Shown here: one piece after another, positions 1-64,000 of the stretch | How positions within the stretch are numbered: position 1 is the stretch's first letter | Layout of the letters: every line of letters starts with the position of its first letter | Source of the DNA: Spirochaetia bacterium | GTDB taxonomy: Bacteria > Spirochaetota > Spirochaetia > SZUA-6 > Bin103 | Length of the DNA: 64,000 bases | Direction: 5' to 3' | Assembly (NCBI GenBank): GCA_965208575.1 | Contig: CBDBOV010000006.1 | Coordinates: 160,001 to 224,000, forward strand | Program-made: the position numbers and the translations under genes | The notes under the pieces: generated by a model | The model's input: the letters and a program-made list of their open reading frames with translations, nothing else | The model's database searches: none | What the model was told of the DNA's origin: nothing

Positions 1-172
1 ACTTCTACGGCTACATGGCGCAGACCATTCCGCATGCCTCCTACATCCGCACCAAGTTCTACCGCGTCGACAGCGGCACCGAGAAGTGGCTCGACTACAA
101 GCGCATCGCCGCGATCATCAAGGCCACGGCTACAACGGCTGCATCTCCATCGTCTACGAGGGCGAGCACCAT
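1..172 (+). pseudogene. Sugar-phosphate isomerase/epimerase (TIM barrel), portion upstream of an insertion; truncated by window edge
   Basis: Reads ...KWLDYKRIAAIIKA then, after a 1-nt frameshift near 128, GYNGCISIVYEGEHH, a typical xylose-isomerase-like C-terminal motif; stops abruptly at the element terminus at 173. Confidence 0.7.
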
Positions 173-282
173 GGGTGCGACCGCCAGAAGCGGCAGATGT
201 CGCACGGCCGGAATCGACGACGGCTTGCAGGAGCGCACGTCGGGCGGCCCGACCCAAACGCGGCCACGCAGAGGAGGTCGCG

Positions 283-2808
283 CTACCTCCCCGGCTCCGC
301 GGCCGGCGCCGGGCCGTGGCATATGCGGTGGTGGGCAAAGCACGACAAAACGAGGTTCTCCGGCTCCGGGCCACCCCCCTCGGCAACCGGCAGCACGTGG
401 TGGATCTGTAGCAGGTGGGAGGAATTGCAGCGGCGCCCGGTGAGCGGATCCCGAAAGCGGCAGCGTCCCCCGTCGCGCAGCCAGACGTGACGCCGGACCG
501 CCGCCGGAATGGGGCGCCGCACCGGCGACCGGCGTGGGCCGCGCAGAGCATCGCGGCTGAACTGCGGCGATGCTCGCCCCGGCGCACCGCCGGCTCCACG
601 TGCAGGCGACACGCCGCATGCCAACTCCGGCGGCGGAGGAGAGGCCGGTGAGAGCGGAGCGGTGACGGTGCCGTCGGCTGGGCCACCGCCGGCGAACATC
701 GGCGCCGGAGGAGTGGCTGGTGAGAGCGGAGCGGCGCCAGTGCCGTCGGCTGGGCGACCGCCGGCGAACATCGGCGGCGAAGGAGAGGCGGGTGAGAGCG
801 GAGCGGTGACGGTGCCGTCGGCTGGGCCGCCCGTGGCGAACTTCGGCGCCGGAGTAGCGCTCGGCGGGACCGGGGCGGCGGCGGTGCCACCCGTTGCGCC
901 GCCACTGGTGAACTGCGGCGCCGCAGGCGCTTCCGGCGAGGCCGATGGCCCGACCGCGCGGGCGTCGCCCGCCGGCGCAGCGGGCACGTGGGCACCGGCG
1001 TTCTGACCCTCCGGCGCCGCAGGAGGGTCGGGCGTGACCGAAGCGGCGACACCTGCGCGGGTGCCGGGTGCCAATGGACCGGTTGTCTGCGCAGCCGGTG
1101 CGACGCTGCGCACCGGTGCTGCGCCAGGCGACGTTGCGGCGTCGGACTGCATCCGGGCGGCGGCGGTCTCTCCCTGCGGCGCCGGAGTATCGTCGCTCCC
1201 ACGCCCAGCCGAAGCGGCCGCCGGAGCGTCGCCTGTCGTGGTCCGCTCCGGCCGCGACGGCGCTGCCGTGCTGCCCGCGCGCTTCCGCCGGCGCCCGCCG
1301 CCGCCGGGGTCGTGCCGCGCCAGCGCCTCGCGCACCAGGCGCGCCACCAAGTCACCCCAAGACATGCGCGGGTCCACGTGCGACAGCAGGTTCTTCAGTT
1401 GGCGCAGTCCCTGCTCGCACTCCTGGTCGATGCTCACCTTCAAGGTGAAGCGGTCGGGCGCCACGGCGCGCAGCGTGTCGCGCGGCGGCACCACCTCGGG
1501 GGCGGCGTCCGCCAGCAGACCGGCGACCTGGCGGGTGGTCATGCCGGCGGCCTGCTCGATCAACTCGCGTTGGCGCCGCGGGTGCAGCAGCGGGGCGGCG
1601 GACATCGGCCCGGCAGACCGTTGCGTCATCGGATCACCGCGGGACGGCTCCGGTGCGAGCGCCGCGGTGGGCCGCGGCGCCGATGGGGCCACGACCGGCA
1701 ACGGTACCGGCGCTGCGCAACTCGCCGGCGGCCGAAGCGGGGCAGCAGGGAGCTGGTCCGAGGAAGGTGCGGCAGGACCGGGAGCGCGCGGGGGTGCGGG
1801 AGAGTGCGAGGCGGCACCGCCCGACTCCAGCCGCGCCGGCAGCGCATCGGCAGGCCCGGCGCCGCGGTGCTGCGCGGCGGCGTGGCTCGCGCCTGGCACT
1901 ACCGGCGCGTCTGCCGGCCCGTCGCACGCAAGTCCGGTGCGCAGCGCATGCCCCGCCGCCGCCGGCGGTGGCGCGTACACGGTGGCGGTATTCGGGTTCC
2001 ACCTGTCCGGGACACCCACCGGCGTCGAAGTCGGAGCGGCGCCCGAGGTGGCGACGCCCGAGTCCGATCGGCCCACCGGCTGCGAACCCGCCGCTCCCGG
2101 ACGGGCATCGACTGCCGCCGATTCGTCGGAACGTCGTCTGCCGCGGTCGCTCCCGGTATGCCGGTTTTCACGCTCTCGGAGGTCAGGCGGCGACTGCGCC
2201 GCCGATTCGACGGACGATCGGGTGCCGCGGTCGCTTCCGGTGTGCCGGTCTGCGCGGCCTTCGGTGTCACGGTGCCACCGCGCCTCCTGGTCGACGGCGG
2301 CCACGCCGTGCGCGGCGGATGCAGTCATCGCCGCGGCAGTGGCCACCCCCGCTCGCGCTCGGCACGGATCGGCTTCCCGGTCACCCGCTGCACCTGGCGA
2401 CGCAGGCAGCCCAGGCAGGTCGTGGCAGCACTCCTGACCGGCGTTCGGGCTCGCTCTCCGGGATTGGCGCTCGGCGGCGGCAAAGGCGGTCTCCAACTGC
2501 GCCGCCGCGGTCAGCGTCAGCTCGCCGCTGTGCAGCTTGGCCCGCACCCAGCCATGGCGCCGGCACAGCCGCATGGTCTGGATGCGGCGCTGCGCGGCGG
2601 CATCGGTGAAGCGCAACTCCCGCACCGCGTAGTCGAACAGGCTCGAGAACCCGCGCCGCGGCGCCAGGCCGCGACGGTCGATTTCGTCGAGGTGGTCCAG
2701 AATGTGCACTTCGAGGCCCCGCTGATTGGCCGCGAGGCGCCTGGTCTGGTCGAGGAGCTGCTGATCGCCGAGCGTGCTGAAGGGTCGTGTGCCGGTTCCG
2801 CTTGTCAT
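283..2808 (-). CDS. HNH endonuclease with DUF222-like N-terminal region and long Pro/Ala linkers (841 aa)
   Basis: N-term LDHLDEIDRRGLAPRRGFSSLFDYAVREL; C-term RPIPAAVRRHVWLRDGGRC..RC..LQIHH..P..EGG..ENL..C..HH; TATACT 6 nt before ATG. Confidence 0.85.
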   Translation of the reverse strand: MTSGTGTRPFSTLGDQQLLDQTRRLAANQRGLEVHILDHLDEIDRRGLAPRRGFSSLFDYAVRELRFTDAAAQRRIQTMRLCRRHGWVRAKLHSGELTLTAAAQLETAFAAAERQSRRASPNAGQECCHDLPGLPASPGAAGDREADPCRARAGVATAAAMTASAAHGVAAVDQEARWHRDTEGRADRHTGSDRGTRSSVESAAQSPPDLRERENRHTGSDRGRRRSDESAAVDARPGAAGSQPVGRSDSGVATSGAAPTSTPVGVPDRWNPNTATVYAPPPAAAGHALRTGLACDGPADAPVVPGASHAAAQHRGAGPADALPARLESGGAASHSPAPPRAPGPAAPSSDQLPAAPLRPPASCAAPVPLPVVAPSAPRPTAALAPEPSRGDPMTQRSAGPMSAAPLLHPRRQRELIEQAAGMTTRQVAGLLADAAPEVVPPRDTLRAVAPDRFTLKVSIDQECEQGLRQLKNLLSHVDPRMSWGDLVARLVREALARHDPGGGGRRRKRAGSTAAPSRPERTTTGDAPAAASAGRGSDDTPAPQGETAAARMQSDAATSPGAAPVRSVAPAAQTTGPLAPGTRAGVAASVTPDPPAAPEGQNAGAHVPAAPAGDARAVGPSASPEAPAAPQFTSGGATGGTAAAPVPPSATPAPKFATGGPADGTVTAPLSPASPSPPMFAGGRPADGTGAAPLSPATPPAPMFAGGGPADGTVTAPLSPASPPPPELACGVSPARGAGGAPGRASPQFSRDALRGPRRSPVRRPIPAAVRRHVWLRDGGRCRFRDPLTGRRCNSSHLLQIHHVLPVAEGGGPEPENLVLSCFAHHRICHGPAPAAEPGR
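629..852. repeat. 72-bp (24-aa) coding tandem repeat x3 in the HNH gene linker
   Basis: GGTGAGAGCGG recurs at 647, 719, 791; unit ~PAPMFAGGGPADGTVTAPLSPASP. Confidence 0.85.
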
Positions 2809-3231
2809 ACGGTAAGTATACTACTGACCTGTAGATAGCCCGTTTCTTCGGGTCTCAGACCCGGTGCCGGCAGCGCCTGTGGGGCGCGAAATGGCGCCTC
2901 CGGGGGCACGCGCTCGGGCACTTGGCGGTTGCAGGCCATTGTCGGGCTTCCAGGCGCGCCAGGGGCCTTCAGCGGCAGCGAAAACTGCGTCAACCCCTGC
3001 GGCCGATTTTGTGCAGGATTTTCGGCGCAGGCGGCTTGCCGAGCACCGCGGCAGGCAGGAACCACGCCGCCGCCTCGGGACTGTCCCACCGGTACGTGGG
3101 CACGCAAGGACACCGGCGCGCGGCAGCCCACTCGATCCGCAATCTGTTGCCGTGTCGCCCGCGTGCAATGCTGGGAGATCGGCGCGTGCTGATTCTGTCA
3201 ACCGCCATTGCCGCCTTCCGCGTTCGCACCC

Positions 3232-3350
3232 AGCACCATGACCGCGTCGAGCTGGTCCGTCGTGCCGCGGCTTACCTCCGAGACAGCTTGGCGGGCTTCC
3301 GACCGCCCGGCCATGCGGTCGCGCCCGCGGGCCGGCGGCACGCAGCCTGA
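3232..3350 (+). pseudogene. Displaced 3' end of the interrupted isomerase gene
   Basis: HHDRVELVRRAAAYLRDSLAGFRPPGHAVAPAGRRHAA* joins in frame to ...IVYEGE once one target duplication is removed. Confidence 0.75.
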
Positions 3351-3394
3351 GTGCGCTCATTGACATGGTGACGGGCGCGTGGCAGATTCGAGCG

Positions 3395-4270
3395 ATGCCT
3401 GCGACCGTAATCGACCAAGCGCACGCCGAAGGGTATCGCAACGACGGCTACGTGCTGCTGCGGGACGTGTTGGAAGACGCGGCCCTGCAGCCGGTGCACG
3501 ACGCCATCAAGGCCGAGGTGGACCAGCTCGCCGACCGGTTCCACCGGGAGGGCAAGGTCAGCTCGCGCTATGCGGACGAGCCGTTCAACCGGCGCCTGGT
3601 GCTGCTGTGCGAGGAAGCCGGGGAGCAGGTGAAGATATGGGAGCTGCGAACGCGGGCAGCGGTCACGCCGGCGCTGTACGAATTCGTACGCCATCCCGCG
3701 CTGCTGGACCTGATGACCGCGCTCCTGGGGCCGGAAGTCGCCTGGACGGGAAGCTTCGCGGTGCGCCTGAAGCTGCCCGAAACCGAGGAGACCGCGTTCC
3801 CCTGGCACCAGGATACCCAGTATTACGGCAACCCGACCCGGCACCTGCACGTGATCTCGGTGTGGATTCCGCTGGTCGACGTGGACGAGCGCAACGGCTG
3901 CATGCACCTGCTGGCCGGCAGCCACCAATGGGGTCTGCTCGGCGGCGCGCGGGACGCCCAGCGTGTCGTGCGCATGTTCGAGGACGTGGAACAGCGCGCC
4001 AAGCCGGTCGTGCTGCCGATGCGGCGCGGCGACCTGCTGGCGTTCAGCAACCTCACCTGCCACGCCAGCATGCTGAACACCACCAACGAGGTGCGCTGGA
4101 GCGTCGACCTCCGCTATATCGTTCCCGAGGCCGCCGTCGCGCGCAGCGACGACGAGCGGCACGGCTACGCCACCATCTACGATCACTACCGCATGCGCCC
4201 GATCACCGTGGCCAGCCGCGACCCCGACCAGGTAGTACCCTGGGAGCAGATCCGCAACCTCGTCAGTTAA
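3395..4270 (+). CDS. Phytanoyl-CoA dioxygenase (PhyH) family Fe(II)/2OG dioxygenase
   Basis: PWHQD motif, VWIPLVDVDERNGC, GSH, distal CHASMLN..RWSVDLRY; start may be 3365. Confidence 0.9.
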   Translation: MPATVIDQAHAEGYRNDGYVLLRDVLEDAALQPVHDAIKAEVDQLADRFHREGKVSSRYADEPFNRRLVLLCEEAGEQVKIWELRTRAAVTPALYEFVRHPALLDLMTALLGPEVAWTGSFAVRLKLPETEETAFPWHQDTQYYGNPTRHLHVISVWIPLVDVDERNGCMHLLAGSHQWGLLGGARDAQRVVRMFEDVEQRAKPVVLPMRRGDLLAFSNLTCHASMLNTTNEVRWSVDLRYIVPEAAVARSDDERHGYATIYDHYRMRPITVASRDPDQVVPWEQIRNLVS

Positions 4271-4291
4271 TACCCTATTTACTACCCTCTC

Positions 4292-5356
4292 TCAGGCGCT
4301 GCTACCCTCATTCTTCGTGACCGCCCGCCAACGGGCACCCGGCCCGCGACCGCGGCACGTGACATCGCCGGTCTTTTTCAGGTCGGCCAGAAGCCTGCGG
4401 ATCCAGTCGCGTCCGACACCGGGACATTCGCGTTCCAGGTCGCTCAGGCGGAATTCGCCCGGCTGAGCGCGTATCGCGGCGAGCACGAGCGCCGACTTGC
4501 CGCCACGCGCGGTTTTGACCTGCTGCACGCGCTCTTCCAACTCGACGTAACCGCGGCGAATGACCGCAAACAGGAAGTTGAACCAGGGAGTCAGTTCGTG
4601 CTTGCCGTCGTGCCAGCGCTGCGAACTGCGGTAGAGAGATTCGTAGTACGCTTCCCGCGATTCCTCGATCAGGCGTTCGAGGCTGAGGTAGCGGCCCACC
4701 TCGTAGCCGTGCTGCCTGAGCGCAAGCAGGGTGAGCAGCCGCGACACGCGCCCGTTGCCGTCCCGAAACGGGTGGATGCAGAGGAAGTCCAGGACCAGCG
4801 CGGCAATGGCGATCAGCGGCAGGATGTTTTCCTGGTCGAGCGCGAATCGGTACCGCTCGCAGAGTTCCTCGACCGCTGCTGGCGTTTCCGCCGCCGCCAC
4901 GCACCGGAACCGGACCACCGGTGCCTGCCCGGGGCGCAGTTCGACGATGTCGTTGTCGACGCGCTTGAACCGCCCGGCGTCGCCGCTCGCCGACTGGCAC
5001 AGAGCATGCAGATGCAGCAGCGTATCCGGTGTCACGCCGAGAGAAGCTGTGCCGGCGTGAATCTGGTCCATTGCGCGACGGTAGCCGTGGACCTCCTTTT
5101 CGGGCCGGTCGCGAGGAGTAGCCCTGCCGAGCACGAGCGCGTGCAGGCGGTCGTGAGCGACCGTCACACCTTCGATCCGATTGGACGACTCCACGCTCTG
5201 AATCGTGGCGGAGTCTCGGAGCGCCTTGAGAACCTGCGGCGACTGGCGGGAATACAGCTCCTGCTTGCCCTTGTACTCGGCGATGTCGGTGAGCAGCCAC
5301 GTCGTGCCCATCGGCATCTCGTAGTCGCGCAATCGGTTGTCCCGGAACGAATTCAT
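4292..5356 (-). CDS. Fic family protein with C-terminal HTH
   Basis: Canonical HPFRDGNGRVSR motif; SSNRIEG inhibitory motif. Confidence 0.92.
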   Translation of the reverse strand: MNSFRDNRLRDYEMPMGTTWLLTDIAEYKGKQELYSRQSPQVLKALRDSATIQSVESSNRIEGVTVAHDRLHALVLGRATPRDRPEKEVHGYRRAMDQIHAGTASLGVTPDTLLHLHALCQSASGDAGRFKRVDNDIVELRPGQAPVVRFRCVAAAETPAAVEELCERYRFALDQENILPLIAIAALVLDFLCIHPFRDGNGRVSRLLTLLALRQHGYEVGRYLSLERLIEESREAYYESLYRSSQRWHDGKHELTPWFNFLFAVIRRGYVELEERVQQVKTARGGKSALVLAAIRAQPGEFRLSDLERECPGVGRDWIRRLLADLKKTGDVTCRGRGPGARWRAVTKNEGSSA

Positions 5357-5430
5357 GATCGGCTCCGCACCCGGCAGGTCACCCGGCACCACCATATGAG
5401 GTTGCCGGGCGCCCGACAACCTCATTCCTG

Positions 5431-6133
5431 TCACGGCATGAACAGCCCGCCGCTGACGTGCAGCGACTGCCCGGTGACGTACTCGGCGGCATCCGAGGCG
5501 AAAAAGGCTACCGCGTGGGCGACGTCTTCCGGTTCTCCCCGGCGCTTGGCGAGGATCGGGATGCCGAGCCAGCGCAGGTCCTGCGCTTCGTCGATCCGGA
5601 TCGGCTCGCTGCGCTCCTCTTCCACGTCGCGGTACTTGCGTATCATGCAGGGCAGGATCGCGTTGGCCGTGACGTAGGGCGCGCCCTCATGGGCGATCCC
5701 CTTGGTCATGGCGATCAGGGCCGCCTTGGAGGCGGCGTAGGAAGGTGGCGCGCGCGTTGACGTTCATCACCCGGTCCCACTCCGCGCAGGGCGTGTCGAC
5801 GATCCTGTGCGCCTGGCCGGTGCCGCTGTTGCTCACCAGGATGTCCACCGCGCCGAACGCCTCCTCCGCCTCCCGCACCAGCTCCTCGCACTGCGCGACA
5901 TCCGCCACGTCCACCCGGATGGCAACCGAGCGCCTGCCCATGGCCTCGATCCTGGCGCAGATGTTGCGGGCTTCTTCCCCGCTCGTGTGGTAGTTGACCG
6001 CCACGTCGGCCCCGGCCCGCGCCAGTACCTGGCAGATGGTGGCGCCAATGCTTCGCCCACCGCCGGTAACCAATGCTACCCTGCCGGAAAGATCGATCGA
6101 CCCCGCCTCAAGCTCCTGCTTCCTGCCAGACAT
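5431..6133 (-). pseudogene. SDR (FabG-like) oxidoreductase with internal deletion/frameshift
   Basis: TGGGRSIG Rossmann motif and NVNARATF joined out of frame to PSYAASKAAL (YxxxK) at ~5740; the catalytic-Ser segment is missing. Confidence 0.8.
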
Positions 6134-6232
6134 GCCGTCCTTTGTACCCCGCATCCGCTCACCCGGAACAGGCGCCGGAACAGCCGCGGGTCCGCCTGGA
6201 ATCCAAAGTAGCTACGGAGGTAGCATGCTGGT

Positions 6233-6454
6233 ATGAAACTGAGTATCAGCCTGCCGCAGCGGGACGTGGAGTTGCTCGACGAGTACGTGCGAACGCGACG
6301 CGTGAAGTCGCGTTCGGCCGCGGTGCAGCGGGCCGTCGACCTGCTGCGGGCGGTGGACTTGGCAGACGACTACGCCGCCGCGTGGGCGGAGCGGGACGCT
6401 GCCGGCGACGAATCGGCGTGGGATCGTACGATCCGCGACGGTCTGGCGACCTGA
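6233..6454 (+). CDS. Ribbon-helix-helix antitoxin (MazE9-like), orphan
   Basis: MKLSISLP..LLDEYV..SRSAAVQRA..LADDYAAAW..W..TIRDGL resembles mycobacterial MazE9; no toxin follows. Confidence 0.75.
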   Translation: MKLSISLPQRDVELLDEYVRTRRVKSRSAAVQRAVDLLRAVDLADDYAAAWAERDAAGDESAWDRTIRDGLAT

Positions 6455-6498
6455 AGGCCGCGCAGCCGAGTTGCGCCACGTCGCCTGTGTTGACCAGT

Positions 6499-7848
6499 TC
6501 AGTTGTTCAGTGTCTTCCTGGCGTTGGCGTGGTAGAAGGCCGCTCTGCCAACGCCGCCGCGCTCCACGAGCCCGGCATCCCGCAGCACCCGGAGTTCGCG
6601 CAGCGCCGTATCGCCGCTGACGGCCAGGAAGGTCGCCGCCTCGTCCTTGGTGGTGCGCGTGCGTCCGGCGACGAACTGATATAGCCGGCTCTGACGGCCC
6701 GATAGAAGCGACTCGGTGTCCAGCCGCGGCCGGAAGGTGACCACGAAAAAGTTGGATGCCGAGATCTCCATCGGGGGGTTGCCGTTCTCCTCCAGCGCCT
6801 GCCTGATCCGCGGGATGCCACTGCCGACGCGTTCCACGTAGCGGGCGCGGAACAGGAGATCGGCCACCAGGCGGTTGCGACGCACACTGCGCTTGCCCAA
6901 GTCTGCCAGCGACAGTCCGCTGAACAGGCCGCCGGGGTTCTCGACTTCCAGCCGGTCCGCGAAGATGCTGACAAAGACGTGCGCGGCATCGTAGTGGTAG
7001 TCGCGATGCATGACCGCGTTGGTGATCGCCTCCCGGATGGCGACCGGCGGGTACTCGTACACGTCGCGGCGTTGCGGGCGAGCGTCCACGAGGTACGCGG
7101 TGCGGATGTTCCTGGAGGTGAAGGCAATTGCGCCCTCAATGAGCTCGGGAGGGCTGCCGGTGATCTCCTGCCGATCGAGCACGTCGAGCCGCTCCGTTCC
7201 CGCGAAGCGCACGCAGCTTACGTGGCTCTCCTTCACGTAGCGTTGTGGGTCGCGAGCGAAGAACAGGACGCCGCCTTGCCGGAAAGAGATGCCCTCCGCG
7301 GCCGGTACCGCCGCGTCGAGACTTGCGAGCAGGTCTTCCGGACGCGCCTCGATGCGGATTCCCGCGGCCTGCAGGTAGGCGCGATAGCGGTTCCGGTCGA
7401 AGTCCCGCGGGTAGCGAAAGTGCCGGTTGACGCTTTCGTCGAAGTGGTAGTCGCCGGCCTGCAGCACCAGTCGCCGTATCTCGGCGGTGCTGAGCTTCTG
7501 CGTCGTCGCGCCCTGCCTCAGGTAGAAGCCTTCCTTGCAGCGATACGGTTTCTGTACCCCCTCGGCCACCACCACCTCCAGCACGCCGGGGCCCAGGTTG
7601 GCTACCTCGACCTGAACCGAGGGATCGCAGTTGCGGGCGATGGCCTGTATCTCGCTGCGCACGCGGTTGGAGGTGTCAACGCCGACCACCTCGCCGGCAT
7701 CGTCGACGCCGAGCAGAACCGTGCCGCCCGAGGAGTTCGCGAATGCAACGATCTCACGGTCGAGCCGGGACAGTGACTGTCTGAATTCGAGGCGCTGCCC
7801 TTCCCCTTCGGCCAGGAGCAGGGCGAGGCGGCCTGCCGGGTCGATCAT
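6499..7848 (-). CDS. AlbA_2 (Schlafen-like) + HATPase_c_4 + HTH ATP-binding protein
   Basis: EGQRLEF..IVAFANSSGGTVLLGVDD; EYP..AIREAITNAVMHRDY; ENPGG; RNRLVAD..VERVGSGI. Confidence 0.88.
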   Translation of the reverse strand: MIDPAGRLALLLAEGEGQRLEFRQSLSRLDREIVAFANSSGGTVLLGVDDAGEVVGVDTSNRVRSEIQAIARNCDPSVQVEVANLGPGVLEVVVAEGVQKPYRCKEGFYLRQGATTQKLSTAEIRRLVLQAGDYHFDESVNRHFRYPRDFDRNRYRAYLQAAGIRIEARPEDLLASLDAAVPAAEGISFRQGGVLFFARDPQRYVKESHVSCVRFAGTERLDVLDRQEITGSPPELIEGAIAFTSRNIRTAYLVDARPQRRDVYEYPPVAIREAITNAVMHRDYHYDAAHVFVSIFADRLEVENPGGLFSGLSLADLGKRSVRRNRLVADLLFRARYVERVGSGIPRIRQALEENGNPPMEISASNFFVVTFRPRLDTESLLSGRQSRLYQFVAGRTRTTKDEAATFLAVSGDTALRELRVLRDAGLVERGGVGRAAFYHANARKTLNN

Positions 7849-7979
7849 CTGAGCCAGTGTACCAAGCCAGACCCCCGATGTACAGTGTTTGCGGCGCAAA
7901 TGCTTCGCAAATGCGGCGCATTTCTAGTCTACGACGCCCGCATTCAATGCAGCCGGTGTTTCGCCACGGGCTGCTGGCG

Positions 7980-8111
7980 CTACATCCCCCAGACCGTGAC
8001 AGGTGCGTCGGCTTCCGCCGGCGCGCGGCGGAAGATCTTTTCCGCCCAGGTTCGCTCCGGCGTGCGGTCGAACACGACCAGGCGGCCCGCCGCCGCCCCG
8101 CAGCGGTCCAT
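7980..8111 (-). pseudogene. Inverted 3' remnant of a paralogue of the adjacent AAA ATPase
   Basis: Translates MDRCGAAAGRLVVFDRTPERTWAEKIFRRAPAEADAPVTVWGM*, matching the C-terminus of 8229-9801 (VDRCAAEAGHLIVIDKRENRSWEEKIYR..VAVWGM). Confidence 0.75.
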
Positions 8112-8228
8112 CGGTGGCGGGGCATCTTGGCGGCTGATCGCGTCGTTCGACGGCGTAGCATGCTACACTCGACCAAAGACGCCCGGCCAACCCCAAACCG
8201 CCCGGCGTCGTCAACGAGGGTCGCAACC

Positions 8229-9801
8229 ATGCGTTCGTTCAATACTGCCGGTCCCGTCAAGCCCGACAAGCACTATTGCATCCCGCCGCTTGAGCGGATC
8301 GACCTTGACGAAGTCCTTGGGCTGGTGCGAGACGAGCGGTACTTCGTGCTGCACGCGCCGCGGCAGACCGGCAAGACGTCGGCGTTGCTGGCGCTGGCCG
8401 ACGTGCTGAACGAGCGCGGCTACCGGTGCGTGTACGCCACGGTGGAGACCGCCCGCACCGCACGTGATGACGTGGAGCGAGCGATGCGCGTGGTGCTCGC
8501 CACCCTGGCGGAGGCGGCGCAGGGGGTAGACGACGCGTTTCTGGAGGACAAGTGGGCGGAGATTCTCGCCATGTTCGGGCCGGATCGGCGTTGGGCGCGG
8601 CGCTGTCGCGGTGGGCGCAGGCGGCCCCGCAACCGCTGGTGCTGCTGATCGACGAGATCGACACGCTGACGGGCGATTCGCTCCTGTCGGTACTGCAGCA
8701 GATCCGTGCCGGCTACCCCCGCCGCCCGGCGCGCATGCCGCACAGCGTGGTCCTGTGCGGCATGCGCGACCCACGCGACTACCGCATGGGCGCTGCCGGC
8801 AGCCCGTTCAACATCGCCGCGAAGTCGCTACGACTGGGCGACCTCTCGCGCCAGGAGACGCTGGCGCTGCTGGCCCAGCACACCGAGCAGACCGGCAGGC
8901 GTTTACGCCCGAGGCGCTGGAGGCGGTGTGGACGCAGACCCGCGGCCAGCCCTGGCTGGTGAACGCGCTGGCGTACGGTGTCTGTTTCGAGAACAAGACG
9001 CTGCGCGAAGACCGCTCCCGCACGGTGACCGCGGACGACATCGCCGCGGTGCGCGAGGAGCTGATCGCGAACCGGGTGACGCACCTCGACTATCTGGCCG
9101 ACAAGCTGCGCGAGGACCGCGTGCGGCGGGTGATCGAGCCGATGCTGAGCGGCACGCACCGGCACACCTTCACGGACCGCGATGTCGGGTACGCGCGCGA
9201 CCTCGGGCTGCTGGCCCGCGACGCGCCGCTGCGGGTGGCCAACCCGATCTACGCCGAAGTGCTGCCGCGCGAACTCGCGTGGGTGGCGCAGGAGACGCTG
9301 GAGCTGTCGCCGCCGCGGTACGTGAGGGCGGACGGCAGCCTGGACGCGGAGTTGCTGATGACGGAGTTCCAGGGCTTCTTCCGCCGCCACTGCGAGCATT
9401 GGCGCAACCGCTTCGCGTACGAGGAGGCGTGGCCGCAGTTGCTGCTGCAGGCGTACCTGCAGCGCGTGGTGAACGGCGGCGGCCGCATCGAGCGGGAGTA
9501 CGCGCTCGGGAGTGGCAGGGTGGACCTGCTGATCGTGTGGCCGCTGGCCGACCGGGTGCAGGAGTTCGTGGTGGAGTGCAAGGTGGTGCGCGAGCACGAC
9601 GGGCTGGACACCGTGGTGGACGAGGGCGTGGAGCAGACGGCTCGCTACGTGGACCGCTGCGCGGCGGAGGCCGGGCACCTGATCGTGATCGACAAGCGGG
9701 AGAACCGGAGCTGGGAGGAGAAGATCTACCGCACCCGGCGCCGCTCGGCGCATCTGCGGCGCGGCGGCGGCGCCGTGCCGGTAGCGGTGTGGGGGATGTG
9801 A
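8229..9801 (+). pseudogene. AAA ATPase with C-terminal PD-(D/E)XK-like domain; two frameshifts (~8590, ~8897), possibly sequencing error
   Basis: MRSFNTAGP; Walker A HAPRQTGKTS; Walker B VLLIDEID; REYALGSGRVDL..VECK across three frames. Confidence 0.8.
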
Positions 9802-9881
9802 GTTAGCGGTCGGCCCTGATCCGCAGCATCGATCGACTCCAGGAGCATCCAGCAGCCCGTGGAGTAGGGCGCTGCTCGAAA

Positions 9882-10278
9882 ATGCAACCTCAGGGTTTGA
9901 TAGGAGAGGCCCTCGTAGGGTACAACACGCCGTTCGAAGAGTGGCCCGAAGAGGTCAAGAAGGCTTATACGTATGACCCGGAAGGAGCCGAGAAGCTCCT
10001 CGATGAGGCGGGATATCCACGCGGCGCGGACGGCATTCGATTGACGCCCACCATGACCGCTTTCGAGTTTGCCATTGATTACTTCGAACTCGTGGCCGGC
10101 TACTGGAAGGAAATCGGCGTTGACGTGGATGTGTCCATTCCGCCGGCGGGTGCTTACGGGGGCATGGTTCGTGAGGCGCAATACGGAGACATGGTCTCCT
10201 GGGCTGCTGCGGTCCAGTATCTTGCCCCGGTCGAGCCGATTGGCTACTACTACTCGGGGTCAAGCTGGAACCCCCCAC
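9882..10278 (+). pseudogene. Internal fragment of a family-5 ABC substrate-binding protein (cassette 0)
   Basis: GYNTPFEEWPEEVKKAYTYDPEGAEKLLDEAGYPRG nearly identical to 18321-20135; cut after WNPP by an IS end. Confidence 0.85.
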
Positions 10279-10480
10279 GGGTGCGAACGCCAAAAGCAGT
10301 AGCAAATCGTTGACCCCGGGGCCGAAAAAAGGTCTACCTACCCCACGACACCACTCCATGGGGAGGTAGACCATGAATACGGAAGGACTTATAGCAGCCG
10401 CCGGGGGGCTCGTCAAGGAGTTGCAAGGGCGCATCAACGGCGGCGGGATGGATCTCCAGGAGGCGGAAGCCAGGATCGGT
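10279..10480 (+). mobile_element. IS remnant (left end plus transposase-like N-terminus), possibly ISKra4/IS256-like
   Basis: Begins GGGTGCGAACGC, the same terminus as the 173-3231 element; GGAGG RBS then MNTEGLIAAAGGLVKELQGRINGGGMDLQEAEARI; family assignment is inference. Confidence 0.55.
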
Positions 10481-10514
10481 ACGAGCAGCAGCAGGCGCAG
10501 CCGGAAGACGTCAC

Positions 10515-11033
10515 GGGCTGGCCCACTTCCTGGCACGGCTGTGGCGGCGAGAAGCCGCTCGGCACCGCCGGCGGCGTGGTGGCCTCGCGGCTGGTCAGGG
10601 GCGCGGTGATCGCGGTCAAGGAGAACGACTACCTGCAGGCGGCCACGGCCACCGGCAGCACCCGGTTGGCAGCGCTGGTGCGCCACGTGCTGCCCAACGT
10701 GGCGGCGCCGATCATCGTGGTGTTCAGCATCAACATCGGCGCGGTGATCATCAGCGAGGCCAGCTTGAGCTTCCTCGGATTCGGTCTGCCGGTTGAGATT
10801 CCGAGCTGGGGACGCTGCTGAGCCGGGACGGGCGCAAGTACATGGAGCAGGCGCCGTGGCTGGCGCTGTGGCCCGGCCTGTGCCTGACCCTGACCGTCTA
10901 CAGCCTCAACATGTTCGGCGACGCCGTCCGCGACCTGCTCGACCCGCGCCTCCGCGGCGGCGGCGGACGCCTCGGCACCCACCGCGGCCGCACGCCTCAA
11001 CCAGGGTCCGGTCGCCGCCGGTCACTCGGGTGA
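10515..11033 (+). pseudogene. Deleted DppC-like ABC permease (cassette 0)
   Basis: EKPLGTAGGVV fused directly to ASRLVRGAVIAVKEND via shared GGCGGCGTGGT; extra frameshift ~10810. Confidence 0.85.
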
Positions 11034-11120
11034 GGATTGTCAATTCACGGCATTTACGGCAGTTGTTGCGTTTGCGACGTTTATCGGTTACCCTTGGGTA
11101 CAGATACGGGGAGGATCTGT

Positions 11121-11583
11121 GATGGATGATCACGGGCCGGTCAGTTTCACGGAAACGCCGATGCCAGATGATCGGGACGTGACGCTCGCCGCGCGCACGA
11201 GCCGGAAGCTTGCGGCGCTGAACGACAGCTCCGAGCCGGTACCGGTACGGTTCGGGATAGTCGAGACGGAGACCGTACACCTTCCCGCTCCGGCGATGCG
11301 GCTTCTCCGCGAAATCCTGGACCAGATGGCGCGCGGCCATGGGGTGGCGCTGGCACCCGTCCATGCCGAGTTGACCACACGGCAGGCTGCGAATCTCCTG
11401 CAAGTGTCGCGGACTCATCTGGTGCAACTGCTCGATGAAGGAAAAATCCCCTGTCGGAAAGTGGGTTCGCACCGGCGCGTGCGAACCCAGGATATCATCG
11501 CCTATCGTCGTGACACCCAGTCTCACCGGCGGGACGCGCTGAACGAGTTGACTGCACATGATCAAGAGCTCGGTCTGCAGTAG
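11121..11583 (+). CDS. Excisionase-like HTH DNA-binding protein (putative antitoxin)
   Basis: ELTTRQAANLLQVSRTHLVQLLDEGKIP..VGSHRRV; GGAGG RBS; directly upstream of PIN gene; start uncertain within a few nt (11119-11122). Confidence 0.85.
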
Positions 11584-11586
11584 CGA

Positions 11587-12156
11587 ATGCAGCACTGGAC
11601 GGCGCTGCTCGACGCCAATGTCTTGTACCAGGCGGGCGTCCGGGACATCTTGCTGCGCTTGGCGGATCGGGGCCTGTTCACACCGCTGTGGACGGCACAG
11701 ATCCATGACGAGTGGATCAGAAACCTTATCTCGGACCGCCCGGATCTGACCGCCGCCAAGCTGCAGCGAACAAGGTCGAAGATGGACGAGTACTTCCCCG
11801 AGGCCCTGTTCACCGGCTACGAAAGCCTCATACCAGGGCTTGATCTCCCCGACCCGAGAGACCGCCACGTCCTGGCGGCTGCGATCCGCGCCCGAGCCGA
11901 CGTGATTGTAACCCGGAATCTGCGTGACTTTCCGGCGGACAGATTGACCCCGCACGGGCTGCTGGCGCAGCATCCCGACGAGTTCATCATGGGCCTCCTC
12001 GATGCACGGCATGAAGAGGTGCTCGCTGCGGTTCGCGACCATCGTACCGCGTTGAGAAATCCACCGCGATCGCCTGAGGAGCATTTGGCGGCGCTTGAGA
12101 GCCTCGGCTTGGCGCGGTCCGTCTCCATGCTGCGCGATTACATGGACACAATATAG
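11587..12156 (+). CDS. PIN domain protein (PIN_3 type toxin)
   Basis: ALLDANVLY; LPDPRDRHVLAAAI..ADVIVTRNLRDFP. Confidence 0.9.
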   Translation: MQHWTALLDANVLYQAGVRDILLRLADRGLFTPLWTAQIHDEWIRNLISDRPDLTAAKLQRTRSKMDEYFPEALFTGYESLIPGLDLPDPRDRHVLAAAIRARADVIVTRNLRDFPADRLTPHGLLAQHPDEFIMGLLDARHEEVLAAVRDHRTALRNPPRSPEEHLAALESLGLARSVSMLRDYMDTI

Positions 12157-12279
12157 CCCGCGAATCCGGCGGCACGCACCGGCACGCCTTCACGGACCGC
12201 GATATCGGGTACGCGCGCGACCCTGCCGCCGGGCGCCTCGCCGCTCTCGGTACGACGCCCACCGCGGTGGAAGGCCGTT

Positions 12280-12803
12280 GCTCGAAACGCGCGGTTGACA
12301 GGCTGCGGCGGGCGGTGCATGGTGATCATTCAAGGTTCGGACTCGTGCGGACGATGCGTAACCATAGCACTCAGCGCTGCTACCAGTTGACGCAACCGGT
12401 ACGCCCCCCCCCAGCATCGGTCGCGTAAATCTTTCAAGCGTAAACAGTAACACCAACCACCGGGCCGCGTTATCGAGCGCCTGCGCGCGCGTCGAACACC
12501 GCAGACCCCTTCCCGCCATCTCCAATCCCCCGGCGTTGCCGGACATGGGAACAAGCCACCGGCGAGCCGCCGCTACGCCTCCAATTGGCGTGCGCCTGCG
12601 ACCGTCCGGTCCGCGTACGAGGGGGTGCACGTGAAGAAGTAATCCACACCGCGGGTCGCGGTCGACGCCGTGGCCAACTCGAAGCTGTCGCCCTCGTCGG
12701 AATCGCCCGCGCCGCACACGGCGCGGACCGGCACGCACGCCACGAGAGCAGGCGAGGGAGCGGCACTGAAGTGCGTGTTCTCGAAAACAGAGGAGATCAA
12801 TTC
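12280..12803 (+). promoter_or_regulatory. Conserved ~520-bp promoter/leader upstream of SBP (copy A)
   Basis: Near-identical copy at 17798-18320 and partial copy at 22872-22975; TTGACA (12295-12300)-17 nt-CATGGT; internal poly-C tract. Confidence 0.7.
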
Positions 12804-14612
12804 ATGAACCTTGTCACGTTCAGAACGTGCCTCGCCGTGCTGGCGAGCCTGGCCATTGCCGCAACCGGCGCCTGGGCCGGCGGCGAAGAGGAGCAGCCGG
12901 CCGCGGCGATGGAGAAGGAGATGGTGCTCGATCCGACGACCGGCAAGATGGTGTCCGCGCCGGAGTACGGCGGGACACTGACCTTCGCCGTCAAGCTGGA
13001 GCCGCCGAGCGCTGACCCCATGTTCGGCAGTGGGGCGGCGCGGGGGCCCGATGGCGTTACCGAGAAGCTGGGCATGGTCAACTGGGGAATCGACAGGAGC
13101 GTGAATGACCTCACCAGTGCGTTCTTCTACTTGCCTCTGTCTATCCTGACAGGACGCCTGGCGGAAAGCTGGGAAACGCCGGACGCCACCACGATGGTCT
13201 TCAACATCCGCCAGGGTGTTCGTTGGCACGATAAGGAACCGATGAACGGTCGCGAGTTCACTGCCCAAGATGTCGAGTATAACTTCCACCGTATGACAGG
13301 AAGTGGCAGCGGCTTCAGCGAACCCCCTGGAGGCTTCGCTGGCGAGATCGCCACTGCCATTCCATTCGAATCGATCACGGCCACCGACAAGCACACTGTT
13401 GTGATGAAGCTGGAACGACCAACCGTCGGGGCGCTATCGACGATCCTCACCAACTATGCGGTCTTTATCATGCCCCCCGAGGTAATCAGGCAACACGGCG
13501 ACGTGAAGGACTGGAGGAACCTGGTCGGCACCGGGCCCTTTATGATGACGGACTGGGTGGACGGCAGCTCGCAGACCTGGATCAGGAATCCGGACTACTG
13601 GGGCTTCGACGAAAAATACCCACAGAATCGGCTCCCCTATTTCGACGGCTTGAATGGTCTGATCATGAAAGAAGACGCCACTATTCTGGCGGCGCTGCGC
13701 TCCGGTCAGTTGGATTACGTCGGTCTGACTGGCGCCGCCGAAATGATCTATACCGCCCAGAAAGAGAATCTCGAGGGGACCAATCCCGACATGGCATTCT
13801 ACCCGTATGGGGCTCGCTCGGAAAATGCTTTCGCTTTCAACATGGGCGCGGACAACCCGCTCACCAAAGACGTGAGGGTGCGCCAGGCGATGCAGATGGC
13901 ACTCGACCTCGAGACGATGAACGATACCTACTTCAAGGGAGTATCCAAGTGGGTGCCCATGGGCTTGGTGGGCCCTGCCGTCGGCGGGACGCCCTTTGAA
14001 GAGTGGCCCGAAGAGGTCAGGAAAACCTTTATGTATGACCCGGAAGGGGCCGAAGCGTTGCTCGACGCGGCTGGATATCCGCGCGGCGGCGACGGCATGA
14101 GATTCGAGGTCGCGCTGGAACACTACGAGATGTTCGACGTCGACTATACGCAATTGGCTGCCGCCTACTGGAAGGAGATCGGCGTTGACGTGCAGATTAC
14201 TGTAGCGGAACGAAGTGCACACATGGCTCACATACGCGAACATTCGTACGGAGACATGGCCTCCTGGATTGCTGGCGTCGAGTATCTTTCTCCCGCCATC
14301 CCGGTAGCCTGGGGTTACTCGGAGTCAGCATGGAACCCTCCGAACCTCAACGACCCGGAATACGACCGCCTGTATGAAGCCGCCCGCGACGCTGCAACCG
14401 AGGAGGAGCAGCTGCGGTGGGCCAATCTGGCGGACATGTACATGATAGAGAACCACGTGTATGTGTGGGGTCCCACAGACCCCAAGTTCAACGCGGTCCA
14501 GCCCTGGCTCAAGGGGTATAACGGTGAATCGATGTTGGGAGGCGATGACCGGGTGGCCCTGTTCTCCCGCCTCTGGTTTGACAACGATCTGATGAAAGAA
14601 ATGGGTCAGTAG
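12804..14612 (+). CDS. ABC transporter substrate-binding protein, family 5 (cassette 1)
   Basis: Signal peptide; GAGGAG RBS; LAESWE, IRQGVRWHD, GTGPF, RNPDYW, VRVRQAM motifs. Confidence 0.93.
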   Translation: MNLVTFRTCLAVLASLAIAATGAWAGGEEEQPAAAMEKEMVLDPTTGKMVSAPEYGGTLTFAVKLEPPSADPMFGSGAARGPDGVTEKLGMVNWGIDRSVNDLTSAFFYLPLSILTGRLAESWETPDATTMVFNIRQGVRWHDKEPMNGREFTAQDVEYNFHRMTGSGSGFSEPPGGFAGEIATAIPFESITATDKHTVVMKLERPTVGALSTILTNYAVFIMPPEVIRQHGDVKDWRNLVGTGPFMMTDWVDGSSQTWIRNPDYWGFDEKYPQNRLPYFDGLNGLIMKEDATILAALRSGQLDYVGLTGAAEMIYTAQKENLEGTNPDMAFYPYGARSENAFAFNMGADNPLTKDVRVRQAMQMALDLETMNDTYFKGVSKWVPMGLVGPAVGGTPFEEWPEEVRKTFMYDPEGAEALLDAAGYPRGGDGMRFEVALEHYEMFDVDYTQLAAAYWKEIGVDVQITVAERSAHMAHIREHSYGDMASWIAGVEYLSPAIPVAWGYSESAWNPPNLNDPEYDRLYEAARDAATEEEQLRWANLADMYMIENHVYVWGPTDPKFNAVQPWLKGYNGESMLGGDDRVALFSRLWFDNDLMKEMGQ

Positions 14613-14700
14613 GGGCCTCGCCCTTGTAGCTGCCCCAGGGAGAGCGGAGAGGCTCACGCTCAAGCCGCTTCCGAGCGCCGCTTCTCGGCTCTCCCACCCA
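14613..14700 (+). promoter_or_regulatory. Conserved intercistronic stem-loop between SBP and permease
   Basis: GGGAGAGC (14638-14645) pairs with GCTCTCCC (14688-14695); equivalent stems at ~20164-20224 and ~26523-26570. Confidence 0.65.
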
Positions 14701-14719
14701 TTTCGGCCTCCGACTGCCC

Positions 14720-15676
14720 ATGAGAGCCTATGTTATTCGGCGTTTGCTGCTCGTCATCCCTACGCTCTTCATATTGAGCGTTCTGGTCTTCCTCTCGGCC
14801 CGCTTCATCCCTGGCGACATAGTCGACACCATGGTGGCGTCAGACCAGAACCCGGCGGCTGGGGTAGACCGTGAGGCGCTTCTGCGTGCGTTGGGATTGG
14901 ACGTGCCGGTCCACGTGCAGTATGGCCGCTGGTTGCAGGGCATTATCCTGCGCGGCACCCTCGGCGACTCACTGCTCGGGAAATGGTCGGTCGAGGAAAA
15001 GATCGTGGGCAGGCTCCCGGTCACGCTGGAGCTCGGCTTCCTGGCGCTCTTGATCGGGCTGGTGCTGGGCGTGCCGATCGGCATCTGGTCGGCGATTCGC
15101 CAGGATACCACCGTTGACTACGCGGGCCGTTCGGTCGCCATCCTCGGCTTGGCCACGCCCAACTTCTGGCTCGGCATCATGGTTATGACCTATCCGGTGA
15201 TCTGGTGGGGCTGGTCGCCGCCGATGCAACTGATAGCGTTCGCCGATGACCCGCTCGGGAATCTCGAGATGTTCCTCATTCCCAGCCTGATCCTGGGGAC
15301 GGCCCTTTCGGCAGCCACCATGCGGATGACGCGCACCATGATGCTCGAGGTGCTCCGCCAGGACTATATCCGGACGGCCTGGTCCAAGGGACTGAGGGAG
15401 CGGGTCGTCGTCGTACGGCACGCCATCAAGAACGCCCTCATCCCGGTAGTGACCCTGATTGGCCTGCAGTTGCCGATCCTGGTAGGTGGCGCCGTCATCA
15501 TGGAGAACATCTTCAACCTGCCGGGCCTCGGCCGCCTGATGCTGACCGCGCTCACCGACCGCGACTACCCGGTCATCTCTGGCATAAACATGTTCTTCGC
15601 AACGGTGGTGGTGGCGATCAATCTCGTCATCGACCTGGTCTACGGCTACCTGGATCCCCGGGTCCGGTACACGTAG
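14720..15676 (+). CDS. ABC permease, DppB/OppB-like
   Basis: PGD..GLDVP..QY; EAA-type loop EVLRQDYIRTAWSKGL; YGYLDPRVRY. Confidence 0.93.
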   Translation: MRAYVIRRLLLVIPTLFILSVLVFLSARFIPGDIVDTMVASDQNPAAGVDREALLRALGLDVPVHVQYGRWLQGIILRGTLGDSLLGKWSVEEKIVGRLPVTLELGFLALLIGLVLGVPIGIWSAIRQDTTVDYAGRSVAILGLATPNFWLGIMVMTYPVIWWGWSPPMQLIAFADDPLGNLEMFLIPSLILGTALSAATMRMTRTMMLEVLRQDYIRTAWSKGLRERVVVVRHAIKNALIPVVTLIGLQLPILVGGAVIMENIFNLPGLGRLMLTALTDRDYPVISGINMFFATVVVAINLVIDLVYGYLDPRVRYT

Positions 15677-15695
15677 CCGGGCAGAGGAACAGCGC

Positions 15696-16616
15696 ATGGG
15701 TGACGGACTGGCCCGCTTCCTGGCCCGGCTGTGGCGCGAGAAGCCGCTCGGCGCCGCCGGCGGCGTGGTCGTACTGGCCTTGATCCTGGTCGCGATCTTC
15801 GCCGACCTGCTGGCCCCCTACCCGTTCGATGCAGTGAACCTGAAAGCCCTGCTCACCCCGCCGTCAGCCGAACACCTGATGGGAACCGACCAGTTGGGGC
15901 GCGACTACTTGAGCCGCAACATCCACGGGGCTCGTATCTCCATGTTCGTGGGGCTGCTGGCGACCAGCCTCAACGTCCTCGTCGCCGTGCTGATCGGCGG
16001 CACGGCCGGGTTCTTCGGCGGCAAGCTGGACCTGATGGTGCAGCGCTTCGTCGATGCCTGGATGGCGTTTCCGGGGCTGCTGCTGTTGCTTACGATCATG
16101 TCGCTGGTGGGGCAGGGCCTGCTGCAACTGATCCTGGTGCTGGGCGTCTCGGGCGGCGTGGTGGCCTCGCGGCTGGTCCGAGCCGCTGTGATCGCGGTCA
16201 AGGAGAACGACTACCTGCAGGCGGCCACCGCCACCGGCAGCACCCGGATGGCAGCGCTGGTGCGCCACGTGCTGCCCAACGTGGCGGCGCCGATCATCGT
16301 CGTGTTCAGCATCAACATCGGCGCCGTTATCATCAGCGAGGCCAGCTTGAGCTTCCTGGGCTTCGGCCTGTCGCCCGAGATTCCGAGCTGGGGGACGCTG
16401 CTGAGCCGGGACGGCCGCAAGTACATGGAGCAGGCGCCGTGGCTGGCGCTGTGGCCCGGCCTGTGCCTGACCCTCACCGTCTACAGCCTCAACATGTTCG
16501 GCGACGCCGTCCGCGACCTGCTCGACCCGCGCCTCCGCGGCGGCGGCGGGCGCCTCGGCACCCACCGCGGCCGGGCGCCGCAGCCCGGGTCCGGTCGCCG
16601 CCGGTCGCACCGGTGA
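15696..16616 (+). CDS. ABC permease, DppC/OppC-like
   Basis: HLMGTDQLGRD..GARISM; HVLPN; EASLSFLGFG; GDAVRDLLDPR. Confidence 0.93.
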   Translation: MGDGLARFLARLWREKPLGAAGGVVVLALILVAIFADLLAPYPFDAVNLKALLTPPSAEHLMGTDQLGRDYLSRNIHGARISMFVGLLATSLNVLVAVLIGGTAGFFGGKLDLMVQRFVDAWMAFPGLLLLLTIMSLVGQGLLQLILVLGVSGGVVASRLVRAAVIAVKENDYLQAATATGSTRMAALVRHVLPNVAAPIIVVFSINIGAVIISEASLSFLGFGLSPEIPSWGTLLSRDGRKYMEQAPWLALWPGLCLTLTVYSLNMFGDAVRDLLDPRLRGGGGRLGTHRGRAPQPGSGRRRSHR

Positions 16617-16739
16617 GCGCACATGGCCGATCCCGACGACGCTGACCGGCCAGCGCCAATCGCACCGGTCCGCGCCAGTCTGCGCCACGTTGACGCCGTT
16701 GACATCGACTCACGTGACACCTACCGTGGCCGCCAAGCC

Positions 16740-17723
16740 ATGGCCGGCGAGGTCTCCAAGCCCCACGATCACTTGTTCCGTTCCGTGTTCGGAGAGGACA
16801 AGGAATCCGAGGCAGCCAGCCTGCTGCAAGCCTACCTGCCGCCGGCGGTGAGCCGCGAGTTGCTGTGGTCGAGCCTGGAGTGGCAGCCAGCGAGCTTCAT
16901 CGACGACCGCCTGCGCGACAGCGAATCGGACCTGCTGTACGCGATCCGGCGCAAGGCCGGCGGTGCCGCGGCGTGGCTGTATGTGCTGCTGGAGCACCAG
17001 TCGACCCCGGACCCGTGGTTGCGGCTGCGGCTGCTGAAGTACAGCATCCGGATCTGGGAACGTGACCGGCGACGGCATCCGACGGAGGACCGGTTGCGCC
17101 CGATCGTGCCGCTGGTTCTGTACCAGGGCGGGCGCGTGTGGCGAGAAGCGCGCGAGTTTGCGGAGCTGTTTTCCGAGGCGGTGCGGGATTGGCCGGGAGT
17201 GCCGCGCTACGCGCACCTGCTGATCGACCAGACACAGGCTGGACCGGAGGAGTTGCGCGGGCAGTTGCTCGGTCGCATCGCGCAACTGGCGATGATGGCG
17301 GCATACCGGGCGAGTTGGCCGGTGTTGCAGCGGCTGGTGCCGATGCTGGCGGAGTTGGCGCAGGTGGGCGACAGCGAAGACCTGCAGCGGATCGTGGTGT
17401 ACATTGCAACCACGACGCGGGAAGCGGAGCGCTGGCACAGATTCGCGGAGGCAGTACGGCGAGGGGTGCCGGGAGGTGGAGAACTGATGAACAAGACCGA
17501 GGAGATGATCGAGATCTACGGCGACAGAAGGGAGCGCGAAGGCCGTCAGGAGGGCCGCCAGGAAGGTGAATTGCGCGGCAAGGTGCAGACCATCGAGGGA
17601 TTCGTGGCACGCGATGTCCCCTGGTCCATCATCGAAGCGGCCACCGGAATCGACAAGGCCACCTTCAACCGGCTCAAGCACCGACTCGACACCGCTGACG
17701 GCGGCGGCACCCCCTCCAACTGA
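16740..17723 (+). CDS. Rpn/YhgA-like PD-(D/E)XK nuclease (recombination-promoting nuclease family)
   Basis: PHDHLF, SFIDDRLRDSESDLLY, YVLLEHQS, PIVPLVLYQG, C-terminal EGRQEGRQEG. Confidence 0.92.
   Translation: MAGEVSKPHDHLFRSVFGEDKESEAASLLQAYLPPAVSRELLWSSLEWQPASFIDDRLRDSESDLLYAIRRKAGGAAAWLYVLLEHQSTPDPWLRLRLLKYSIRIWERDRRRHPTEDRLRPIVPLVLYQGGRVWREAREFAELFSEAVRDWPGVPRYAHLLIDQTQAGPEELRGQLLGRIAQLAMMAAYRASWPVLQRLVPMLAELAQVGDSEDLQRIVVYIATTTREAERWHRFAEAVRRGVPGGGELMNKTEEMIEIYGDRREREGRQEGRQEGELRGKVQTIEGFVARDVPWSIIEAATGIDKATFNRLKHRLDTADGGGTPSN
17487..17723 (+). CDS. Predicted intragenic small Rpn protein (RpnS-type antitoxin), in frame inside the Rpn gene
   Basis: GGAGGTGGAGAACTG-ATG at 17472-17489 immediately before the variable C-terminal domain (MNKTEEMIEIY.., 78 aa). 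Confidence 0.65.
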   Translation: MNKTEEMIEIYGDRREREGRQEGRQEGELRGKVQTIEGFVARDVPWSIIEAATGIDKATFNRLKHRLDTADGGGTPSN

Positions 17724-17797
17724 ACCAAGCCCCGCTTCCGGCAGTATGACACGAGGGTGACACAGGGGCGTCCGGTGGACAAGGCCGCCGCTAAAAT

Positions 17798-18320
17798 GCT
17801 CGAAACGCGCGGTTGACAGGCTGCGGCGGGCGGTGCATGGTGATCATTCAAGGTTCGGACTCGTGCGGACGATGCGTAACCATAGCACTCAGCGCTGCTA
17901 CCAGTTGACGCAACCGGTACGCCCCCCCCCCCCGGCATCGGTCGCGTAAATCTTTCAAGCGTAAACGGTAACACCAACCACCGGGCCCCGTTGTCGGGCG
18001 CCTCCGCGCGCGTCGAACACCGCAGACCCCTTCCCGCCATCTCCAATCCCCCGGCGTCGCCGGACATGGGAACAAGCCACCGGCGAGCCGCCGCTACGCC
18101 TGAGGTCGGCGCGTCTGCGACCGTCCGGTCCGCGTACGAGGGGGTGCACGTGATGTAATCCACGCCGCGGCCCGCGATCGACGCCGTGGTCAACTCGAAG
18201 CTGTCGCCCTCATCGGAATCGCCTGCGCCGCGCACGGCGCAGACCGGCACACACGCCACGGGAACAGGCGAGGGAGCGGCACTGAAGTGCGTGTTCTCGA
18301 AAAACACAGGAGACCAATTC
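17798..18320 (+). promoter_or_regulatory. Conserved promoter/leader upstream of SBP (copy B)
   Basis: Near-identical to 12280-12803; TTGACA at 17813-17818; C12 tract versus C9 in copy A. Confidence 0.7.
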
Positions 18321-20135
18321 ATGAATCTTGTCACATTCAGGACGTGCCTCGCCGTGCTGGCGAGCTTGGCCCTTGCCGCCACCGGCGCCTGGGCCAGTCC
18401 AGCCGCGGAAGAGGCACCGGCCGCCGCGATGGAAAAGGAGATGGTGCTTGACCCCACCACCGGCGAAATGGTGCTCGCACCTCAGTATGGCGGCACCATG
18501 ACCTTTGCCGTCCAGCGCGAACCTCCGTCGACGGATCCCCTGTTCGGCGGCGGGTCGTCACGGGGCGTCGATGGCGTTGCCGAGAAGCTGGGCATGGTCA
18601 ACTGGGGAGTCGACAGGGGCGTGTATGACCTCACCGGTGCTTTCTTTTACTTCCCTGATTCTGTCCTTACCGGTCGACTGGCGGAAAGCTGGGAAACGCC
18701 GGACCCAACGACCTTCGTCTTCCACATCCGCCCGGGCGTTCACTGGCACGATAAGGCACCAATGAATGGTCGCGAGCTAACGGCCCAGGATATCGAATAC
18801 AACTTTCACCGTGTATGGGGTTTGGGCAGCGGCTTCACCGCACCTCATGAGAGCTATTCCGGCTCACTCAACAGGATACCCGTGGAATCGGTAACGGCTA
18901 CCGATAGCAACACGGTTGCAATTAAGCTGAAGCAGCCACAGCTCGTAGCGTTGGGGACTATCCTCGTCGACCATGGTGCTTTTATTCTACCACCCGAGGT
19001 CATCCAGCAACACGGCGACCTCAAGGATTGGAGGAACCTGGTGGGCACCGGGCCCTTTATGCTGACGGACTGGGTCGACGGCAGCTCGACTACCTGGACC
19101 AGGAATCCGGACTACTGGGGCTTCGACGAGAAATTCCCGGAAAATCGCCTGCCCTATTTTGACGGGGTAAGAGCCCTGATCATGAAAGAACCCGCCACCA
19201 TTCTGGCGGCCCTGCGCTCGGCTCAGGTGGACTACGTGGGCTTTATTGGCGTCGCTGAGATGCTCTATACCGCCGACAAAGAGAGTATCGAGCGAACCAA
19301 CCCCGAAATCGTCTTCTACCCGTGGTCGGTTCGGTCGGAAAATTCGTTCGCTTTCAACATGAGCAAGGACACTCCGTTCTCGAAAGACGTCAGGGTGCGC
19401 CGAGCGATGCAGATGGCACTCGACCTCGAGGCGATGAACGACACCTACTTCAGGGGTACCGCCGAGTGGACACCTCGGGGCGTGCTCGGGGATGCCATCA
19501 TAGGGTATAACACCCCATTTGAAGAGTGGCCTGAAGAGGTCCGGAAGGGCTATACGTACGACCCGGAAGGGGCCGAGAAGCTCCTGGATGAGGCCGGATA
19601 TCCGCGCGGCGCCGACGGTATTCGAATCAAGGCTACCGAGCACCACTTCGAACATGCAGATTTCGACTATGCACAATTGGCTGCCTCCTACTGGAAGGCC
19701 ATTGGTGTTGATGTGGAGATCATCAAATCGGAAGCTGCTACTCATGGAGCTCGTCAACGCGAACATACCTACGGAGATATGATCGGTTGGATATCTGGCA
19801 TGGACTTTCTTGACCCTGTCGCAGCGCTTGGTTTGGCTTACTCGGAGGGCGGATTTAACCCATCAGGCTACAACGATCCGGAATATGACCGCCTGTATGA
19901 AGCCGCCCGAGACGCTGCCACCTTTGAGGAGCGGCAGAGGGCGGTTAAAGCGGCAGATATGTACTTCACAAAGAACCACATCTATGTATGGGGTCCTGAT
20001 GCTCCAAAGTTTAACGCGGTCCAGCCCTGGGTCAGAGGTTATGCGGGTGAACAATCGCTGGGGATGGATGACCGCATGGCCGTCTTATCCCGCCTCTGGT
20101 TTGACAACGAGTTGAAGGAGGAAATGGGGCGGTAG
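18321..20135 (+). CDS. ABC transporter substrate-binding protein, family 5 (cassette 2)
   Basis: Paralogue of 12804-14612 with the same signal peptide; AGGAG RBS. Confidence 0.93.
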   Translation: MNLVTFRTCLAVLASLALAATGAWASPAAEEAPAAAMEKEMVLDPTTGEMVLAPQYGGTMTFAVQREPPSTDPLFGGGSSRGVDGVAEKLGMVNWGVDRGVYDLTGAFFYFPDSVLTGRLAESWETPDPTTFVFHIRPGVHWHDKAPMNGRELTAQDIEYNFHRVWGLGSGFTAPHESYSGSLNRIPVESVTATDSNTVAIKLKQPQLVALGTILVDHGAFILPPEVIQQHGDLKDWRNLVGTGPFMLTDWVDGSSTTWTRNPDYWGFDEKFPENRLPYFDGVRALIMKEPATILAALRSAQVDYVGFIGVAEMLYTADKESIERTNPEIVFYPWSVRSENSFAFNMSKDTPFSKDVRVRRAMQMALDLEAMNDTYFRGTAEWTPRGVLGDAIIGYNTPFEEWPEEVRKGYTYDPEGAEKLLDEAGYPRGADGIRIKATEHHFEHADFDYAQLAASYWKAIGVDVEIIKSEAATHGARQREHTYGDMIGWISGMDFLDPVAALGLAYSEGGFNPSGYNDPEYDRLYEAARDAATFEERQRAVKAADMYFTKNHIYVWGPDAPKFNAVQPWVRGYAGEQSLGMDDRMAVLSRLWFDNELKEEMGR

Positions 20136-20241
20136 GGGCCTCGCCCCTGCACAGCTGACCGCAGGGAGAGCTGGGAGGCTCACGCTTGAGCGCCGCCGCT
20201 TCTGAGCGAACTTCCCGGCTCTCCTCGATGGGGTGCATCAC

Positions 20242-21198
20242 ATGAGAGCCTATGTTATCCGGCGGCTGCTGCTCATAATCCCTACCCTGTTCATACTGAG
20301 CGTCCTGGTCTTTCTCTCGGTCCGCTTCATCCCGGGCGACATAGTGGACATGATGGTGGCGTCCAATATGAACCTAATGTACGGCGTGGACCGGGAGGTT
20401 GTTCTGCGTGCGCTGGGATTGGATGTGCCGGTCCACGTGCAGTATGGCCGCTGGTTGCGGGGTATTCTCCTGCATGGCACCCTGGGCAATTCCCTGCTGG
20501 GCGCGTGGACGGTCGAGGAGAGGATCCTGGGGAGACTGCCGGTCACGCTCGAGATCGGCGTCTTGGCGATCGTCATCGGGCTAGTGATAGGGGTGCCGAT
20601 CGGCATCTACTCGGCGGTTCGCCAGGATACAGCCGCCGACTACGTGGGGCGCACGGTCGCCATCTTCGGCCTGGCAACACCGAACTTCTGGCTGGGCATT
20701 ATGGTGATGATCTACCCGGCCATCTGGTGGGGCTGGGCGCCGCCGATGCGGCTGGTTCCTGTCACCGAAGACCTGCTGGGAAATCTCGAGATTTTCATTA
20801 TTCCCAGCCTGATCCTGGGGACGGGCCTTTCGGCAGCCACCATGCGCATGACGCGCACCATGATGCTGGAGGTGCTCCGCCAGGACTATATCCGGACCGC
20901 TTGGTCCAAGGGACTGAGGGAGCGGGTCGTCGTCGTACGGCACGCCATCAAGAATGCCCTGATTCCGGTAGTGACCCTGATTGGCCTGCAGTTGCCCATC
21001 GTGGTAGGTGGCGCCGTGATAATGGAGAACATCTTCAACCTGCCGGGCCTGGGGCGCCTGATGCTGACGGCACTCTCCGACCGCGACTACCCGGTGGTGT
21101 CGGGCATCAACCTGTTCTTCGCCACGGTGGTGGTCGCGATCAATCTGATGATCGACTTGATCTACGGCTACCTGGACCCGCGGGTCCGCTACACCTAG
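20242..21198 (+). CDS. ABC permease, DppB/OppB-like
   Basis: Close paralogue of 14720-15676. Confidence 0.93.
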   Translation: MRAYVIRRLLLIIPTLFILSVLVFLSVRFIPGDIVDMMVASNMNLMYGVDREVVLRALGLDVPVHVQYGRWLRGILLHGTLGNSLLGAWTVEERILGRLPVTLEIGVLAIVIGLVIGVPIGIYSAVRQDTAADYVGRTVAIFGLATPNFWLGIMVMIYPAIWWGWAPPMRLVPVTEDLLGNLEIFIIPSLILGTGLSAATMRMTRTMMLEVLRQDYIRTAWSKGLRERVVVVRHAIKNALIPVVTLIGLQLPIVVGGAVIMENIFNLPGLGRLMLTALSDRDYPVVSGINLFFATVVVAINLMIDLIYGYLDPRVRYT

Positions 21199-21204
21199 CC
21201 AGGT

Positions 21205-22212
21205 ATGGCGACCGAGCGAATGGGCGACCGGCATGTCGGGGACGCCGCCCAAACACCAGCAGCGGCCGGCGGACCGCGCGAGCGGGGCGGAGGTTCCGGA
21301 CTGGCTCACTTCCTGGTCCGGCTGGGGCGCGAGAAGCCGCTTGGAGCCGTCGGCGGCGTAGTCGTGCTGGCCCTGATCCTGGTGGCGATCTTCGCCGACG
21401 TGCTGGCCCCCTATCCGTTCGATGAAGTGAACCTGAGGGACCTGCTCAAGCCGCCGTCGGCCGAACACCTGATGGGTACCGACCAGTTGGGGCGCGACTA
21501 CTTGAGCCGCAACATCCACGGGGCTCGTATCTCCATGTTCGTTGGTCTGCTGGCGACCAGCCTCAACGTCGTCGTTGCCGTCTTGATCGGCGGAACGGCC
21601 GGGTTCTTCGGCGGCAAGCTGGACTTGGTGGTGCAGCGGGTCGTCGACGCCTGGATGGCCTTTCCGGGGCTGCTGCTGTTGCTGACGATCATGTCGCTGG
21701 TCGGACAGGGCCTGCTGCAACTGATCCTGGTGCTGGGCGTCTCGGGCGGCGTGGTGGCCTCGCGGCTGGTCCGAGGTGCGGTGATCGCGGTCAAGGAGAA
21801 CGACTACCTGCAGGCGGCCACCGCCACCGGCAGCACCCGGATGGGAGCGCTGGTACGCCACGTGCTGCCCAACGTGGCGGCGCCGATCATCGTCGTGTTC
21901 AGCATCAACATCGGCGCGGTGATCATCAGCGAGGCCAGCTTGAGCTTCCTCGGATTCGGTCTGCCGGTTGAGATTCCGAGCTGGGGAACGCTGCTGAGCC
22001 GGGACGGGCGCAAGTACATGGAGCAGGCGCCGTGGCTGGCGCTGTGGCCCGGTCTGTGCCTGACCCTCACCGTCTACAGCCTCAACATGTTCGGCGACGC
22101 CGTCCGCGACCTGCTCGACCCGCGCCTGCGGGGCGGCGGCGGCGGACGCCTCGGAACCCACCACGGCCGGCGGGCACGGCCCAAGCCCAGTCGCAGCCGC
22201 TCGCGCCGGTGA
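21205..22212 (+). CDS. ABC permease, DppC/OppC-like
   Basis: Close paralogue of 15696-16616. Confidence 0.93.
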   Translation: MATERMGDRHVGDAAQTPAAAGGPRERGGGSGLAHFLVRLGREKPLGAVGGVVVLALILVAIFADVLAPYPFDEVNLRDLLKPPSAEHLMGTDQLGRDYLSRNIHGARISMFVGLLATSLNVVVAVLIGGTAGFFGGKLDLVVQRVVDAWMAFPGLLLLLTIMSLVGQGLLQLILVLGVSGGVVASRLVRGAVIAVKENDYLQAATATGSTRMGALVRHVLPNVAAPIIVVFSINIGAVIISEASLSFLGFGLPVEIPSWGTLLSRDGRKYMEQAPWLALWPGLCLTLTVYSLNMFGDAVRDLLDPRLRGGGGGRLGTHHGRRARPKPSRSRSRR

Positions 22213-22280
22213 GCACACGTGGCCGGTCCCGGCACATCTCGGTGTTGGTGCAAGCGGGCTTGAATGCTACTCTTCTATTC

Positions 22281-22520
22281 ATGAACCCCAGGCAGTTGCT
22301 CGCCGAGGCACTCCAGCTCTCCGCCGAGGAACGTGGCGCGCTTGCCGGGCAGTTGATCGAGAGCCTCGACCAACCGATCGACGAAGACGTCGAAGCGGCG
22401 TGGTCGGTCGAGATTCAGCGGCGCCTGCACCGGCTGGATGACGGGACAGCCAAGACCGTCCCCTGGGCGGAGGCGCGTCGCCGGATTCTTGCCGCCGCTG
22501 ATCGTGACACGGGAACTTGA
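22281..22520 (+). CDS. Addiction-module antitoxin (TIGR02574-like)
   Basis: ALQLSAEERGALAGQLIESLD..EAAWSVEIQRR..VPWAE; overlaps toxin start. Confidence 0.88.
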   Translation: MNPRQLLAEALQLSAEERGALAGQLIESLDQPIDEDVEAAWSVEIQRRLHRLDDGTAKTVPWAEARRRILAAADRDTGT

Positions 22521-22815
22521 GTATCTCGACGACGCTCTGGTCGAGGCCGAGGAAGCTGCCCGCTGGTATGCCCAGCGCAGTCCTACCGCGGCGACTGGCT
22601 TCGCATTCGAGCTTGAAGCCGCGGCACAGGCGATCACGGATACACCGAACACTTGGCCCGCCTACGATCATGGCACCCGGCGCTTCCTGCTCCGTCGCTA
22701 TCCCTATAGCCTCATCTATCGTGTCGAGCTTACTCGACTGGTAATCGTGGCTGTGGCTCACGCCCGCCGTCGCCCCGGATATTGGAGGCAACGCTTGGCG
22801 GAGCATGGGAAATAG
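22504..22815 (+). CDS. RelE/ParE family toxin
   Basis: EAARWY..RRFLLRRYPYSLIYR..IVAVAHARRRPGYW. Confidence 0.9.
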   Translation: MTRELEYLDDALVEAEEAARWYAQRSPTAATGFAFELEAAAQAITDTPNTWPAYDHGTRRFLLRRYPYSLIYRVELTRLVIVAVAHARRRPGYWRQRLAEHGK

Positions 22816-22871
22816 CCCGCCAGCCACAGCCCGGAGTTGCCAACATGGATGACCAGATCCATCGGGGCGTT

Positions 22872-23989
22872 GCTCGAACGCTCGGTTGACAGGCTGCGGC
22901 GGGCGGTGTACCGTGATCATTCAGGGTTCGGACTCGTGCGGACGATGCGTAACCATAGCACTCAGCACTGCTACCGACGAAAAGTACCCGCAAAACCGCT
23001 TACCTTACATCGACAAGTTAGTAGGCCTTTTCATCAACGAGGAAGCCACCTACATCGCGGGGCTGCGCGCCGGCAAGATCGATTTCCTGGGATTCACCGC
23101 TGGTATCTCGGACATCACGTCGGTCGATATAGTGGACAACTTGAGACGCACCGATCCCGACATCCAGCTCTTTCCGTGGTAGGGTCGTGCGGAAACCGCT
23201 TACGCCCTGCCGCTTGACCAGCCGCCATTTGACGACATCAGGGTGCGCAGGGCGATGCAGCTGGCGTTGGACCTGAAGACCATCAACGATACCCACTACA
23301 AGGGAACTGCGCTGTGGAAACCTCAGGGAATCGTGGGAGAAGCGTTCACCGGGTACTACACGCCGTTCGACGAGTGGCCCGCCGAGGTCAAAGCAGGCTA
23401 TGCCTATGATCCGGACCAGGCGCGGCAGCTCCTGGCGGAAGCCGGCTATCCTGATGGCTTCGAGACGACGGTGATCCACTTCGGTGAGTTCGATCTAGGC
23501 TACACGGAAATAGCCGCTGCATACTGGAAGGAAATTGGCGTAGACGCTGAGATTCGGAACTTGGACCGGCCTCAGTATGTCCCTGAGGTAATAACGGAGG
23601 GTACCGCAGAAGGCATCCCCATGACACTTCAAGGCTTCAACATGGCTCAGGGTCCTGTAGCAGTTGTCCGCTGGCGCACTCACTCGGCGTCAATGACGCC
23701 GGCGTGCTGCAACATGGCCAGGGTGAACGACCCTGAGTTGGACGCCATGATTGAAGCGGCTGAATCCACTCCCTCGATCGCAGAGCAGCAGAGGCTGGTG
23801 AGGGAGGTAGACATGCGCCTGATAGAGCAGCAAAATTATGTATGGGGTCCGAAACCTGGCAAGTACATGGCGGCCCAGCCGTGGGTCAAAGGGTATAACG
23901 GAGAAGTCCACTTCGGGCCCCAGAACCGGCATCCGATCTTTGCCCGGATCTGGATTGATCAAGCCCTGAAGCAGGAGATGGGATTCTGA
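22872..23989 (+). pseudogene. First ~100 bp of the conserved leader fused to a 5'-deleted SBP with an in-frame TAG (cassette 3)
   Basis: Leader ends GCTACC (22975) and joins DEKYPQNRLPY; TAG at 23180-23182 where the paralogue has TCG. Confidence 0.85.
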
Positions 23990-24075
23990 GGAAACCGGGC
24001 TCCACGACATGACGGTGGGACGGTGGCGGAGGGCTGCCGTCCCAGCCAAGACCAAGAAACGATGAGGTGTGGGAC

Positions 24076-25032
24076 ATGAGCGCGTATATCACCAGGAGGA
24101 TACTGCTCATGATCCCCACATTGTTCATCGTGACGATCCTCGTCTTTCTCTCCGTACGCTTCATCCCGGGCGACATCATCGACACCATGATTGGAGATCT
24201 GGAATATGCGGGTCCGCCCATCGACCGTGAAGCGCTCGAACGCAGGCTGGGATTGGACGTGCCGGTCTACGTGCAGTATGGCCGCTGGGTGGGCGGCATC
24301 GTTGTGCGCGGCACGCTGGGTGACTCGCTGCTCGGCGGTATCACCATAGAGGAGAAGATACTCGCCAGATTGCCCGTCACCCTTGAGCTTGGCGCCCTGG
24401 CACTCGGAATCGGGTTCCTGATCGCACTGCCGGTCGGCATCTACTCGGCGATTCGCCAGCAAACGGCCACCGACTACGTGGGACGCTCCTTCGCCATCAT
24501 CGGCCTGGCAACGCCCAACTTCTGGCTCGGACTCATGGTGGTGGTCTTTCCCGCAATCTGGTGGGCGTGGTCGCCACCGATGCAACTCATCCGGTTCCGC
24601 GAAGACCCGCTCGGGAATCTGGGGATGTTCCTCATTCCCAGCCTGATTCTGGGAACGGCCTCTTCGGCCGCGACGATGCGGATGACGCGCACCATGATGC
24701 TGGAGGTGCTGCGTCAGGACTATATCCGGACGGCCTGGTCCAAGGGGCTGCGGGAGAGAGTGGTCGTGGTGCGACATGCCACCAGGAACGCGCTCATCCC
24801 GGTGGTCAGCCTGATCGGGCTGCAATTGCCGATCCTGGTAGGCGGCTCCGTCATCATGGAGAACATCTTCAACCTGCCGGGGCTGGGCGGTCTGATGCTG
24901 GATGCGCTGGAAATCAGAGACTATCCGCTGGTCTCGGGAATCAACCTCCTGTTCGCCACCGGGGTCGTGCTGATCAATCTGGTGATCGACCTGCTCTACG
25001 CCTACCTGGATCCCAGGGTGCGACATGGCTAG
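24076..25032 (+). CDS. ABC permease, DppB/OppB-like
   Basis: Paralogue of the above; GAGG RBS. Confidence 0.92.
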   Translation: MSAYITRRILLMIPTLFIVTILVFLSVRFIPGDIIDTMIGDLEYAGPPIDREALERRLGLDVPVYVQYGRWVGGIVVRGTLGDSLLGGITIEEKILARLPVTLELGALALGIGFLIALPVGIYSAIRQQTATDYVGRSFAIIGLATPNFWLGLMVVVFPAIWWAWSPPMQLIRFREDPLGNLGMFLIPSLILGTASSAATMRMTRTMMLEVLRQDYIRTAWSKGLRERVVVVRHATRNALIPVVSLIGLQLPILVGGSVIMENIFNLPGLGGLMLDALEIRDYPLVSGINLLFATGVVLINLVIDLLYAYLDPRVRHG

Positions 25033-25909
25033 GAGATTGTTCCGCGAGCAGCCACTCGGCGCGTGCGGTGCCATCGTCATCCTGCTGTTGGTCGTAGTCA
25101 GCGTCTTCGCCGGTGTCTTCGCTCCCTACGAGCCCGACGCAATGCACCTGGTGGACCGGCTGCAAGGTCCGTCGGTCACGTATCTCCTGGGTACCGACCA
25201 CCTGGGGCGAGACTCCCTGAGCCGCCTTATCCATGGCGCTCGGGTCTCGTTGACCGTGGGTTTGGCCGCGACCACGGTCAACGTCGTGGTCGCCGTCCTG
25301 ATCGGCGGTACGTCGGGATTCTTCGGCGGCAGGGTGGACCTGGCTACGCAAAGATTCGTGGATGCCTGGATGGCGTTTCCCGGACTGCTGCTGTTGTTGA
25401 CCGTAATGTCCCTGGTGGGGCGCGGTATGCCACAGATCATCCTGGTCCTGGGGATAGCGGGCGGCGTCAGCGGCTCGAGAATAGCCAGGGGCGCCGTGAT
25501 CGGCATCAAGGAGAACGACTACTTTCGGGCGGCGCAGGCGGTCGGCACGTCCACCCCCAGAACGGTGCTGCGGCACGTGCTGCCCAACATCATGGCGCCC
25601 ATGATCGTCGTGTTCTCGGTAAACGTCGGCGCCAACATCCTGTCGGCGGCCGCGCTGAGCTTCCTCGGCTACGGTCTGCCGCCCGGCACTCCCGACTGGG
25701 GCGCCATGCTGAGCTGGGAGGGGCGCAAGTACATGGAGGTGGCGCCCTGGCTGGCGCTCTGGCCCGGCCTCTGCCTGACGGTCGTGGTGTACAGCCTGAA
25801 CATGCTCGGCGACGCGCTCAGGGACCTGCTCGATCCGAGGTTGCGCGGCGCCACCACGCTCCGGGGCCGCGGCGGTGGTCTCGGCGCCGAGCGTGCCGCG
25901 GCGGTGTGA
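25025..25909 (+). CDS. ABC permease, DppC/OppC-like
   Basis: LLGTDHLGRD..GARVSL; HVLPN; GDALRDLLDPR. Confidence 0.92.
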   Translation: MARRLFREQPLGACGAIVILLLVVVSVFAGVFAPYEPDAMHLVDRLQGPSVTYLLGTDHLGRDSLSRLIHGARVSLTVGLAATTVNVVVAVLIGGTSGFFGGRVDLATQRFVDAWMAFPGLLLLLTVMSLVGRGMPQIILVLGIAGGVSGSRIARGAVIGIKENDYFRAAQAVGTSTPRTVLRHVLPNIMAPMIVVFSVNVGANILSAAALSFLGYGLPPGTPDWGAMLSWEGRKYMEVAPWLALWPGLCLTVVVYSLNMLGDALRDLLDPRLRGATTLRGRGGGLGAERAAAV

Positions 25910-26014
25910 CGACGCGAGCCACCGGCGCCTCGCCGGCGCCCCGGTGTCCGCTCAGCCCGAGGCGCAGCGCGGTGTCGGCGGCGATGGAAGATCTGCCGCC
26001 ACCCGACTGATCCT

Positions 26015-26243
26015 GTCATGCTGATGGGCCTGAAGGCGCGGCGGCGAGCGCGGCCTCGATCGCTGCCTGCATCGCGGCGACTTCAACGTCTTCCAACTCG
26101 GCGAACAGGCGCCGCTTGGTCGCGGACAGCCGGCCGCGACGTAGCTCTCCACTGCCGGCGGCGGGACCGCCAACTTCAGTTCACGCCTGAGCCAAGTGTG
26201 GCCGATACGGTTGCTGCCCTCGTTGCTGACGGGAATAGTCATG
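26015..26243 (-). pseudogene. Collapsed gene remnant (N- and C-termini only), probably Fic family
   Basis: N-term MTIPVSNEGSNRIGHTWLRRELKLAVPPPAVESYV matches the 28354 remnant; shared upstream sequence. Confidence 0.55.
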
Positions 26244-26401
26244 CAGAATCGGTTCCGCTCCTTCCAAAGAGTTTAGAAAAGGCTATCTTCATTCAAATGC
26301 GATTACAATACGTCGATTCACGGTCAACCGATCGCCCATCGTGCCATCGCACGCTTGAGCAGGTACGTCGGGATTCTTCGACGGCAGGGACCCACCCGTA
26401 T

Positions 26402-26496
26402 GCTACGAAAGCCTCATACCAGGTCTTGATCTCCCCGACCCGAGAGACCGCCACCTCTGGTTCGACCACGATCTGATGCAAGAAATGGGTCAGTAG
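26402..26496 (+). pseudogene. Chimeric scar: PIN-gene fragment fused to an SBP 3' end (cassette 4)
   Basis: GCTACGAAAGCCTCATACCAGG..GAGACCGCCAC matches 11817-11868, then LWFDHDLMQEMGQ*. Confidence 0.75.
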
Positions 26497-26607
26497 GGGC
26501 TTTTTCTTCGCAGGTTGCCGCAGGGAGAGCGGAGAGGCTTCGCCGTTGTGCGTCGCCGCTCGGCTCTCCCGTCCTTTGCGATGGAATCGCTGCGCCTTCG
26601 ACTGCCT

Positions 26608-27289
26608 ATGCGAGCCTATGTTGTCCGGCGGTTGCTGCTCATCATCCCTACGCTCGTCATATTGAGCATTCTGGTCTTCCTCTCGGCCCGCTTCATCCCG
26701 GGCGACGTAATAGACCAGATGGTGGCGACCGACAATTCCCTGTTCGGCCTGGACCGCGAGGCGCTGCTGCACGAGCTGGGGTTGGACGTGCCGGTCCACG
26801 TGCAGTATGGCCGCTGGTTGGAGGGCATTGTCCTGCGCGGCACCCTCGGCGACTCCCTGCTGGGGAAATGGTCGGTCGAGGAAAAGATCGTCGGCAGGTT
26901 CCCGGTCACGCTCGAGCTCGGCTTCCTGGCGCTGGTGATCGGGCTGGTGCTGGGCGTGCCGATCGGCATCTGGTCGGCGATTCGCCAGGATACCACCGTC
27001 GACTACGCGGGCCGTCCGGTCGCCATCCTCGGCCTGGCCACGCCCAACTTCTGGCTCGGCATCATGGTCATGACCTATCCGGGACGGGCGCAAGTACATG
27101 GAGCAGGCGCCGTGGCTGGCGCTGTGGCCCGGCCTGTGCCTGACCCTGACCGTCTACAGCCTCAACATGTTCGGCGACGCCGTCCGCGACCTGCTCGACC
27201 CGCGCCTGCGGGGCGGCGGCGGCCGTCTCGGCACCCACCGCGGCCGCGCGCCGCAAACCCGGTCCGGCCGCCGCCGCTCGCGTCGGTGA
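26608..27289 (+). pseudogene. DppB 5' half fused out of frame to DppC 3' end
   Basis: ..MVMTYP joined to GRKYMEQAPW at ~27080 through shared CCGG. Confidence 0.88.
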
Positions 27290-27501
27290 GCACACGTGGC
27301 CGGTCCCGACGCTGACCGGGAGTCGACCGGGGCTCATGGCGTATGGCGTCACGGGCGCGCGACTGCCATCGAGAACGGTGCCGTAGTCACCGGTAGAGGA
27401 CTTGACCAGTATGAACCGGTACGATGTGGACGGTGTAGACAGGACCTTTCTTCAGGTGCTACTTTTGGGTCTGTTGAGAAGTGCCACAAGGAGTCGCAGA
27501 C

Positions 27502-27771
27502 ATGGGCGTCAAGTTCTCGGAGGATGTCGTACCCCTTACCGACTTGAAGGTGAATCCGGGGCGGGTTGTCAGGCATGCGTCGGAAGCTCACCGGCCGGTG
27601 TTGCTGACCAGCCGGGGCCGCGGCGTCGCGGTTGTCCAGTCGGTGAGCGACTTCGAGGCAGCCGAGGATGAGCGGGAGTTCATGCGGGCGGTGGTCGCCG
27701 GACTTGCGGACCTGGAGGCCGGGCGAGAGCTGTCGCTGGCCGAGGTGAAGGAGCGACTCCGGCTCCGATAG
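27502..27771 (+). CDS. Phd/YefM family antitoxin
   Basis: EDVVPLTDLK..RPVLLTSRGRGVAVVQS; AAGGAG RBS. Confidence 0.9.
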   Translation: MGVKFSEDVVPLTDLKVNPGRVVRHASEAHRPVLLTSRGRGVAVVQSVSDFEAAEDEREFMRAVVAGLADLEAGRELSLAEVKERLRLR

Positions 27772-27775
27772 ACGA

Positions 27776-28081
27776 GTGCTCTCCATTCTCTTTTCCGAAT
27801 CCGCCGTCTCGGACCTGGAGGAGCTCGTGGGCTGGTACGAGAGCCAGGGTGTCCCGGACGTCGGGAGCCGGATCGCAGCGGAGATAGTGGCTCGGATCGA
27901 ATCGCTTGGCGATCTTCCCGACAGTGGACGGATCGTGCCGGAGTTCAATCAGCCCGCCATACGGGAACTCATCCACCCACCATTTCGCATTGTCTATCGC
28001 CGGGGCGCGGCCCACGTCCAGGTGGTTCGCGTATGGCGTAGCGAGCGGTTGCTCAAGCTGCCGGAGGAAGATTACCGCTGA
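27776..28081 (+). CDS. RelE/ParE family toxin
   Basis: FSESAVSDLEEL..PDSGRIVPEF..IRELIHPPFRIVYR..VWRSER. Confidence 0.9.
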   Translation: MLSILFSESAVSDLEELVGWYESQGVPDVGSRIAAEIVARIESLGDLPDSGRIVPEFNQPAIRELIHPPFRIVYRRGAAHVQVVRVWRSERLLKLPEEDYR

Positions 28082-28094
28082 TGGATAGCGTAGG

Positions 28095-28354
28095 GCGCCC
28101 TTGTCGCTCGGATCGAAATCGCCCCCCTGCCTGAGCGCCGCGACGAATCGCTCGGTGTGGGCGGTACTCGGGATCTCACCCTCGAGGGCGAACGAGGAAC
28201 GGGTCTCTTTCGTAAACAGATAGTGGACGGCGCGCCGCGCCCCTGCCACGACGTAGCTCTCGACCGCCGGCGCCGGGGTCGCCAAGTTCAGCTCACGTCT
28301 GAGCCAGGCGTGGCCGGTCGGGTTGCCGCCCTGGTTGCTGAAGGGAAAAGCCAT
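28095..28354 (-). pseudogene. Second collapsed Fic-like remnant
   Basis: RAVHYLFTKETRSSFALEGE..ERFVAAL segment resembles Fic proteins; internal deletion after VAGARR. Confidence 0.6.
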
Positions 28355-28590
28355 GCAGAATCGGTTCCGCTCCTTTCAAAGAGTAGGAGCGCGTGCGGCG
28401 GGTGATCGAACCGATGCCGAGCGGCACTCACCGGGACGCCTTCACGGACCGCGATATCGGGCACGCGCGCGCGACTGCCATCGAGTACGGGCCCCCTGGG
28501 TCACCATGCACGTGGCTGGCAATGCTGGCAAAGCGAGTGATGGACGGCGCCGCCGATTCCAGGTACGGTAGAAGGCGAGTAGCCTGAGTC

Positions 28591-29025
28591 ATGGCAGTGC
28601 TGTCGGTGCCACGTCCGTTGCAGGAGCGCCTGGGTGAAGCAGCGACCGAGTCGTTGGTCGAGATGCTGCGCCAGATCGAATCGGATCAGGAAGAGCGGCG
28701 CGAAGTGCAGAAGGAGCAACTGCTCCAGGTCCTGGAGGAGCGGTTTCTGCGTCACGTAGCGGAGTCGGAACAGCGGACGAACGCGGAGATCGCCGCGGTG
28801 CGGGTGGATCTCGGCAAGGAGATCACCGCGGTGCGGGTGGATCTTGGCAAGGAGATCGCCGCGGTTCGGGTGGATCTTGGCAAGGAGATCACCGACGTCC
28901 GCAAGGAGATCGCCGATGTCCGCAAGGAGATAACTACCCAGACGCGGTGGATTCTCGCCGTACTGGGAGGCGCGGCGGTGTTGATTCCGATCCTGCAGCG
29001 CGTAATGGCGGCACTCATACCGTAG
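28591..29025 (+). CDS. Coiled-coil repeat membrane-anchored protein (DUF1640/Bdr-like)
   Basis: VPRPLQERLGEAATESLVEML N-term; 3x 33-bp EIAAVRVDLGK and 2x 21-bp EITDVRK repeats (28786-28926); C-terminal TM. Confidence 0.75.
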   Translation: MAVLSVPRPLQERLGEAATESLVEMLRQIESDQEERREVQKEQLLQVLEERFLRHVAESEQRTNAEIAAVRVDLGKEITAVRVDLGKEIAAVRVDLGKEITDVRKEIADVRKEITTQTRWILAVLGGAAVLIPILQRVMAALIP

Positions 29026-29331
29026 CCAAACCGCGGCAGGCTACCTCGTCTGCATCAAGTGGCCGCGTCCGCCCCGGCAACAGATCTCGCCTCAGTCTCA
29101 CCGACCCCCAGAGCGCCCAGATCCGATCCGATGGCGAAGGTACGGGGGTTTGATGCTGGATACTTATTAGCGTTTCCGTTTACCTATATATTACTATTGT
29201 TCAGACGAAGCTGACCCGACGGAGACGATGACCAACGACGAGAGCCATCCGGCCACCCCGCACGTTGACATTCATAACGAGGTACGGACCCAGCGCCACC
29301 AGCTCCGGGCCCTGATCGCAATGGTGGCACC

Positions 29332-30519
29332 GTGGCACTGAAGGCCAATGTCAAGGCGGCGGTGGTCAGCCTCCACGCGGCGAAGCAGCGCAGCCTCCTG
29401 GCCTTGATCGGCATCGTGATCGGCATCGGCTCGGTCATCGCCATGCTCTCGGTGGGGACGATCGCCAAGCGTCAGGCCCTGGCACAGTTCCAGGAACTCG
29501 GCACCGACTACCTCTCCATTCAGGTGCACGGCCAGGGGACCGGCGGCTTGCCGGGGATCCCACTGGCGGATGCGGTAGGATTGCCGGAAGGGACGTCGTC
29601 GATCGCGGGAGTTGCTCCCTGGAGCCAGGGCCACGGGGATGTCGTGCATGCCGGGAAGAGGGTCGTGCATGCTCCCACCCTGGGGGTGACCGGTTCATTC
29701 CTGGAGTTGAACAGGCTGCGGCTGGCCGAGGGCCGTGCGATCTCGGATCTGGACTTTCGCCGCGACCACTGCGTGGTCGGAGCGCGCGTGGCCTCCGCCC
29801 TCCGCAGTGCCGGCGCGGAAGAATCGCTGGTCGGCGAGCCGATCAGGCTGCAGGAGCGCATCTTCACTATCGTGGGCGTGCTGCACGCCGCCCCGAGGTG
29901 GGGGCTGCAGGCCTTCGACGCCGACCGGGCGATCATGCTTCCCCTCTCCACCGCGCAGCGCATGTTCCCGCAGCAGGGGTTGAACCAGATCGTCGCCCGC
30001 ATGAGGCCGGAGGCGCACCACAGGGCGGCGACCGCGGAAGTGCAGGGCTACTTTCGTCGCCGGGCGCCGCGCATGACGGTCAACGTGCAGAGCGCCCAGA
30101 AGCTGATCGAACAGATGCAGCGCCAGACGCAGACATTCGCGCTGCTGCTGGCCGCGATCGGCAGCATATCGCTGATCGTCGGTGGCGTCGGCGTCATGAA
30201 CGTCATGCTGGTCTCGGTGACCGAGCGGCGCAAGGAAATCGGGATCAGGCGCGCGCTCGGTGCCCGCCGCTTCGACGTCCAGAGCCAGTTCCTGACCGAG
30301 TCCATCGTCCTCTCGCTGATCGGCGGGGTGTTCGGCATACTGGTCGGCGTGGGGGGCACCTGGATCTTCTGCCAGTTCTCGGGTTGGACGTTCCTGGTCG
30401 ATCCGACCGCCGCGGCGCTGGGGGTCGTCGTGGCCTGTGGAGTCGGCGTGTTCTTCGGGCTGCAGCCCGCTCACCATGCGGCCCGGCTCGATCCGATCAC
30501 CGCCCTGAGATCGGAGTAG
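29332..30519 (+). CDS. MacB/FtsX-type ABC permease
   Basis: RSLLALIGIVIGIGSVIAM; GGVGVMNVMLVSVTERRKEIGIRRALGA; PAHHAARLDPITALR. Confidence 0.93.
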   Translation: MALKANVKAAVVSLHAAKQRSLLALIGIVIGIGSVIAMLSVGTIAKRQALAQFQELGTDYLSIQVHGQGTGGLPGIPLADAVGLPEGTSSIAGVAPWSQGHGDVVHAGKRVVHAPTLGVTGSFLELNRLRLAEGRAISDLDFRRDHCVVGARVASALRSAGAEESLVGEPIRLQERIFTIVGVLHAAPRWGLQAFDADRAIMLPLSTAQRMFPQQGLNQIVARMRPEAHHRAATAEVQGYFRRRAPRMTVNVQSAQKLIEQMQRQTQTFALLLAAIGSISLIVGGVGVMNVMLVSVTERRKEIGIRRALGARRFDVQSQFLTESIVLSLIGGVFGILVGVGGTWIFCQFSGWTFLVDPTAAALGVVVACGVGVFFGLQPAHHAARLDPITALRSE

Positions 30520-30611
30520 TACGCAGGGCCGCTCCGTGGCGACAGAGACCATGAAAACGGGTACACGTGATTGGTCCGCTGGACATGGTTTTCGGACTAG
30601 CTGGAGGTGAG

Positions 30612-31298
<687 letters not shown>

Positions 31299-31348
31299 CC
31301 AGGAACCGTTGCGAACGGATTCGCAGGTACCTGCTCTCCGACCGACGT

Positions 31349-33175
31349 TCAGGGTGCGGGCACGATCACTTCGTCGCCGGCATTGAGGCCGCTCAGGATC
31401 TCCACCTCGTACAACGTCGTCTCGCCGACCTCTACCGGCACTTCCCGAGGTGCGCCGCCGTCCTTGCTCCGCACCCGGACCCGATAATTTCCCGAGCTGC
31501 CCTGCACGGCGGCCACCGGCACCAGCAGGACGGCGGGCTGATCCCGTACCACGACCGTGACAGTGGCCGACATGCCCAGCCGCAGCCGCGCAAGATGCTC
31601 GTCGCTGATGCGGTCGATGGCCGCGGTAATGTCGAACGTGGGCACGCCGCCGCCGCCCCCGGTCTGGGACTGCGATGAGATCCGCACGATCCTGCCCTCG
31701 AAAACGAGATCCGAAAACGCGTCGCCGCTGATCCTGACCGGCTGCCCCGCGTGCACCTTGACGACGTCCACTTCGTCGACACTGCCGGTGACGGAAAGAC
31801 CGCGCAGATCACCGATGCTCAGCAGGTAGCCGCCTTCACTCATGAACCGCCCCGCGGCAAGCGGCCCATCGGCTTCGTCCCCGGAGCGCTGGCCGTCTCC
31901 GAGGTGGAGGACGACTCCAGAGACCGGCGCGACGATCGTCGCGTTCTGCAACGCACTCTCCAGCTCCCGCATGGTGGTAGTCGCGGTCTCCAGCCGGAGC
32001 CGGGCGATCTGCACCAGGTTCGCGCCGGCCTTGGCGAGCTCCTGGTCCAGTTCCAGCAGTGCCGTATCGTGTTGCATGCGCTGGATCTCGTACTGCTGAA
32101 CGGCCGCATCGTGCTCGGATGCCGGGATGATCCCCTGCTCCAGCAGCAGGGTGGATGCGGTGAGTCTGCTCATGCGCGCCTCCAGCTCCATCCCGGCCAG
32201 CACGACGCCCTGCCGGGCGCGCCTCACCTGCGGGCCGGTCTCCCAGTTCTCGAGCTCGCGGAGCTTGGCGCGGGCCTCCAGGAATCCGGCCGAGGCCTCC
32301 AGGTAGCGGCGATTGATCTCGGCGGTGTCCAACTGCACCAGCGGCTGGCCTTGCGCGACCCGGTCGCCATACTCGAAGAACACGCCCGCCACCTTGCCCG
32401 CGATCGGGCTGGTCACCGGCAGTTCCTCGCGCGGCGCGAGTCTCCCGACGTAAGCGAGCGTGCTGACCAGCCGGCGCGGCGCAACGGTCACCGTGAGCAC
32501 CTCCTCGGGCGCGCCGGACGGCGCCGAAGCTGCTGCCGGGAACGCCGCTCCAATCTCGTGCCAGACGTACCACGCGGCGCCCAGGAACAGCACGACGACG
32601 AGCAGCATCGCCAGCACGCGCACCGCCTGCACTTTCCTCAGGGCCGAGCCCAGCGCTCTGTTCTTCTCCTCGATCTCGCGATAGGCGTCCCGGAGTTCGG
32701 CGTTCTGCGCCTGGGTCGACTCCGCCAGCTCCCGTTCGGCCTGGCGCAATGCCTCCACTTCGGTGACGTCATCCAGCACGGCGACGATGCCGAGTCTTTC
32801 AATCTCCCCGTCCGTGTGACCGACGAGGTACGACGTCGTTACGTCGACGGACCGCTCGGTGTCGTCCCTGAGCCGCAGGCTGACCGTCGTCCGGGAGCCG
32901 ACCTTCTTGTCGTAGACGGACGCCAGAATCGTGTCGTTGAATTCTTCCAGACCGTCGTGGATCAGGAACGTCTCGCCGAACGGCTTGCCCCGGACCTCGT
33001 CGCCGTCCAGCCCCAGAAACCGCGAAGCGGCCGGGTTCAGGATGCCGATGCGGCCGTCGGCGGTGACGGTCATGACCCCTTCGGTCATGCTCTCCAGTAC
33101 ATTGCGGTGAAGCACATAGTCGCCGCCCACCACCGCATCGTTCTGTACCGAAGGACTCGTGGCGCCGTGCGTCAT
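31349..33175 (-). CDS. PAS-domain-fused membrane fusion (periplasmic adaptor) protein
   Basis: N-term PAS (VLESMTEGVMTV..LNPAASRFLG), coiled coil, TM, then VTSPIAGKV..GDRVAQGQPL, IVAPVSGVV, VDEVDVVKV, SGLNAGDEV. Confidence 0.88.
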   Translation of the reverse strand: MTHGATSPSVQNDAVVGGDYVLHRNVLESMTEGVMTVTADGRIGILNPAASRFLGLDGDEVRGKPFGETFLIHDGLEEFNDTILASVYDKKVGSRTTVSLRLRDDTERSVDVTTSYLVGHTDGEIERLGIVAVLDDVTEVEALRQAERELAESTQAQNAELRDAYREIEEKNRALGSALRKVQAVRVLAMLLVVVLFLGAAWYVWHEIGAAFPAAASAPSGAPEEVLTVTVAPRRLVSTLAYVGRLAPREELPVTSPIAGKVAGVFFEYGDRVAQGQPLVQLDTAEINRRYLEASAGFLEARAKLRELENWETGPQVRRARQGVVLAGMELEARMSRLTASTLLLEQGIIPASEHDAAVQQYEIQRMQHDTALLELDQELAKAGANLVQIARLRLETATTTMRELESALQNATIVAPVSGVVLHLGDGQRSGDEADGPLAAGRFMSEGGYLLSIGDLRGLSVTGSVDEVDVVKVHAGQPVRISGDAFSDLVFEGRIVRISSQSQTGGGGGVPTFDITAAIDRISDEHLARLRLGMSATVTVVVRDQPAVLLVPVAAVQGSSGNYRVRVRSKDGGAPREVPVEVGETTLYEVEILSGLNAGDEVIVPAP

Positions 33176-34626
33176 TCTTCCGCCTCGCCGCGAGCCGCCA
33201 GGTCGATGTCGATGTGCCAGGTTTCCAGCGTGGTCCCGAGCTTCAGGTCGAGCGCCGTCACAGCGTTCAAATACGTAATGATCGCATCGATTTCGCCGGT
33301 CTGGCTGCGCACCAGGTCGTCTTCGGACGCGACCACGTGGAAGTTGCTGGACAGGCCGGAATCCAGTTTCAACCGTTCGATCTCCAACTTCCGTTCGGCG
33401 AGCCTCCGCGACTGCCGCGCCAACTCGATGCGGCGGAACTGAAGCTCGACGTCGCGCACGGCGCGGAGCACCTCGAACTCGATCGCCTGGCGCAACTCCT
33501 GGAGCTGCAGGCGGGATCTCTGCGCTGAGATCCCGGCCCTTTGCCAGTTCCTCCGTTGGACGGCACTGTTGGTGCCCAGCGGGATCCGCATACCGAGTCC
33601 GGCCCGGAAATCGCCGTCGAACCGGCTGTACGCCTCTGCCAGCGAACGGCCACTGTGCCCGAAGCGCGCGGAGGCGGTGAGGTCAATCTCCCACTGGCGC
33701 GCGTTGTCGGCTTCCACCAAGGCGGTGTTCGCGTCTTCGATGGCCAGCACGGCCCGGAGATAGTCAGGACGGTTTTGCAGCGCCAGTTCCACGGCACGAT
33801 CGGCGTCGTACCGATTCGGGTCGAGCCGCAACGTCTCCGTGGGCCGGATCCGGGTCCGGCTGTCGATGTCCAGGATCGCAATCAGGGCAAGCCCGGCGTC
33901 ATCCAGCGCTGCGCGGGCTTCGGTCAGGTCCAACTCCCGCTCCGCAATGCTCGCTTCGGTGTGTACGATTTCCACTTCGGCCATCCTGCCGGCCTCGATC
34001 TGGACCCGGTTCGCCGCCCGCAGGTCGCGGGCGCTCTGCAGAGAACGTTTCGCGATCTCCACCGCGCGCATCGACCGCATCAGCGTCCGGTACGCGTAGA
34101 TGGTGCGGGTGACGAGTTCCATGACGGCCGACTTGAAGGCGAGGACGCCGATCTGGTCCGCGCGCCGGGCCCTCCCCACACCGGCGGTGCCGACCGCAAG
34201 GCCGGCCCCTTTCAGCAACGGCTGCACGAATTCGAGCTCCACGAATTGAGACGCGCTGTCCTGATCGGTGACCGTACTGTTGGCACTGAGGCGGAACATC
34301 CCGCCGGTGGGAACACGCAACGTCACGTTGGGAGACACGCCGAGCCTGGTGGTGGTCAAGTCGCGGTCCGCGGAGACGGCGAACGCGGCAGCGAGGCCAA
34401 ACTCGTCCTCGGCGTCCGCCAAGGATAGCCGCCCCGCGAGCCGGTCCAGCCGGCCGGCGGCCAGGTCACGACTACTCCGTATGGCCAGCATGATGCATTC
34501 GGCAAGCGTCAATTCGCGTTCGAGCGGAGCGCTCGAAGCGGGTTCCGCTATGGCCAGACCACCCGCCAATGCCGCCAGCACGGCCAGAAAGCAGGCGCGC
34601 CGTCCTGCACCCGAGGGGCCGGTTAC
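33172..34626 (-). CDS. TolC family outer-membrane protein (start uncertain)
   Basis: Signal-like LAVLAALAGGLAIA; LTLAECI..A; QPLLKGAG; ALQNRPD; KLDSGLSS; overlaps MFP start. Confidence 0.85.
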   Translation of the reverse strand, partial: VTGPSGAGRRACFLAVLAALAGGLAIAEPASSAPLERELTLAECIMLAIRSSRDLAAGRLDRLAGRLSLADAEDEFGLAAAFAVSADRDLTTTRLGVSPNVTLRVPTGGMFRLSANSTVTDQDSASQFVELEFVQPLLKGAGLAVGTAGVGRARRADQIGVLAFKSAVMELVTRTIYAYRTLMRSMRAVEIAKRSLQSARDLRAANRVQIEAGRMAEVEIVHTEASIAERELDLTEARAALDDAGLALIAILDIDSRTRIRPTETLRLDPNRYDADRAVELALQNRPDYLRAVLAIEDANTALVEADNARQWEIDLTASARFGHSGRSLAEAYSRFDGDFRAGLGMRIPLGTNSAVQRRNWQRAGISAQRSRLQLQELRQAIEFEVLRAVRDVELQFRRIELARQSRRLAERKLEIERLKLDSGLSSNFHVVASEDDLVRSQTGEIDAIITYLNAVTALDLKLGTTLETWHIDIDLAARGEAEE

Positions 34627-34857
34627 CGGCCGATTTCGGCCACGGATTTCAAATCGAAACAGATTCTTCTTTTTCGGAACAAGAAGACAAAACCCGCTCA
34701 CGCTCTGTCGGCTACACTGCACGCCCTTCGCGCCGTTGTCGAGAAGGACACACTTGTGAACGTCACTTTGGGCTTCTGAATCGGCGTGTGGCGCAGCGAG
34801 CGATTGCTCAGGCTGCCGGGGGAAGACCACCGCTGATGGATAGCGTAGGGTGCAGGC

Positions 34858-35829
34858 GTGTCTGAACATCACCTTCCGGGGATTGACGAGATCGACGCGG
34901 CGGCACGGGTCGTGTACCGCACCATGCCGGCCACGCCGCAGTACCGCTGGCCGCTGCTGGAGGAGCGCGCCGGCTGTACGGTGTGGGTCAAGCACGAGAA
35001 CCACACCCCAATCGGCTCGTTCAAGCTGCGCGGGGCGCTGGTGGCGGTGGAACGGCTGCGGCGGGCGCGGCCCGAGGTGACCGGCGTGATCGCCGCCACG
35101 CGCGGCAACTACGGGCAGAGCGTGGCGTACGCGGCGCGGGCGGCGGGGCTGCCCGCCACCGTGGTGGTGCCGTTCGGCAACGCGCGCGAGAAGAACGCCG
35201 CGATGCGCGCGTTCGGCGCCCGCCTGGTGGAGCACGGGCGCGACTTCGACGAGGCGCTCCCGCACGCACAGCGGCTGGCGGAACGGGAAGGGCTGCACAT
35301 GATGCCGTCGTTCCACCCCGACCTGGTGCCGGGCACGGCCACCTACGGCGCCGAGCTGTTCCGCGCCGTCCCCGGCCTGGATGCGGTGTACGTCCCGATC
35401 GGGCTCGGCTCCGGCATCTGCGGCGTACTGGCGGCGCGCGACGCCCTGTCGCCCGCCACCAGGGTGATCGGCGTGGTGTCGGCGGCGCTGCCCGCCTTCG
35501 AGCGCTCCTTCGCCGCCGGCGAGGCGCGCGAGACCGGCCCCGGCGACACGGTCGCCGACGGCATGGCGGTGCGCAAGACCCACCCGGTGTCGCTGGGGCT
35601 GGTGCTGGCCGCCGTGGAGCGGGTGGTGGCGGTCACCGAGGCCGAGTTGCGCGCGGCGATGCGCGCCTGCTACACCGACACCCACAACGTGGCCGAGGGC
35701 GCCGGGGCCGCCCCGCTGGCCGCCCTGCTGCGCGAGCGCGAGGCGATGCGCGGGCGCCGGGTCGCCCTGGTGCTGTCCGGCGGCAACGTGGACCGCGAGC
35801 TGTTCGCCCAGATTCTCGCCGGCACCTGA
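34858..35829 (+). CDS. Threonine/serine dehydratase (PLP, PALP family)
   Basis: KHENHTPIGSFKLRG, ATRGNYG, PIGLGSG, LSGGNVD. Confidence 0.92.
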   Translation: MSEHHLPGIDEIDAAARVVYRTMPATPQYRWPLLEERAGCTVWVKHENHTPIGSFKLRGALVAVERLRRARPEVTGVIAATRGNYGQSVAYAARAAGLPATVVVPFGNAREKNAAMRAFGARLVEHGRDFDEALPHAQRLAEREGLHMMPSFHPDLVPGTATYGAELFRAVPGLDAVYVPIGLGSGICGVLAARDALSPATRVIGVVSAALPAFERSFAAGEARETGPGDTVADGMAVRKTHPVSLGLVLAAVERVVAVTEAELRAAMRACYTDTHNVAEGAGAAPLAALLREREAMRGRRVALVLSGGNVDRELFAQILAGT

Positions 35830-35961
35830 CCGCCGCCGGTTCCCACTATCTCGGTCCGACGCGGCAGCGTAGCGCGCACCGCCACGAACGCCCGGTCCCC
35901 GACCGCTCCCGGTCTGCGACCGCGAGGGTGCTGCACCGCGCACGCGTTTGCGGGGCCGGCC

Positions 35962-36468
35962 CTACTGCGACTGCGACTCGCGCGCGTGCCTTGCCAGGCG
36001 CTGCAGATAGGTGGAATACGCCGCCAGCTCGTCACGTACCGGGACGCGGCACGCGAGGTACTTGGAACGCACGAGCTCCAGCCGATCCCAGTCGTAGTCG
36101 AATGAGAAGTAGTAGCGCTTGAAGTGACGGAACCGGCGCAACTCCGAGAGTGCCGCGAAGGTTGTGTCGGAAATCACCCGCTCGCGGACTTCCGGAACGG
36201 TCCAGGTCATCGCCCGCAGCAGTTGCTCGTGCCAGCGGGCATCATCGAGCGCGTTCTCAAAGAACTGGCTGATGCGCTGAAACGCGGTCTCCAGGCAGGT
36301 GTAGAACGACACCAGCACGTCGCTGATGATGATCGCGTTCTCTACGGTGCGGGCGGCGCCATCCGGCTGCCGGTGGAACCGATCGTAGAACCCGTTGATG
36401 CGGTCGAGCACGGGCAGTGCGGCATCGAGTTCGGCGGCCAGTGCCGCAATGCGGTCAGCGGGCGCCAT
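35962..36468 (-). CDS. HEPN (HepT-like) ribonuclease toxin
   Basis: FYTCLE..F.RI; WHEQLL..M; ELRRFRH..Y. Confidence 0.85.
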   Translation of the reverse strand: MAPADRIAALAAELDAALPVLDRINGFYDRFHRQPDGAARTVENAIIISDVLVSFYTCLETAFQRISQFFENALDDARWHEQLLRAMTWTVPEVRERVISDTTFAALSELRRFRHFKRYYFSFDYDWDRLELVRSKYLACRVPVRDELAAYSTYLQRLARHARESQSQ

Positions 36469-36829
36469 GCACCAACCGGCCCGTGTCGCAGATCAGGCGC
36501 GCGTACTCCGTCTCGATGCGTTCCAGCTCCACGACGTGGAGCGGAAACGCGGTCAGCACCTCGGCGCGCGCGTAGAGTTCGAACAACCGCTCGGCGCGGC
36601 CCAGGCCCTCCACGGCGATGTCGATATCGGAGCGTGCGGAGAAGCGGCGCCGGTCCAGCAGCGAGCCCCATTGCCAGACGCGCAGGGGAGCGAACTCGCG
36701 CACGATCATCTTCACGATCCGGTCGAAGTCCGCCCACGCGGCGTCGAAGCGCTCGTCCAACTCACGCTGCCGGCATGCCTCGCGCCGCTGCAGGAAGGCG
36801 ACCGTGTCCGCCGGATCGACTCTCATCAC
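36455..36829 (-). CDS. Minimal nucleotidyltransferase (MntA-like) antitoxin
   Basis: WQWGSLL..SDIDIAVEG; overlaps HEPN gene. Confidence 0.88.
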   Translation of the reverse strand: MMRVDPADTVAFLQRREACRQRELDERFDAAWADFDRIVKMIVREFAPLRVWQWGSLLDRRRFSARSDIDIAVEGLGRAERLFELYARAEVLTAFPLHVVELERIETEYARLICDTGRLVHGAR

Positions 36830-36905
36830 CCCGAATCTCCGGTGACCAGTATACCGATCCGCCGCGGCCCGTGCCGGTGAGGCGCCGAGCGCTTATACTG
36901 TGGCG

Positions 36906-37520
36906 ATGCGACGCTTCATCGGTTGCTGCGTGCTCGCCGCCGCGGCGGCTGCCGTGTGCCTGGCGGAGGGCGAGGCGGAGGCCGGGGTCGAGCTGGTCAG
37001 CTACGAGTTGAAGGGTACCGGGCACGTCCTGGACCATCCCGCCGGCTGGACGGCGACCCGCGAGACGACGTACCACGAACGGCGGCTGATCAACGTGCTG
37101 ACGGTAATCACCGAGCTGCCGGAGGACCAGGACCTGGAGCGGACGCCGCGCGGCTACCGCCTGGTGGTCGACCACCTGCAGGTGGGCCGCTTCGCCCACG
37201 CGATCCGCCCCGATCAGCAATACCAGTCGCTGTTGGAGTTCTACACGTTGTTCTACGGCTGGCCGGAGCCGGAAGAGGCGGAGCTGACCGAGCTGTTCGG
37301 AAGGCATGCCGTGCGGATGAAGGCGCGCAACGAGGATGGCAGTTGGGAGTACGCGGTGGTCGGCGTCGGCGTGTTCCGGGAGCTGCACCGCATCGGCTAC
37401 GCCGTCGTGCTCACCTCGCCGGCGCACAAACCGCCCGCGGAGCGCGACCGGCTCTGGGCCGCGATCGTCGCCAGCGTGCGCCGCGCCGAAGCGGTCGCCG
37501 CGAGCGCGCCCGCGTCATGA
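36906..37520 (+). CDS. Hypothetical exported protein
   Basis: Signal-peptide-like N-terminus, high-GC3 codon usage, TATACT 6 nt upstream of ATG. Confidence 0.7.
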   Translation: MRRFIGCCVLAAAAAAVCLAEGEAEAGVELVSYELKGTGHVLDHPAGWTATRETTYHERRLINVLTVITELPEDQDLERTPRGYRLVVDHLQVGRFAHAIRPDQQYQSLLEFYTLFYGWPEPEEAELTELFGRHAVRMKARNEDGSWEYAVVGVGVFRELHRIGYAVVLTSPAHKPPAERDRLWAAIVASVRRAEAVAASAPAS

Positions 37521-37642
37521 GCAAGCGCCGGCCGTGCCGCACGCCGACCGACCGTGAGCGGCCCGGCGCCCGGTCTGGTAGCGAGCCCGGCCGTCGGTTG
37601 CCGTAGCCGGCGCTGCGAAGCGTGTCCTCCCGGATCTACCGG

Positions 37643-38443
37643 TCAACTCCAGGTACGGGTGCCCCAGCGCACCTGGCCGAGGATCTCGGCGCCCTCCGGC
37701 CACGGCCGCGGCTCGCCGGACCGGCCATCGCCGACCAGGAGCCAGCGTCCGTCCGCGTCCTTGCCGGCGCGCGCGACCACCAGGCGGCCGCCGCCGTACA
37801 CCAGGAAGATGGCCCCCGGACGGCGGCGGCGTTGCGCGCGGTTGATCAGGATCGTGGAGCCGTCGCAGAGAGTCGGCGCCATCGACTCGCCGTGCACGTG
37901 CACCACGGCGCACCGGGCAGCGTCGAGCCGGTGGCGGTCGAGCCATCCCTGCCGGAACGCCATGCAGCCGGCGCGGGTGGAGTCGTCGAGGCGGGCGCCG
38001 CGCGCCGGCGCGGGCGGCACCTCGTAGCAGTCGACGAAGCGCACCCCCGGTACCTCACGCGGCTCCTTCCACCAGGCCAGATCGGCGGCGAGGCCGTCGT
38101 CGGGAATCCTCGGTTGCGCATCGGAAGGCGGCGGCCACCGCCCGGTCCCGGCGAAACGGCGAAGGTCGTTGCGCAGCTCCTGCCGCAGTTCCGCCACCCA
38201 CGCGGGCGCCGGCTCGCGCTCCCGGATTTCCGCATGGTAGCCGCCGGCGCCGGTGCGCGGCGGACCGACGTAGAACTCCAGCCCAAGCTCTTCGCACACT
38301 CGCTGCAGGGTGGAGGCGCGTACGTCCATCCCTCGCTTGATGCTGCGAATAGCGCTCTCGTGGCCGACCGCGGACATCGATACCTCCCGTCCGGAGCGAC
38401 CGCTACGGCTCAGCGCGGCCAGTATGACGTCCATGTAGGTCAT
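37643..38443 (-). CDS. Phage CI-like repressor (HTH + degenerate S24 peptidase domain)
   Basis: N-term HTH (SAIRSIKRG..ASTLQRVCEELGLEFYVGPPR); VHGESMAPTLCDG; VVARAG in place of VVKR; ILGQVRW. Confidence 0.85.
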   Translation of the reverse strand: MTYMDVILAALSRSGRSGREVSMSAVGHESAIRSIKRGMDVRASTLQRVCEELGLEFYVGPPRTGAGGYHAEIREREPAPAWVAELRQELRNDLRRFAGTGRWPPPSDAQPRIPDDGLAADLAWWKEPREVPGVRFVDCYEVPPAPARGARLDDSTRAGCMAFRQGWLDRHRLDAARCAVVHVHGESMAPTLCDGSTILINRAQRRRRPGAIFLVYGGGRLVVARAGKDADGRWLLVGDGRSGEPRPWPEGAEILGQVRWGTRTWS

Positions 38444-38509
38444 ACGTGCCCTGAACTGTAACGCATCCACCGCCTTGACCGGCGAGGTTTTTGTGCCATA
38501 ACATACGGC
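38444..38509. promoter_or_regulatory. Divergent promoter/operator region of cI/cro-like switch
   Basis: 66-bp gap; TTGACC (38475-38480)-18 nt-TAACAT (38499-38504), 5 nt before ATG 38510; TACAGT on the minus strand before cI. Confidence 0.6.
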
Positions 38510-39787
38510 ATGAATGCCCTGAACCGGTCGCTCGTGGAACTCGCCGCCCGGTATGCGCACTGGCGGCGGGTGAGCCTGTGGCGAGTCGGACACCTCGCGG
38601 CCAGTCGCGGGTCGTTCTTCGTGGACCTCCGGGATGGGCGGCGGCACTGCCAGACGAACACCTACACCCGCGTGCTGCAGTGGTTCGCCGACCACTGGCC
38701 GGAGGACCTGGAGTGGCCGCCGGATACGCCGCGACCGGGGCGCGCGGCGAGGGCGCCGGCAGGGCCGGCGGACTCGGGGCTGGCGGCCGACCGGGAGGCG
38801 CTGCTGTCGTTCAAGAACGGACTGGTCGACGGCGCCGCGCTGAATTGGTCGCAGGAGCGCGGCCTGCGCGGGTGGGTCGGGGTGACCCTCGGCGGCACGC
38901 CGCCGCGCGTGACCCGGCTCGATGTCAGCGCCCGCGGCCTGCGCGGCCCCATCGCCCCCGAACTCGGCAACCTTGCCCGCCTGACCCGGCTGTGGCTCGC
39001 CGACAACCGCTTGTCCGGGCCGATTCCGGGCGCCCTCGGCCGACTCGCCGACCTCACCTCGCTGGCGCTCTGGGGCAACGAGCTGTCGGGCCCCATTCCG
39101 CCCGAACTCGGCGCGCTGACAAGCCTGACGACGCTATCCCTGGCCAGGAACCGGCTGTGCGGCGCCATTCCCCGCGAGTTGTGCGGGCTGGCGGATCTGC
39201 GATTCCTGTTCCTGTGGGGGAACCGCCTGACGGGCGCGATCCCGGCGCAACTGGGGGAGCTTTCCCGCCTCACCGAGTTGGCGCTGTCGGAGAACCGGCT
39301 GACCGGGCCGATCCCTTGCCAACTGGGCAAACTGGCACCGCTGACCAGGCTCCTGCTGTCCGACAATGGGTTGAGCGGTCCTATCCCCGCCGAGCTCGCC
39401 GGGCTGCGCAACCTCAAGGTCCTCGACCTCGCGGGCAACCGATTGAGCGGACCGATTCCGCCGCAAATCGGCGATCTGACCGGTCTCGCCTCGCTGCAGG
39501 TGGACGGCAACCGGCTGACCGGTCCGATTCCGCTGGAGCTCGGCGAGCTCGCCAACCTGCGCAGGCTGGACCTGGGCGGCAACCGGTTGAACGGACCCGT
39601 TCCATACCAACTCGGCCGGCTGCGGAGACTGGTGTCGCTGGACCTGGGCGACAACCACTTCGACGGGCCGTTCCCGAGCGGACTTGAGGCTTTGACCGAG
39701 CTGCGGGTACTGCGGACTTCCGGCAACCCGTCGATCTCCGCGTCCATCCCGGAGGCCCTGAAGAACAGTCTGCTTGCCATCGTGTGA
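38510..39787 (+). CDS. Cro-like DNA-binding domain fused to LRR N-cap plus 12 plant-type 24-aa LRRs
   Basis: N-term ..GSFFVDLRDGR..YTRVLQWFADHWPEDLEWPPDTPRP; cap DREALLSFK..NWS..W.GV; repeats LxxLxLxxNxLSGPIPxELGxL; no signal peptide. Confidence 0.85.
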   Translation: MNALNRSLVELAARYAHWRRVSLWRVGHLAASRGSFFVDLRDGRRHCQTNTYTRVLQWFADHWPEDLEWPPDTPRPGRAARAPAGPADSGLAADREALLSFKNGLVDGAALNWSQERGLRGWVGVTLGGTPPRVTRLDVSARGLRGPIAPELGNLARLTRLWLADNRLSGPIPGALGRLADLTSLALWGNELSGPIPPELGALTSLTTLSLARNRLCGAIPRELCGLADLRFLFLWGNRLTGAIPAQLGELSRLTELALSENRLTGPIPCQLGKLAPLTRLLLSDNGLSGPIPAELAGLRNLKVLDLAGNRLSGPIPPQIGDLTGLASLQVDGNRLTGPIPLELGELANLRRLDLGGNRLNGPVPYQLGRLRRLVSLDLGDNHFDGPFPSGLEALTELRVLRTSGNPSISASIPEALKNSLLAIV

Positions 39788-39964
39788 GTAGCGGCGATCC
39801 CGCGGCGGCGGTCAGATCGGCGATCCTCCGCAGGTCGCGGAGTCCACCGGCGGCCCGGCAGCCGCTTGACGGCGTCGTTCAGACGAGTGCGTCCGGTCAG
39901 GCGATTGCGTTCCAGGCAAAGCCGGCATGGGGTCGCATCGCTCTCCGGTTTCCCGTTCGCGACG

Positions 39965-41122
39965 CTACGCGTCCACCTGGTAGCGGTCGAGCACGCGCCG
40001 GTCGGGCTCGAAGCCGATGCCGGGCGCGGTGGGGACGGTGAACACCATGCCGGGACCGGCCGCGGGCGGGTTCAGGTTGAGTTCCTCGCGCAGCGGGTTG
40101 TAGGTGCGGTCCAGCTCCAGCAGGGGCTCGCGCGGCGCCAGGCCGGGCGGGCACGGCGCGATCATCGCCAGCGCCTGCAACGCGGCGGCGACGGCGATGC
40201 CCGTGCCCCACACGTGCGGGATGCAGCGCACGTGCCCGGCGTCGGCAAGGTCGGCGACCTTCAGCACCTCGGTAAGCCCGCCGGCGGCGCAGCAGTCGGG
40301 CTGCACGATGTCCGCGGCCTCGTGGCGCAGCAGCTCCGCGAACCCCCAGCGCCCGAACTCCGCCTCGCCGGTGGCGACCGGTATCGGCGACTCCCGCCGA
40401 AAGCGGCCCAGGCCGCGCTGGTCCTCCGGGATCAGCGGCTCCTCGAACCAGTCGATGCCGTAGCGGTCGATGCGCCGCGCCACCTCGCGCGCCGCGGCCC
40501 GGTCGTAGGCGTGGTTGGCGTCCACCATCAGGCGCACCTCCGGCCCCACCGCGTCGCGTACGGCGGCCACCACCGCCACGTCGTCCTCGATGCCGAACCC
40601 GATCTTGACCTTGAGCGCCGTGAACCCGGCCGCGACGTAGCGCAGCGCCTCCTCCACCAGCAGCGGCGCCTGCCCGGTGAGGCCGCCGGCGGCCTGCTTG
40701 CGGTAGAACCCGGTGGCGTATGCGGCCACCTGCCGGCGGTAGGTGCGCCCCGCGAGGCGGTGGCACGGCACGCCGAAGTGCTTGCCGGCCAGGTCCCACA
40801 GGGCGATATCCACGGCGCTCAGCGCCTCCAGCGCGGTGCCCTTGCGGCCGTGATCGCGCATCGCGTTGTACAGCTCCAGCCACAGCGTCTCGCGGTCGCG
40901 GGCGTCGCGTCCGAGCAGCAGCGGCGCGTACACCTCGTCGATCAGCGCGGCGTTGGTGGCGGGCGGCCCGAACGCTTCCCCGAACCCGATGGTGCCGTCG
41001 GCGGTCTCGATCTCCAGCACCAGCGAGCGGCGCCGGCGATACCACGCCTGCGAGTAGGCGAACACCTCGCCGTCCGGCAGGTCGACGCTGACAATGGCAG
41101 GGCGGACGTGCGCAATTCTCAT
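39965..41122 (-). CDS. Mandelate racemase/muconate lactonising (enolase superfamily) enzyme
   Basis: SAVDIALWDLAGK, KVKIG, LMVDANH, WFEEP, TGE, QPD, PHVW. Confidence 0.92.
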   Translation of the reverse strand: MRIAHVRPAIVSVDLPDGEVFAYSQAWYRRRRSLVLEIETADGTIGFGEAFGPPATNAALIDEVYAPLLLGRDARDRETLWLELYNAMRDHGRKGTALEALSAVDIALWDLAGKHFGVPCHRLAGRTYRRQVAAYATGFYRKQAAGGLTGQAPLLVEEALRYVAAGFTALKVKIGFGIEDDVAVVAAVRDAVGPEVRLMVDANHAYDRAAAREVARRIDRYGIDWFEEPLIPEDQRGLGRFRRESPIPVATGEAEFGRWGFAELLRHEAADIVQPDCCAAGGLTEVLKVADLADAGHVRCIPHVWGTGIAVAAALQALAMIAPCPPGLAPREPLLELDRTYNPLREELNLNPPAAGPGMVFTVPTAPGIGFEPDRRVLDRYQVDA

Positions 41123-41325
41123 GCCGGACGCATTATAGATTATAGTAGGCCCGACGGAGGGATTCGACCGGATGAGCGCGACACACGCCGACTACCACGC
41201 CCGCGGATACCTGCCATCGTGCGAGCGTCTATTGCGCTTGCGCCGGCGTTCGGCACGCGCTGGCTGGACACCGGGGCCGGACGTTGAACCCCGCCGGCCC
41301 CGGCGCGCCGGTTGCCGGCGTCGCT

Positions 41326-41943
41326 CTATCGCAGCACGTCGAGAATCGCATCCGGCAGCCACTGTTGCCGTGCGTCAGGAAACCGCCGCGGGGCGACGAG
41401 TTCGGTAAGCGGCTCGGTGGTCCGCGTCAGGAACTGGTCCCCGCGCGGACCCGTATAGATCTCGATCTGGCGCTCCACGAGATTGACGATCCACACCTCC
41501 GGAATGGCGTGCGCGGCATATAGCGGCAACTTCACGTTCCGATCCTTGTCCAGCGTGGTGTCCGACACCTCGACCAGAAGAAAGACATCCGCGGGGCGCG
41601 GGTGGTCCGGATATACCTTCTCGGGATCCGCGACCAGCATCAGGTCAGGCTGGGGAAGATTCACGTCGTCCAGATCGTCAGAGAGGCGAAGCGGCCCCTG
41701 GCTCACGATCTGCGCAAGGTCGCCGAGAGTGCGCTGGAAGCGCCTCGCCAGGTGGGAGACCGCCGCGGCATGAGGTGGATCGATGGTCATGGCGACGAGC
41801 TGACCGTCGAGCAATTCGACATGCTGATCTCCGTCGATGATGCCGGCACGCTCCATCGTGCGCAGTTCACGATAGGTAAGGCGGCGCACTCCGAGTACGT
41901 CGGCAAGTTCTTTCTGCAGAGTTCTTTGCGTCAGGACACCCAT
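41326..41943 (-). CDS. Uma2 (DUF820) family endonuclease
   Basis: VELLDGQL, PQPDL, LLVEVSDTTLDKDRNVKLPLYA..IPEVWIVNL. Confidence 0.92.
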   Translation of the reverse strand: MGVLTQRTLQKELADVLGVRRLTYRELRTMERAGIIDGDQHVELLDGQLVAMTIDPPHAAAVSHLARRFQRTLGDLAQIVSQGPLRLSDDLDDVNLPQPDLMLVADPEKVYPDHPRPADVFLLVEVSDTTLDKDRNVKLPLYAAHAIPEVWIVNLVERQIEIYTGPRGDQFLTRTTEPLTELVAPRRFPDARQQWLPDAILDVLR

Positions 41944-41983
41944 GCCGCCTGCCAGCAGTATACCACGAACCGGGCAACAACTC

Positions 41984-42019
41984 CCGTACATCCGTACATC
42001 TCCGTACATTCGGTACATC
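41984..42019 (+). repeat. Short tandem repeat CCGTACAT x4 at the transposon target site
   Basis: ccgtacat ccgtacat ct ccgtacat t cggtacat c. Confidence 0.7.
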
Positions 42020-42317
42020 CCTATTGCCTCACGTAAAAATCTAACCTTACGGTGAGCGTGCCTCACGTAAGAATCTAACCGAAAGGGAGGCGGAGAACGA
42101 GGGGGGAGCGCGAGGGGGGAGACTCATAAATTGTGGATAAGTGGATAGGCTGCTGGGCGACCGGCCGGGTTGATTCAAGCACACCAACGCGACCGGGGGC
42201 GTATCTGGTTGGTCGGCGCGGATGAGGAGGCGTCAACGGCAGGGAGGTGGTCGGTGCCGTGTCGTGTCGCTGACCGAAGAGGGGGCGGACGGGTCTGGAG
42301 GCGACTTCGGTGCTGGT

Positions 42318-44353
42318 GACACGGGGATGTCCAGACACCACCTCGTGTCGCGGAGAGGCCTTACAGCGCGGCTGAGGCGACATTTCTTGACGCCGACCGT
42401 CTGGCTCACGGATATACGGGCGTCAGAGACGCTCAGAAGTCATTTGCCGAGCCGGGTGATGCCGCCCACGCCGCGATCGGCGCGCAGGTTGCTGCGGAGC
42501 GCACGGAGCGAGGCGCCCCGGACAACTGCACCGAGGTGCGTTGCCCGGGGCAGGGTCATGACAATTCCCCACCGCCGGGACGGGGTAGGCGACGAGGTTG
42601 CGACACCGGAGCCGTCGGGATCGAACGGGGCGGAGGAGATGCTGTACCCCGCTGACGGACGGAGGGCGTAGCCCGACCGGAGTCAGCCGGCGCGGTGCCG
42701 TGGAGGCCACCGTGGACGACGCCGAGATGGCGGACCAGGCAGCCAAGCTGCTCGCTTCCGGGATGAGCGGCTCAGCCTGCGCTCGCGAACTCGGCATCCC
42801 GGTGAGCACCTTCAACGAGAACCGCCGCGCCGGCGTCATCACAGATCCCACCCGGGAGCCCGCCGCCAGCGCCGAGGTTGCGCCGGCGGCCACCACCACT
42901 GATCACCCGGTCAGCACCGCCGCCGCGGTCAGCGACCCGGCGGTCGCCACTGAGCGCGCCAGCCGCGACGCCCGCGACAAGCACGCGCCCATGGGCCGCG
43001 CGGCGCGCGACGTGGAACGCCGCACGCTCGCCAGAGCCGGCCTGCTGACCGAGGCCACACCAGCGTTCGTCGAGCCCGCCCACGCGGTCGCTGGCGGCGG
43101 CGTGCTGGCCGCACTGGCGATGCTGCTGCGCGAGGGCCTGCTCACCGCCGCCAACCGCCTGTTCCGCCTGCCGGCCGGATTCTACGGCCTGACCACCATC
43201 CTCCTGTTCGTCGCCTGCATGACCCTGGCCCGGGTGCGCAACCCCGAGAGCCTGCGCTACCAGGCACCCGGCGAGTGGGGCGCCATCCTCGGCCTCGACC
43301 GCTGTCCGGAGACCAAGACGCTGCGCCGCAAGATCAGGCTGCTGGCCAGCGCCGAGCACACCGTGCGCGATTGGCAATCGGTACTGGCGCGTACCTGGGC
43401 CAGCGAGCACGACGACGACTGGACGACGCTGGCCGTGGATGGCCACGTGAAGGTGTACACCGGGCGCAACGGGCGGTTGCCGAAACACTTCGTCGCACGC
43501 CAGAAGCTGTGTCTGCCGGCGTCGGTGAGCTACTGGATCAACGCCCTCGGCGGCGCACCGCTGCTGTGCCTGCACAAGGCGCTGGACCCGAAGCCGGTGA
43601 ATGCGATCAAGCACGACGTGGTGCCGCAGTTGCAGCACCTGGGGGTGGTGACCGAAGCGGCCCCCGACCTGACCGGAGCACCGGCCGGTACCCCGCAGCT
43701 GACCCTGGTGTTCGACCGCGAGGGCTGGAGCCCGGACCTGTTCAAGCGCCTGGCCCGGCGTGGCATCGCCTGCATCACCTGGCACAAGAACTTCAACGGC
43801 GCGGACTGGCTGCCGGAAGACTTCCACACCTTCGAGGTACCGATCCATGGTCCCGCCGGCACCAGCACGACTGCGGTTGATCTGGCCGAGCAGCCGATCA
43901 TGCTGCGCAACGGGCTGGTGGTGCGCCAGATCCGGCGGCGTCTGGCCAACGGTCGTCAGGTGGCGGTGATCACCACGCACCCGCAGATGCCGTTGGCGCA
44001 GGTCGCCGGCGCCATGTTCTCGCGCTGGTCGCAGGAGAACTTCTTCAAGTACCTGCGCGAGCAGTTCAACCTTGACGCGCTGCCGAGCCATGACCTTGCG
44101 CCGCCGGAGCCCGACGCACGGGTCGTGAACCGGTGCGCCGGGCCCTGGAAAAGAGCATCAGGCGGGTACGCAGCCGGCTGGCAGCGGTCCGCAATCGCCT
44201 CGCCGAGGCACTGCAGGGACGGCACCGGGACTCCGCCACCCGGCTTACGGTCGCGGATAAAGTTGCACTGAATTGCATGGTTATGCATAGACACGGGGGT
44301 ATCCAGACACCACCTCGTGTCGTGGAGGGGCCTTACAGCGCGGCTGAGGCGAC
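42318..44353 (+). repeat. Pair of ~65-bp direct repeats (42318-42381, 44290-44353) flanking the inner transposase
   Basis: GACACGGGG..TCCAGACACCACCTCGTGTCG.GGAG.GGCCTTACAGCGCGGCTGAGGCGAC in both copies. Confidence 0.85.
42700..44271 (+). pseudogene. Putative DDE transposase, frameshifted/truncated at the 3' end (start uncertain)
   Basis: HTH (ACARELGIPVST), LGLDRCPE.KTLRRK, VDGHVKVYTG, LVFDREGWS, RWSQENFFKY; frameshift near 44130. Confidence 0.75.
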
Positions 44354-44413
44354 GTTTTCTCATCGCTGACCGCCCATTCTCCGATTATCGACCGTCAGAC
44401 CCGCCTGAGAGGG

Positions 44414-45688
44414 TCATTTTGCCGTGCGACCGCTGCCACCACGCTCCTCGCTCGGTGTTTGCACCGTGCTTGGTGCGGCCTTGGCGGTCTTGCTGACGTT
44501 CAGCTGCAGCAGATCCTCGGTCAACCTGGTCAGCTCGCGCTTGAGGGCGACCGGATTCAACGTCGCGTACTGCTGCTTGAGGCGGTTCTTCACCTTCTCG
44601 CTCACCGACTCGGAGGCCAGCATGCGGTGATACGGCGTCTGCGGGTCGTCATAGATGCGGCGCACCTTGCTGCCGGTGCGGGTTTTCTTCACCAGCTTCA
44701 CCGAGGGATAGAAGAAGTTCACCAGCAGGCACAGCGGGCGGTATATCGCGTTGAGGGCAGCCAGTTCCCGGTCGGTGTCGTAACGCAGGTGGCCGACCGC
44801 CCGTCGCACCACGTGGCCATTCTTCTGCTCGACGTAGCAGGTGTCGTTCTTGCGATGCGGGCGACCCCGAGTGAACGTGATGCCGTGCGCTTCGCAATAG
44901 CGCAGCAAATGATGATTGATGAACTCGCTGCCGTTGTCGGTGTCGATCCCCCGCATCACGATCGGCAGGCTCTGCCGGGCAGCGTCGATCGCCTCGTGGG
45001 TCCAGCGCTGCGCCTTGTTCTGCACGCCGTACAGGTCGACCCAGCCGGTGTCAACGTCGGTGATGGTGAGCGTGTGGCAGAAGTCGCCTGACGCGTTGCC
45101 GCCTTCATGGCCCACCAAGTCGATCTCGAAGAAGCCCGGCTCCTGCTCGTCCCAGTCAGCGAAGGTTCGGATCGCGATCTGATCCTTCAGGAGGGTGCCC
45201 GGCTTGGTGTGCGTGCGACCCTTCAGGCGCAGCCGTGCGCGCTCCTGCTGCAGCAGCCGGTCGATGGTCGCGGCGCTGATGGTCTGCAGCTTGCCGCGCA
45301 CCGCTGCGGTCAGCTCGATCTCGCCGAACGACTCCAGCGTCGGCAGCATGGTGCGCAGCACGACCACCAGGCGCTTGCCGCACATGCAGTCGAACACGTA
45401 CCAGATCAGCTTCAGAGCGACCAGCACCTCCTGGTCGTAGCGCCGCGGTCGCACGCGGCGCTGGGCAGGCCGCGGACGCCCGACCACCAGCTTCACCAGT
45501 GTGCCGTCGACTCGCACCATGCGGGTCCGTCCCCACCAGGTCAACAGATGGATCGCGTACTTGCGCTGGTACCCGGTCGACTCGACGAACTCGTCGAGTA
45601 TGCGCCCCTTCTCCTTCTTGCCCGCCCGACGATACCGCTGCGCGTGCTGCTCGGTGAGCTCTCGCCTTGAACTCATCTTCAACCCCAT
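44414..45688 (-). CDS. rve/DDE integrase-domain transposase
   Basis: RYRRAGKKEKGRILDEF, ISAATIDRLL, EIDLVGHEG, IDTDNGSEF, YVEQKN; GGAG RBS. Confidence 0.92.
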   Translation of the reverse strand: MGLKMSSRRELTEQHAQRYRRAGKKEKGRILDEFVESTGYQRKYAIHLLTWWGRTRMVRVDGTLVKLVVGRPRPAQRRVRPRRYDQEVLVALKLIWYVFDCMCGKRLVVVLRTMLPTLESFGEIELTAAVRGKLQTISAATIDRLLQQERARLRLKGRTHTKPGTLLKDQIAIRTFADWDEQEPGFFEIDLVGHEGGNASGDFCHTLTITDVDTGWVDLYGVQNKAQRWTHEAIDAARQSLPIVMRGIDTDNGSEFINHHLLRYCEAHGITFTRGRPHRKNDTCYVEQKNGHVVRRAVGHLRYDTDRELAALNAIYRPLCLLVNFFYPSVKLVKKTRTGSKVRRIYDDPQTPYHRMLASESVSEKVKNRLKQQYATLNPVALKRELTRLTEDLLQLNVSKTAKAAPSTVQTPSEERGGSGRTAK

Positions 45689-45884
45689 CTCCTCCGGAAC
45701 CTCCTCACGTCCCTCGGAGAGGCTCCAACCGGACCCGGAAGGTCCAGCCCGTTCGGTTAGATTTTTAGATGAGGCATGCTTTCGCTACGGTTAGATTTTC
45801 GATGAGTCAATGCGACATCTGGTATAGCCGGGCACTTACCGGCTACTATCGTGTCCACTGCGTGCACTACGGGGGATTGACGAC

Positions 45885-47639
45885 ATGCAGACCGGACAGT
45901 CCGCGAGCCGCACCGGCGTACGCTACGAACCGAACGAAAAGCCGCCGCGCGCGTTGACGGTCGGGCTCGGCCTGCAGTTCACCATTCTGTGCATCGCGGG
46001 GGTGGTGCTGACGCCGGCGATCGTGGTGCGCGCCGCCGGCGGCAGCGAGACCTACCTGTCGTGGGCGGTGTTCGCGGCCGTCGCGGTCAGCGGCACCACC
46101 ACCGTGCTGCAGGCGGTCCGGTTCGGCCGCATCGGCGCCGGCTACGTGCTGCTGATGGGCACCTCCGGAGCATTCATCGCGGTGTGCGTGGGGGCCCTGG
46201 CCCAGGGCGGCCCGGCGATGCTGGCCACCCTGGTAGTCATCTCCTCGCTGTTCCAGTTCGCGCTCGCGGCGCGGCTCTCGCTGCTGCGCAGGGTGCTCAC
46301 GCCGACGGTGGCGGGAACGGTGATCATGCTGATCGCGGTCACGGTGATGCCGATCGTGTTCGACATGCTGAGCCAGGTGCCGGAAGGCGCCGCGCCGCTG
46401 GCCGCTCCGGTCAGCGCCCTGGTCACCGTGCTGGTGATCTCCGGGCTGGCACTGAAGGCCACCGGCCCGCTGCGCCTGTGGGCGCCGGTGGTCGGCGTCG
46501 TCGCCGGCTCGCTGGTCGCCGCTGCGTTCGGCCTGTACGACGCCGCCGCCGTCGGGCGGGCAGCGTGGGTCGGCATTCCCAACACCGCGTGGCCCGGCTT
46601 CGACCTGAGCTTCGGGCCGGTATTCTGGGCCCTGCTGCCGGCGTTCGTGTTCGTCACCCTGGTCGGCGCCATCGAGACGATCGGCGACGGCGTGGCCATC
46701 CAGCGCGTGTCGTGGCGCCGCCCGCGCGCCGTGGACTTCCGCGCCGTGCAGGGCGCGGTGGCCGCCGACGGCGCCGGCAACCTGCTCTCCGGCCTGGCCG
46801 GCACGGTACCCAACACCACCTATTCGACGAGCATCGCGGTAACCGAACTGACCGGCGTCGGCGCGCGCGGGGTCGGCGTCGCCATCGGGGTGATCTTCGT
46901 GGCGCTGGCGTTCCTGCCCAAGGCGCTCGGCGCGGTCCTGGCGATCCCCCCGCCCGTGGCGTCCGCGTACATAACCGTGCTGTTGGCGATGCTGTTCGTC
47001 ACCGGCATGAAGATGGTGATCCAGGATGGCATCGATTACCGCAAGGGGCTGGTCGTCGGCGTTTCGTTCTGGGCCGGCGTCGGCTTCCAGGGCGGCGTGA
47101 TCTTTCCCGAGTACTTCGCGGAGTTCGCCGGCGGCCTGTTGCAGAACGGCATGACCGCGGGCGGCCTGGTGGCGATCCTGATGACCCTGTTCATGGAGCT
47201 GACCAAGCCGCGCCGGCGCCGCCTGGAAGTGGAGGCCGACCTCGCCAACCTGCCGCAGATCACCGAGTTCCTCGACACGTTCGCGAAACGCAATGGCTGG
47301 GATCAGGCGATGGCGCAGCGCCTCAATGCGGCCGGAGAAGAGACGCTGACTTCATTGGTCGAACAGGAAGGAACCAAGGGCGATGCCCCGGCACGCCGGC
47401 GCCTGCTGCTCGTCGCCCGCAAGGAAGACGGCGGCGCCCTGCTGGAGTTCATCGCCTCCACCGGCCAGGACAACCTGCAGGACCGGCTCGCCCTGGTCGA
47501 CGCCCACTCCGCCGAGGTCCCGGACGAGCGCGAAATCTCGCTGCGGCTGTTGCGCCACCTCGCCTCGTCGGTGCGCCACGAGCAGTACCACGACACCGAA
47601 ATCGTCACCGTCCGCGTCGACCCTCCCCGCACGGCGTAG
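45885..47639 (+). CDS. NCS2 (xanthine/uracil) permease with C-terminal RsbW/HATPase-like domain
   Basis: GTSGAF, IETIGD, ADGAGN..PNTTYS; tail LEVEADLANLPQITEFL..RLNAAGEETL..ISLRLLRHLASSVRH. Confidence 0.85.
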   Translation: MQTGQSASRTGVRYEPNEKPPRALTVGLGLQFTILCIAGVVLTPAIVVRAAGGSETYLSWAVFAAVAVSGTTTVLQAVRFGRIGAGYVLLMGTSGAFIAVCVGALAQGGPAMLATLVVISSLFQFALAARLSLLRRVLTPTVAGTVIMLIAVTVMPIVFDMLSQVPEGAAPLAAPVSALVTVLVISGLALKATGPLRLWAPVVGVVAGSLVAAAFGLYDAAAVGRAAWVGIPNTAWPGFDLSFGPVFWALLPAFVFVTLVGAIETIGDGVAIQRVSWRRPRAVDFRAVQGAVAADGAGNLLSGLAGTVPNTTYSTSIAVTELTGVGARGVGVAIGVIFVALAFLPKALGAVLAIPPPVASAYITVLLAMLFVTGMKMVIQDGIDYRKGLVVGVSFWAGVGFQGGVIFPEYFAEFAGGLLQNGMTAGGLVAILMTLFMELTKPRRRRLEVEADLANLPQITEFLDTFAKRNGWDQAMAQRLNAAGEETLTSLVEQEGTKGDAPARRRLLLVARKEDGGALLEFIASTGQDNLQDRLALVDAHSAEVPDEREISLRLLRHLASSVRHEQYHDTEIVTVRVDPPRTA

Positions 47640-47644
47640 CCGGG

Positions 47645-49294
47645 ATGAGCGCTGCTGTGGTGACGCGACCGGTCGCTAGCGAACGCGGCAAAGCCGCGGC
47701 GTTCGACGAAACGTTCGACGTACTCATCGTCGGGGCGGGGGCGTCGGGCTTGTACATGCTGTACCGGATGCGGCGGCTCGGGCTGTCGGTGCGGGTGCTG
47801 GAGGCGGGCGGCGGCGTGGGCGGCACCTGGTACTGGAACCGCTACCCGGGCGCCCGCTGCGACACCGACACGCTGGAGTACTCGTACAGCTTCTGCGAGG
47901 AGTTGCAGCAGGAGTGGGAGTGGCCGGAGCGCTACCCCACCCAGCCCGAGATCCTGCGCTACCTGGAGCACGTCGCCGACCGCTTCCGGCTGCGCTCCGA
48001 CATCTCCTTCAACACGCGGGTGGCGGCGGCCGCGTGGGACGAAGCGGAGTGCCGCTGGCGGGTACGGACCGAGCGGGGGCACACGCTGTCGGCGCAGTTC
48101 CTGGTCATGGCCACCGGCTGCCTGTCGGTGCCGATCACCGCGCCGATCGCCGGGACCGACTCGTTCGCCGGCCCCACCTACCACACCGGGCGCTGGCCGC
48201 ACGCGGGCGTGGACTTCACCGGACAGCGGGTCGGTATCATCGGCACCGGCTCGTCGGCGGTGCAGTCGATCCCCGTGATCGCCGAGCAGGCGCGCAGGCT
48301 GGTGGTGTTCCAGCGCACCGCCCAGTACTCGGTGCCGGCGCGCAACCAGCCGGTCGACCCCGAGCTGGTGGCCGAGATCAAGTCCGACTACGCCGGCTTC
48401 CGCGCCCGCAACCGGCGCATGCACAGCGGCCAGCTCTCGCACCGGCCCTTCAACGACATCTCGGCACTCTCCGTGGATGCCGCGGAGCGTGAACGCATCT
48501 TCGAGCAGCGCTGGCAGGAGGGCGGGTTCCTGTTCTTCGGCAGCTTCAACGACCTCATGGTCAACGAGGAAGCCAACGCCGCGGCGGCGGAGTTCGTGCG
48601 CCGCAAGATCCGTGCCACCGTGCGCGACCCGGCGGTCGCCGAGTTGCTGTGCCCGACCCACACCATCGCCTGCAAACGCCCGGTGCTGGACAGCGGCTAC
48701 TTCGAGGCGTTCAACCGCCGCAACGTGCTGCTGGTCGACGTCCACGCGGCCCCGATCCGGGAGATCACGCCGACCGGCGTGCGCACCGCGAACGCGCACT
48801 ACGAACTGGACTGCATCATCTTCGCCACCGGGTTTGACGGCATGACCGGCGCGCTGACGGCGATCGACCTGCGCGGGCGCGGCGGGGTGAGGCTGCGCGA
48901 CGAGTGGGAGGCCGGGCCGCGCAACTACCTCGGCCTGGCCGTGCCGGGATTCCCCAACCTGTTCACCATCACCGGCCCCGGCAGCCCGTCGGTGCTGACC
49001 AACATGATGGTGGCGATCGAGCAGCACGTGGAGTGGGTGGCGGAGTGCATCGGCCGCCTGCGCGAGCGGGGGATCGATTGCATCGAGGCGAAGCCGGCAG
49101 CAGCGGACGGGTGGGTGGAGCACGTCAACGAGGTGGCCGGGCGTACGCTCTACCCGACCTGCAACTCCTGGTACCTCGGCGCAAACATCCCCGGCAAGCC
49201 GCGCGTGTTCATGCCCCTGCCGGGGTTTCCCGCGTACGCGGACAAGTGCGAGGAAGTGGCGGCGAACGGCTACGAAGGGTTCGAACTTACCTGA
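47645..49294 (+). CDS. Baeyer-Villiger monooxygenase (type I BVMO)
   Basis: GAGASG, GGTWYWNRYPGARCD, fingerprint FAGPTYHTGRWP, GTGSSA, ATGF. Confidence 0.95.
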   Translation: MSAAVVTRPVASERGKAAAFDETFDVLIVGAGASGLYMLYRMRRLGLSVRVLEAGGGVGGTWYWNRYPGARCDTDTLEYSYSFCEELQQEWEWPERYPTQPEILRYLEHVADRFRLRSDISFNTRVAAAAWDEAECRWRVRTERGHTLSAQFLVMATGCLSVPITAPIAGTDSFAGPTYHTGRWPHAGVDFTGQRVGIIGTGSSAVQSIPVIAEQARRLVVFQRTAQYSVPARNQPVDPELVAEIKSDYAGFRARNRRMHSGQLSHRPFNDISALSVDAAERERIFEQRWQEGGFLFFGSFNDLMVNEEANAAAAEFVRRKIRATVRDPAVAELLCPTHTIACKRPVLDSGYFEAFNRRNVLLVDVHAAPIREITPTGVRTANAHYELDCIIFATGFDGMTGALTAIDLRGRGGVRLRDEWEAGPRNYLGLAVPGFPNLFTITGPGSPSVLTNMMVAIEQHVEWVAECIGRLRERGIDCIEAKPAAADGWVEHVNEVAGRTLYPTCNSWYLGANIPGKPRVFMPLPGFPAYADKCEEVAANGYEGFELT

Positions 49295-49339
49295 AACAGC
49301 GTCCGGCGTGCGAGCCCGGTGCGCCGGTTCCGATGGCCG

Positions 49340-50395
49340 TCAGCGCGACGGGCCTCCTTGCCCACCGACCTGAGCGAGGCGCTGCAGGGCGGCGCCGGCC
49401 TCGGCGATCACGTCGCGCACCACCTGTCCGGCGGGCTTGACCTCGCGAATCAGGCCGGAACTCTGCCCGGCGGGCAGCACGCCGCGGTCGGTGTCGCCGC
49501 GGTGGCGGCCGAGCTCGGAGGCGGCGTGGCCGACGTGCAGCGCCTGCAGCGGGTAGGGCTCGATCTCGTCCTCGCGCGCCTCCCACGATTCGGTGAACTC
49601 GTTGCGGATCATCCGGCACGGCTTGCCGCTGTGCGCGCGCGTCACCACGGTGCCCGCCTCCGAGGTGGCCACGATCTTGCCCTTGTAGTTGCCGTGCGCG
49701 TGCGCCTCCGCGGACGCGACGAAGCGGGTGCCCATCCACACGCCCTGCGCGCCCAGCGCCAGCGCCGCCACCAGCGCACGCCCGTCGGCCAGCCCGCCGC
49801 CGGCCAGCACCGGCACGTCGACCGCGTCGGCGACCGCCGGAATCAGCACCGCGGTGCCGATGGTGCCCACGTGGCCGCCGCCGTCGCAGCCGGAGGCGAT
49901 CACGGCGTCTACCCCTCCCGCCACCGCCTTGACCGCGTGGCGTACCGCGCCCACCACCGACATCACGAAGATGCCGCGCGCATGCGCCTCCGGAACCGCC
50001 GCCGCCGGGCTGCCGAGCCCGGAAATCAGCACCGGCACCCGCTCCTCCAGCACCACCTGCACCATCTCCTGCACCGCGTCGGTGTAGCGCGCCGCCTCGC
50101 TACCGGTGGCGCGCACGGTCGCGAACAGGATGTCCACCCCGAACGGCTTGTCGGTCAGCTCCCGGGTCGCCGCGATCTGGCGCCGCAACTCGTCTGCCGC
50201 CATGTCGGTGCCGGCGCCGATCACGCCGAGCCCGCCCGCCTCCGACACCGCCGCCGCCAGCTCGGCGCGGGCCACCCACCCCATCCCGGCCTGAAACACC
50301 GGATACTCGATCCCGATCCGCTCGCAGACCGGCGTACGTAGCGCGAGCGTCACAGGAGTGGTCAGATGTTCCGAGCGAGTGTTCAGAGTATTCAT
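49340..50395 (-). CDS. Nitronate monooxygenase/FabK-like flavoprotein
   Basis: PVFQAGMG, AAVSEAGGLG, GGGH, LAGGGLADGR, MGTRF, AGQSSGLI. Confidence 0.9.
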   Translation of the reverse strand: MNTLNTRSEHLTTPVTLALRTPVCERIGIEYPVFQAGMGWVARAELAAAVSEAGGLGVIGAGTDMAADELRRQIAATRELTDKPFGVDILFATVRATGSEAARYTDAVQEMVQVVLEERVPVLISGLGSPAAAVPEAHARGIFVMSVVGAVRHAVKAVAGGVDAVIASGCDGGGHVGTIGTAVLIPAVADAVDVPVLAGGGLADGRALVAALALGAQGVWMGTRFVASAEAHAHGNYKGKIVATSEAGTVVTRAHSGKPCRMIRNEFTESWEAREDEIEPYPLQALHVGHAASELGRHRGDTDRGVLPAGQSSGLIREVKPAGQVVRDVIAEAGAALQRLAQVGGQGGPSR

Positions 50396-50463
50396 TGGTG
50401 GTAGTTCACGAGCCTACAACAGCCCGACGCGCACTGCAATTCGGCTACCGCGGCTCCCACGCC

Positions 50464-50973
50464 TCACGAGCCACCCTGCACAGCAGCGTGCAATTCAGAG
50501 ATGCGCAGGATCAACATGAGCGGCTCGTGTTCCGAGAACGGACGGAACCCCCAACGCTGGTAGAATTCCGCCGCTCGATCGCCCAGCGCCTGGACGATGA
50601 TGGCACGTGCTCCGATCACCCCGGCGGCGGCCACCGATCTCTTCGCGGCATCGACCAGCAGATCGGATCCCAGCCCCACTCCCTGATACGCCTCGTCTAC
50701 GGCAAGCTGTCCCAACAGGATCACGGGGATCGGCTCAGGCATGCTCCGACCGACTCGGGACGACACCCTGCGTCGTTCCACGGAACTGGCCGCCAGACTG
50801 TAGAAGGCCACCACGCGGTCTCCTTCACACACGACGTACGTCCTGGCGCCGCCCTTGGCCTCGTTGAGCCGAGCCTTTCGCTGCAGCCAGGTATTGAGGC
50901 TGGCGACTCCGCAGTCGAAATGCGATGCGTCGTGACCAGGACTCAGCGGCTGGGGAGCGGTCAGCGCTCCCAC
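50464..50973 (-). CDS. GNAT acetyltransferase toxin
   Basis: FDCGVASLNTWL, PIPVILLGQLAVD..QGVGLGSDLL, FYQRWGF. Confidence 0.92.
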   Translation of the reverse strand: MGALTAPQPLSPGHDASHFDCGVASLNTWLQRKARLNEAKGGARTYVVCEGDRVVAFYSLAASSVERRRVSSRVGRSMPEPIPVILLGQLAVDEAYQGVGLGSDLLVDAAKRSVAAAGVIGARAIIVQALGDRAAEFYQRWGFRPFSEHEPLMLILRISELHAAVQGGS

Positions 50974-51218
50974 TGCGGGCGGCGCCCAAACAGTTCCTGC
51001 AGGCGGTCGTTCGGCTCCACCGGCGCATTGAGCGCACCGACGAACGCGGCGTACGCTTCATCGCCGAGCGCGATAACCGGTCGCTCATTCAGCGCCTCGA
51101 TCGCCGCCGCCTCGCTCGAACGCAGCACGAACTCGGTCCGCGTGACCCCGCGGATCGCCGCCGCCCGATCGATCAGCGCCAAGCGCTCATCTCTCATCCT
51201 GAAATTTACCTGAGCCAT
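50961..51218 (-). CDS. DUF1778 RHH antitoxin
   Basis: VNFRM..LIDRAA..TRTEFVL..FVGALNAP; overlaps GNAT; TTGACA/TACAAT promoter upstream. Confidence 0.92.
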   Translation of the reverse strand: MAQVNFRMRDERLALIDRAAAIRGVTRTEFVLRSSEAAAIEALNERPVIALGDEAYAAFVGALNAPVEPNDRLQELFGRRPQWER

Positions 51219-51335
51219 CGGTTGCCATTGTATACCGTACGTATAGACGCTCTGTCAACAGGGGCACGGTTCCGATTGCACCGGCTCTGAACGGCACAGT
51301 ATGATGTGGCACACAGAGGTTGTGTGACTGTGAGA

Positions 51336-51599
51336 ATGAAGAACATTACCGTATCGGTCGACGAGGAGACCTATCGCCGCTCCCGCATCAAGGCGGCAGA
51401 GATCGGTACGTCGGTTTCGGCCCTGGTCCGTGCCTACCTGACGGATCTGGTCGAACATGGGGCTCCCGAGAGCAGATTCGACCGGTTGCGCCGTCTTCAG
51501 GACGAGACCCTGGAGGCTATCCGATCCCGCGGCGGCGGACTGCGCGCCGCCGACAACCTGCCGCGCGATGCGCTGCACCAGCGCGATGCGCTTCGTTGA
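51336..51599 (+). CDS. RHH-type antitoxin (VapB-like)
   Basis: MKNITVSVDEETYRRSRIKAAEIGTSVSALVR..RDALH; overlaps PIN gene. Confidence 0.85.
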   Translation: MKNITVSVDEETYRRSRIKAAEIGTSVSALVRAYLTDLVEHGAPESRFDRLRRLQDETLEAIRSRGGGLRAADNLPRDALHQRDALR

Positions 51600-52005
51600 C
51601 ACCAACGTCCTGATCTACGCGGTCAGCACCGCGGACGAGGAGGCAGCGAAGCGGGGCCAGGCCCTGAACGTGTTGTCCGCGCGCGACCTCGCTTTGTCCG
51701 TGCAAGTGCTGCAGGAATTCTACGTACAGTCGACCCGCGAGTCGCGGCCCGGTGCGCTGTCACACCAGGAAGCGATCAGCTTCGTCGAGTCCCTGCAGCG
51801 CTTTCGCGTGCAGGCAGTCTCCATGCGGGTGCTGCGTTCGGCATTCGCCATCCGCGAGCGGTTCCGGCTCTCCTATTGGGACAGCGCCATTCTCGCGGCC
51901 GCGCGCACCTGCGGCTGCGACGCGATCTATTCCGAAGACCTCAACCCCGACCAGGACTACGACGGCGTGCGGGTAATCAACCCCTTCGCCGCGACCAGTG
52001 ACTGA
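51586..52005 (+). CDS. vapC: PIN domain toxin
   Basis: FVDTNVLIYA, SVQVLQEFY, LSYWDSAI, YSEDL, INPF. Confidence 0.92.
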   Translation: MRFVDTNVLIYAVSTADEEAAKRGQALNVLSARDLALSVQVLQEFYVQSTRESRPGALSHQEAISFVESLQRFRVQAVSMRVLRSAFAIRERFRLSYWDSAILAAARTCGCDAIYSEDLNPDQDYDGVRVINPFAATSD

Positions 52006-52082
52006 CGAACACCTCGGCGATCGAGACAGGATGCCATTTCATTCGACGGCGGTTGCCGCCGGACCTTCCTGAGTAACCGAGC

Positions 52083-53828
52083 ATGGCACCAAAGTCCGGC
52101 ACCGGCTTGGCCCGTTACGCAACCCTCCTCCGCATCCACACGCGGGGGCGGCGGGGGATGTTTGCCGTGGTGGTTGCCGCGCTGGTGGCCGGGGCGGGGA
52201 TGCAGGTGGCAAGTCCGCTGGTGGTGCGGGCGTTCCTGGACCTGGCGCGCACCGGTGCCGCGGTCGAGCAACTGGTGGGGGTGGCGGCGCTGTTCGTCGC
52301 GGTGGCCGTGGCCGGCTCGGCGCTGGAGGTCGTGCGCTCCCACGCCGGCGCGGCGCTGGCCTGGCACGCGATGAACGCCCTGCGGCATCGCCTGTTCCGC
52401 CACGTCATCGATCTCGGCCATTCGTTCTTTGCGCGTACGGCTCCCGGCACCTTGCTGGAACGCGTCGACGGCGACGTCGCGAAGCTCGGCCGCCTGCTGT
52501 CGGATCTGCTGCCGGAGCTGGCCGCCAACCTGCTGATGACCGCCGGCATCGTGGTCGTCCTGCTGTTCGAGGACTGGCGCGTCGGCGCCGCGGTAGCGGC
52601 GTTCGCGGTGGTGGGCCTGGTGGTCGTGGACCGCGTCCGCGCTCTCGGCGTGCCGCGCTTCGTGCGCAGCCGGGCGGCGTCCGCCGCGTTCTTCGGACGC
52701 CTGAGCGAGTGGCTCGCCGCCGCGGAGGAGCTGCGGCCGCTCGGCGGGCAGCGCTACCTCCGGGCCAGCTTCGAGCGCGTGCTCGCGCACTGGCTGCCGC
52801 GCGAAGTGGCCGCCGAGATCGCCGGCCACGCGCTGTCCCTGGCCAACACGCTGGTGTTCATCGGCGGCATGGCGGTGGGGCTGAGCGTGTCGGCAGGTCT
52901 CTACCGGGCCGGGTTGCTGACCCTCGGCACGGTGTGGCTGGTGTACCGCTACAGCGAGCTGATCCGCGGGCCGCTTACCGCGTTGCGGGCCGAGATGCAG
53001 CAGCTTCAACAGGCGCAGGCGGCCCTGATCCGCATCGACGATCTGCTGGCGGAGACGGGCGCGGCGCACGCCGGCACGGCCCGCCTGCCCGCCGGAGCCT
53101 GCTCGCTGGCGTTCGACCGCGTCCGCTTCCGCTACGTCGACGGCGCCCCGGTGCTCCGCGACGCCAGCTTCGCCGTGTCCGAGGGAACCGTGCTCGGGCT
53201 GATCGGCAGCACCGGCAGCGGCAAGTCGACCATCACCCGGCTCCTGTCGCGGATGATCGAATTGCAGGAGGGAGACATTCGCCTCGGCGGGGTCTCGGTG
53301 CGCGACCTGGCCGCCGGGCACCTTCGCCACCGGGTCGCCGTGCTGCCGCAGGAGGCCGAGATCATACCGGGCAGCGTGCGCGACAACGCCACCCTGTTCG
53401 ACGACTCCGTGCCCGCGGAGGCGGTGGCGGACGCCTTCCGGCGTCTCGGCGCCGGCGCCTGGTTGCAGCAGCTCGCGGGCGGAGTGGAGACGGCGGTCGG
53501 CCCCGGCTACCGGGAGCTGTCCTCCGGCGAACGGCAACTCGTCGCGATCTCCCGCATCCTCCTGCGCGAGCCGAGCGTCGTGATCCTGGACGAGCCGGCG
53601 GCGCGCATCGACCCTGCCACGGAGGCGCTGGTCCGCGGCGCCCTGGCGCAGCTCCTGCGCGGGCGCACCGGGCTGGTCATCGCCCACCGCCGCACCACGC
53701 TCGACCTGGTGGATGAAATTGCGCTGCTGGAACGCGGCGCCATCGCGGAGCGCATCCCGCGAGCCGACCTTGAGGCCGGCGTGCCGAGCCGCATCCGGAC
53801 GTTCCTGGCGCAAGGGGAAACGGCGTGA
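52083..53828 (+). CDS. ABC exporter half (TMD+NBD)
   Basis: GSTGSGKST, LSSGERQL, ILDEP, IAHR. Confidence 0.92.
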   Translation: MAPKSGTGLARYATLLRIHTRGRRGMFAVVVAALVAGAGMQVASPLVVRAFLDLARTGAAVEQLVGVAALFVAVAVAGSALEVVRSHAGAALAWHAMNALRHRLFRHVIDLGHSFFARTAPGTLLERVDGDVAKLGRLLSDLLPELAANLLMTAGIVVVLLFEDWRVGAAVAAFAVVGLVVVDRVRALGVPRFVRSRAASAAFFGRLSEWLAAAEELRPLGGQRYLRASFERVLAHWLPREVAAEIAGHALSLANTLVFIGGMAVGLSVSAGLYRAGLLTLGTVWLVYRYSELIRGPLTALRAEMQQLQQAQAALIRIDDLLAETGAAHAGTARLPAGACSLAFDRVRFRYVDGAPVLRDASFAVSEGTVLGLIGSTGSGKSTITRLLSRMIELQEGDIRLGGVSVRDLAAGHLRHRVAVLPQEAEIIPGSVRDNATLFDDSVPAEAVADAFRRLGAGAWLQQLAGGVETAVGPGYRELSSGERQLVAISRILLREPSVVILDEPAARIDPATEALVRGALAQLLRGRTGLVIAHRRTTLDLVDEIALLERGAIAERIPRADLEAGVPSRIRTFLAQGETA

Positions 53829-55684
53829 ACGTCCTCGGCTACCTGCAGACCTTCGTCCGCGCCCGTCCCGGCGTCGTGGTGCTGAGCCTGGCGCTGTGGC
53901 TGGCGCAATCCCTGGCCGAGCTTGCTCCCGGACTGATCGTCAGGCGTTTCTTCGATGCCCTGCAGGAGCAGGCGTTCGACACCGCGACGCAATCGGTGCT
54001 GCTGCTCCTGGTGTTCGCCGCCGGGTTCGCCGGCATCGTGATGGCGACGGCGGTGGCGAGCGCGCGCCTCCGATTCCACGTCGGCAGTGCGCTGAGGCGC
54101 GGAATCCTGGCGGCGCTGCTGACCCGGCGGCCGGGCGCGGCACAGCCGTCGGTCGGCGCCGCGCTCGCTACCGCGCGCGACGACCCGCCCGCGCTGGCGG
54201 CGGTCGTGGCCACCGCGGTGGACCAGCTCAGCATCGTGATCTTCACCGTCGTCGCGCTGGCGGTGATGGCGCGGATTGATCTCCTGGTCACGGCGGTCGC
54301 CGTCGCTCCGGTCGCGGTCGTGCTGGTGGTGAGCCAGCTCACCCGCCGCCGCGTGCACCTGATGCGTACCAGGGCCCGTGAAGCAGCCGCCGACGCCACG
54401 GGATTCATGGTCGACGCATTGACCGCATGGCAGACGATTCAACTCGGCGGCGCAGCGGACGCCGCTGCCGGGAGGCTGGCCCGGCTCGACGCGGAGCGCG
54501 GCAGTAGGGCGGTACGGGACCAACTGCTCGACCGTTCGATCCGGGCCGCGTTCGCCGCTACCTCGACCATCGGCAGCGGGCTGGTGCTCGCCGTCGCCGG
54601 CGGCGCCATGCGCACTGGCGACTTCTCGGTCGGCGACTTCGCGCTGTTCGCCTACTACCTCACCTTCCTGGGGGAGTTCTCGGCCGAGTTCGGCGGCCTG
54701 CTGCTGCAGTACCGCCAGGCACGAGTCTCGTGGCGCCGGATCGGCACGCTCAGCGGCGTGACGGGACGCGGGCACTGGCGACAGACCGCACGTCCCTCAC
54801 GCGCCGACGAGCCGGCCCCGGTGAGTGTGAGCGGCGAAGGCAGTCCAACCGACGGCACCCGCAGCCGCGGGTCGGCGACGACCTCGGAACACGGCGGCCC
54901 GGTAGCCGGCCTGGAACCGCTACGAGTGCTGCAGCTCACGGACCTGCGCGTGCGGGACAGAGCAGCCGGCGCCGCGACCGCTCGGCACACACCCGCCCCG
55001 CCGGCCGGGAACGCCATCAACCTGGCCCTGCGCGCCGGCGAGATGGTAGCGGTGACCGGACGCGTGGGCTCCGGCAAGACGACGCTGCTCAAGGCCCTCG
55101 TGGGACTGACGCCGCCGGACGGCGGTGCGATCCTGTGGAACGGCGCAGCGGTGCGCGACCCCGCCACCTGGTTCCGGCACCCGGTCTGCACCTACGTCCC
55201 GCAGGAGCCGCACCTGTTCAGTGTCTCCATCCACGAGAACGTCGCGCTGGAAGCCGGCCTCGACACTGACGAGAGAGCGGAAGCGGTCGATGCCGCGTTA
55301 CGGGCCGCCGCCATGGCGCACGACGTGGCGAACCTGCAGCACGGCCTCGCCACGGTGGTCGGCACCGCGGGATCGAAGCTGTCCGGCGGCCAGCGCCAGC
55401 GGCTGGCCTCGGCGCGTGCGATCTTTCGCAGTGCCCCGCTGATCGTGCTGGACGACCCGTGCAGTGCCCTCGACCCCGCCACCGAGCAGGAATACCTCCG
55501 TCACGTCCGCCACCTGGCCCGCGCAGGCGCTCTGTGCGTGGTCAGCGGCACCGGCAAGGCCGTGCTCCAGGCCGCCGACCGCATCGTGGTGCTGCGCGAC
55601 GGCAGGCTAGCCGCAACCGGCACACTCCCGGAGTTGCTCGCCGACGACAGCGAGTTCCCCCTGCTGTGGGATGCGTTGAAATGA
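53825..55684 (+). CDS. ABC exporter half (TMD+NBD), heterodimer partner
   Basis: GRVGSGKTT, LSGGQRQR, LDDPCSALD; GTGA overlap. Confidence 0.9.
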   Translation: MNVLGYLQTFVRARPGVVVLSLALWLAQSLAELAPGLIVRRFFDALQEQAFDTATQSVLLLLVFAAGFAGIVMATAVASARLRFHVGSALRRGILAALLTRRPGAAQPSVGAALATARDDPPALAAVVATAVDQLSIVIFTVVALAVMARIDLLVTAVAVAPVAVVLVVSQLTRRRVHLMRTRAREAAADATGFMVDALTAWQTIQLGGAADAAAGRLARLDAERGSRAVRDQLLDRSIRAAFAATSTIGSGLVLAVAGGAMRTGDFSVGDFALFAYYLTFLGEFSAEFGGLLLQYRQARVSWRRIGTLSGVTGRGHWRQTARPSRADEPAPVSVSGEGSPTDGTRSRGSATTSEHGGPVAGLEPLRVLQLTDLRVRDRAAGAATARHTPAPPAGNAINLALRAGEMVAVTGRVGSGKTTLLKALVGLTPPDGGAILWNGAAVRDPATWFRHPVCTYVPQEPHLFSVSIHENVALEAGLDTDERAEAVDAALRAAAMAHDVANLQHGLATVVGTAGSKLSGGQRQRLASARAIFRSAPLIVLDDPCSALDPATEQEYLRHVRHLARAGALCVVSGTGKAVLQAADRIVVLRDGRLAATGTLPELLADDSEFPLLWDALK

Positions 55685-55744
55685 CACGGCGGCGCGAGAC
55701 GCTCACCACTGTCGGAGCACGATGTAAGACGGTATCGTACCGGC

Positions 55745-55990
55745 ATGACAACGACCGTGTCTTCGAAGGGTCGGATCGTGTTGCCGGCCGATCTCCGCCG
55801 TCTGGATGGCATCGAGCCGGGCCACGAGTTCGAAGTCGAACGCCACGGTGCCGGCGTCTACCGCCTGACCCTGCGCAAACCGCCGAAGAACGACGGACTG
55901 GTAGACCTGCTGCTTTCCTGTCCCGTGAAAAGTTGGTACGTCAGGGTACCCTCGGAGTCCAGCGACCGCATCAACCCGCCCGAATGGTAG
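55745..55990 (+). CDS. AbrB/MazE/SpoVT family antitoxin
   Basis: MTTTVSSKGRIVLPADLRRLDGIEPG. Confidence 0.88.
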   Translation: MTTTVSSKGRIVLPADLRRLDGIEPGHEFEVERHGAGVYRLTLRKPPKNDGLVDLLLSCPVKSWYVRVPSESSDRINPPEW

Positions 55991-56039
55991 CGAGGATGGA
56001 GCGAATCCTGGTGGACGCCTGGCCAGTCCCGCTCCCGCC

Positions 56040-56513
56040 CTATTCCGGCGGGTCGGAAGACGGCGAGGCAGCGGCGCCGTCGGCGGCGGCAGCCGGGGGT
56101 CGAGGTTCGTCCGCCGGCTCGCTCGCCGCGGCCTGAATGTCGGTCTGCGAGAAGTCGCCGCCCTTGAACAGGAGTGGCGCCCCCAAGTGCTTGGCGAGGG
56201 CGTAGGCAAAGCAGTCGCCGTAGTTCAGCGCCGCGCCGTGACCCGTTCCCTTGCCGTACCTGCGGTATGCGTCGAAGGCGATGTCGGCGATTCGCGGCGT
56301 TACTTCCGTGACGATCATTCCGCTCTTCAGGAGAAAGGCATCGAGCGCCAGGACGGCGCTGTCACCGGATCGCGCGAACAGCACGATGCGGGTCTCCAGC
56401 AGACTCGCGGCGCTTACATACGCGGCGGCCGCCGCCTCGATCATTCGGTTGAACCGGTGCCGTTCAGGTTCATTGCCCATGATCGCTACGAGCGCCGAAG
56501 TGTCGACCACCAT
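56040..56513 (-). CDS. vapC: VapC PIN toxin
   Basis: MVVDTSALVAI, YGKG.H.A.LNYGDCFAYALA, LLFKGGDF. Confidence 0.93.
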   Translation of the reverse strand: MVVDTSALVAIMGNEPERHRFNRMIEAAAAAYVSAASLLETRIVLFARSGDSAVLALDAFLLKSGMIVTEVTPRIADIAFDAYRRYGKGTGHGAALNYGDCFAYALAKHLGAPLLFKGGDFSQTDIQAAASEPADEPRPPAAAADGAAASPSSDPPE

Positions 56514-56767
56514 CAGGACGGGAGACCGTCCTCATCGTAACCGATGATCTGTTCGGCGCTCCGCCGGTCGCGGCGCGGAAGGCTGGCACAATGCAGGGCG
56601 ATGTGGTCCAGTTCGTCGGCGACACGGCTCCCGGCTCGGCTTCTTTCTACCTGCTCCAGCCGTTCCTGGATGGCCCGCTTGACCGCCTTGGTGAGAGACT
56701 CGCCGGTCAGGCGGGCGAGCCGTTTGGCCAGTGCGTGGGTGTCGTCGTCCTTGATGTTCAACGGCAT
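56513..56767 (-). CDS. vapB: VapB antitoxin (Rv0623/PSK-like)
   Basis: LNIKD..LAKRLARLTGESLT.AV..GYDEDGLP. Confidence 0.92.
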   Translation of the reverse strand: MPLNIKDDDTHALAKRLARLTGESLTKAVKRAIQERLEQVERSRAGSRVADELDHIALHCASLPRRDRRSAEQIIGYDEDGLPS

Positions 56768-56895
56768 GGGCGGGTTCCTCCATGCATTAATCTATGGAGG
56801 AATGCAGGACACGATCAACCGTTGATCGGAACCGGATCGGTCCTGTCGTCCCGGTCGCGCGCGGCCGGTAAGATCGGCACTCTACGATGGCTACG

Positions 56896-57546
56896 ATGGC
56901 TCTGCGTGCACTGATATTCGACTTCGACGGGCTGATCGTCGATACCGAGACGCCCTGGCTCGAACTGGTGCGCGATGCGTACCGGTGCCACGGCCGAGAG
57001 CTTCCCGCCGAGGTGTGGCGGCAGTTCGTCGGTACTCACCGCCACCCGCTCGAGCACCTGCAGCAGGTCGTCGGTCCCGCGTTCGACATGGCCGCCGAGC
57101 GCGCGGCGCTGGTCGCCGGGGACACCCGCGACACGCTTCCCCCATGCGCCGGCGTGGGGGAACTCGTCGCGGCTGCGCGTGAGGCAGGACTGAGGCTGGG
57201 CGTGGCGTCGTCCTCGTCCCTCGACCGGGTAGATTCGGAGCTGCGGCGCCTGGAACTGCGGGACGCGTTCGACGCCGTGCGGTGCCGCGGAGAGAACTTG
57301 CGCAGCAAGCCGGCGCCGGACCTCTACCTGGCCGTGTTGAAGGATCTCGGCGTGTCCGCGTCGGAGGCCGTCGTGTTCGAGGACTCGCCCAACGGTACCC
57401 AGGCGGCCAGGGCTGCCGGGATCTACACCGTGGCGGTGCCGAACGACGTCACCCGCGGCTGGCCGTTCGATCACGCCGACCGCGTCATCGACTCGCTCGC
57501 CGGCGTGACCGTCCCGCGGGTGCGCCGCTGGCTGCTCGGCCCGTAG
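56896..57546 (+). CDS. HAD-superfamily hydrolase (beta-PGM-like)
   Basis: IFDFDGLIVDTE, VASSS, KPAPDLY, FEDSPNG. Confidence 0.93.
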   Translation: MALRALIFDFDGLIVDTETPWLELVRDAYRCHGRELPAEVWRQFVGTHRHPLEHLQQVVGPAFDMAAERAALVAGDTRDTLPPCAGVGELVAAAREAGLRLGVASSSSLDRVDSELRRLELRDAFDAVRCRGENLRSKPAPDLYLAVLKDLGVSASEAVVFEDSPNGTQAARAAGIYTVAVPNDVTRGWPFDHADRVIDSLAGVTVPRVRRWLLGP

Positions 57547-57809
57547 CAGCCCGTGCCGGAACCCGGCGCCGCACCGGGAGCGGCAAGGCACCCGGCCGGC
57601 AAGGCGACCGAGCACACCGGCCACGTGTGATCGGGAGCCACGCAGCCTGCCGGGCCGCACCGCATGCCATGCAGCCGGTTGTTCGCCACCGGCTGCGAGA
57701 GTCGACCACGCTGCCGCACCGGGCACCCTCGGGCGCCCATCCCGGCGTTGCTTCGCCGCGGCCGGAGTGGTAGGATCGGCTCGTTCAATCCCAACAGGAG
57801 GAATCGATT

Positions 57810-59873
57810 GTGAAGAGATACTCTGTTCTTGTGGTCGCCGCGCTGGCCGCGGCCCTTGCTGCGGCACCGCTGTTCGCCTCCGGCGAAGGCGAGGCGGCCG
57901 GCGACGGCTCCGGGGGCGCCATGATGGCGCTGGAAGCGGCCGGCGGCACGCCCTACGTGGACTACTACTGGCCCACGGCCAGTGCCTACATGGCCGAAAC
58001 CGGCAATGAAATCACCGCCCTCGGCGAGTCGCCCGTGCTGGCGGCGCGCGTGGCGGCCGGCGAGTTGCCCGCGGTGGTCGACCGCCTGCCCGCCGACCCG
58101 GCGGTAATCCGCCCGCCGAACGAAATCGGCCAGTACGGCGGACGCTTCCGCTGGCACGGCGTCGCGGTGCAGAACGAGCCGGGCATGATGATCGAGGGCG
58201 CCTCCCAGCCGCTCGGCAAGCTCACCCCGGACGGCACCAGGATCCACTCCAACGTGGTCGCCGACTACTCCGTGTCGGCCGACAAGCACACGCTCAACAT
58301 CGCATTGCGCCCCGGCCAGAAGTGGTCCGACGGCGAGGACTTCGACGCCGACGACTTCGTGTTCTGGCTGGACGCGGTGGGCAACGACGACCGCGTGTTC
58401 TCGCGCGCCCGCCCGCGCGTAACCTGGCAGGGCAAGCTGCCGCAGATCGAGGTGACCGGCCAGTACAACGTGGCCTTCACGTGGGAGGATCCGTTCCCGA
58501 TCGCCAAGCTGGTGCTGATGCGCGACCGGCCCTTCTACCCCGAGCATTACCTGGCGCAGTTCCACATCGACTACAACGACAAGGCCGACGAGCTGGCCAA
58601 GGAAGCCGGCTTCGAGAGCTGGACGCAGGCGTTCCGCGAGCGCTCCGCCGAGCGTGACGGCCCCGGCTCCCGCCCCACGGTGATGTCCGCCAACGACATC
58701 GGCATGCCCACCCTCGACCCGTGGATCATCGCCGAGGACGGGCTCGACTCCGAGTTGTGGGCGCGCAACCCGTTCTACTGGCGCATCGACACCGCCGGCA
58801 ATCAGCTTCCCTATCTCGACGAGATCCTGGTCACCTTCCTGTCCAACGCCGCCGAGCAACTGCCGGTCAAGGTGATGGCGGGCGAGCTGGACCTGGCCAC
58901 CGGCCTGTCGCTGGCCGACGCCCCGGTGCTGAAGCGCAACGAGGACGATGGCAATTACGAACTGACCCAGTACCAGAACATGACCACCGCCACCGCGGCC
59001 GGCTGGGTGTTCAACTACACCCACACCGACCCCGGGCTGAACGCCATCTTCAACGACGTGCGCTTCCGGCAGGCGCTGTCGGTTGCGGTCGACCGCCAGG
59101 ACATCAGCGACACCCTGTTCTTCGGCCAGGCCAAGCCGGTGCTGATTCCCGCGCCCGAGGCGTGGACCGGGTTCGAGACCTGGATGAAGGAAGACTTCGC
59201 CCAGTACGACCCGGACCTGGCCAACCAGCTCCTGGACGAAATGGGACTGGCGTGGGACAGCGACAAGACGTGGCGGGTGCGTCCCGACAACGGCGAGCCG
59301 GTGGCGTTCGAGGGCTCCTGGCCCGCCGAGTGGAGCGCCTACTTCGAGAACATGATGGACCTGATCAGCGGCTACTGGGAGGCGGTAGGCATCAAGATGA
59401 CGCCCAAGTTCGTGCCCGAGGAGCTGGGCTTCGAGCGCGCCATGGCCAATGACATCGACTCGTCGTTCTGGCCCGGCGGCGGCGCCAGCGAGCTGATCGC
59501 GCGCCAGCGCTACCCGATGAAGCTGCTGCCGCCGTGGCACTGGATCCACTGCTGCACCGCGACCACGGCGCCGTGGGGCATCTGGTATCACTCCCAGGGA
59601 GCCGAAGGCGAGAAGCCTGATGACCCCGATATCCTGCGCCTGTTCGAACTCGCCGACGCCATGAAGCTGACGGAGGCCGGCACGCCCGAGTACGAGGCGA
59701 TTACCAACGAGTTGTTGGCCCTGAACGCGCGCAACCTGTGGCACACGGCCACGGTGACGCCGGAGCCGCTGATGCTGGCGGTGGGCAACAACCTCGGCAA
59801 CTTCGTGCGCGACGGTATACTGGTGCTGGCGTGGACCTACGATAACGAGGTGTATTACCTGAAGGATATGTAG
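57810..59873 (+). CDS. ABC substrate-binding protein, family 5 (different subfamily)
   Basis: AGGAGG RBS; signal peptide; ESP.L..V.AGELP.V.DRLP..P, IGQYGG, KWSDG, RNPFYW.ID.AGNQLPYLD. Confidence 0.92.
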   Translation: MKRYSVLVVAALAAALAAAPLFASGEGEAAGDGSGGAMMALEAAGGTPYVDYYWPTASAYMAETGNEITALGESPVLAARVAAGELPAVVDRLPADPAVIRPPNEIGQYGGRFRWHGVAVQNEPGMMIEGASQPLGKLTPDGTRIHSNVVADYSVSADKHTLNIALRPGQKWSDGEDFDADDFVFWLDAVGNDDRVFSRARPRVTWQGKLPQIEVTGQYNVAFTWEDPFPIAKLVLMRDRPFYPEHYLAQFHIDYNDKADELAKEAGFESWTQAFRERSAERDGPGSRPTVMSANDIGMPTLDPWIIAEDGLDSELWARNPFYWRIDTAGNQLPYLDEILVTFLSNAAEQLPVKVMAGELDLATGLSLADAPVLKRNEDDGNYELTQYQNMTTATAAGWVFNYTHTDPGLNAIFNDVRFRQALSVAVDRQDISDTLFFGQAKPVLIPAPEAWTGFETWMKEDFAQYDPDLANQLLDEMGLAWDSDKTWRVRPDNGEPVAFEGSWPAEWSAYFENMMDLISGYWEAVGIKMTPKFVPEELGFERAMANDIDSSFWPGGGASELIARQRYPMKLLPPWHWIHCCTATTAPWGIWYHSQGAEGEKPDDPDILRLFELADAMKLTEAGTPEYEAITNELLALNARNLWHTATVTPEPLMLAVGNNLGNFVRDGILVLAWTYDNEVYYLKDM

Positions 59874-59975
59874 CGAACCGGTCGCGACCGGACACGCTGT
59901 CATGTCGGCGCCCGGCCAGGGGTTCAGAGCAACCTGCCGGGCGCCGTTGTTTTCCATACGCTCTCCCCTGACCTG

Positions 59976-60968
59976 ATGCCGCAATACCTCGTCAAACGCT
60001 TTCTGTACATGATCCTGCTGCTGTGGTTGCTGACCCTGGTGTCGTTCATCATCATCCAGTTGCCGCCGGGCGACATCGTGTCGTCGATCGCGCGCCGCAT
60101 GGCAGAGACCGGCGAGGCGGCCGACCAGGCGATGATGGATGCGATGCGCGAGCAGTGGGGGCTCGACAAGCCGATCCACGTGCAGTACTGGCGCTGGTTC
60201 CGCAACCTGCTGCGCGGCAACATGGGCTTCTCGTTCCTGCTCAACCGGGCGGTGGCGGAGGTGGTGGGCGAGCGCATCGCGCTCACCGCGCTGATCTCCG
60301 GCACCACCCTGATCTTTACCTTCGTGATGGCGATTCCGATCGGCATCTACTCCGCCACCCACCAGTACCAGGCCGGCGACTACGTGTTCTCGTTCATCGG
60401 CTTCATCGGCCTGGCCACGCCCAACTTCCTGCTGGCGCTGATCTTGATGATGGGGCTGCTGGCCGTGGGGATGAGTCCGGGCGGGCTGTTCTCGCCGGAG
60501 TACCTCAAGCAGCCGTGGAGCCTGGGCAAGGTGATCGACCTGCTCGCCCACCTGCCGCTGCCGATCGTGGTGGTGGGCACCGCGGGCACCGCCGGCGTGA
60601 TCCGCATCATGCGCGCCACGCTGCTCGACGAGCTGGAGAAGCAGTACGTGATCACCGCGCGTTCCAAGGGCGTGGCGGAGACGCGGCTCTTGTTCCGCTA
60701 CCCGGTGCGGGTGGCGCTCAACCCGATCATCAGCACGATCGGCTGGCTGCTGCCGGTGATCGTGTCGGGTGAGATCATCACCGCGCTGGTGATCGGCATT
60801 CCAACCGTGGGGCCGCTGCTGTTCCGGGCGCTGCAGTTCCAGGACATGTTCCTGGCTTCGTCGCTCTTGCTGATGATCAACATGCTCACCGTGGTCGGCA
60901 CCCTGCTGTCCGACCTGCTGCTGGTGGCAAGCGACCCGCGCATCCGCTTCGAGGCGCGCGCCGGCTGA
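59976..60968 (+). CDS. ABC permease, DppB-like
   Basis: IIQLPPGD, GLDKP, LLDELEKQYVITARSKG, DPRIR. Confidence 0.93.
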   Translation: MPQYLVKRFLYMILLLWLLTLVSFIIIQLPPGDIVSSIARRMAETGEAADQAMMDAMREQWGLDKPIHVQYWRWFRNLLRGNMGFSFLLNRAVAEVVGERIALTALISGTTLIFTFVMAIPIGIYSATHQYQAGDYVFSFIGFIGLATPNFLLALILMMGLLAVGMSPGGLFSPEYLKQPWSLGKVIDLLAHLPLPIVVVGTAGTAGVIRIMRATLLDELEKQYVITARSKGVAETRLLFRYPVRVALNPIISTIGWLLPVIVSGEIITALVIGIPTVGPLLFRALQFQDMFLASSLLLMINMLTVVGTLLSDLLLVASDPRIRFEARAG

Positions 60969-62155
60969 TGCGTCCACCGCCCGACCCCGACCGCGACACC
61001 GCCCGCCCCGCCGCCGCCGGCGGCGCCATCCCGGAAGCCGCCGCCCTCACCGCCCGCGAGACCGCCGCCCAGGAGGCGTACTGGATGGCCTCGCAGTGGC
61101 AGTTGATGTGGCGCAAGTTCCGCCGCCACCACCTGGCGCTGGTCGGCGGCGCGGTGCTGATCGTGTTCTACCTGCTCGGCATCTTCTGCGACTTCTTCTC
61201 GCCCTACACCATCAAGGAGCGGTTCCAGGGCCTGCAGAACCACCCGCCGTCGCGCATCCACTGGATCGCCGACGGACGGCTGGTCGGACCCTACGTCTAT
61301 CCCACCGAGCAGACGCTCAACCCGGAAACCTTCGAGGCCACCTTCACCGAGCTCACCGAGACCCGCTACCCGATCCGCTTCTTCACCCGCGGCGAGGAAT
61401 ACCGGCTGCTGGGCCTGTTCCCGACCCGGATCCGGCTGTACGGGGTGGAGCGCCCGGCGGGCATCTTCCTGTTCGGCACCGACGCGCTCGGGCGCGACCT
61501 GTTGTCGCGCACCCTGTGCGGGGCGCGCATCTCGCTGTCGATCGGCCTGGTGGGAGTGGCGATCTCGTTCCTGCTGGGGGTGGTGTTCGGCGGCATCTCC
61601 GGCTACTTCGGCGGGCGCGCGGACATGCTGATCCAGCGCATGATCGAGTTCATCATCTCGATTCCGACCATCCCGCTGTGGATGGGGCTGGCGGCGGCGC
61701 TGCCCAAGGACTGGTCGGTGCTGCAGCTCTACTTCGGCATCGTGGTGATCCTGTCGCTGGTGCGCTGGGGCAGCCTGGCGCGGGTGGTGCGCGGCAAGCT
61801 GCTGGAGCTGCGCGAGCACGACTTCACCATGGCGGCGCGGCTGGCGGGCCTGCGCGAACGGGCGGTAATCGCCCGCCACCTGCTGCCGTCGTTCGCCAGC
61901 TACCTGATCGTGCACCTGACCCTCGCGATCCCGGACATCATCCTCGGCGAGACCGCGCTCAGCTTCCTGGGCCTGGGGCTGCGCTCGCCGGCGGTGAGCT
62001 GGGGCGTGCTGCTGAAGGCGGCGCAGAACGTGCGCAGCGTGGCCGCCTACCCGTGGATGCTGATCCCGGCGCTGTTCGTGATCGTGACGGTAATGGCGTT
62101 CATGTTCGTGGGCGACGGCCTGCGCGACGCCGCCGACCCCTACCGCCAGCGGTGA
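60968..62155 (+). CDS. ABC permease, DppC-like
   Basis: LFGTDALGRDL, GARISL, HLLP, ETALSFLGLG, GDGLRDAADP. Confidence 0.93.
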   Translation: MRPPPDPDRDTARPAAAGGAIPEAAALTARETAAQEAYWMASQWQLMWRKFRRHHLALVGGAVLIVFYLLGIFCDFFSPYTIKERFQGLQNHPPSRIHWIADGRLVGPYVYPTEQTLNPETFEATFTELTETRYPIRFFTRGEEYRLLGLFPTRIRLYGVERPAGIFLFGTDALGRDLLSRTLCGARISLSIGLVGVAISFLLGVVFGGISGYFGGRADMLIQRMIEFIISIPTIPLWMGLAAALPKDWSVLQLYFGIVVILSLVRWGSLARVVRGKLLELREHDFTMAARLAGLRERAVIARHLLPSFASYLIVHLTLAIPDIILGETALSFLGLGLRSPAVSWGVLLKAAQNVRSVAAYPWMLIPALFVIVTVMAFMFVGDGLRDAADPYRQR

Positions 62156-62233
62156 CGGCACCGACCAGGCGCTCGTGAAGGCGTTTGCACGCCCTGTAGC
62201 GCGCCATTATACTACCCAACGGGTACGATACGA

Positions 62234-62494
62234 ATGTCAGGAAGCCAATCAATGACCTTTTGGGTGGAAGCCCGATGGGACGATGAGGCGGAAGTCTTCA
62301 GGTCGGAGAGCAACATCACGGGCTTACATATAGAAGCTCCATCTTTGGACGAATTCCAAGAGATACTCAAGGACTTGGTTCCCGAACTACTCGCAGCGAA
62401 TTACGGCCGCAATATTCATACGCCAAAGAAAAAAGACACCTATCCAGTTTGGAACTATGAATATGGCGAGCAACTTCTACAACCAAGTCACTGA
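62234..62494 (+). CDS. DUF1902/HicB-like antitoxin
   Basis: VEARWDDEAEVF.SESNITGLHIEA..L.PELL; visibly lower GC. Confidence 0.8.
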   Translation: MSGSQSMTFWVEARWDDEAEVFRSESNITGLHIEAPSLDEFQEILKDLVPELLAANYGRNIHTPKKKDTYPVWNYEYGEQLLQPSH

Positions 62495-62660
62495 AGTGCT
62501 AGAACGTAACGGCTTCCGTTTCCTGCGACAGGCGAAGGGGTCGCATGAAATGTGGGTGGACGATAGTTCCGGCCAGAAAGTGTCAGTGCCTGCCAAGATA
62601 CTAAGCCGTCACACTGCTAACGCCATAATTAAGAGCGCGAAAATCATCCGGAAGATCTGA
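62463..62660 (+). CDS. hicA: HicA family toxin
   Basis: GFRFLRQAKGSHEMW..SRHTANAIIK. Confidence 0.9.
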   Translation: MASNFYNQVTEVLERNGFRFLRQAKGSHEMWVDDSSGQKVSVPAKILSRHTANAIIKSAKIIRKI

Positions 62661-62687
62661 CCGGGCAGCTTTGCACTCTATTTCAAA

Positions 62688-64000
62688 TTGATACACCACC
62701 TAGTGGCCGGGCTCGTTGCGCTGGCCACCCTCGGCGCGGTGCCGGCCACGGCGGAGTTGCGCTTTCGGGCAGCCGGGTTGGGGGCCGGACTGACCGCCGA
62801 GCGGCGGCCGCTGGACTACTCGGTGGCGGACATGACCGGGGGCGCCGCGGTGGGCGATTTCAATCGCGACGGCTGGCAGGACATCTTCCTGCTCGGCGGC
62901 GGCGGGGCGGTGGATGCGCTGTACCTGAACAACGGCGACGGCACCTTTACCGACCAAGCGGCCGCGGCCGGGGTGGCGTGGTCGCACCGCGGCCTGGCGG
63001 CGGCGGTGGGCGACTTCGACGGCGACGGCTGGCAGGACCTGTTCGTGACCAGCCTCGGGGCGTCGAGCGGCGAGCGACGCCCCGGCGCCCACCGCCTGTA
63101 CCGCAACCTGGGCGTGGCTCGCGAAGGCGAGGCGGCCGCCGGCGCCGGGTTGGCGGGCGGTTCGGTGCCCGGTGGTATTCCCCACTTCGAGGAGGTGGCG
63201 GTTGCGGCGACCGTGGCAACCACCGCATCGCCGCGGCCCGACGGGATGGGCGCCGCGTTCGGCGACTACGACCTGGACGGCGACCTCGACCTGTTCGTGA
63301 GCGGCTACCAGTACCATGACGGCAACAAGCTGTTCCGCAACGACGGCGGGCGGTTTGCGGACGTGACCGTGGCCATGTTCGGGCCGGCGTTGGCGATCGA
63401 CGTGCTGGAGACCTGGAGCTTCGCGCCCGCCTTCGTGGACATGGACGGCGACCGCTACCCGGAGCTGCTGATCGCCGGCGACTACGGCACCTCGCGCTAC
63501 TTCCTGAACGACGGCGGGCTTCGCTTCCGCGACCTGACCGCGGCGTCCGGCACCGGCGCCGGCGCCATGGGCATGGGCAGCGCGTTCGGCGACTTCGACG
63601 GCGACGGCCGCTTCGACTGGTACCTGACCTCGGTGTACGCGCGCACCGGCACCGAGTCGGTGCGCAACGGCAACCAGCTCTACCTGAACGAGGGCCGCCA
63701 CCGCTTCCGCGAGGCGTCGGTGGCGGCCGGCGTCAACCACGGCGGCTGGGGCTGGGGCGCGGTAGCAGCCGATCTGAATCACGACGGGGTGCTCGACCTG
63801 GTCACCACCAACGGCTGGACGCGCGCCAACCACCAGGGCGACCTGGAGTGGCTGAGCGAACCGACGCGGGTCTACCTCGGACGCGGCGTACCGGCCGGCG
63901 GCGAGTCCGCCGGCGAAGCGGACGCCCCGGCGCCGGTGTTCGACTTCGCCCAGGAACAGGTGGGCTTGCGCCACCGCGACCAGGGCCGCGGCCTGATCGC
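62688..64000 (+). CDS. FG-GAP/VCBS repeat protein (CRTAC1/ASPIC-UnbV-like), runs off the window
   Basis: Open frame not listed in the ORF track: signal-like N-term, repeats GDFNRDGWQDIF, GDFDGDGWQDLF, GDYDLDGDLDLF, VDMDGDRYPEL, GDFDGDGRFD, DLNHDGVLDL, GWGWG. Confidence 0.88.
   Translation, partial: MIHHLVAGLVALATLGAVPATAELRFRAAGLGAGLTAERRPLDYSVADMTGGAAVGDFNRDGWQDIFLLGGGGAVDALYLNNGDGTFTDQAAAAGVAWSHRGLAAAVGDFDGDGWQDLFVTSLGASSGERRPGAHRLYRNLGVAREGEAAAGAGLAGGSVPGGIPHFEEVAVAATVATTASPRPDGMGAAFGDYDLDGDLDLFVSGYQYHDGNKLFRNDGGRFADVTVAMFGPALAIDVLETWSFAPAFVDMDGDRYPELLIAGDYGTSRYFLNDGGLRFRDLTAASGTGAGAMGMGSAFGDFDGDGRFDWYLTSVYARTGTESVRNGNQLYLNEGRHRFREASVAAGVNHGGWGWGAVAADLNHDGVLDLVTTNGWTRANHQGDLEWLSEPTRVYLGRGVPAGGESAGEADAPAPVFDFAQEQVGLRHRDQGRGLI

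What the first reader, a model, noticed from the sequence alone, without database searches (positions are those of the whole stretch)
165..3239. Transposase-less TIR element whose only cargo is an 841-aa HNH nuclease, inserted into a host gene
Seen: imperfect ~23-bp terminal inverted repeats (GGGTGCGA-n-CGC-n5-GCGGCA), a perfect 8-bp target duplication AGCACCAT, and an interrupted isomerase whose frame is restored by excision (..IVYEGEHH|DRVELVRRAAAYL..). The 3059 bp contain no DDE or HUH transposase, only a DUF222-like/HNH gene, ~110 bp downstream and ~420 bp upstream. Known: 8-9 bp duplications fit IS256/ISKra4 mutator-like transposases, and transposon-borne nucleases (TnpB, IscB, HEARO HNH) act in homing or retention, some RNA-guided. 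Inference: a non-autonomous element family that uses an HNH nuclease as a homing/maintenance factor, or an HNH mobile gene nested in a MITE.
Basis: partly seen in the sequence, partly recalled or inferred. Interest (0 to 1): 0.88.

Follow-up and report, generated by a model that had tools for sequence, protein, structure and literature searches.

The report
HNH nuclease gene in IS shell
A 3-kb jumping element that has the ends of an ordinary insertion sequence but carries an HNH nuclease gene where the transposase should be, one of about 26 such elements in this genome, which suggests a nuclease gene family that lives inside borrowed transposon shells.

Summary
Window 173-3231 is a 3059-bp element with 24-nt terminal inverted repeats (19/24) and a perfect 8-bp duplication (AGCACCAT). 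Three relatives keep the uninterrupted site. Its only recognisable gene is an 841-aa HNH protein.

New here: the same genome holds an autonomous 1438-bp ISKra4-like insertion sequence (10 identical copies, 434-aa transposase) with nearly the same repeats (20/24 to each end of the window's element) and 8-9-bp duplications. It also holds 12 intact paralogues of the window's element and about 14 of a second HNH family in the same shell.

The N-terminal and HNH domains are under purifying selection (dN/dS 0.11 and 0.19). The linkers drift (0.8-0.9).

In a sister genus, homologous HNH genes sit in shells of an unrelated ISL3-family element, and shell types interleave on the HNH tree.

Best reading: a non-autonomous IS derivative moved in trans by a DDE transposase, carrying a selfish nuclease gene that has colonised IS shells several times. 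What the nuclease cuts is unknown. It is not IscB-like: no RuvC domain, no HEARO or other Rfam RNA.

Novelty: a new variant of a known kind. No paper in the searched library links ISKra4 with HNH.

The parts
165..172 (.). left copy of the 8-bp target-site duplication AGCACCAT
   Evidence: relatives have one copy of the target (AGCACCCG) at the orthologous site
173..196 (+). terminal inverted repeat at the HNH-downstream end, GGGTGCGACCGCCAGAAGCGGCAG; 20/24 identical to IRL of the resident ISKra4-like IS
   Evidence: identity counted by eye from those outputs
197..282 (.). 3' subterminal non-coding region, about 90% conserved among 9 copies
283..2808 (-). 841-aa HNH protein gene, the only gene of the element
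2464..2796 (-). conserved N-terminal helical domain (residues about 5-115), dN/dS 0.11
1219..1536 (-). conserved middle helical domain (residues about 425-530), dN/dS 0.46
304..516 (-). C-terminal HNH nuclease domain (residues about 765-835), dN/dS 0.19; His/Asn/His and Cys motifs kept in 12 of 12 paralogues
614..973 (-). in-frame 72-bp tandem repeats inside the second low-complexity linker (dN/dS about 0.9)
2114..2281 (-). two 84-bp tandem repeats inside the first low-complexity linker
2806..3030 (-). proximal upstream block conserved in all 11 copies aligned, with a TATACT/TATATT box 8-9 nt before the ATG; presumed promoter or leader
   Evidence: the strict promoter scan found none
3031..3207 (.). 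distal upstream region, present in the six complete copies; weak similarity of 2999-3059 of the element to IS positions 1378-1438
3208..3231 (-). terminal inverted repeat at the HNH-upstream end, GGGTGCGAACGCGGAAGGCGGCAA when read inward
3232..3239 (.). right copy of the 8-bp target-site duplication
3232..3350 (+). downstream piece of the interrupted host gene up to its stop

Best explanation
Window 173-3231 is a non-autonomous derivative of an ISKra4-type (Mutator-like DDE) insertion sequence. It keeps the IS's terminal inverted repeats. Where the transposase gene should be, it carries an HNH nuclease gene with its own upstream region. In the sister family fam2 the HNH gene clearly runs antisense to the old transposase; for the window's own element that orientation rests on one weak alignment.

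The element entered a host gene by DDE transposition, using a transposase supplied in trans by a related autonomous IS, and made the 8-bp duplication. This step is inferred from anatomy; no transposition was observed.

The HNH protein has an N-terminal helical domain, a middle helical domain and a C-terminal HNH domain, joined by drifting low-complexity linkers. Selection keeps it intact in every copy, so it works for the element rather than being dead cargo.

The likeliest role is that of a selfish nuclease that helps its gene enter, stay in or spread among IS shells. This is inferred. Its substrate is unknown.
For: Same ends and footprint as a resident autonomous IS.
- A 1438-bp IS is present in 10 copies at 99.9-100% identity.
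- It encodes a 434-aa protein that matches NCBIfam ISKra4 transposase over nearly the full model: 198.8 bits, positions 18-422 of 422.
- Its TIRs are GGGTGCGAACGCCGAAAGCGGTAG and GGGTGCCAATGCCAAAAGCGGTAA.
- It has 8- or 9-bp duplications. Published p-MULT elements have 18-39-bp IRs and 8-9-bp repeats (PMC3942029, passages read).
- fam2 elements also keep IS positions 1-34 and 185-236.

The family is real.
- 12 of 12 fam1 copies carry intact ORFs of 804-1016 aa.
- 8/8 duplications flank e1, e10, three fam2 copies and a 911-bp derivative. Among 1492 candidate pairs, no chance pair reached 8/8.
- Relatives hold the empty site.

Selection. Over 66 pairs, median dN/dS is 0.11 (N-terminal domain), 0.19 (HNH), 0.46 (middle domain) and 0.79-0.90 (linkers).

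The shell is exchangeable.
- In G019 the homologous HNH genes lie in 1.4-1.8-kb elements. Their TIRs, and 27 + 75 bp of their ends, match a 1336-bp ISL3-family IS (311 bits against a cutoff of 180).
- ISL3-type TIRs also lie beside the HNH genes found earlier in G022 and G017.
- ISKra4-shelled and ISL3-shelled clades interleave on the HNH tree, with supports of 0.98-1.0 for the key clades.

Assembly check. Junction-spanning contigs exist in runs X1, X2 and X6, the last from another study.
Against: - No transposition event was observed. No contig joint across the element (an empty-site allele) was listed in the 4 runs laid, though contigs drop rare variants.
- The element's TIRs differ from the current IS at 4 of 24 positions on each end, so the present IS may not be the cognate mobiliser.
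- The 10 IS copies are identical, whereas fam1 copies differ by dS of about 0.1-0.18. The HNH elements are therefore older and may be inactive now.
- Relatives G011 (33 HNH matches), G017 (52) and G015 (4) gave no match to this transposase. In G010 (53 HNH matches) the best match is a distant one, 38% identical over part of the protein. The main HNH subfamily of G010 and G011 has other, unresolved ends.
- In a Bacteriovoracaceae MAG the repeat unit is only upstream region plus gene, with no TIR seen. The HNH gene can therefore multiply without an IS shell.
- Fold search gave no significant hit, so nothing shows what the protein binds.
Confidence: 0.7

Rival explanations
1. IS conversion (homing into IS copies). 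The HNH elements do not transpose. The nuclease cuts resident IS copies, and repair from an HNH-bearing copy replaces the transposase gene. Each HNH element then simply inherits the TIRs and the duplication of the IS that was there before.
For: - The HNH gene sits between very short IS remnants (25-75 bp) in two unrelated IS families, and is antisense to the old transposase in fam2 and in the G019 elements.
- Shell types interleave on the HNH tree.
- HNH genes multiply without TIRs elsewhere.
- Short transposase C-terminal remnants lie beside HNH genes in G003.
Against: - The 10 identical IS copies in this genome are all unconverted.
- The homology arms would be only 25-75 bp at 72-96% identity.
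- No site was found with an IS in one genome and an HNH element in another. My one attempt at orthologous-site comparison was uninformative.
Confidence: 0.15
2. Autonomous element. The HNH protein itself is the recombinase that moves the element, with no DDE transposase needed.
For: - Dozens of intact, selected HNH genes occur in genomes where this transposase was not found: G011 and G017.
- Copies up to 96.8% identical occur in G019.
- There is no other gene in the element.
Against: - The TIR sequence and the 8-bp footprint copy those of the resident DDE IS.
- They change to ISL3-type where the shell is ISL3. This is what borrowing predicts, not what one HNH recombinase predicts.
- From my own knowledge, no HNH protein is known to carry out strand transfer.
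Confidence: 0.05
3. Host-beneficial cargo. The HNH gene is a defence or restriction-type nuclease that is merely carried by a mobile cassette.
For: Weak PADLOC hits to generic endonuclease and type II REase models, E 0.0005-0.005. Purifying selection.
Against: - About 26 copies in one genome and dozens in relatives.
- No conserved partner gene was noted beside the HNH gene in the copies examined.
- The PADLOC matches cover only the HNH domain and are far from convincing.
Confidence: 0.07

Closest known systems
ISKra4 group insertion sequences (p-MULT 4, Mutator-like DDE; Guerillot et al. 2014, PMC3942029)
   Same: TIRs starting GGGTG, 24-28 nt long, and 8-9-bp duplications. The resident autonomous copy matches the NCBIfam ISKra4 model end to end. 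The paper notes four ISKra4 elements with extra genes of unknown function.
   Different: This element has no transposase at all. Its cargo is an HNH nuclease. The paper's supplementary table of elements could not be read, so I cannot exclude that one of its extra genes is an HNH.
Mobile insertion cassettes / transporter IS (TIR-bounded, transposase-less elements with passenger genes; recalled, no call)
   Same: TIRs, a target duplication, passenger gene(s), no transposase, presumed mobilisation in trans.
   Different: Here the passenger is always the same nuclease family. It is present in dozens of copies, is under selection in each copy, and recurs in shells of two IS families.
tnpB-only and iscB-only derivatives of IS200/IS605 (nuclease-only elements moved by TnpA in trans; recalled, no call)
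   Same: A transposon shell that lacks its transposase and keeps a nuclease gene, and outnumbers the autonomous form. The HNH domain gives a weak match to the IscB model (18.6 bits against a cutoff of 175).
   Different: No RuvC domain, no omega/HEARO RNA. The shell is a DDE shell with TIRs and duplications, not an HUH shell with hairpin ends.
DUF222-HNH proteins, including the mycobacterial 13E12 repeat family (REP13E12)
   Same: The same three-part layout (helical N-terminus, middle domain, C-terminal HNH), and multi-copy units of 1.2-1.6 kb. Distant homologues of this family hit Pfam DUF222.
   Different: 0 of 12 members here hit DUF222. The search listings gave no description of REP13E12 as sitting in IS shells (listings and abstracts only).
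Homing endonuclease genes lodged in group I introns and inteins (recalled)
   Same: A selfish nuclease gene that occupies another selfish element which the host can tolerate.
   Different: The host element is an insertion sequence, and the nuclease replaces the element's own enzyme. Homing has not been shown.

Membership tests
ISKra4-family insertion sequence | terminal inverted repeats of the family type | tested here: met
   Each end is 20/24 identical to IRL of the resident ISKra4-like IS (counted by eye).
ISKra4-family insertion sequence | 8-9-bp target duplication | tested here: met
   AGCACCAT on both sides. The literature value is 8 or 9 bp.
ISKra4-family insertion sequence | encodes an ISKra4 DDE transposase | tested here: not met
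   No transposase domain in the 841-aa ORF or in 6 alternative ORFs. tblastn with the transposase against the elements gave nothing below E 0.15.
Non-autonomous IS derivative (mobile insertion cassette type) | IS-type TIRs plus duplication, no transposase, passenger gene, and an autonomous partner in the genome | tested here: met
Non-autonomous IS derivative (mobile insertion cassette type) | mobilised in trans by the partner transposase | not testable with these tools
   Needs a transposition assay.
MITE | short (a few hundred bp) and non-coding | tested here: not met
   3059 bp with an 841-aa selected ORF. True MITE-like 570-bp derivatives of the IS exist elsewhere in the genome.
IscB / HEARO | RuvC domain split by HNH, PLMP domain | tested here: not met
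   NCBIfam IscB 18.6 bits against a cutoff of 175, over the HNH stretch only.
IscB / HEARO | adjacent omega (HEARO) RNA | tested here: not met
   0 Rfam matches at E up to 1 in window 1-3600.
DUF222-HNH (13E12 repeat type) | Pfam DUF222 N-terminal region | tested here: inconclusive
   0 of 12 members hit. Of 4 distant homologues, 1 is above the cutoff (27.8 bits against 24.4), 2 are below it and 1 gave no hit.
DUF222-HNH (13E12 repeat type) | C-terminal HNH domain | tested here: met
   Pfam HNH in 11 of 12 members.
Homing endonuclease gene | cuts the allele that lacks it and is copied in by repair | not testable with these tools
   No cleavage data. No IS-versus-HNH allele pair was found (one search was uninformative).

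The most novel reading that the evidence does not exclude
The DUF222-like HNH genes are hyperparasites of insertion sequences. On this reading, a nuclease gene family repeatedly enters IS copies of unrelated DDE families (ISKra4 and ISL3) and replaces the transposase. It then spreads either by being moved in trans or by converting further IS copies. It would be a bacterial counterpart of homing endonuclease genes in introns, and a DDE-world counterpart of TnpB/IscB.
Probability: 0.3. Interest if true: 0.85.

Novelty: new variant of a known kind. Interest (0 to 1): 0.66.

Why it matters
Transposase-less IS derivatives with cargo are known. Nuclease-only derivatives are known for IS200/IS605 (TnpB, IscB).

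Here the same situation appears in DDE elements with classical inverted repeats. One nuclease family occupies the shells of two unrelated IS families. It is present in dozens of copies per genome across a family of high-GC Spirochaetia MAGs, and selection keeps its domains intact.

If the nuclease acts on IS DNA or on donor or target sites, it would be a new kind of interaction between selfish elements. It would also give a first functional handle on the very large and uncharacterised DUF222-HNH group: 16,941 cluster representatives at E up to 0.001, and 7,178 at E up to 1e-10.

If the nuclease is only cargo, the finding is still a clean, well-documented example of trans-mobilised cassettes.

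Tried and rejected
Guide RNA.
- Rfam at E up to 1 gave nothing in window 1-3600.
- An alifold test of the conserved 227-nt upstream block gave z = -2.8 on the sense strand and -2.9 on the antisense strand against 40 column shuffles. This is not strand-specific, so it is no evidence for an RNA.
- The strict sigma-70 scan found no promoter.

Fold.
- The AlphaFold2 model of the compact 453-aa orthologue had mean pLDDT 56.9. Only the N-terminal and middle helical domains were confident.
- Foldseek against the PDB gave 0 hits at E up to 0.001. There were weak ParB/SopB/Noc DNA-binding-domain rows at probability 0.2-0.4, which I treat as a lead only.
- A PDB sequence profile search matched only the HNH domain. 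The best hit was a group II intron maturase, E 2.6e-4.

TIR conservation. TIR columns (0.93) are no more conserved than the neighbouring non-coding columns (0.88-0.90). This gives no extra evidence for selection on the repeats.

Orthologous-site comparison for a fam2 element. Only paralogous, non-collinear flank matches at 69-72% identity came back. Uninformative.

Ends of the main HNH subfamily of G010 and G011. An imperfect inverted repeat (GACATTCTCGGCAG type) and repeated flanks were seen, but no partner transposase was found. Unresolved.

Sequencing runs. No RNA holder was listed. No contig joint across the element was among the 13 joints listed for the 4 runs laid.

Literature.
- 0 papers hold both 'ISKra4' and 'HNH'.
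- 1 irrelevant paper holds both 'mobile insertion cassette' and 'HNH'.
- The DUF222+HNH and REP13E12 listings, seen as titles and abstracts only, describe no IS shell.
- Searches gave nothing relevant.
- The supplementary tables of PMC3942029 could not be seen and may list cargo genes of ISKra4 elements.
Full report
WHAT IS IN THE WINDOW

Window 173-3231 (3059 bp) is bounded by inverted repeats. The arms are 172-195 and 3209-3232, 24 nt and 79% complementary. Directly outside them lies the perfect direct repeat AGCACCAT at 165-172 and 3232-3239.

The only ORF with a family match is 283-2808 on the minus strand. It encodes 841 aa, with Pfam HNH at residues 793-827. There is also a weak match to the IscB model that covers the HNH stretch only: 18.6 bits against a cutoff of 175. 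Six alternative ORFs in the element gave no Pfam hit.

IS IT MORE THAN CHANCE?

I paired every TIR-like 14-mer in the genome (up to 3 mismatches, 400-4500 bp apart), which gave 1492 pairs. Only 12 pairs have an 8/8 flanking duplication. All 12 are ends of elements recognised independently as multi-copy repeats, and the window's element is one of them.

EMPTY SITE

A 43-aa piece of the interrupted gene finds one orthologue in each of 15 relatives (16 of 41 genomes matched, G000 included). In G007, G001 and G003 the two flanks of the element are contiguous. They read GGCGAGCACCCGGACCGC, with one copy of the target, and the protein reads ..IVYEGEHP|DRVEQ...

In this genome the host gene is only a remnant. 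It keeps residues about 180-264 of 264 and carries a frameshift.

Contigs from runs X1 and X2 span both junctions, and a contig from run X6 (another study) spans the right junction. No contig joins across the element.

THE ELEMENT BELONGS TO A FAMILY

The genome is 6.5 Mb in 6 contigs, 67% G+C. It holds 12 full-length relatives of the element, which I call fam1.
- All 12 keep an uninterrupted ORF of 804-1016 aa with both the N-terminal motif and the HNH tail.
- Clear 8-bp duplications also flank e10 (TCCGGCGT) and e6 (CTTCATCC).
- Three copies have lost the distal part of the upstream end.

A second HNH family, fam2, has elements of 2.0-2.4 kb whose proteins are 35-45% identical to the window's. 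It has about 14 copies.
- 5 of 14 have both TIRs, 5 have one and 4 have none, at up to 5 mismatches in 21.
- Three have 8/8 duplications and one has 7/8.
- A 911-bp internally deleted fam2 derivative also has an 8/8 duplication.

THE MISSING TRANSPOSASE IS ELSEWHERE IN THE GENOME

The TIR motif led to a 1438-bp insertion sequence present in 10 copies at 99.9-100% identity. It also has two 570-bp deletion derivatives and a 200-bp fragment inside this window at 10278-10477.

Its 434-aa ORF matches the NCBIfam ISKra4 transposase model from position 18 to 422 of 422. The score is 198.8 bits, just under the curated cutoff of 205; the next best model is ISLre2 at 79.7 bits.

Its ends are GGGTGCGAACGCCGAAAGCGGTAG and GGGTGCCAATGCCAAAAGCGGTAA. 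All ten copies are flanked by 8- or 9-bp direct repeats: 6 are exact 8-mers, and I read the other 4 by eye as 9-mers or offset repeats.

Each end of the window's element is 20/24 identical to the IS's left end (counted by eye). fam2 ends are 88-96% identical to it, and fam2 also keeps IS positions 185-236 at the 3' side of the HNH gene. In fam2 the HNH gene therefore runs antisense to the old transposase. For the window's own element the orientation rests on one weak 61-nt match (E 0.005).

Published Mutator-like prokaryotic elements, ISKra4 included, have 18-39-bp IRs and 8-9-bp duplications (PMC3942029, passages read).

THE NUCLEASE GENE IS SELECTED

Codon alignments of the 12 fam1 ORFs (66 pairs) give these median dN/dS values:
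- N-terminal domain: 0.11
- HNH domain: 0.19
- middle domain: 0.46
- the two low-complexity linkers: 0.79 and 0.90

The linkers also carry in-frame 72-bp and 84-bp tandem repeats. dS is about 0.10-0.18, so the copies are not recent, in contrast to the identical IS copies.

WHAT THE PROTEIN IS

An alignment of 12 members shows three conserved blocks separated by linkers of very different length. A compact 453-aa form occurs in relative G010.

The AlphaFold2 model of the compact form is confident only for an all-helical N-terminal domain (residues 12-125) and a helical middle domain. Foldseek found nothing significant.

Pfam DUF222 is hit by 0 of 12 members. Distant full-length homologues at 27-30% identity, from Oligoflexia, Bacteriovoracaceae, 'Deltaproteobacteria' and Actinomycetota MAGs, do hit it: 1 of 4 above the cutoff and 2 below it. 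The family is thus a divergent branch of the DUF222-HNH group.

That group is very large. A phmmer search gave 16,941 cluster representatives at E up to 0.001, 7,178 at E up to 1e-10 and 874 at E up to 1e-30. Some of the weakest may match the HNH domain alone.

DISTRIBUTION

Record titles of related loci read 'MAG: Spirochaetia bacterium'. Two of the four runs laid on the stretch, X5 and X6, are labelled sponge metagenomes.

HNH relatives occur in 20 of 23 genomes of the same family, with up to 55 matches each. They occur in 0 of 17 genomes from the other seven families of the order.

The ISKra4-like transposase is found in 17 of those 23. It was not found in G011 (33 HNH matches), G017 (52) or G015 (4). 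In G010 (53) the best match is only a distant one.

THE SHELL IS EXCHANGEABLE

In G019, of the sister genus, the 17 ISKra4-type TIR hits belong to IS copies or are solo ends. None lies within 20 kb of an HNH gene (compared by eye).

The G019 HNH elements are 1.4-1.8 kb long, with copies up to 96.8% identical. They end in a different repeat, GGGTCTTCMGGRWTTCGTGTGG. That repeat occurs 38 times in G019, against 0 for the reversed-pattern control.

The same repeat bounds a 1336-bp element whose 409-aa ORF is an ISL3-family transposase (311 bits against a cutoff of 180). The HNH elements keep IS positions 1-27 and 1262-1336, and here too the HNH gene is antisense. 2 of 3 ISL3 copies have 8/8 duplications, and 3 of 6 HNH elements have 7/8. 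ISL3-type ends also lie beside HNH genes in G022 and G017.

I built a FastTree tree from 314 columns of the three conserved domains. It uses 70 of 72 sources; two lacked a domain.
- fam1 (ISKra4 shell): support 1.0
- a G019 clade (ISL3 shell): 0.988
- fam2 with its relatives (ISKra4 shell): 0.947
- a second ISL3-shelled clade: 0.982
- the node that joins fam2 with the second ISL3 clade and excludes the first: 0.998

Shells were therefore gained or swapped at least three times. Two caveats apply: the supports are SH-like values, and gene conversion among paralogues could distort the tree.

WHAT REMAINS OPEN

The main HNH subfamily of G010 and G011 (copies about 90% identical, units of 1.5-1.6 kb) has other ends that I could not assign to an IS. 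In a Bacteriovoracaceae MAG the repeat unit is just about 120 bp of upstream sequence plus the gene. The HNH gene can thus multiply without an IS shell, by a route that is not understood.

No guide RNA was found. Nothing here shows what the nuclease cuts.

READING

Shown:
- The element is an ISKra4-type shell without a transposase.
- It was inserted with the footprint of that IS family.
- It is one of about 26 HNH-bearing shells in this genome.
- The nuclease is under purifying selection.
- Homologous nucleases occupy ISL3 shells in relatives.

Inferred:
- Mobilisation in trans by a DDE transposase.
- A selfish role for the nuclease: entry into, retention in, or spread among IS shells.

The closest functional parallel is the nuclease-only derivatives of IS200/IS605 (TnpB, IscB), but every membership test for IscB fails. 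The closest formal class is the transposase-less cassette with IS ends.

I found no paper linking ISKra4 with HNH.

Noticed in passing
window 10279-10477: A truncated copy of the autonomous ISKra4-like IS: its left inverted repeat plus the first 35 codons of the transposase, 92.5% identical to the full copies.
   Followed up: partly
window 1-172 and 3232-3350; G000:C6 upstream of the window: The interrupted host gene is itself only the last ~85 codons of a 264-codon gene and has a frameshift near 125-135. The N-terminal ~180 codons found in relatives are missing.
   Followed up: partly
G000:C4:511218-514101: Two identical IS copies in direct tandem, separated by exactly the 8 bp (GAACTCAC) that also flank the pair. 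This looks like an IS dimer.
   Followed up: no
G000:C4:140189-140758 and C5:154972-155541: 570-bp internal-deletion derivatives of the IS (positions 1-303 joined to 1171-1438). They are true MITE-like forms without any HNH gene.
   Followed up: no
G000:C3:719590-720500: A 911-bp fam2 derivative with both TIRs, an 8/8 duplication (GCCGCCGC) and only the C-terminal part of the HNH gene.
   Followed up: no
G003:C5, e.g. 5227312-5227413 beside the HNH gene at 5227785-5229185: Short remnants of the transposase C-terminus (residues about 349-386) lie about 400 bp upstream of several HNH genes, on the opposite strand where checked. They look like leftovers of the replaced transposase.
   Followed up: no
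loci L080-L128 (relative G010): HNH units there start with a near-consensus TTGACT-N17-TATACT box 6-7 nt before the ATG, which suggests a leaderless mRNA. Many are followed by a (GGGACT)n run and a GGCCGCCAAGCGGCC hairpin, and share repeated flanks. Their true ends are unresolved.
   Followed up: partly
window 3365-4270 (+) and 4292-5434 (-): The neighbouring ORFs look, by eye, like a PhyH-type dioxygenase and a Fic-domain protein (motif HPFRDGNGR). No family scan was run on them.
   Followed up: no
G000:C4:674489-674595: A solo ~107-bp copy of the fam1 HNH-downstream end, with an intact TIR and no HNH gene next to it.
   Followed up: no

Follow-up and report, generated by a model that had tools for sequence, protein, structure and literature searches.

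The locus described here consists of two divergent genes located in the window, which is the whole stretch of 64,000 nucleotides that was analysed. The repressor gene P0001 (37643..38443, minus strand, stop codon included) starts with an ATG at 38443 and its translation gives a protein of 266 residues. The partner gene P0002 is encoded on the plus strand, and the starts of the two genes are separated by a divergent control region of 66 bp (38444..38509). The start methionine of the repressor is equivalent in all 53 aligned homologues, which begin with MTY..., MP[Y] or MD, save for a single row whose N-terminus was called longer. The database copy P0003, which has 244 residues and gives 92% query coverage, was presumably called from an internal methionine and would thus cut into the DNA-binding domain.

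Residues 1-60 of the repressor (38264..38443, minus strand) form a predicted helix-turn-helix (HTH) DNA-binding domain with helices at residues 3-14, 18-26, 30-36, and 43-52, modelled with pLDDT of 92-98. This domain matches no Pfam family at E<=10, and counterparts 60-73% identical are found in MAGs titled Binatia, Fidelibacterota, and Rhodobacteraceae. The C-terminal domain, residues 134-266 (37646..38044, minus strand), is an S24-like domain with the LexA/CI fold and without the catalytic dyad, assigned by PF00717 and Foldseek. The Pfam Peptidase_S24 model (PF00717) matches residues 158-258 with 32.1 bits, the cut-off being 23.3. The AlphaFold model of the repressor has pLDDT of 85.5 and gives 48 Foldseek matches in the PDB at E<=0.001, which include the C-domains of lambda CI, LexA, UmuD’, and 186 CI. 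The best of them, 2hnf (E 3.4e-7), is aligned over 142 columns that cover the cleavage-site region, and 3k2z and 8gmt are also matched. With P0001 as the only query sequence, phmmer finds nothing in the PDB at E<=1. The original prediction was made for positions 37643-38030, which encode residues ~139-266 and correspond to this C-terminal domain.

Autocleavage of LexA and CI repressors requires a Ser-Lys dyad and an Ala-Gly bond. Among the features of S24 proteins, the window repressor has the fold and the serine of the GxSM motif, and lacks the general-base lysine and the Ala-Gly (or Cys-Gly) bond. Ser187 (codon TCG, 37883..37885, minus strand), which retains the nucleophile position in sequence and alignments, lies in a GESM motif (GESMAP), as the original prediction had stated. 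The general-base column, which is equivalent to Lys156 of LexA (V-K-R), is occupied by Ala224 (codon GCG, 37772..37774, minus strand) in the segment LVVARAG. This column is placed by the alignments, the LexA profile and the fold model. The four most distant rows shown in the alignment, P0055, P0059, P0062, and P0066, have L[IV]VKR in the columns of Ala224, and the family profile compared with solved LexA C-domains aligns ‘LvvkRag’ onto ‘VTVKRF’ or ‘ATVKTF’, with weak E-values of 0.13-0.15. The cleavage-site region, residues 140-151 (YEVPPAPARGAR, 37991..38026, minus strand), is degenerate and has Pro-Ala in the columns where the relatives have Ala-Gly: it reads PPAPARGA in the window repressor and AAAGGGA in the aligned relatives. 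The same four distant rows read AAAGGGA[ML] at these columns, with VAAGGGAL in P0066. Both the loss of the lysine and the loss of the Ala-Gly site, which had been proposed from the window sequence, are thus confirmed by comparison with relatives.

As neither the catalytic lysine nor the Ala-Gly site is left, self-cleavage of the repressor, and with it the direct coupling to RecA and the SOS response, has very probably been lost, in agreement with the uncoupling that was predicted originally. The host genome has two canonical LexA genes and RecA. Lys228 (codon AAG, 37760..37762, minus strand), which lies four residues past the lost lysine at the end of the predicted strand E220-228, was considered as a compensatory base and rejected, because its column has Lys in 65 and Arg in 38 of the 130 relatives that retain the catalytic lysine. 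As judged from this alignment, Lys228 is ancestral and not a replacement.

The repressor belongs to a clade of 53 proteins that are 54-100% identical, which was compared with the 130 lysine-bearing relatives. In the lysine column the clade members have R (26), A (11), S (5), G (4), N (3), T (2), Q (1), and M (1), and none has K (0/53); eight residue types in one column are as expected if the constraint on it was released. At any position of the 10 residues taken as the site region, Ala-Gly is found in 11 of the 53 clade members, the window protein not being among them, and in 122 of the 130 lysine-bearing relatives. The serine is kept in 49 of the 53 clade members and in 128 of the 130 relatives. 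Ser187 and the GxSM motif are thus retained more often than might be expected from structural drift alone, which could point to residual activity. In a tree of 205 C-domains the clade forms a single branch (52 rows, support 100), whose nearest neighbours retain the lysine. Parsimony on the tree gives 11 state changes in the S24 dyad, at least two of them forced by well-supported branches, so the dyad has been lost recurrently within the family of this repressor. Annotation pipelines in which any PF00717 match is labelled ‘SOS-inducible’ will therefore mis-predict inducibility.

Proteolytic control could also operate by another route, in which Arg225 or Lys228 serves as base, an S24 paralogue cleaves the repressor in trans, or a protease of the ImmA, Clp or Lon type acts on it. 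The conserved serine and GxSM motif would fit such a route, as would the 26 clade members with Arg at the lysine column and the presence in the genome of an intact S24 paralogue (L011, with A-G, GESM, and VVKR) in addition to the two LexA genes. However, the base position of the window protein is Ala and not Arg, the ancestral Lys228 is shared with relatives that have the catalytic lysine, and the scan of neighbouring genes revealed none that is ImmA-like. Since the Ala-Gly bond is absent, the normal substrate is missing even for cleavage in trans, and we regard control by such a route as improbable.

The clade is found in seven of 24 genomes of one bacterial family (the window genome, L001, L002, L003, L025, L026, and L027) and in none of 68 genomes of the other families of the order. 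The orthologous repressor ORFs are intact in 7/7 of these genomes and encode 261-268 residues. The dN/dS values are 0.05-0.22 for the repressor HTH, 0.20-0.52 for the S24-like domain, 0.07-0.27 for the 76-residue domain of the partner, and 0.31-0.34 for the LRR region that is fused to it. For the HTH, the C-domain and likewise the partner, all 21 pairs have values below 1, and so does every domain and pair with estimable dS, one linker pair having given no dS. The repressor is under purifying selection, which agrees with the original view that both losses occurred in an otherwise intact gene. Residues Trp167, Gly195, Arg206/207, Trp234, Trp248, Gly256, and Trp260 are invariant in the 53 sequences.

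These data bear on neutral decay, according to which the pair is the leftover of a lost prophage and the losses of the lysine and of Ala-Gly are the first steps of pseudogenisation, with no new function gained. Evolution of the S24-like domain is 2-4 times faster than that of the HTH, with dN/dS reaching the upper value given above, and its lysine column drifts freely. There are also two frameshifted-looking database copies (P0060 and P0064), a truncated LRR fusion of 239 residues (P0285), an IS inserted between the repressor and partner genes in L026, and the patchy presence of the clade within the family, all of which are compatible with partial decay. On the other side stand the intact ORFs, the dN/dS values below 1 and the invariant residues; moreover, the clade is deep, reaching down to 54% identity, but uniformly full length, and the promoter and repeats described below are conserved across phyla. 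Neutral decay is thus considered unlikely.

The partner protein starts with a domain of 76 residues (38510..38737, plus strand), which is assigned to phrog_7669 by the profile matches of its stand-alone homologues P0231 (E 5e-23) and P0232 (E 3.9e-22). This domain adjoins the repressor and is divergent from it in 9/9 genome loci. In the phages vB_ThpS-P1 and AmM-1 the first divergently oriented gene next to the annotated CI is a homologue of the partner, and in 51 of 78 viral-contig loci it is divergent from an HTH repressor, the other 27 having no divergent neighbour detectable with the two profiles used. Serine and lysine are kept in ~41 of these 51 divergent viral repressors according to a rough HMM-based classification, in which 11 viral proteins of the ‘EATIGILSKR’ type were judged by eye to have the lysine, their alignment being offset by three residues. 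A tblastn search with P0231 against the phage collection finds four records with 30-37% identity, and the same search with the paralogous partner P0232 finds no match. The family phrog_7669, whose function is unknown, is now placed at the cro position in many temperate phages. By these profile and neighbourhood matches the partner is of phage origin, and its role is presumably Cro-like.

The partner domain matches no Pfam family at E<=10, save for a sub-threshold match of P0232 to DUF982. Its model has four helices (pLDDT 79). The Foldseek matches, none of which is at E<=0.001, are weak and, among those listed, mostly to Xre-type HTH proteins, and the best match of the wide VIA-align search has Z of 6.3, which is below the caution level of the tool for helical proteins, in a list where HTH proteins are interspersed with helical chains of no relation. 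These models are only suggestive of an HTH fold.

The control region between the two genes has a sigma-70-like promoter, TTGACC-18-TAACAT (38475-38504, plus strand), which faces the partner and was the single site found by the promoter scan, where 0.0 were expected in shuffled sequences. It ends 5 nt before the ATG of the partner, which implies a leaderless or near-leaderless partner mRNA. Two direct repeats of 21 nt (38436-38456 and 38504-38524, span 38436..38524), found by a repeat search, are candidate operators; they are 76% identical, 68 bp apart, and each lies over one of the start codons. Across an alignment of 10 loci there is little or no variation in the -35 element, a TGTGCC motif and GGCATG, and both repeats fall in conserved blocks.

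The flanking genes encode a PLP enzyme, a HepT/MNT pair, an enolase-superfamily enzyme and Uma2, and they are of metabolic, toxin-antitoxin or transport types. The locus does not now lie within a prophage, for which integrase, replication and structural genes would be expected nearby, and PADLOC gives no defence-system match for the repressor, the partner and three neighbours. The gene order is shared with L001 at 75% identity. Because the partner belongs to phrog_7669, which occupies the cro position beside CI in real phages, the pair is best read as an orphan phage immunity switch among chromosomal genes. We consider it probable that positions 37643-39787 hold a domesticated CI/Cro switch of phage type whose repressor is a pseudo-protease.

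In such a domesticated switch, the N-terminal HTH of the repressor would bind the divergent control region, presumably at the repeats, and the bound repressor would silence transcription of the partner from its promoter, which is strong and near-leaderless. Dimerisation or oligomerisation of the repressor is what the C-domains do in lambda CI, LexA, and phage 186 CI. The C-terminal domain of the window repressor, which keeps the LexA/lambda-CI β-fold without a general base or an Ala-Gly bond, would probably have retained this activity only. As a pseudo-protease it could not be inactivated through self-cleavage by RecA*, despite the LexA and RecA of the host, and the purified protein would be expected not to cleave in vitro. 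Any de-repression would then have to proceed by dilution or turnover of the repressor, by competition of the Cro-like partner domain at shared operators, or by means of a putative antirepressor.

Repressors with an S24 fold that do not cleave are already known, as 186 CI, N15 CB, and the LexA of Synechocystis, so the loss of the lysine and Ala-Gly by itself repeats what is known. The locus adds a natural case of a LexA/CI-fold domain that stays under selection after its chemistry was lost, in a phage immunity module that has outlived its phage. With lambda CI, LexA, and UmuD (MEROPS S24) the window repressor shares the fold, including the cleavage-site region, the HTH-linker-C-domain architecture and the divergent partner in the cro position. 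It differs from them in having neither general base nor scissile bond, and hence apparently not the self-cleavage chemistry by which they are defined.

Non-cleavable repressors controlled by antirepressors include 186 CI/Tum, N15 CB/AntC, and Gifsy GfoR/GfoA, and the absence of self-cleavage residues is common to this group and the window repressor. Phage 186 CI is not known to have the catalytic residues, and Tum is an antirepressor controlled by LexA. As an HTH repressor with a LexA/CI-like C-domain that is not inactivated via self-cleavage, 186 CI resembles the window repressor. Its C-domain (2fkd_A) matches the repressor model with E of 6e-4 and TM of 0.74 on the target, and beyond the fold no sequence relationship between the two proteins is detectable. 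In contrast to the window gene, which has no surrounding prophage, 186 CI acts in a working prophage and takes its input from Tum, which inactivates it by binding (PMC3121763). The N15 repressor is described as non-proteolytic and as a CI-like master repressor beside divergently transcribed genes (PMC10432266). The CB-type repressors belong to active enterobacterial phage-plasmids and are antirepressor-induced, whereas the window module is chromosomal, orphan, and found in a lineage of high-GC MAGs.

Two further regulators are also comparable. The LexA of Synechocystis sp. PCC 6803 (sll1626) has neither Ala-Gly nor the catalytic serine and regulates non-SOS genes (PMC1524924). Like the window repressor, it is chromosomal and has lost Ala-Gly and part of the dyad; it is however a true LexA orthologue that lost the serine, while the window repressor lost the lysine, kept the serine, belongs to a phage CI-like family and has a different HTH. 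IrvR of Streptococcus mutans is LexA-like, probably of degraded-phage origin, and controls irvA outside the RecA paradigm. It autocleaves at Ala-Gly via a Ser/Lys dyad, which K260A blocks, and its authors regard the genomes of degraded phages as a reservoir from which regulators of this kind arise (PMC7101444). Both proteins are domesticated LexA-like repressors, with the difference that the window protein naturally has the state equivalent to K260A.

The unusual part of the locus is the fusion of the Cro-like domain to leucine-rich repeats. Residues 93-425 of P0002 plus the stop codon (38786..39787, plus strand) encode a plant-type LRR domain, identified by Pfam, which is in frame with the partner domain. 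The matching models include LRR_1 (E 2e-37, eight stretches), LRR_8 (E 1.2e-26), and LRR_4 (E 4e-26), and LRRNT_2 scores 20.5 bits, slightly below its cut-off of 20.7. The fused protein has no signal peptide, unlike its nearest LRR paralogues, the closest of which in the same genome (C4) has a signal-peptide-like N-terminus; the fused LRR is therefore probably cytoplasmic.

The original prediction named the LRR partner as a plausible input in place of RecA; in this reading the LRR would sense a ligand or protein and inactivate the repressor. An in-frame fusion to a conserved partner domain, purifying selection on the LRR and a probable location in the cytoplasm, where a sensor would be needed, are in line with such a role. 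However, among the seven clade genomes the LRR is fused to the partner only in the window, L001, and L002, which are the three closest (72-75% identical), and a scan of metagenome contigs gives four loci with one further LRR-fused locus (L113, near L002) and no new architecture. In L003, L025, L026, and L027 the partner is a stand-alone protein of 91-100 residues. An exported LRR lipoprotein is encoded separately in L003, two genes off, and no LRR lies within 7 kb of the pair in L025, L026, and L027. The original prediction had suggested a test of co-segregation: the lysine is absent from the repressors of all seven genomes, so its loss does not co-segregate with the LRR fusion and is older than and independent of the fusion. 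The same HTH and partner pair is also found with an intact S24 domain (L006-L008) or without any S24 (L004 and L005), and the relative P0285 has a truncated LRR. What is conserved as partner is the phrog_7669 domain and not the LRR, and inactivation of the repressor by the LRR in place of RecA is accordingly left unsupported and seems quite unlikely.

The preferred reading, a domesticated CI/Cro switch, may be extended in those genomes that carry the fusion. The Cro-like-LRR protein would be a one-component transcription factor that binds a ligand or a (host) protein in the cytoplasm, the dead S24 domain would offer a surface for docking or oligomerisation, and signals received by the LRR, not DNA damage, would flip the bistable switch. 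This extension is a long shot; if true, it would add a new architecture, that of an HTH-LRR transcription factor, to the known regulators of bacteria. A search for longer, fused forms of the partner finds two proteins, which is weak evidence on the rarity of the fusion outside the lineage. As a candidate for a new type of sensor, the fusion of the Cro-like domain to the LRR is readily testable.

The repressor P0001 (266 aa) is encoded at 37643-38443 on the minus strand, and the segment singled out in the original prediction, 37643-38030, covers its residues ~139-266. Peptidase_S24 matches residues 158-258 (Pfam, 32.1 bits, cut-off 23.3). Read from the codons, the catalytic serine motif is intact as predicted, with Ser187 (TCG, 37883-37885, minus strand) in GESMAP; Ala224 (GCG, 37772-37774, minus strand) lies in LVVARAG, and Lys228 (AAG, 37760-37762, minus strand) follows. 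The database copy P0003 (244 aa, 100% identical, 92% query coverage) seems to have been called from a later, internal Met and would then lack part of the HTH; the start at 38443 is backed by all 53 aligned P0001 homologues.

The proposed losses of the catalytic lysine and of the Ala-Gly site both hold in the computed alignments. The most distant members shown in the alignment of 53 homologues (A1), P0055, P0059, P0062 and P0066, read L[IV]VKR where P0001 has LVVARAG, and their cleavage sites, AAAGGGA[ML] in the first three and VAAGGGAL in P0066, align with PPAPARGAR. Compared with solved structures, the A1 profile places "LvvkRag" on "VTVKRF" or "ATVKTF" of LexA, at a weak E of 0.13-0.15. The AlphaFold model of the repressor (119 sequences, pLDDT 85.5) has 48 Foldseek matches in the PDB at E<=0.001, the best being 2hnf, a lambda CI fragment with the cleavage-site region (E 3.4e-7, 142 columns); then come LexA (3k2z, 6a2q), UmuD' (1ay9) and the C-domain of phage 186 CI (2fkd_A, E 6e-4). 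Alignment with S24 relatives, the check proposed for the prediction, confirms that Ala224 sits at the catalytic Lys column.

The loss is shared by a clade of homologues. At E<=0.001 an exhaustive HMMER search gave 2474 representative proteins; residues were counted in the best 150 of these 2474 plus the A1-source homologues, aligned to the A1 profile. The window clade comprises 53 proteins, 54-100% identical, and its count excludes P0003 (the window's own protein), P0053 (which ends before the Lys column) and the frameshifted or truncated P0060, P0064 and P0065. At the Lys column the clade has R 26, A 11, S 5, G 4, N 3, T 2, Q 1, M 1 and K 0. The 130 Lys-bearing relatives in this set, among the best 150 of 2474 and the A1 sources, carry K by definition; the serine is kept in 128 of them and in 49 of the 53 clade members, and Ala-Gly occurs within a 10-residue site window in 122/130 and 11/53, respectively. 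Lys228 as a shifted general base was considered and rejected, because column +4, which is K in 43 and R in 10 clade proteins, is also K in 65 and R in 38 of those 130 relatives; this residue is thus an old family feature.

When 205 C-domains are placed on a FastTree tree, the window clade forms a single branch (52 rows, all lacking K, support 100), and its nearest neighbours carry K. The Lys state changes 11 times by parsimony on this tree, at least two of the changes being forced by well-supported branches. Other lineages without catalytic residues include a GDAM/VRR group and a group with another DNA-binding domain, HTH_3 + BetR (P0068, P0069, P0084). The residue type of the former recurs in a second, paralogous switch of the same genome (L012, C6:1084261-1085476, ORFs 999-1262 minus and 1363-2271 plus), whose repressor has an AAAGG site but reads GDAM (Ser to Ala) and MVRR (Lys to Arg), and is divergent from an 87-aa phrog_7669 partner, P0232. 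This type forms its own clade among database relatives. A third paralogue in this genome, L011, is fully canonical, and the host encodes RecA and two canonical LexA genes.

The partner gene P0002 (38510-39787, opposite strand, 425 aa) starts 66 bases upstream of P0001. Its conserved element is the N-terminal 76 residues, for which no Pfam family was matched; the remainder is LRR (LRR_1 E 2e-37; LRRNT_2 20.5 bits, just below the 20.7 cut-off). The original prediction suggested the LRR partner as the replacement input and co-segregation of Lys loss with LRR fusion as a check. The co-segregation does not hold and the input role is not supported, since L003 and L025 lack the lysine and have stand-alone partners, and the fusion is found in the window, L001, L002 and, close to L002, the metagenome contig L113. 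The L001 and L002 repressors are 75% and 72% identical to P0001, and the flanking genes are the same. Downstream of the 92-aa partner in L003 come a beta-propeller-like lipoprotein and, as a gene of its own, an LRR protein whose signal sequence is of the lipoprotein type; the 91-aa partner of L025 has no LRR within 7 kb, and an Ig-domain lipoprotein follows the partner in L026 and L027. As the fusion is limited to some Lys-less loci, loss of the lysine preceded it. Unlike the L003 LRR protein and the closest own-genome LRR paralogue, the LRR of the fusion has no signal peptide, and nothing else about the locus is really unusual. The gene at 38510-39787 joins in frame a cro-position phage domain and a plant-type LRR, under purifying selection in three genomes.

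The partner domain, usually stand-alone (86-104 aa), is divergent from and adjoins an HTH gene in 9/9 genome-contig loci (55-91% identity; MAGs titled Spirochaetia, Binatia, Fidelibacterota and Rhodobacteraceae). It belongs to phrog_7669 ("unknown function", E 5e-23), and in phages vB_ThpS-P1 (Thiobacimonas) and AmM-1 (Aurantimonas) its homologue is encoded at the cro position, by the first divergent ORF next to the annotated CI or Cro-CI regulator. Its model is a four-helix bundle (pLDDT 79), and most listed Foldseek matches are Xre-type HTH, none at E<=0.001 (best VIA Z 6.3), so that an HTH fold is no more than suggested by the model. Viral contigs scanned with the partner alignment gave 79 loci; with the profiles used, the partner ORF was recognised in 78, of which 51 have an HTH gene detected in divergent orientation no more than 2.5 kb away. 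By a rough three-class division, ~41 of the 51 neighbours retain the dyad of Ser and Lys, 30 of them by direct alignment and 11 once an offset of 3 residues, judged by eye, is allowed for; in 6 the S24-like region lacks both residues (L041, L054, L055, L057, L092, L099), and the other 4 are devoid of such a region. Among predicted viral contigs, dyad loss is thus also present in what look like complete phage settings. Paired with the same partner, this HTH carries intact S24 domains in L006-L008 and none in L004 and L005 (~140 aa); as the C-terminus can be intact, absent or dead, it is the module that varies and can be exchanged within a conserved two-gene switch. In the Rhodobacteraceae loci L006 (4878-6416) and L008 (239-1684) the HTH is followed by two tandem S24-like domains, the first with GQSM...IKR and the second with G[DY]SM...V/IKR.

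The only sigma-70-like promoter in 37500-39900, TTGACC-18-TAACAT (38475-38504, 0.0 expected), lies in the 66-bp spacer and ends 5 nt before the partner ATG, which makes a leaderless partner mRNA probable. Each of the two start codons is overlapped by one copy of a 21-nt direct repeat, the copies being 68 bp apart. In 10 loci with four phylum-level labels, little or no change is seen in the -35 element, a TGTGCC motif and GGCATG. The repeats and conserved motifs are candidate operators.

The clade occurs in 7/24 genomes of one family (the window's own genome G000 and G010, G001, G008, G020, G018, G002) and in 0/68 genomes from seven other families of the order (E<=1e-20). In each of the seven the ORF is intact, with a length of 261-268 aa. 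Pairwise dN/dS (NG86, 21 pairs) is 0.05-0.22 for the repressor HTH, 0.15-0.80 for the linker (one pair without a dS estimate), 0.20-0.52 for the S24-like domain and 0.07-0.27 for the partner N-domain, and 0.31-0.34 for the LRR of the three fused copies; the dead S24-like domain is thus retained, under weaker constraint than the HTH. Elsewhere, decay is indicated by the frameshifted-looking database copies P0060 and P0064, a related LRR fusion truncated to 239 aa (P0285) and an IS-type transposase gene (374 aa, L026 8488-9612, minus) between repressor and partner of L026. There, at 7847-9750, the IS places the partner promoter 1.9 kb from the repressor gene, and both ORFs are intact.

The predicted uncoupling of the repressor from self-cleavage is well supported at the level of sequence. 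It is rather likely that the locus is an orphan switch of the CI/Cro type; the S24-fold domain of its repressor, no longer catalytic, would be retained for oligomerisation. Published accounts describe a Synechocystis LexA without the Ala-Gly site and the dyad Ser (PMC1524924), "non-cleavable" and "non-proteolytic N15" repressors, and other temperate phages with an antirepressor and a repressor lacking the peptidase domain (PMC10432266); phage 186 Tum is described as binding its repressor, and non-cleavable repressors as common (PMC3121763).

The module lies outside a prophage, and no PADLOC family was matched by the repressor, the partner or three neighbours. The neighbouring genes include those for a PLP-dependent enzyme, an enolase-superfamily enzyme and a Uma2 nuclease. 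The gene at 36900-37520 (plus), which also stands beside the repressor in L001 (5896-6567), encodes a protein of 206 aa that is hydrophobic at its N-terminus and matches no Pfam or PADLOC family. At 31349-34560 (minus) lie a 608-aa protein, in which a PAS N-terminus is joined to an HlyD-family membrane-fusion protein, and after it a TolC-like outer-membrane efflux protein (OEP); it is unusual for an efflux adaptor to carry a sensory PAS domain. A HepT-like protein (PF20797) and a small nucleotidyltransferase (Polbeta-like, under cut-off) at 35962-36829 (minus), which adjoin the switch in L001 too, are probably a HEPN/MNT toxin-antitoxin module.
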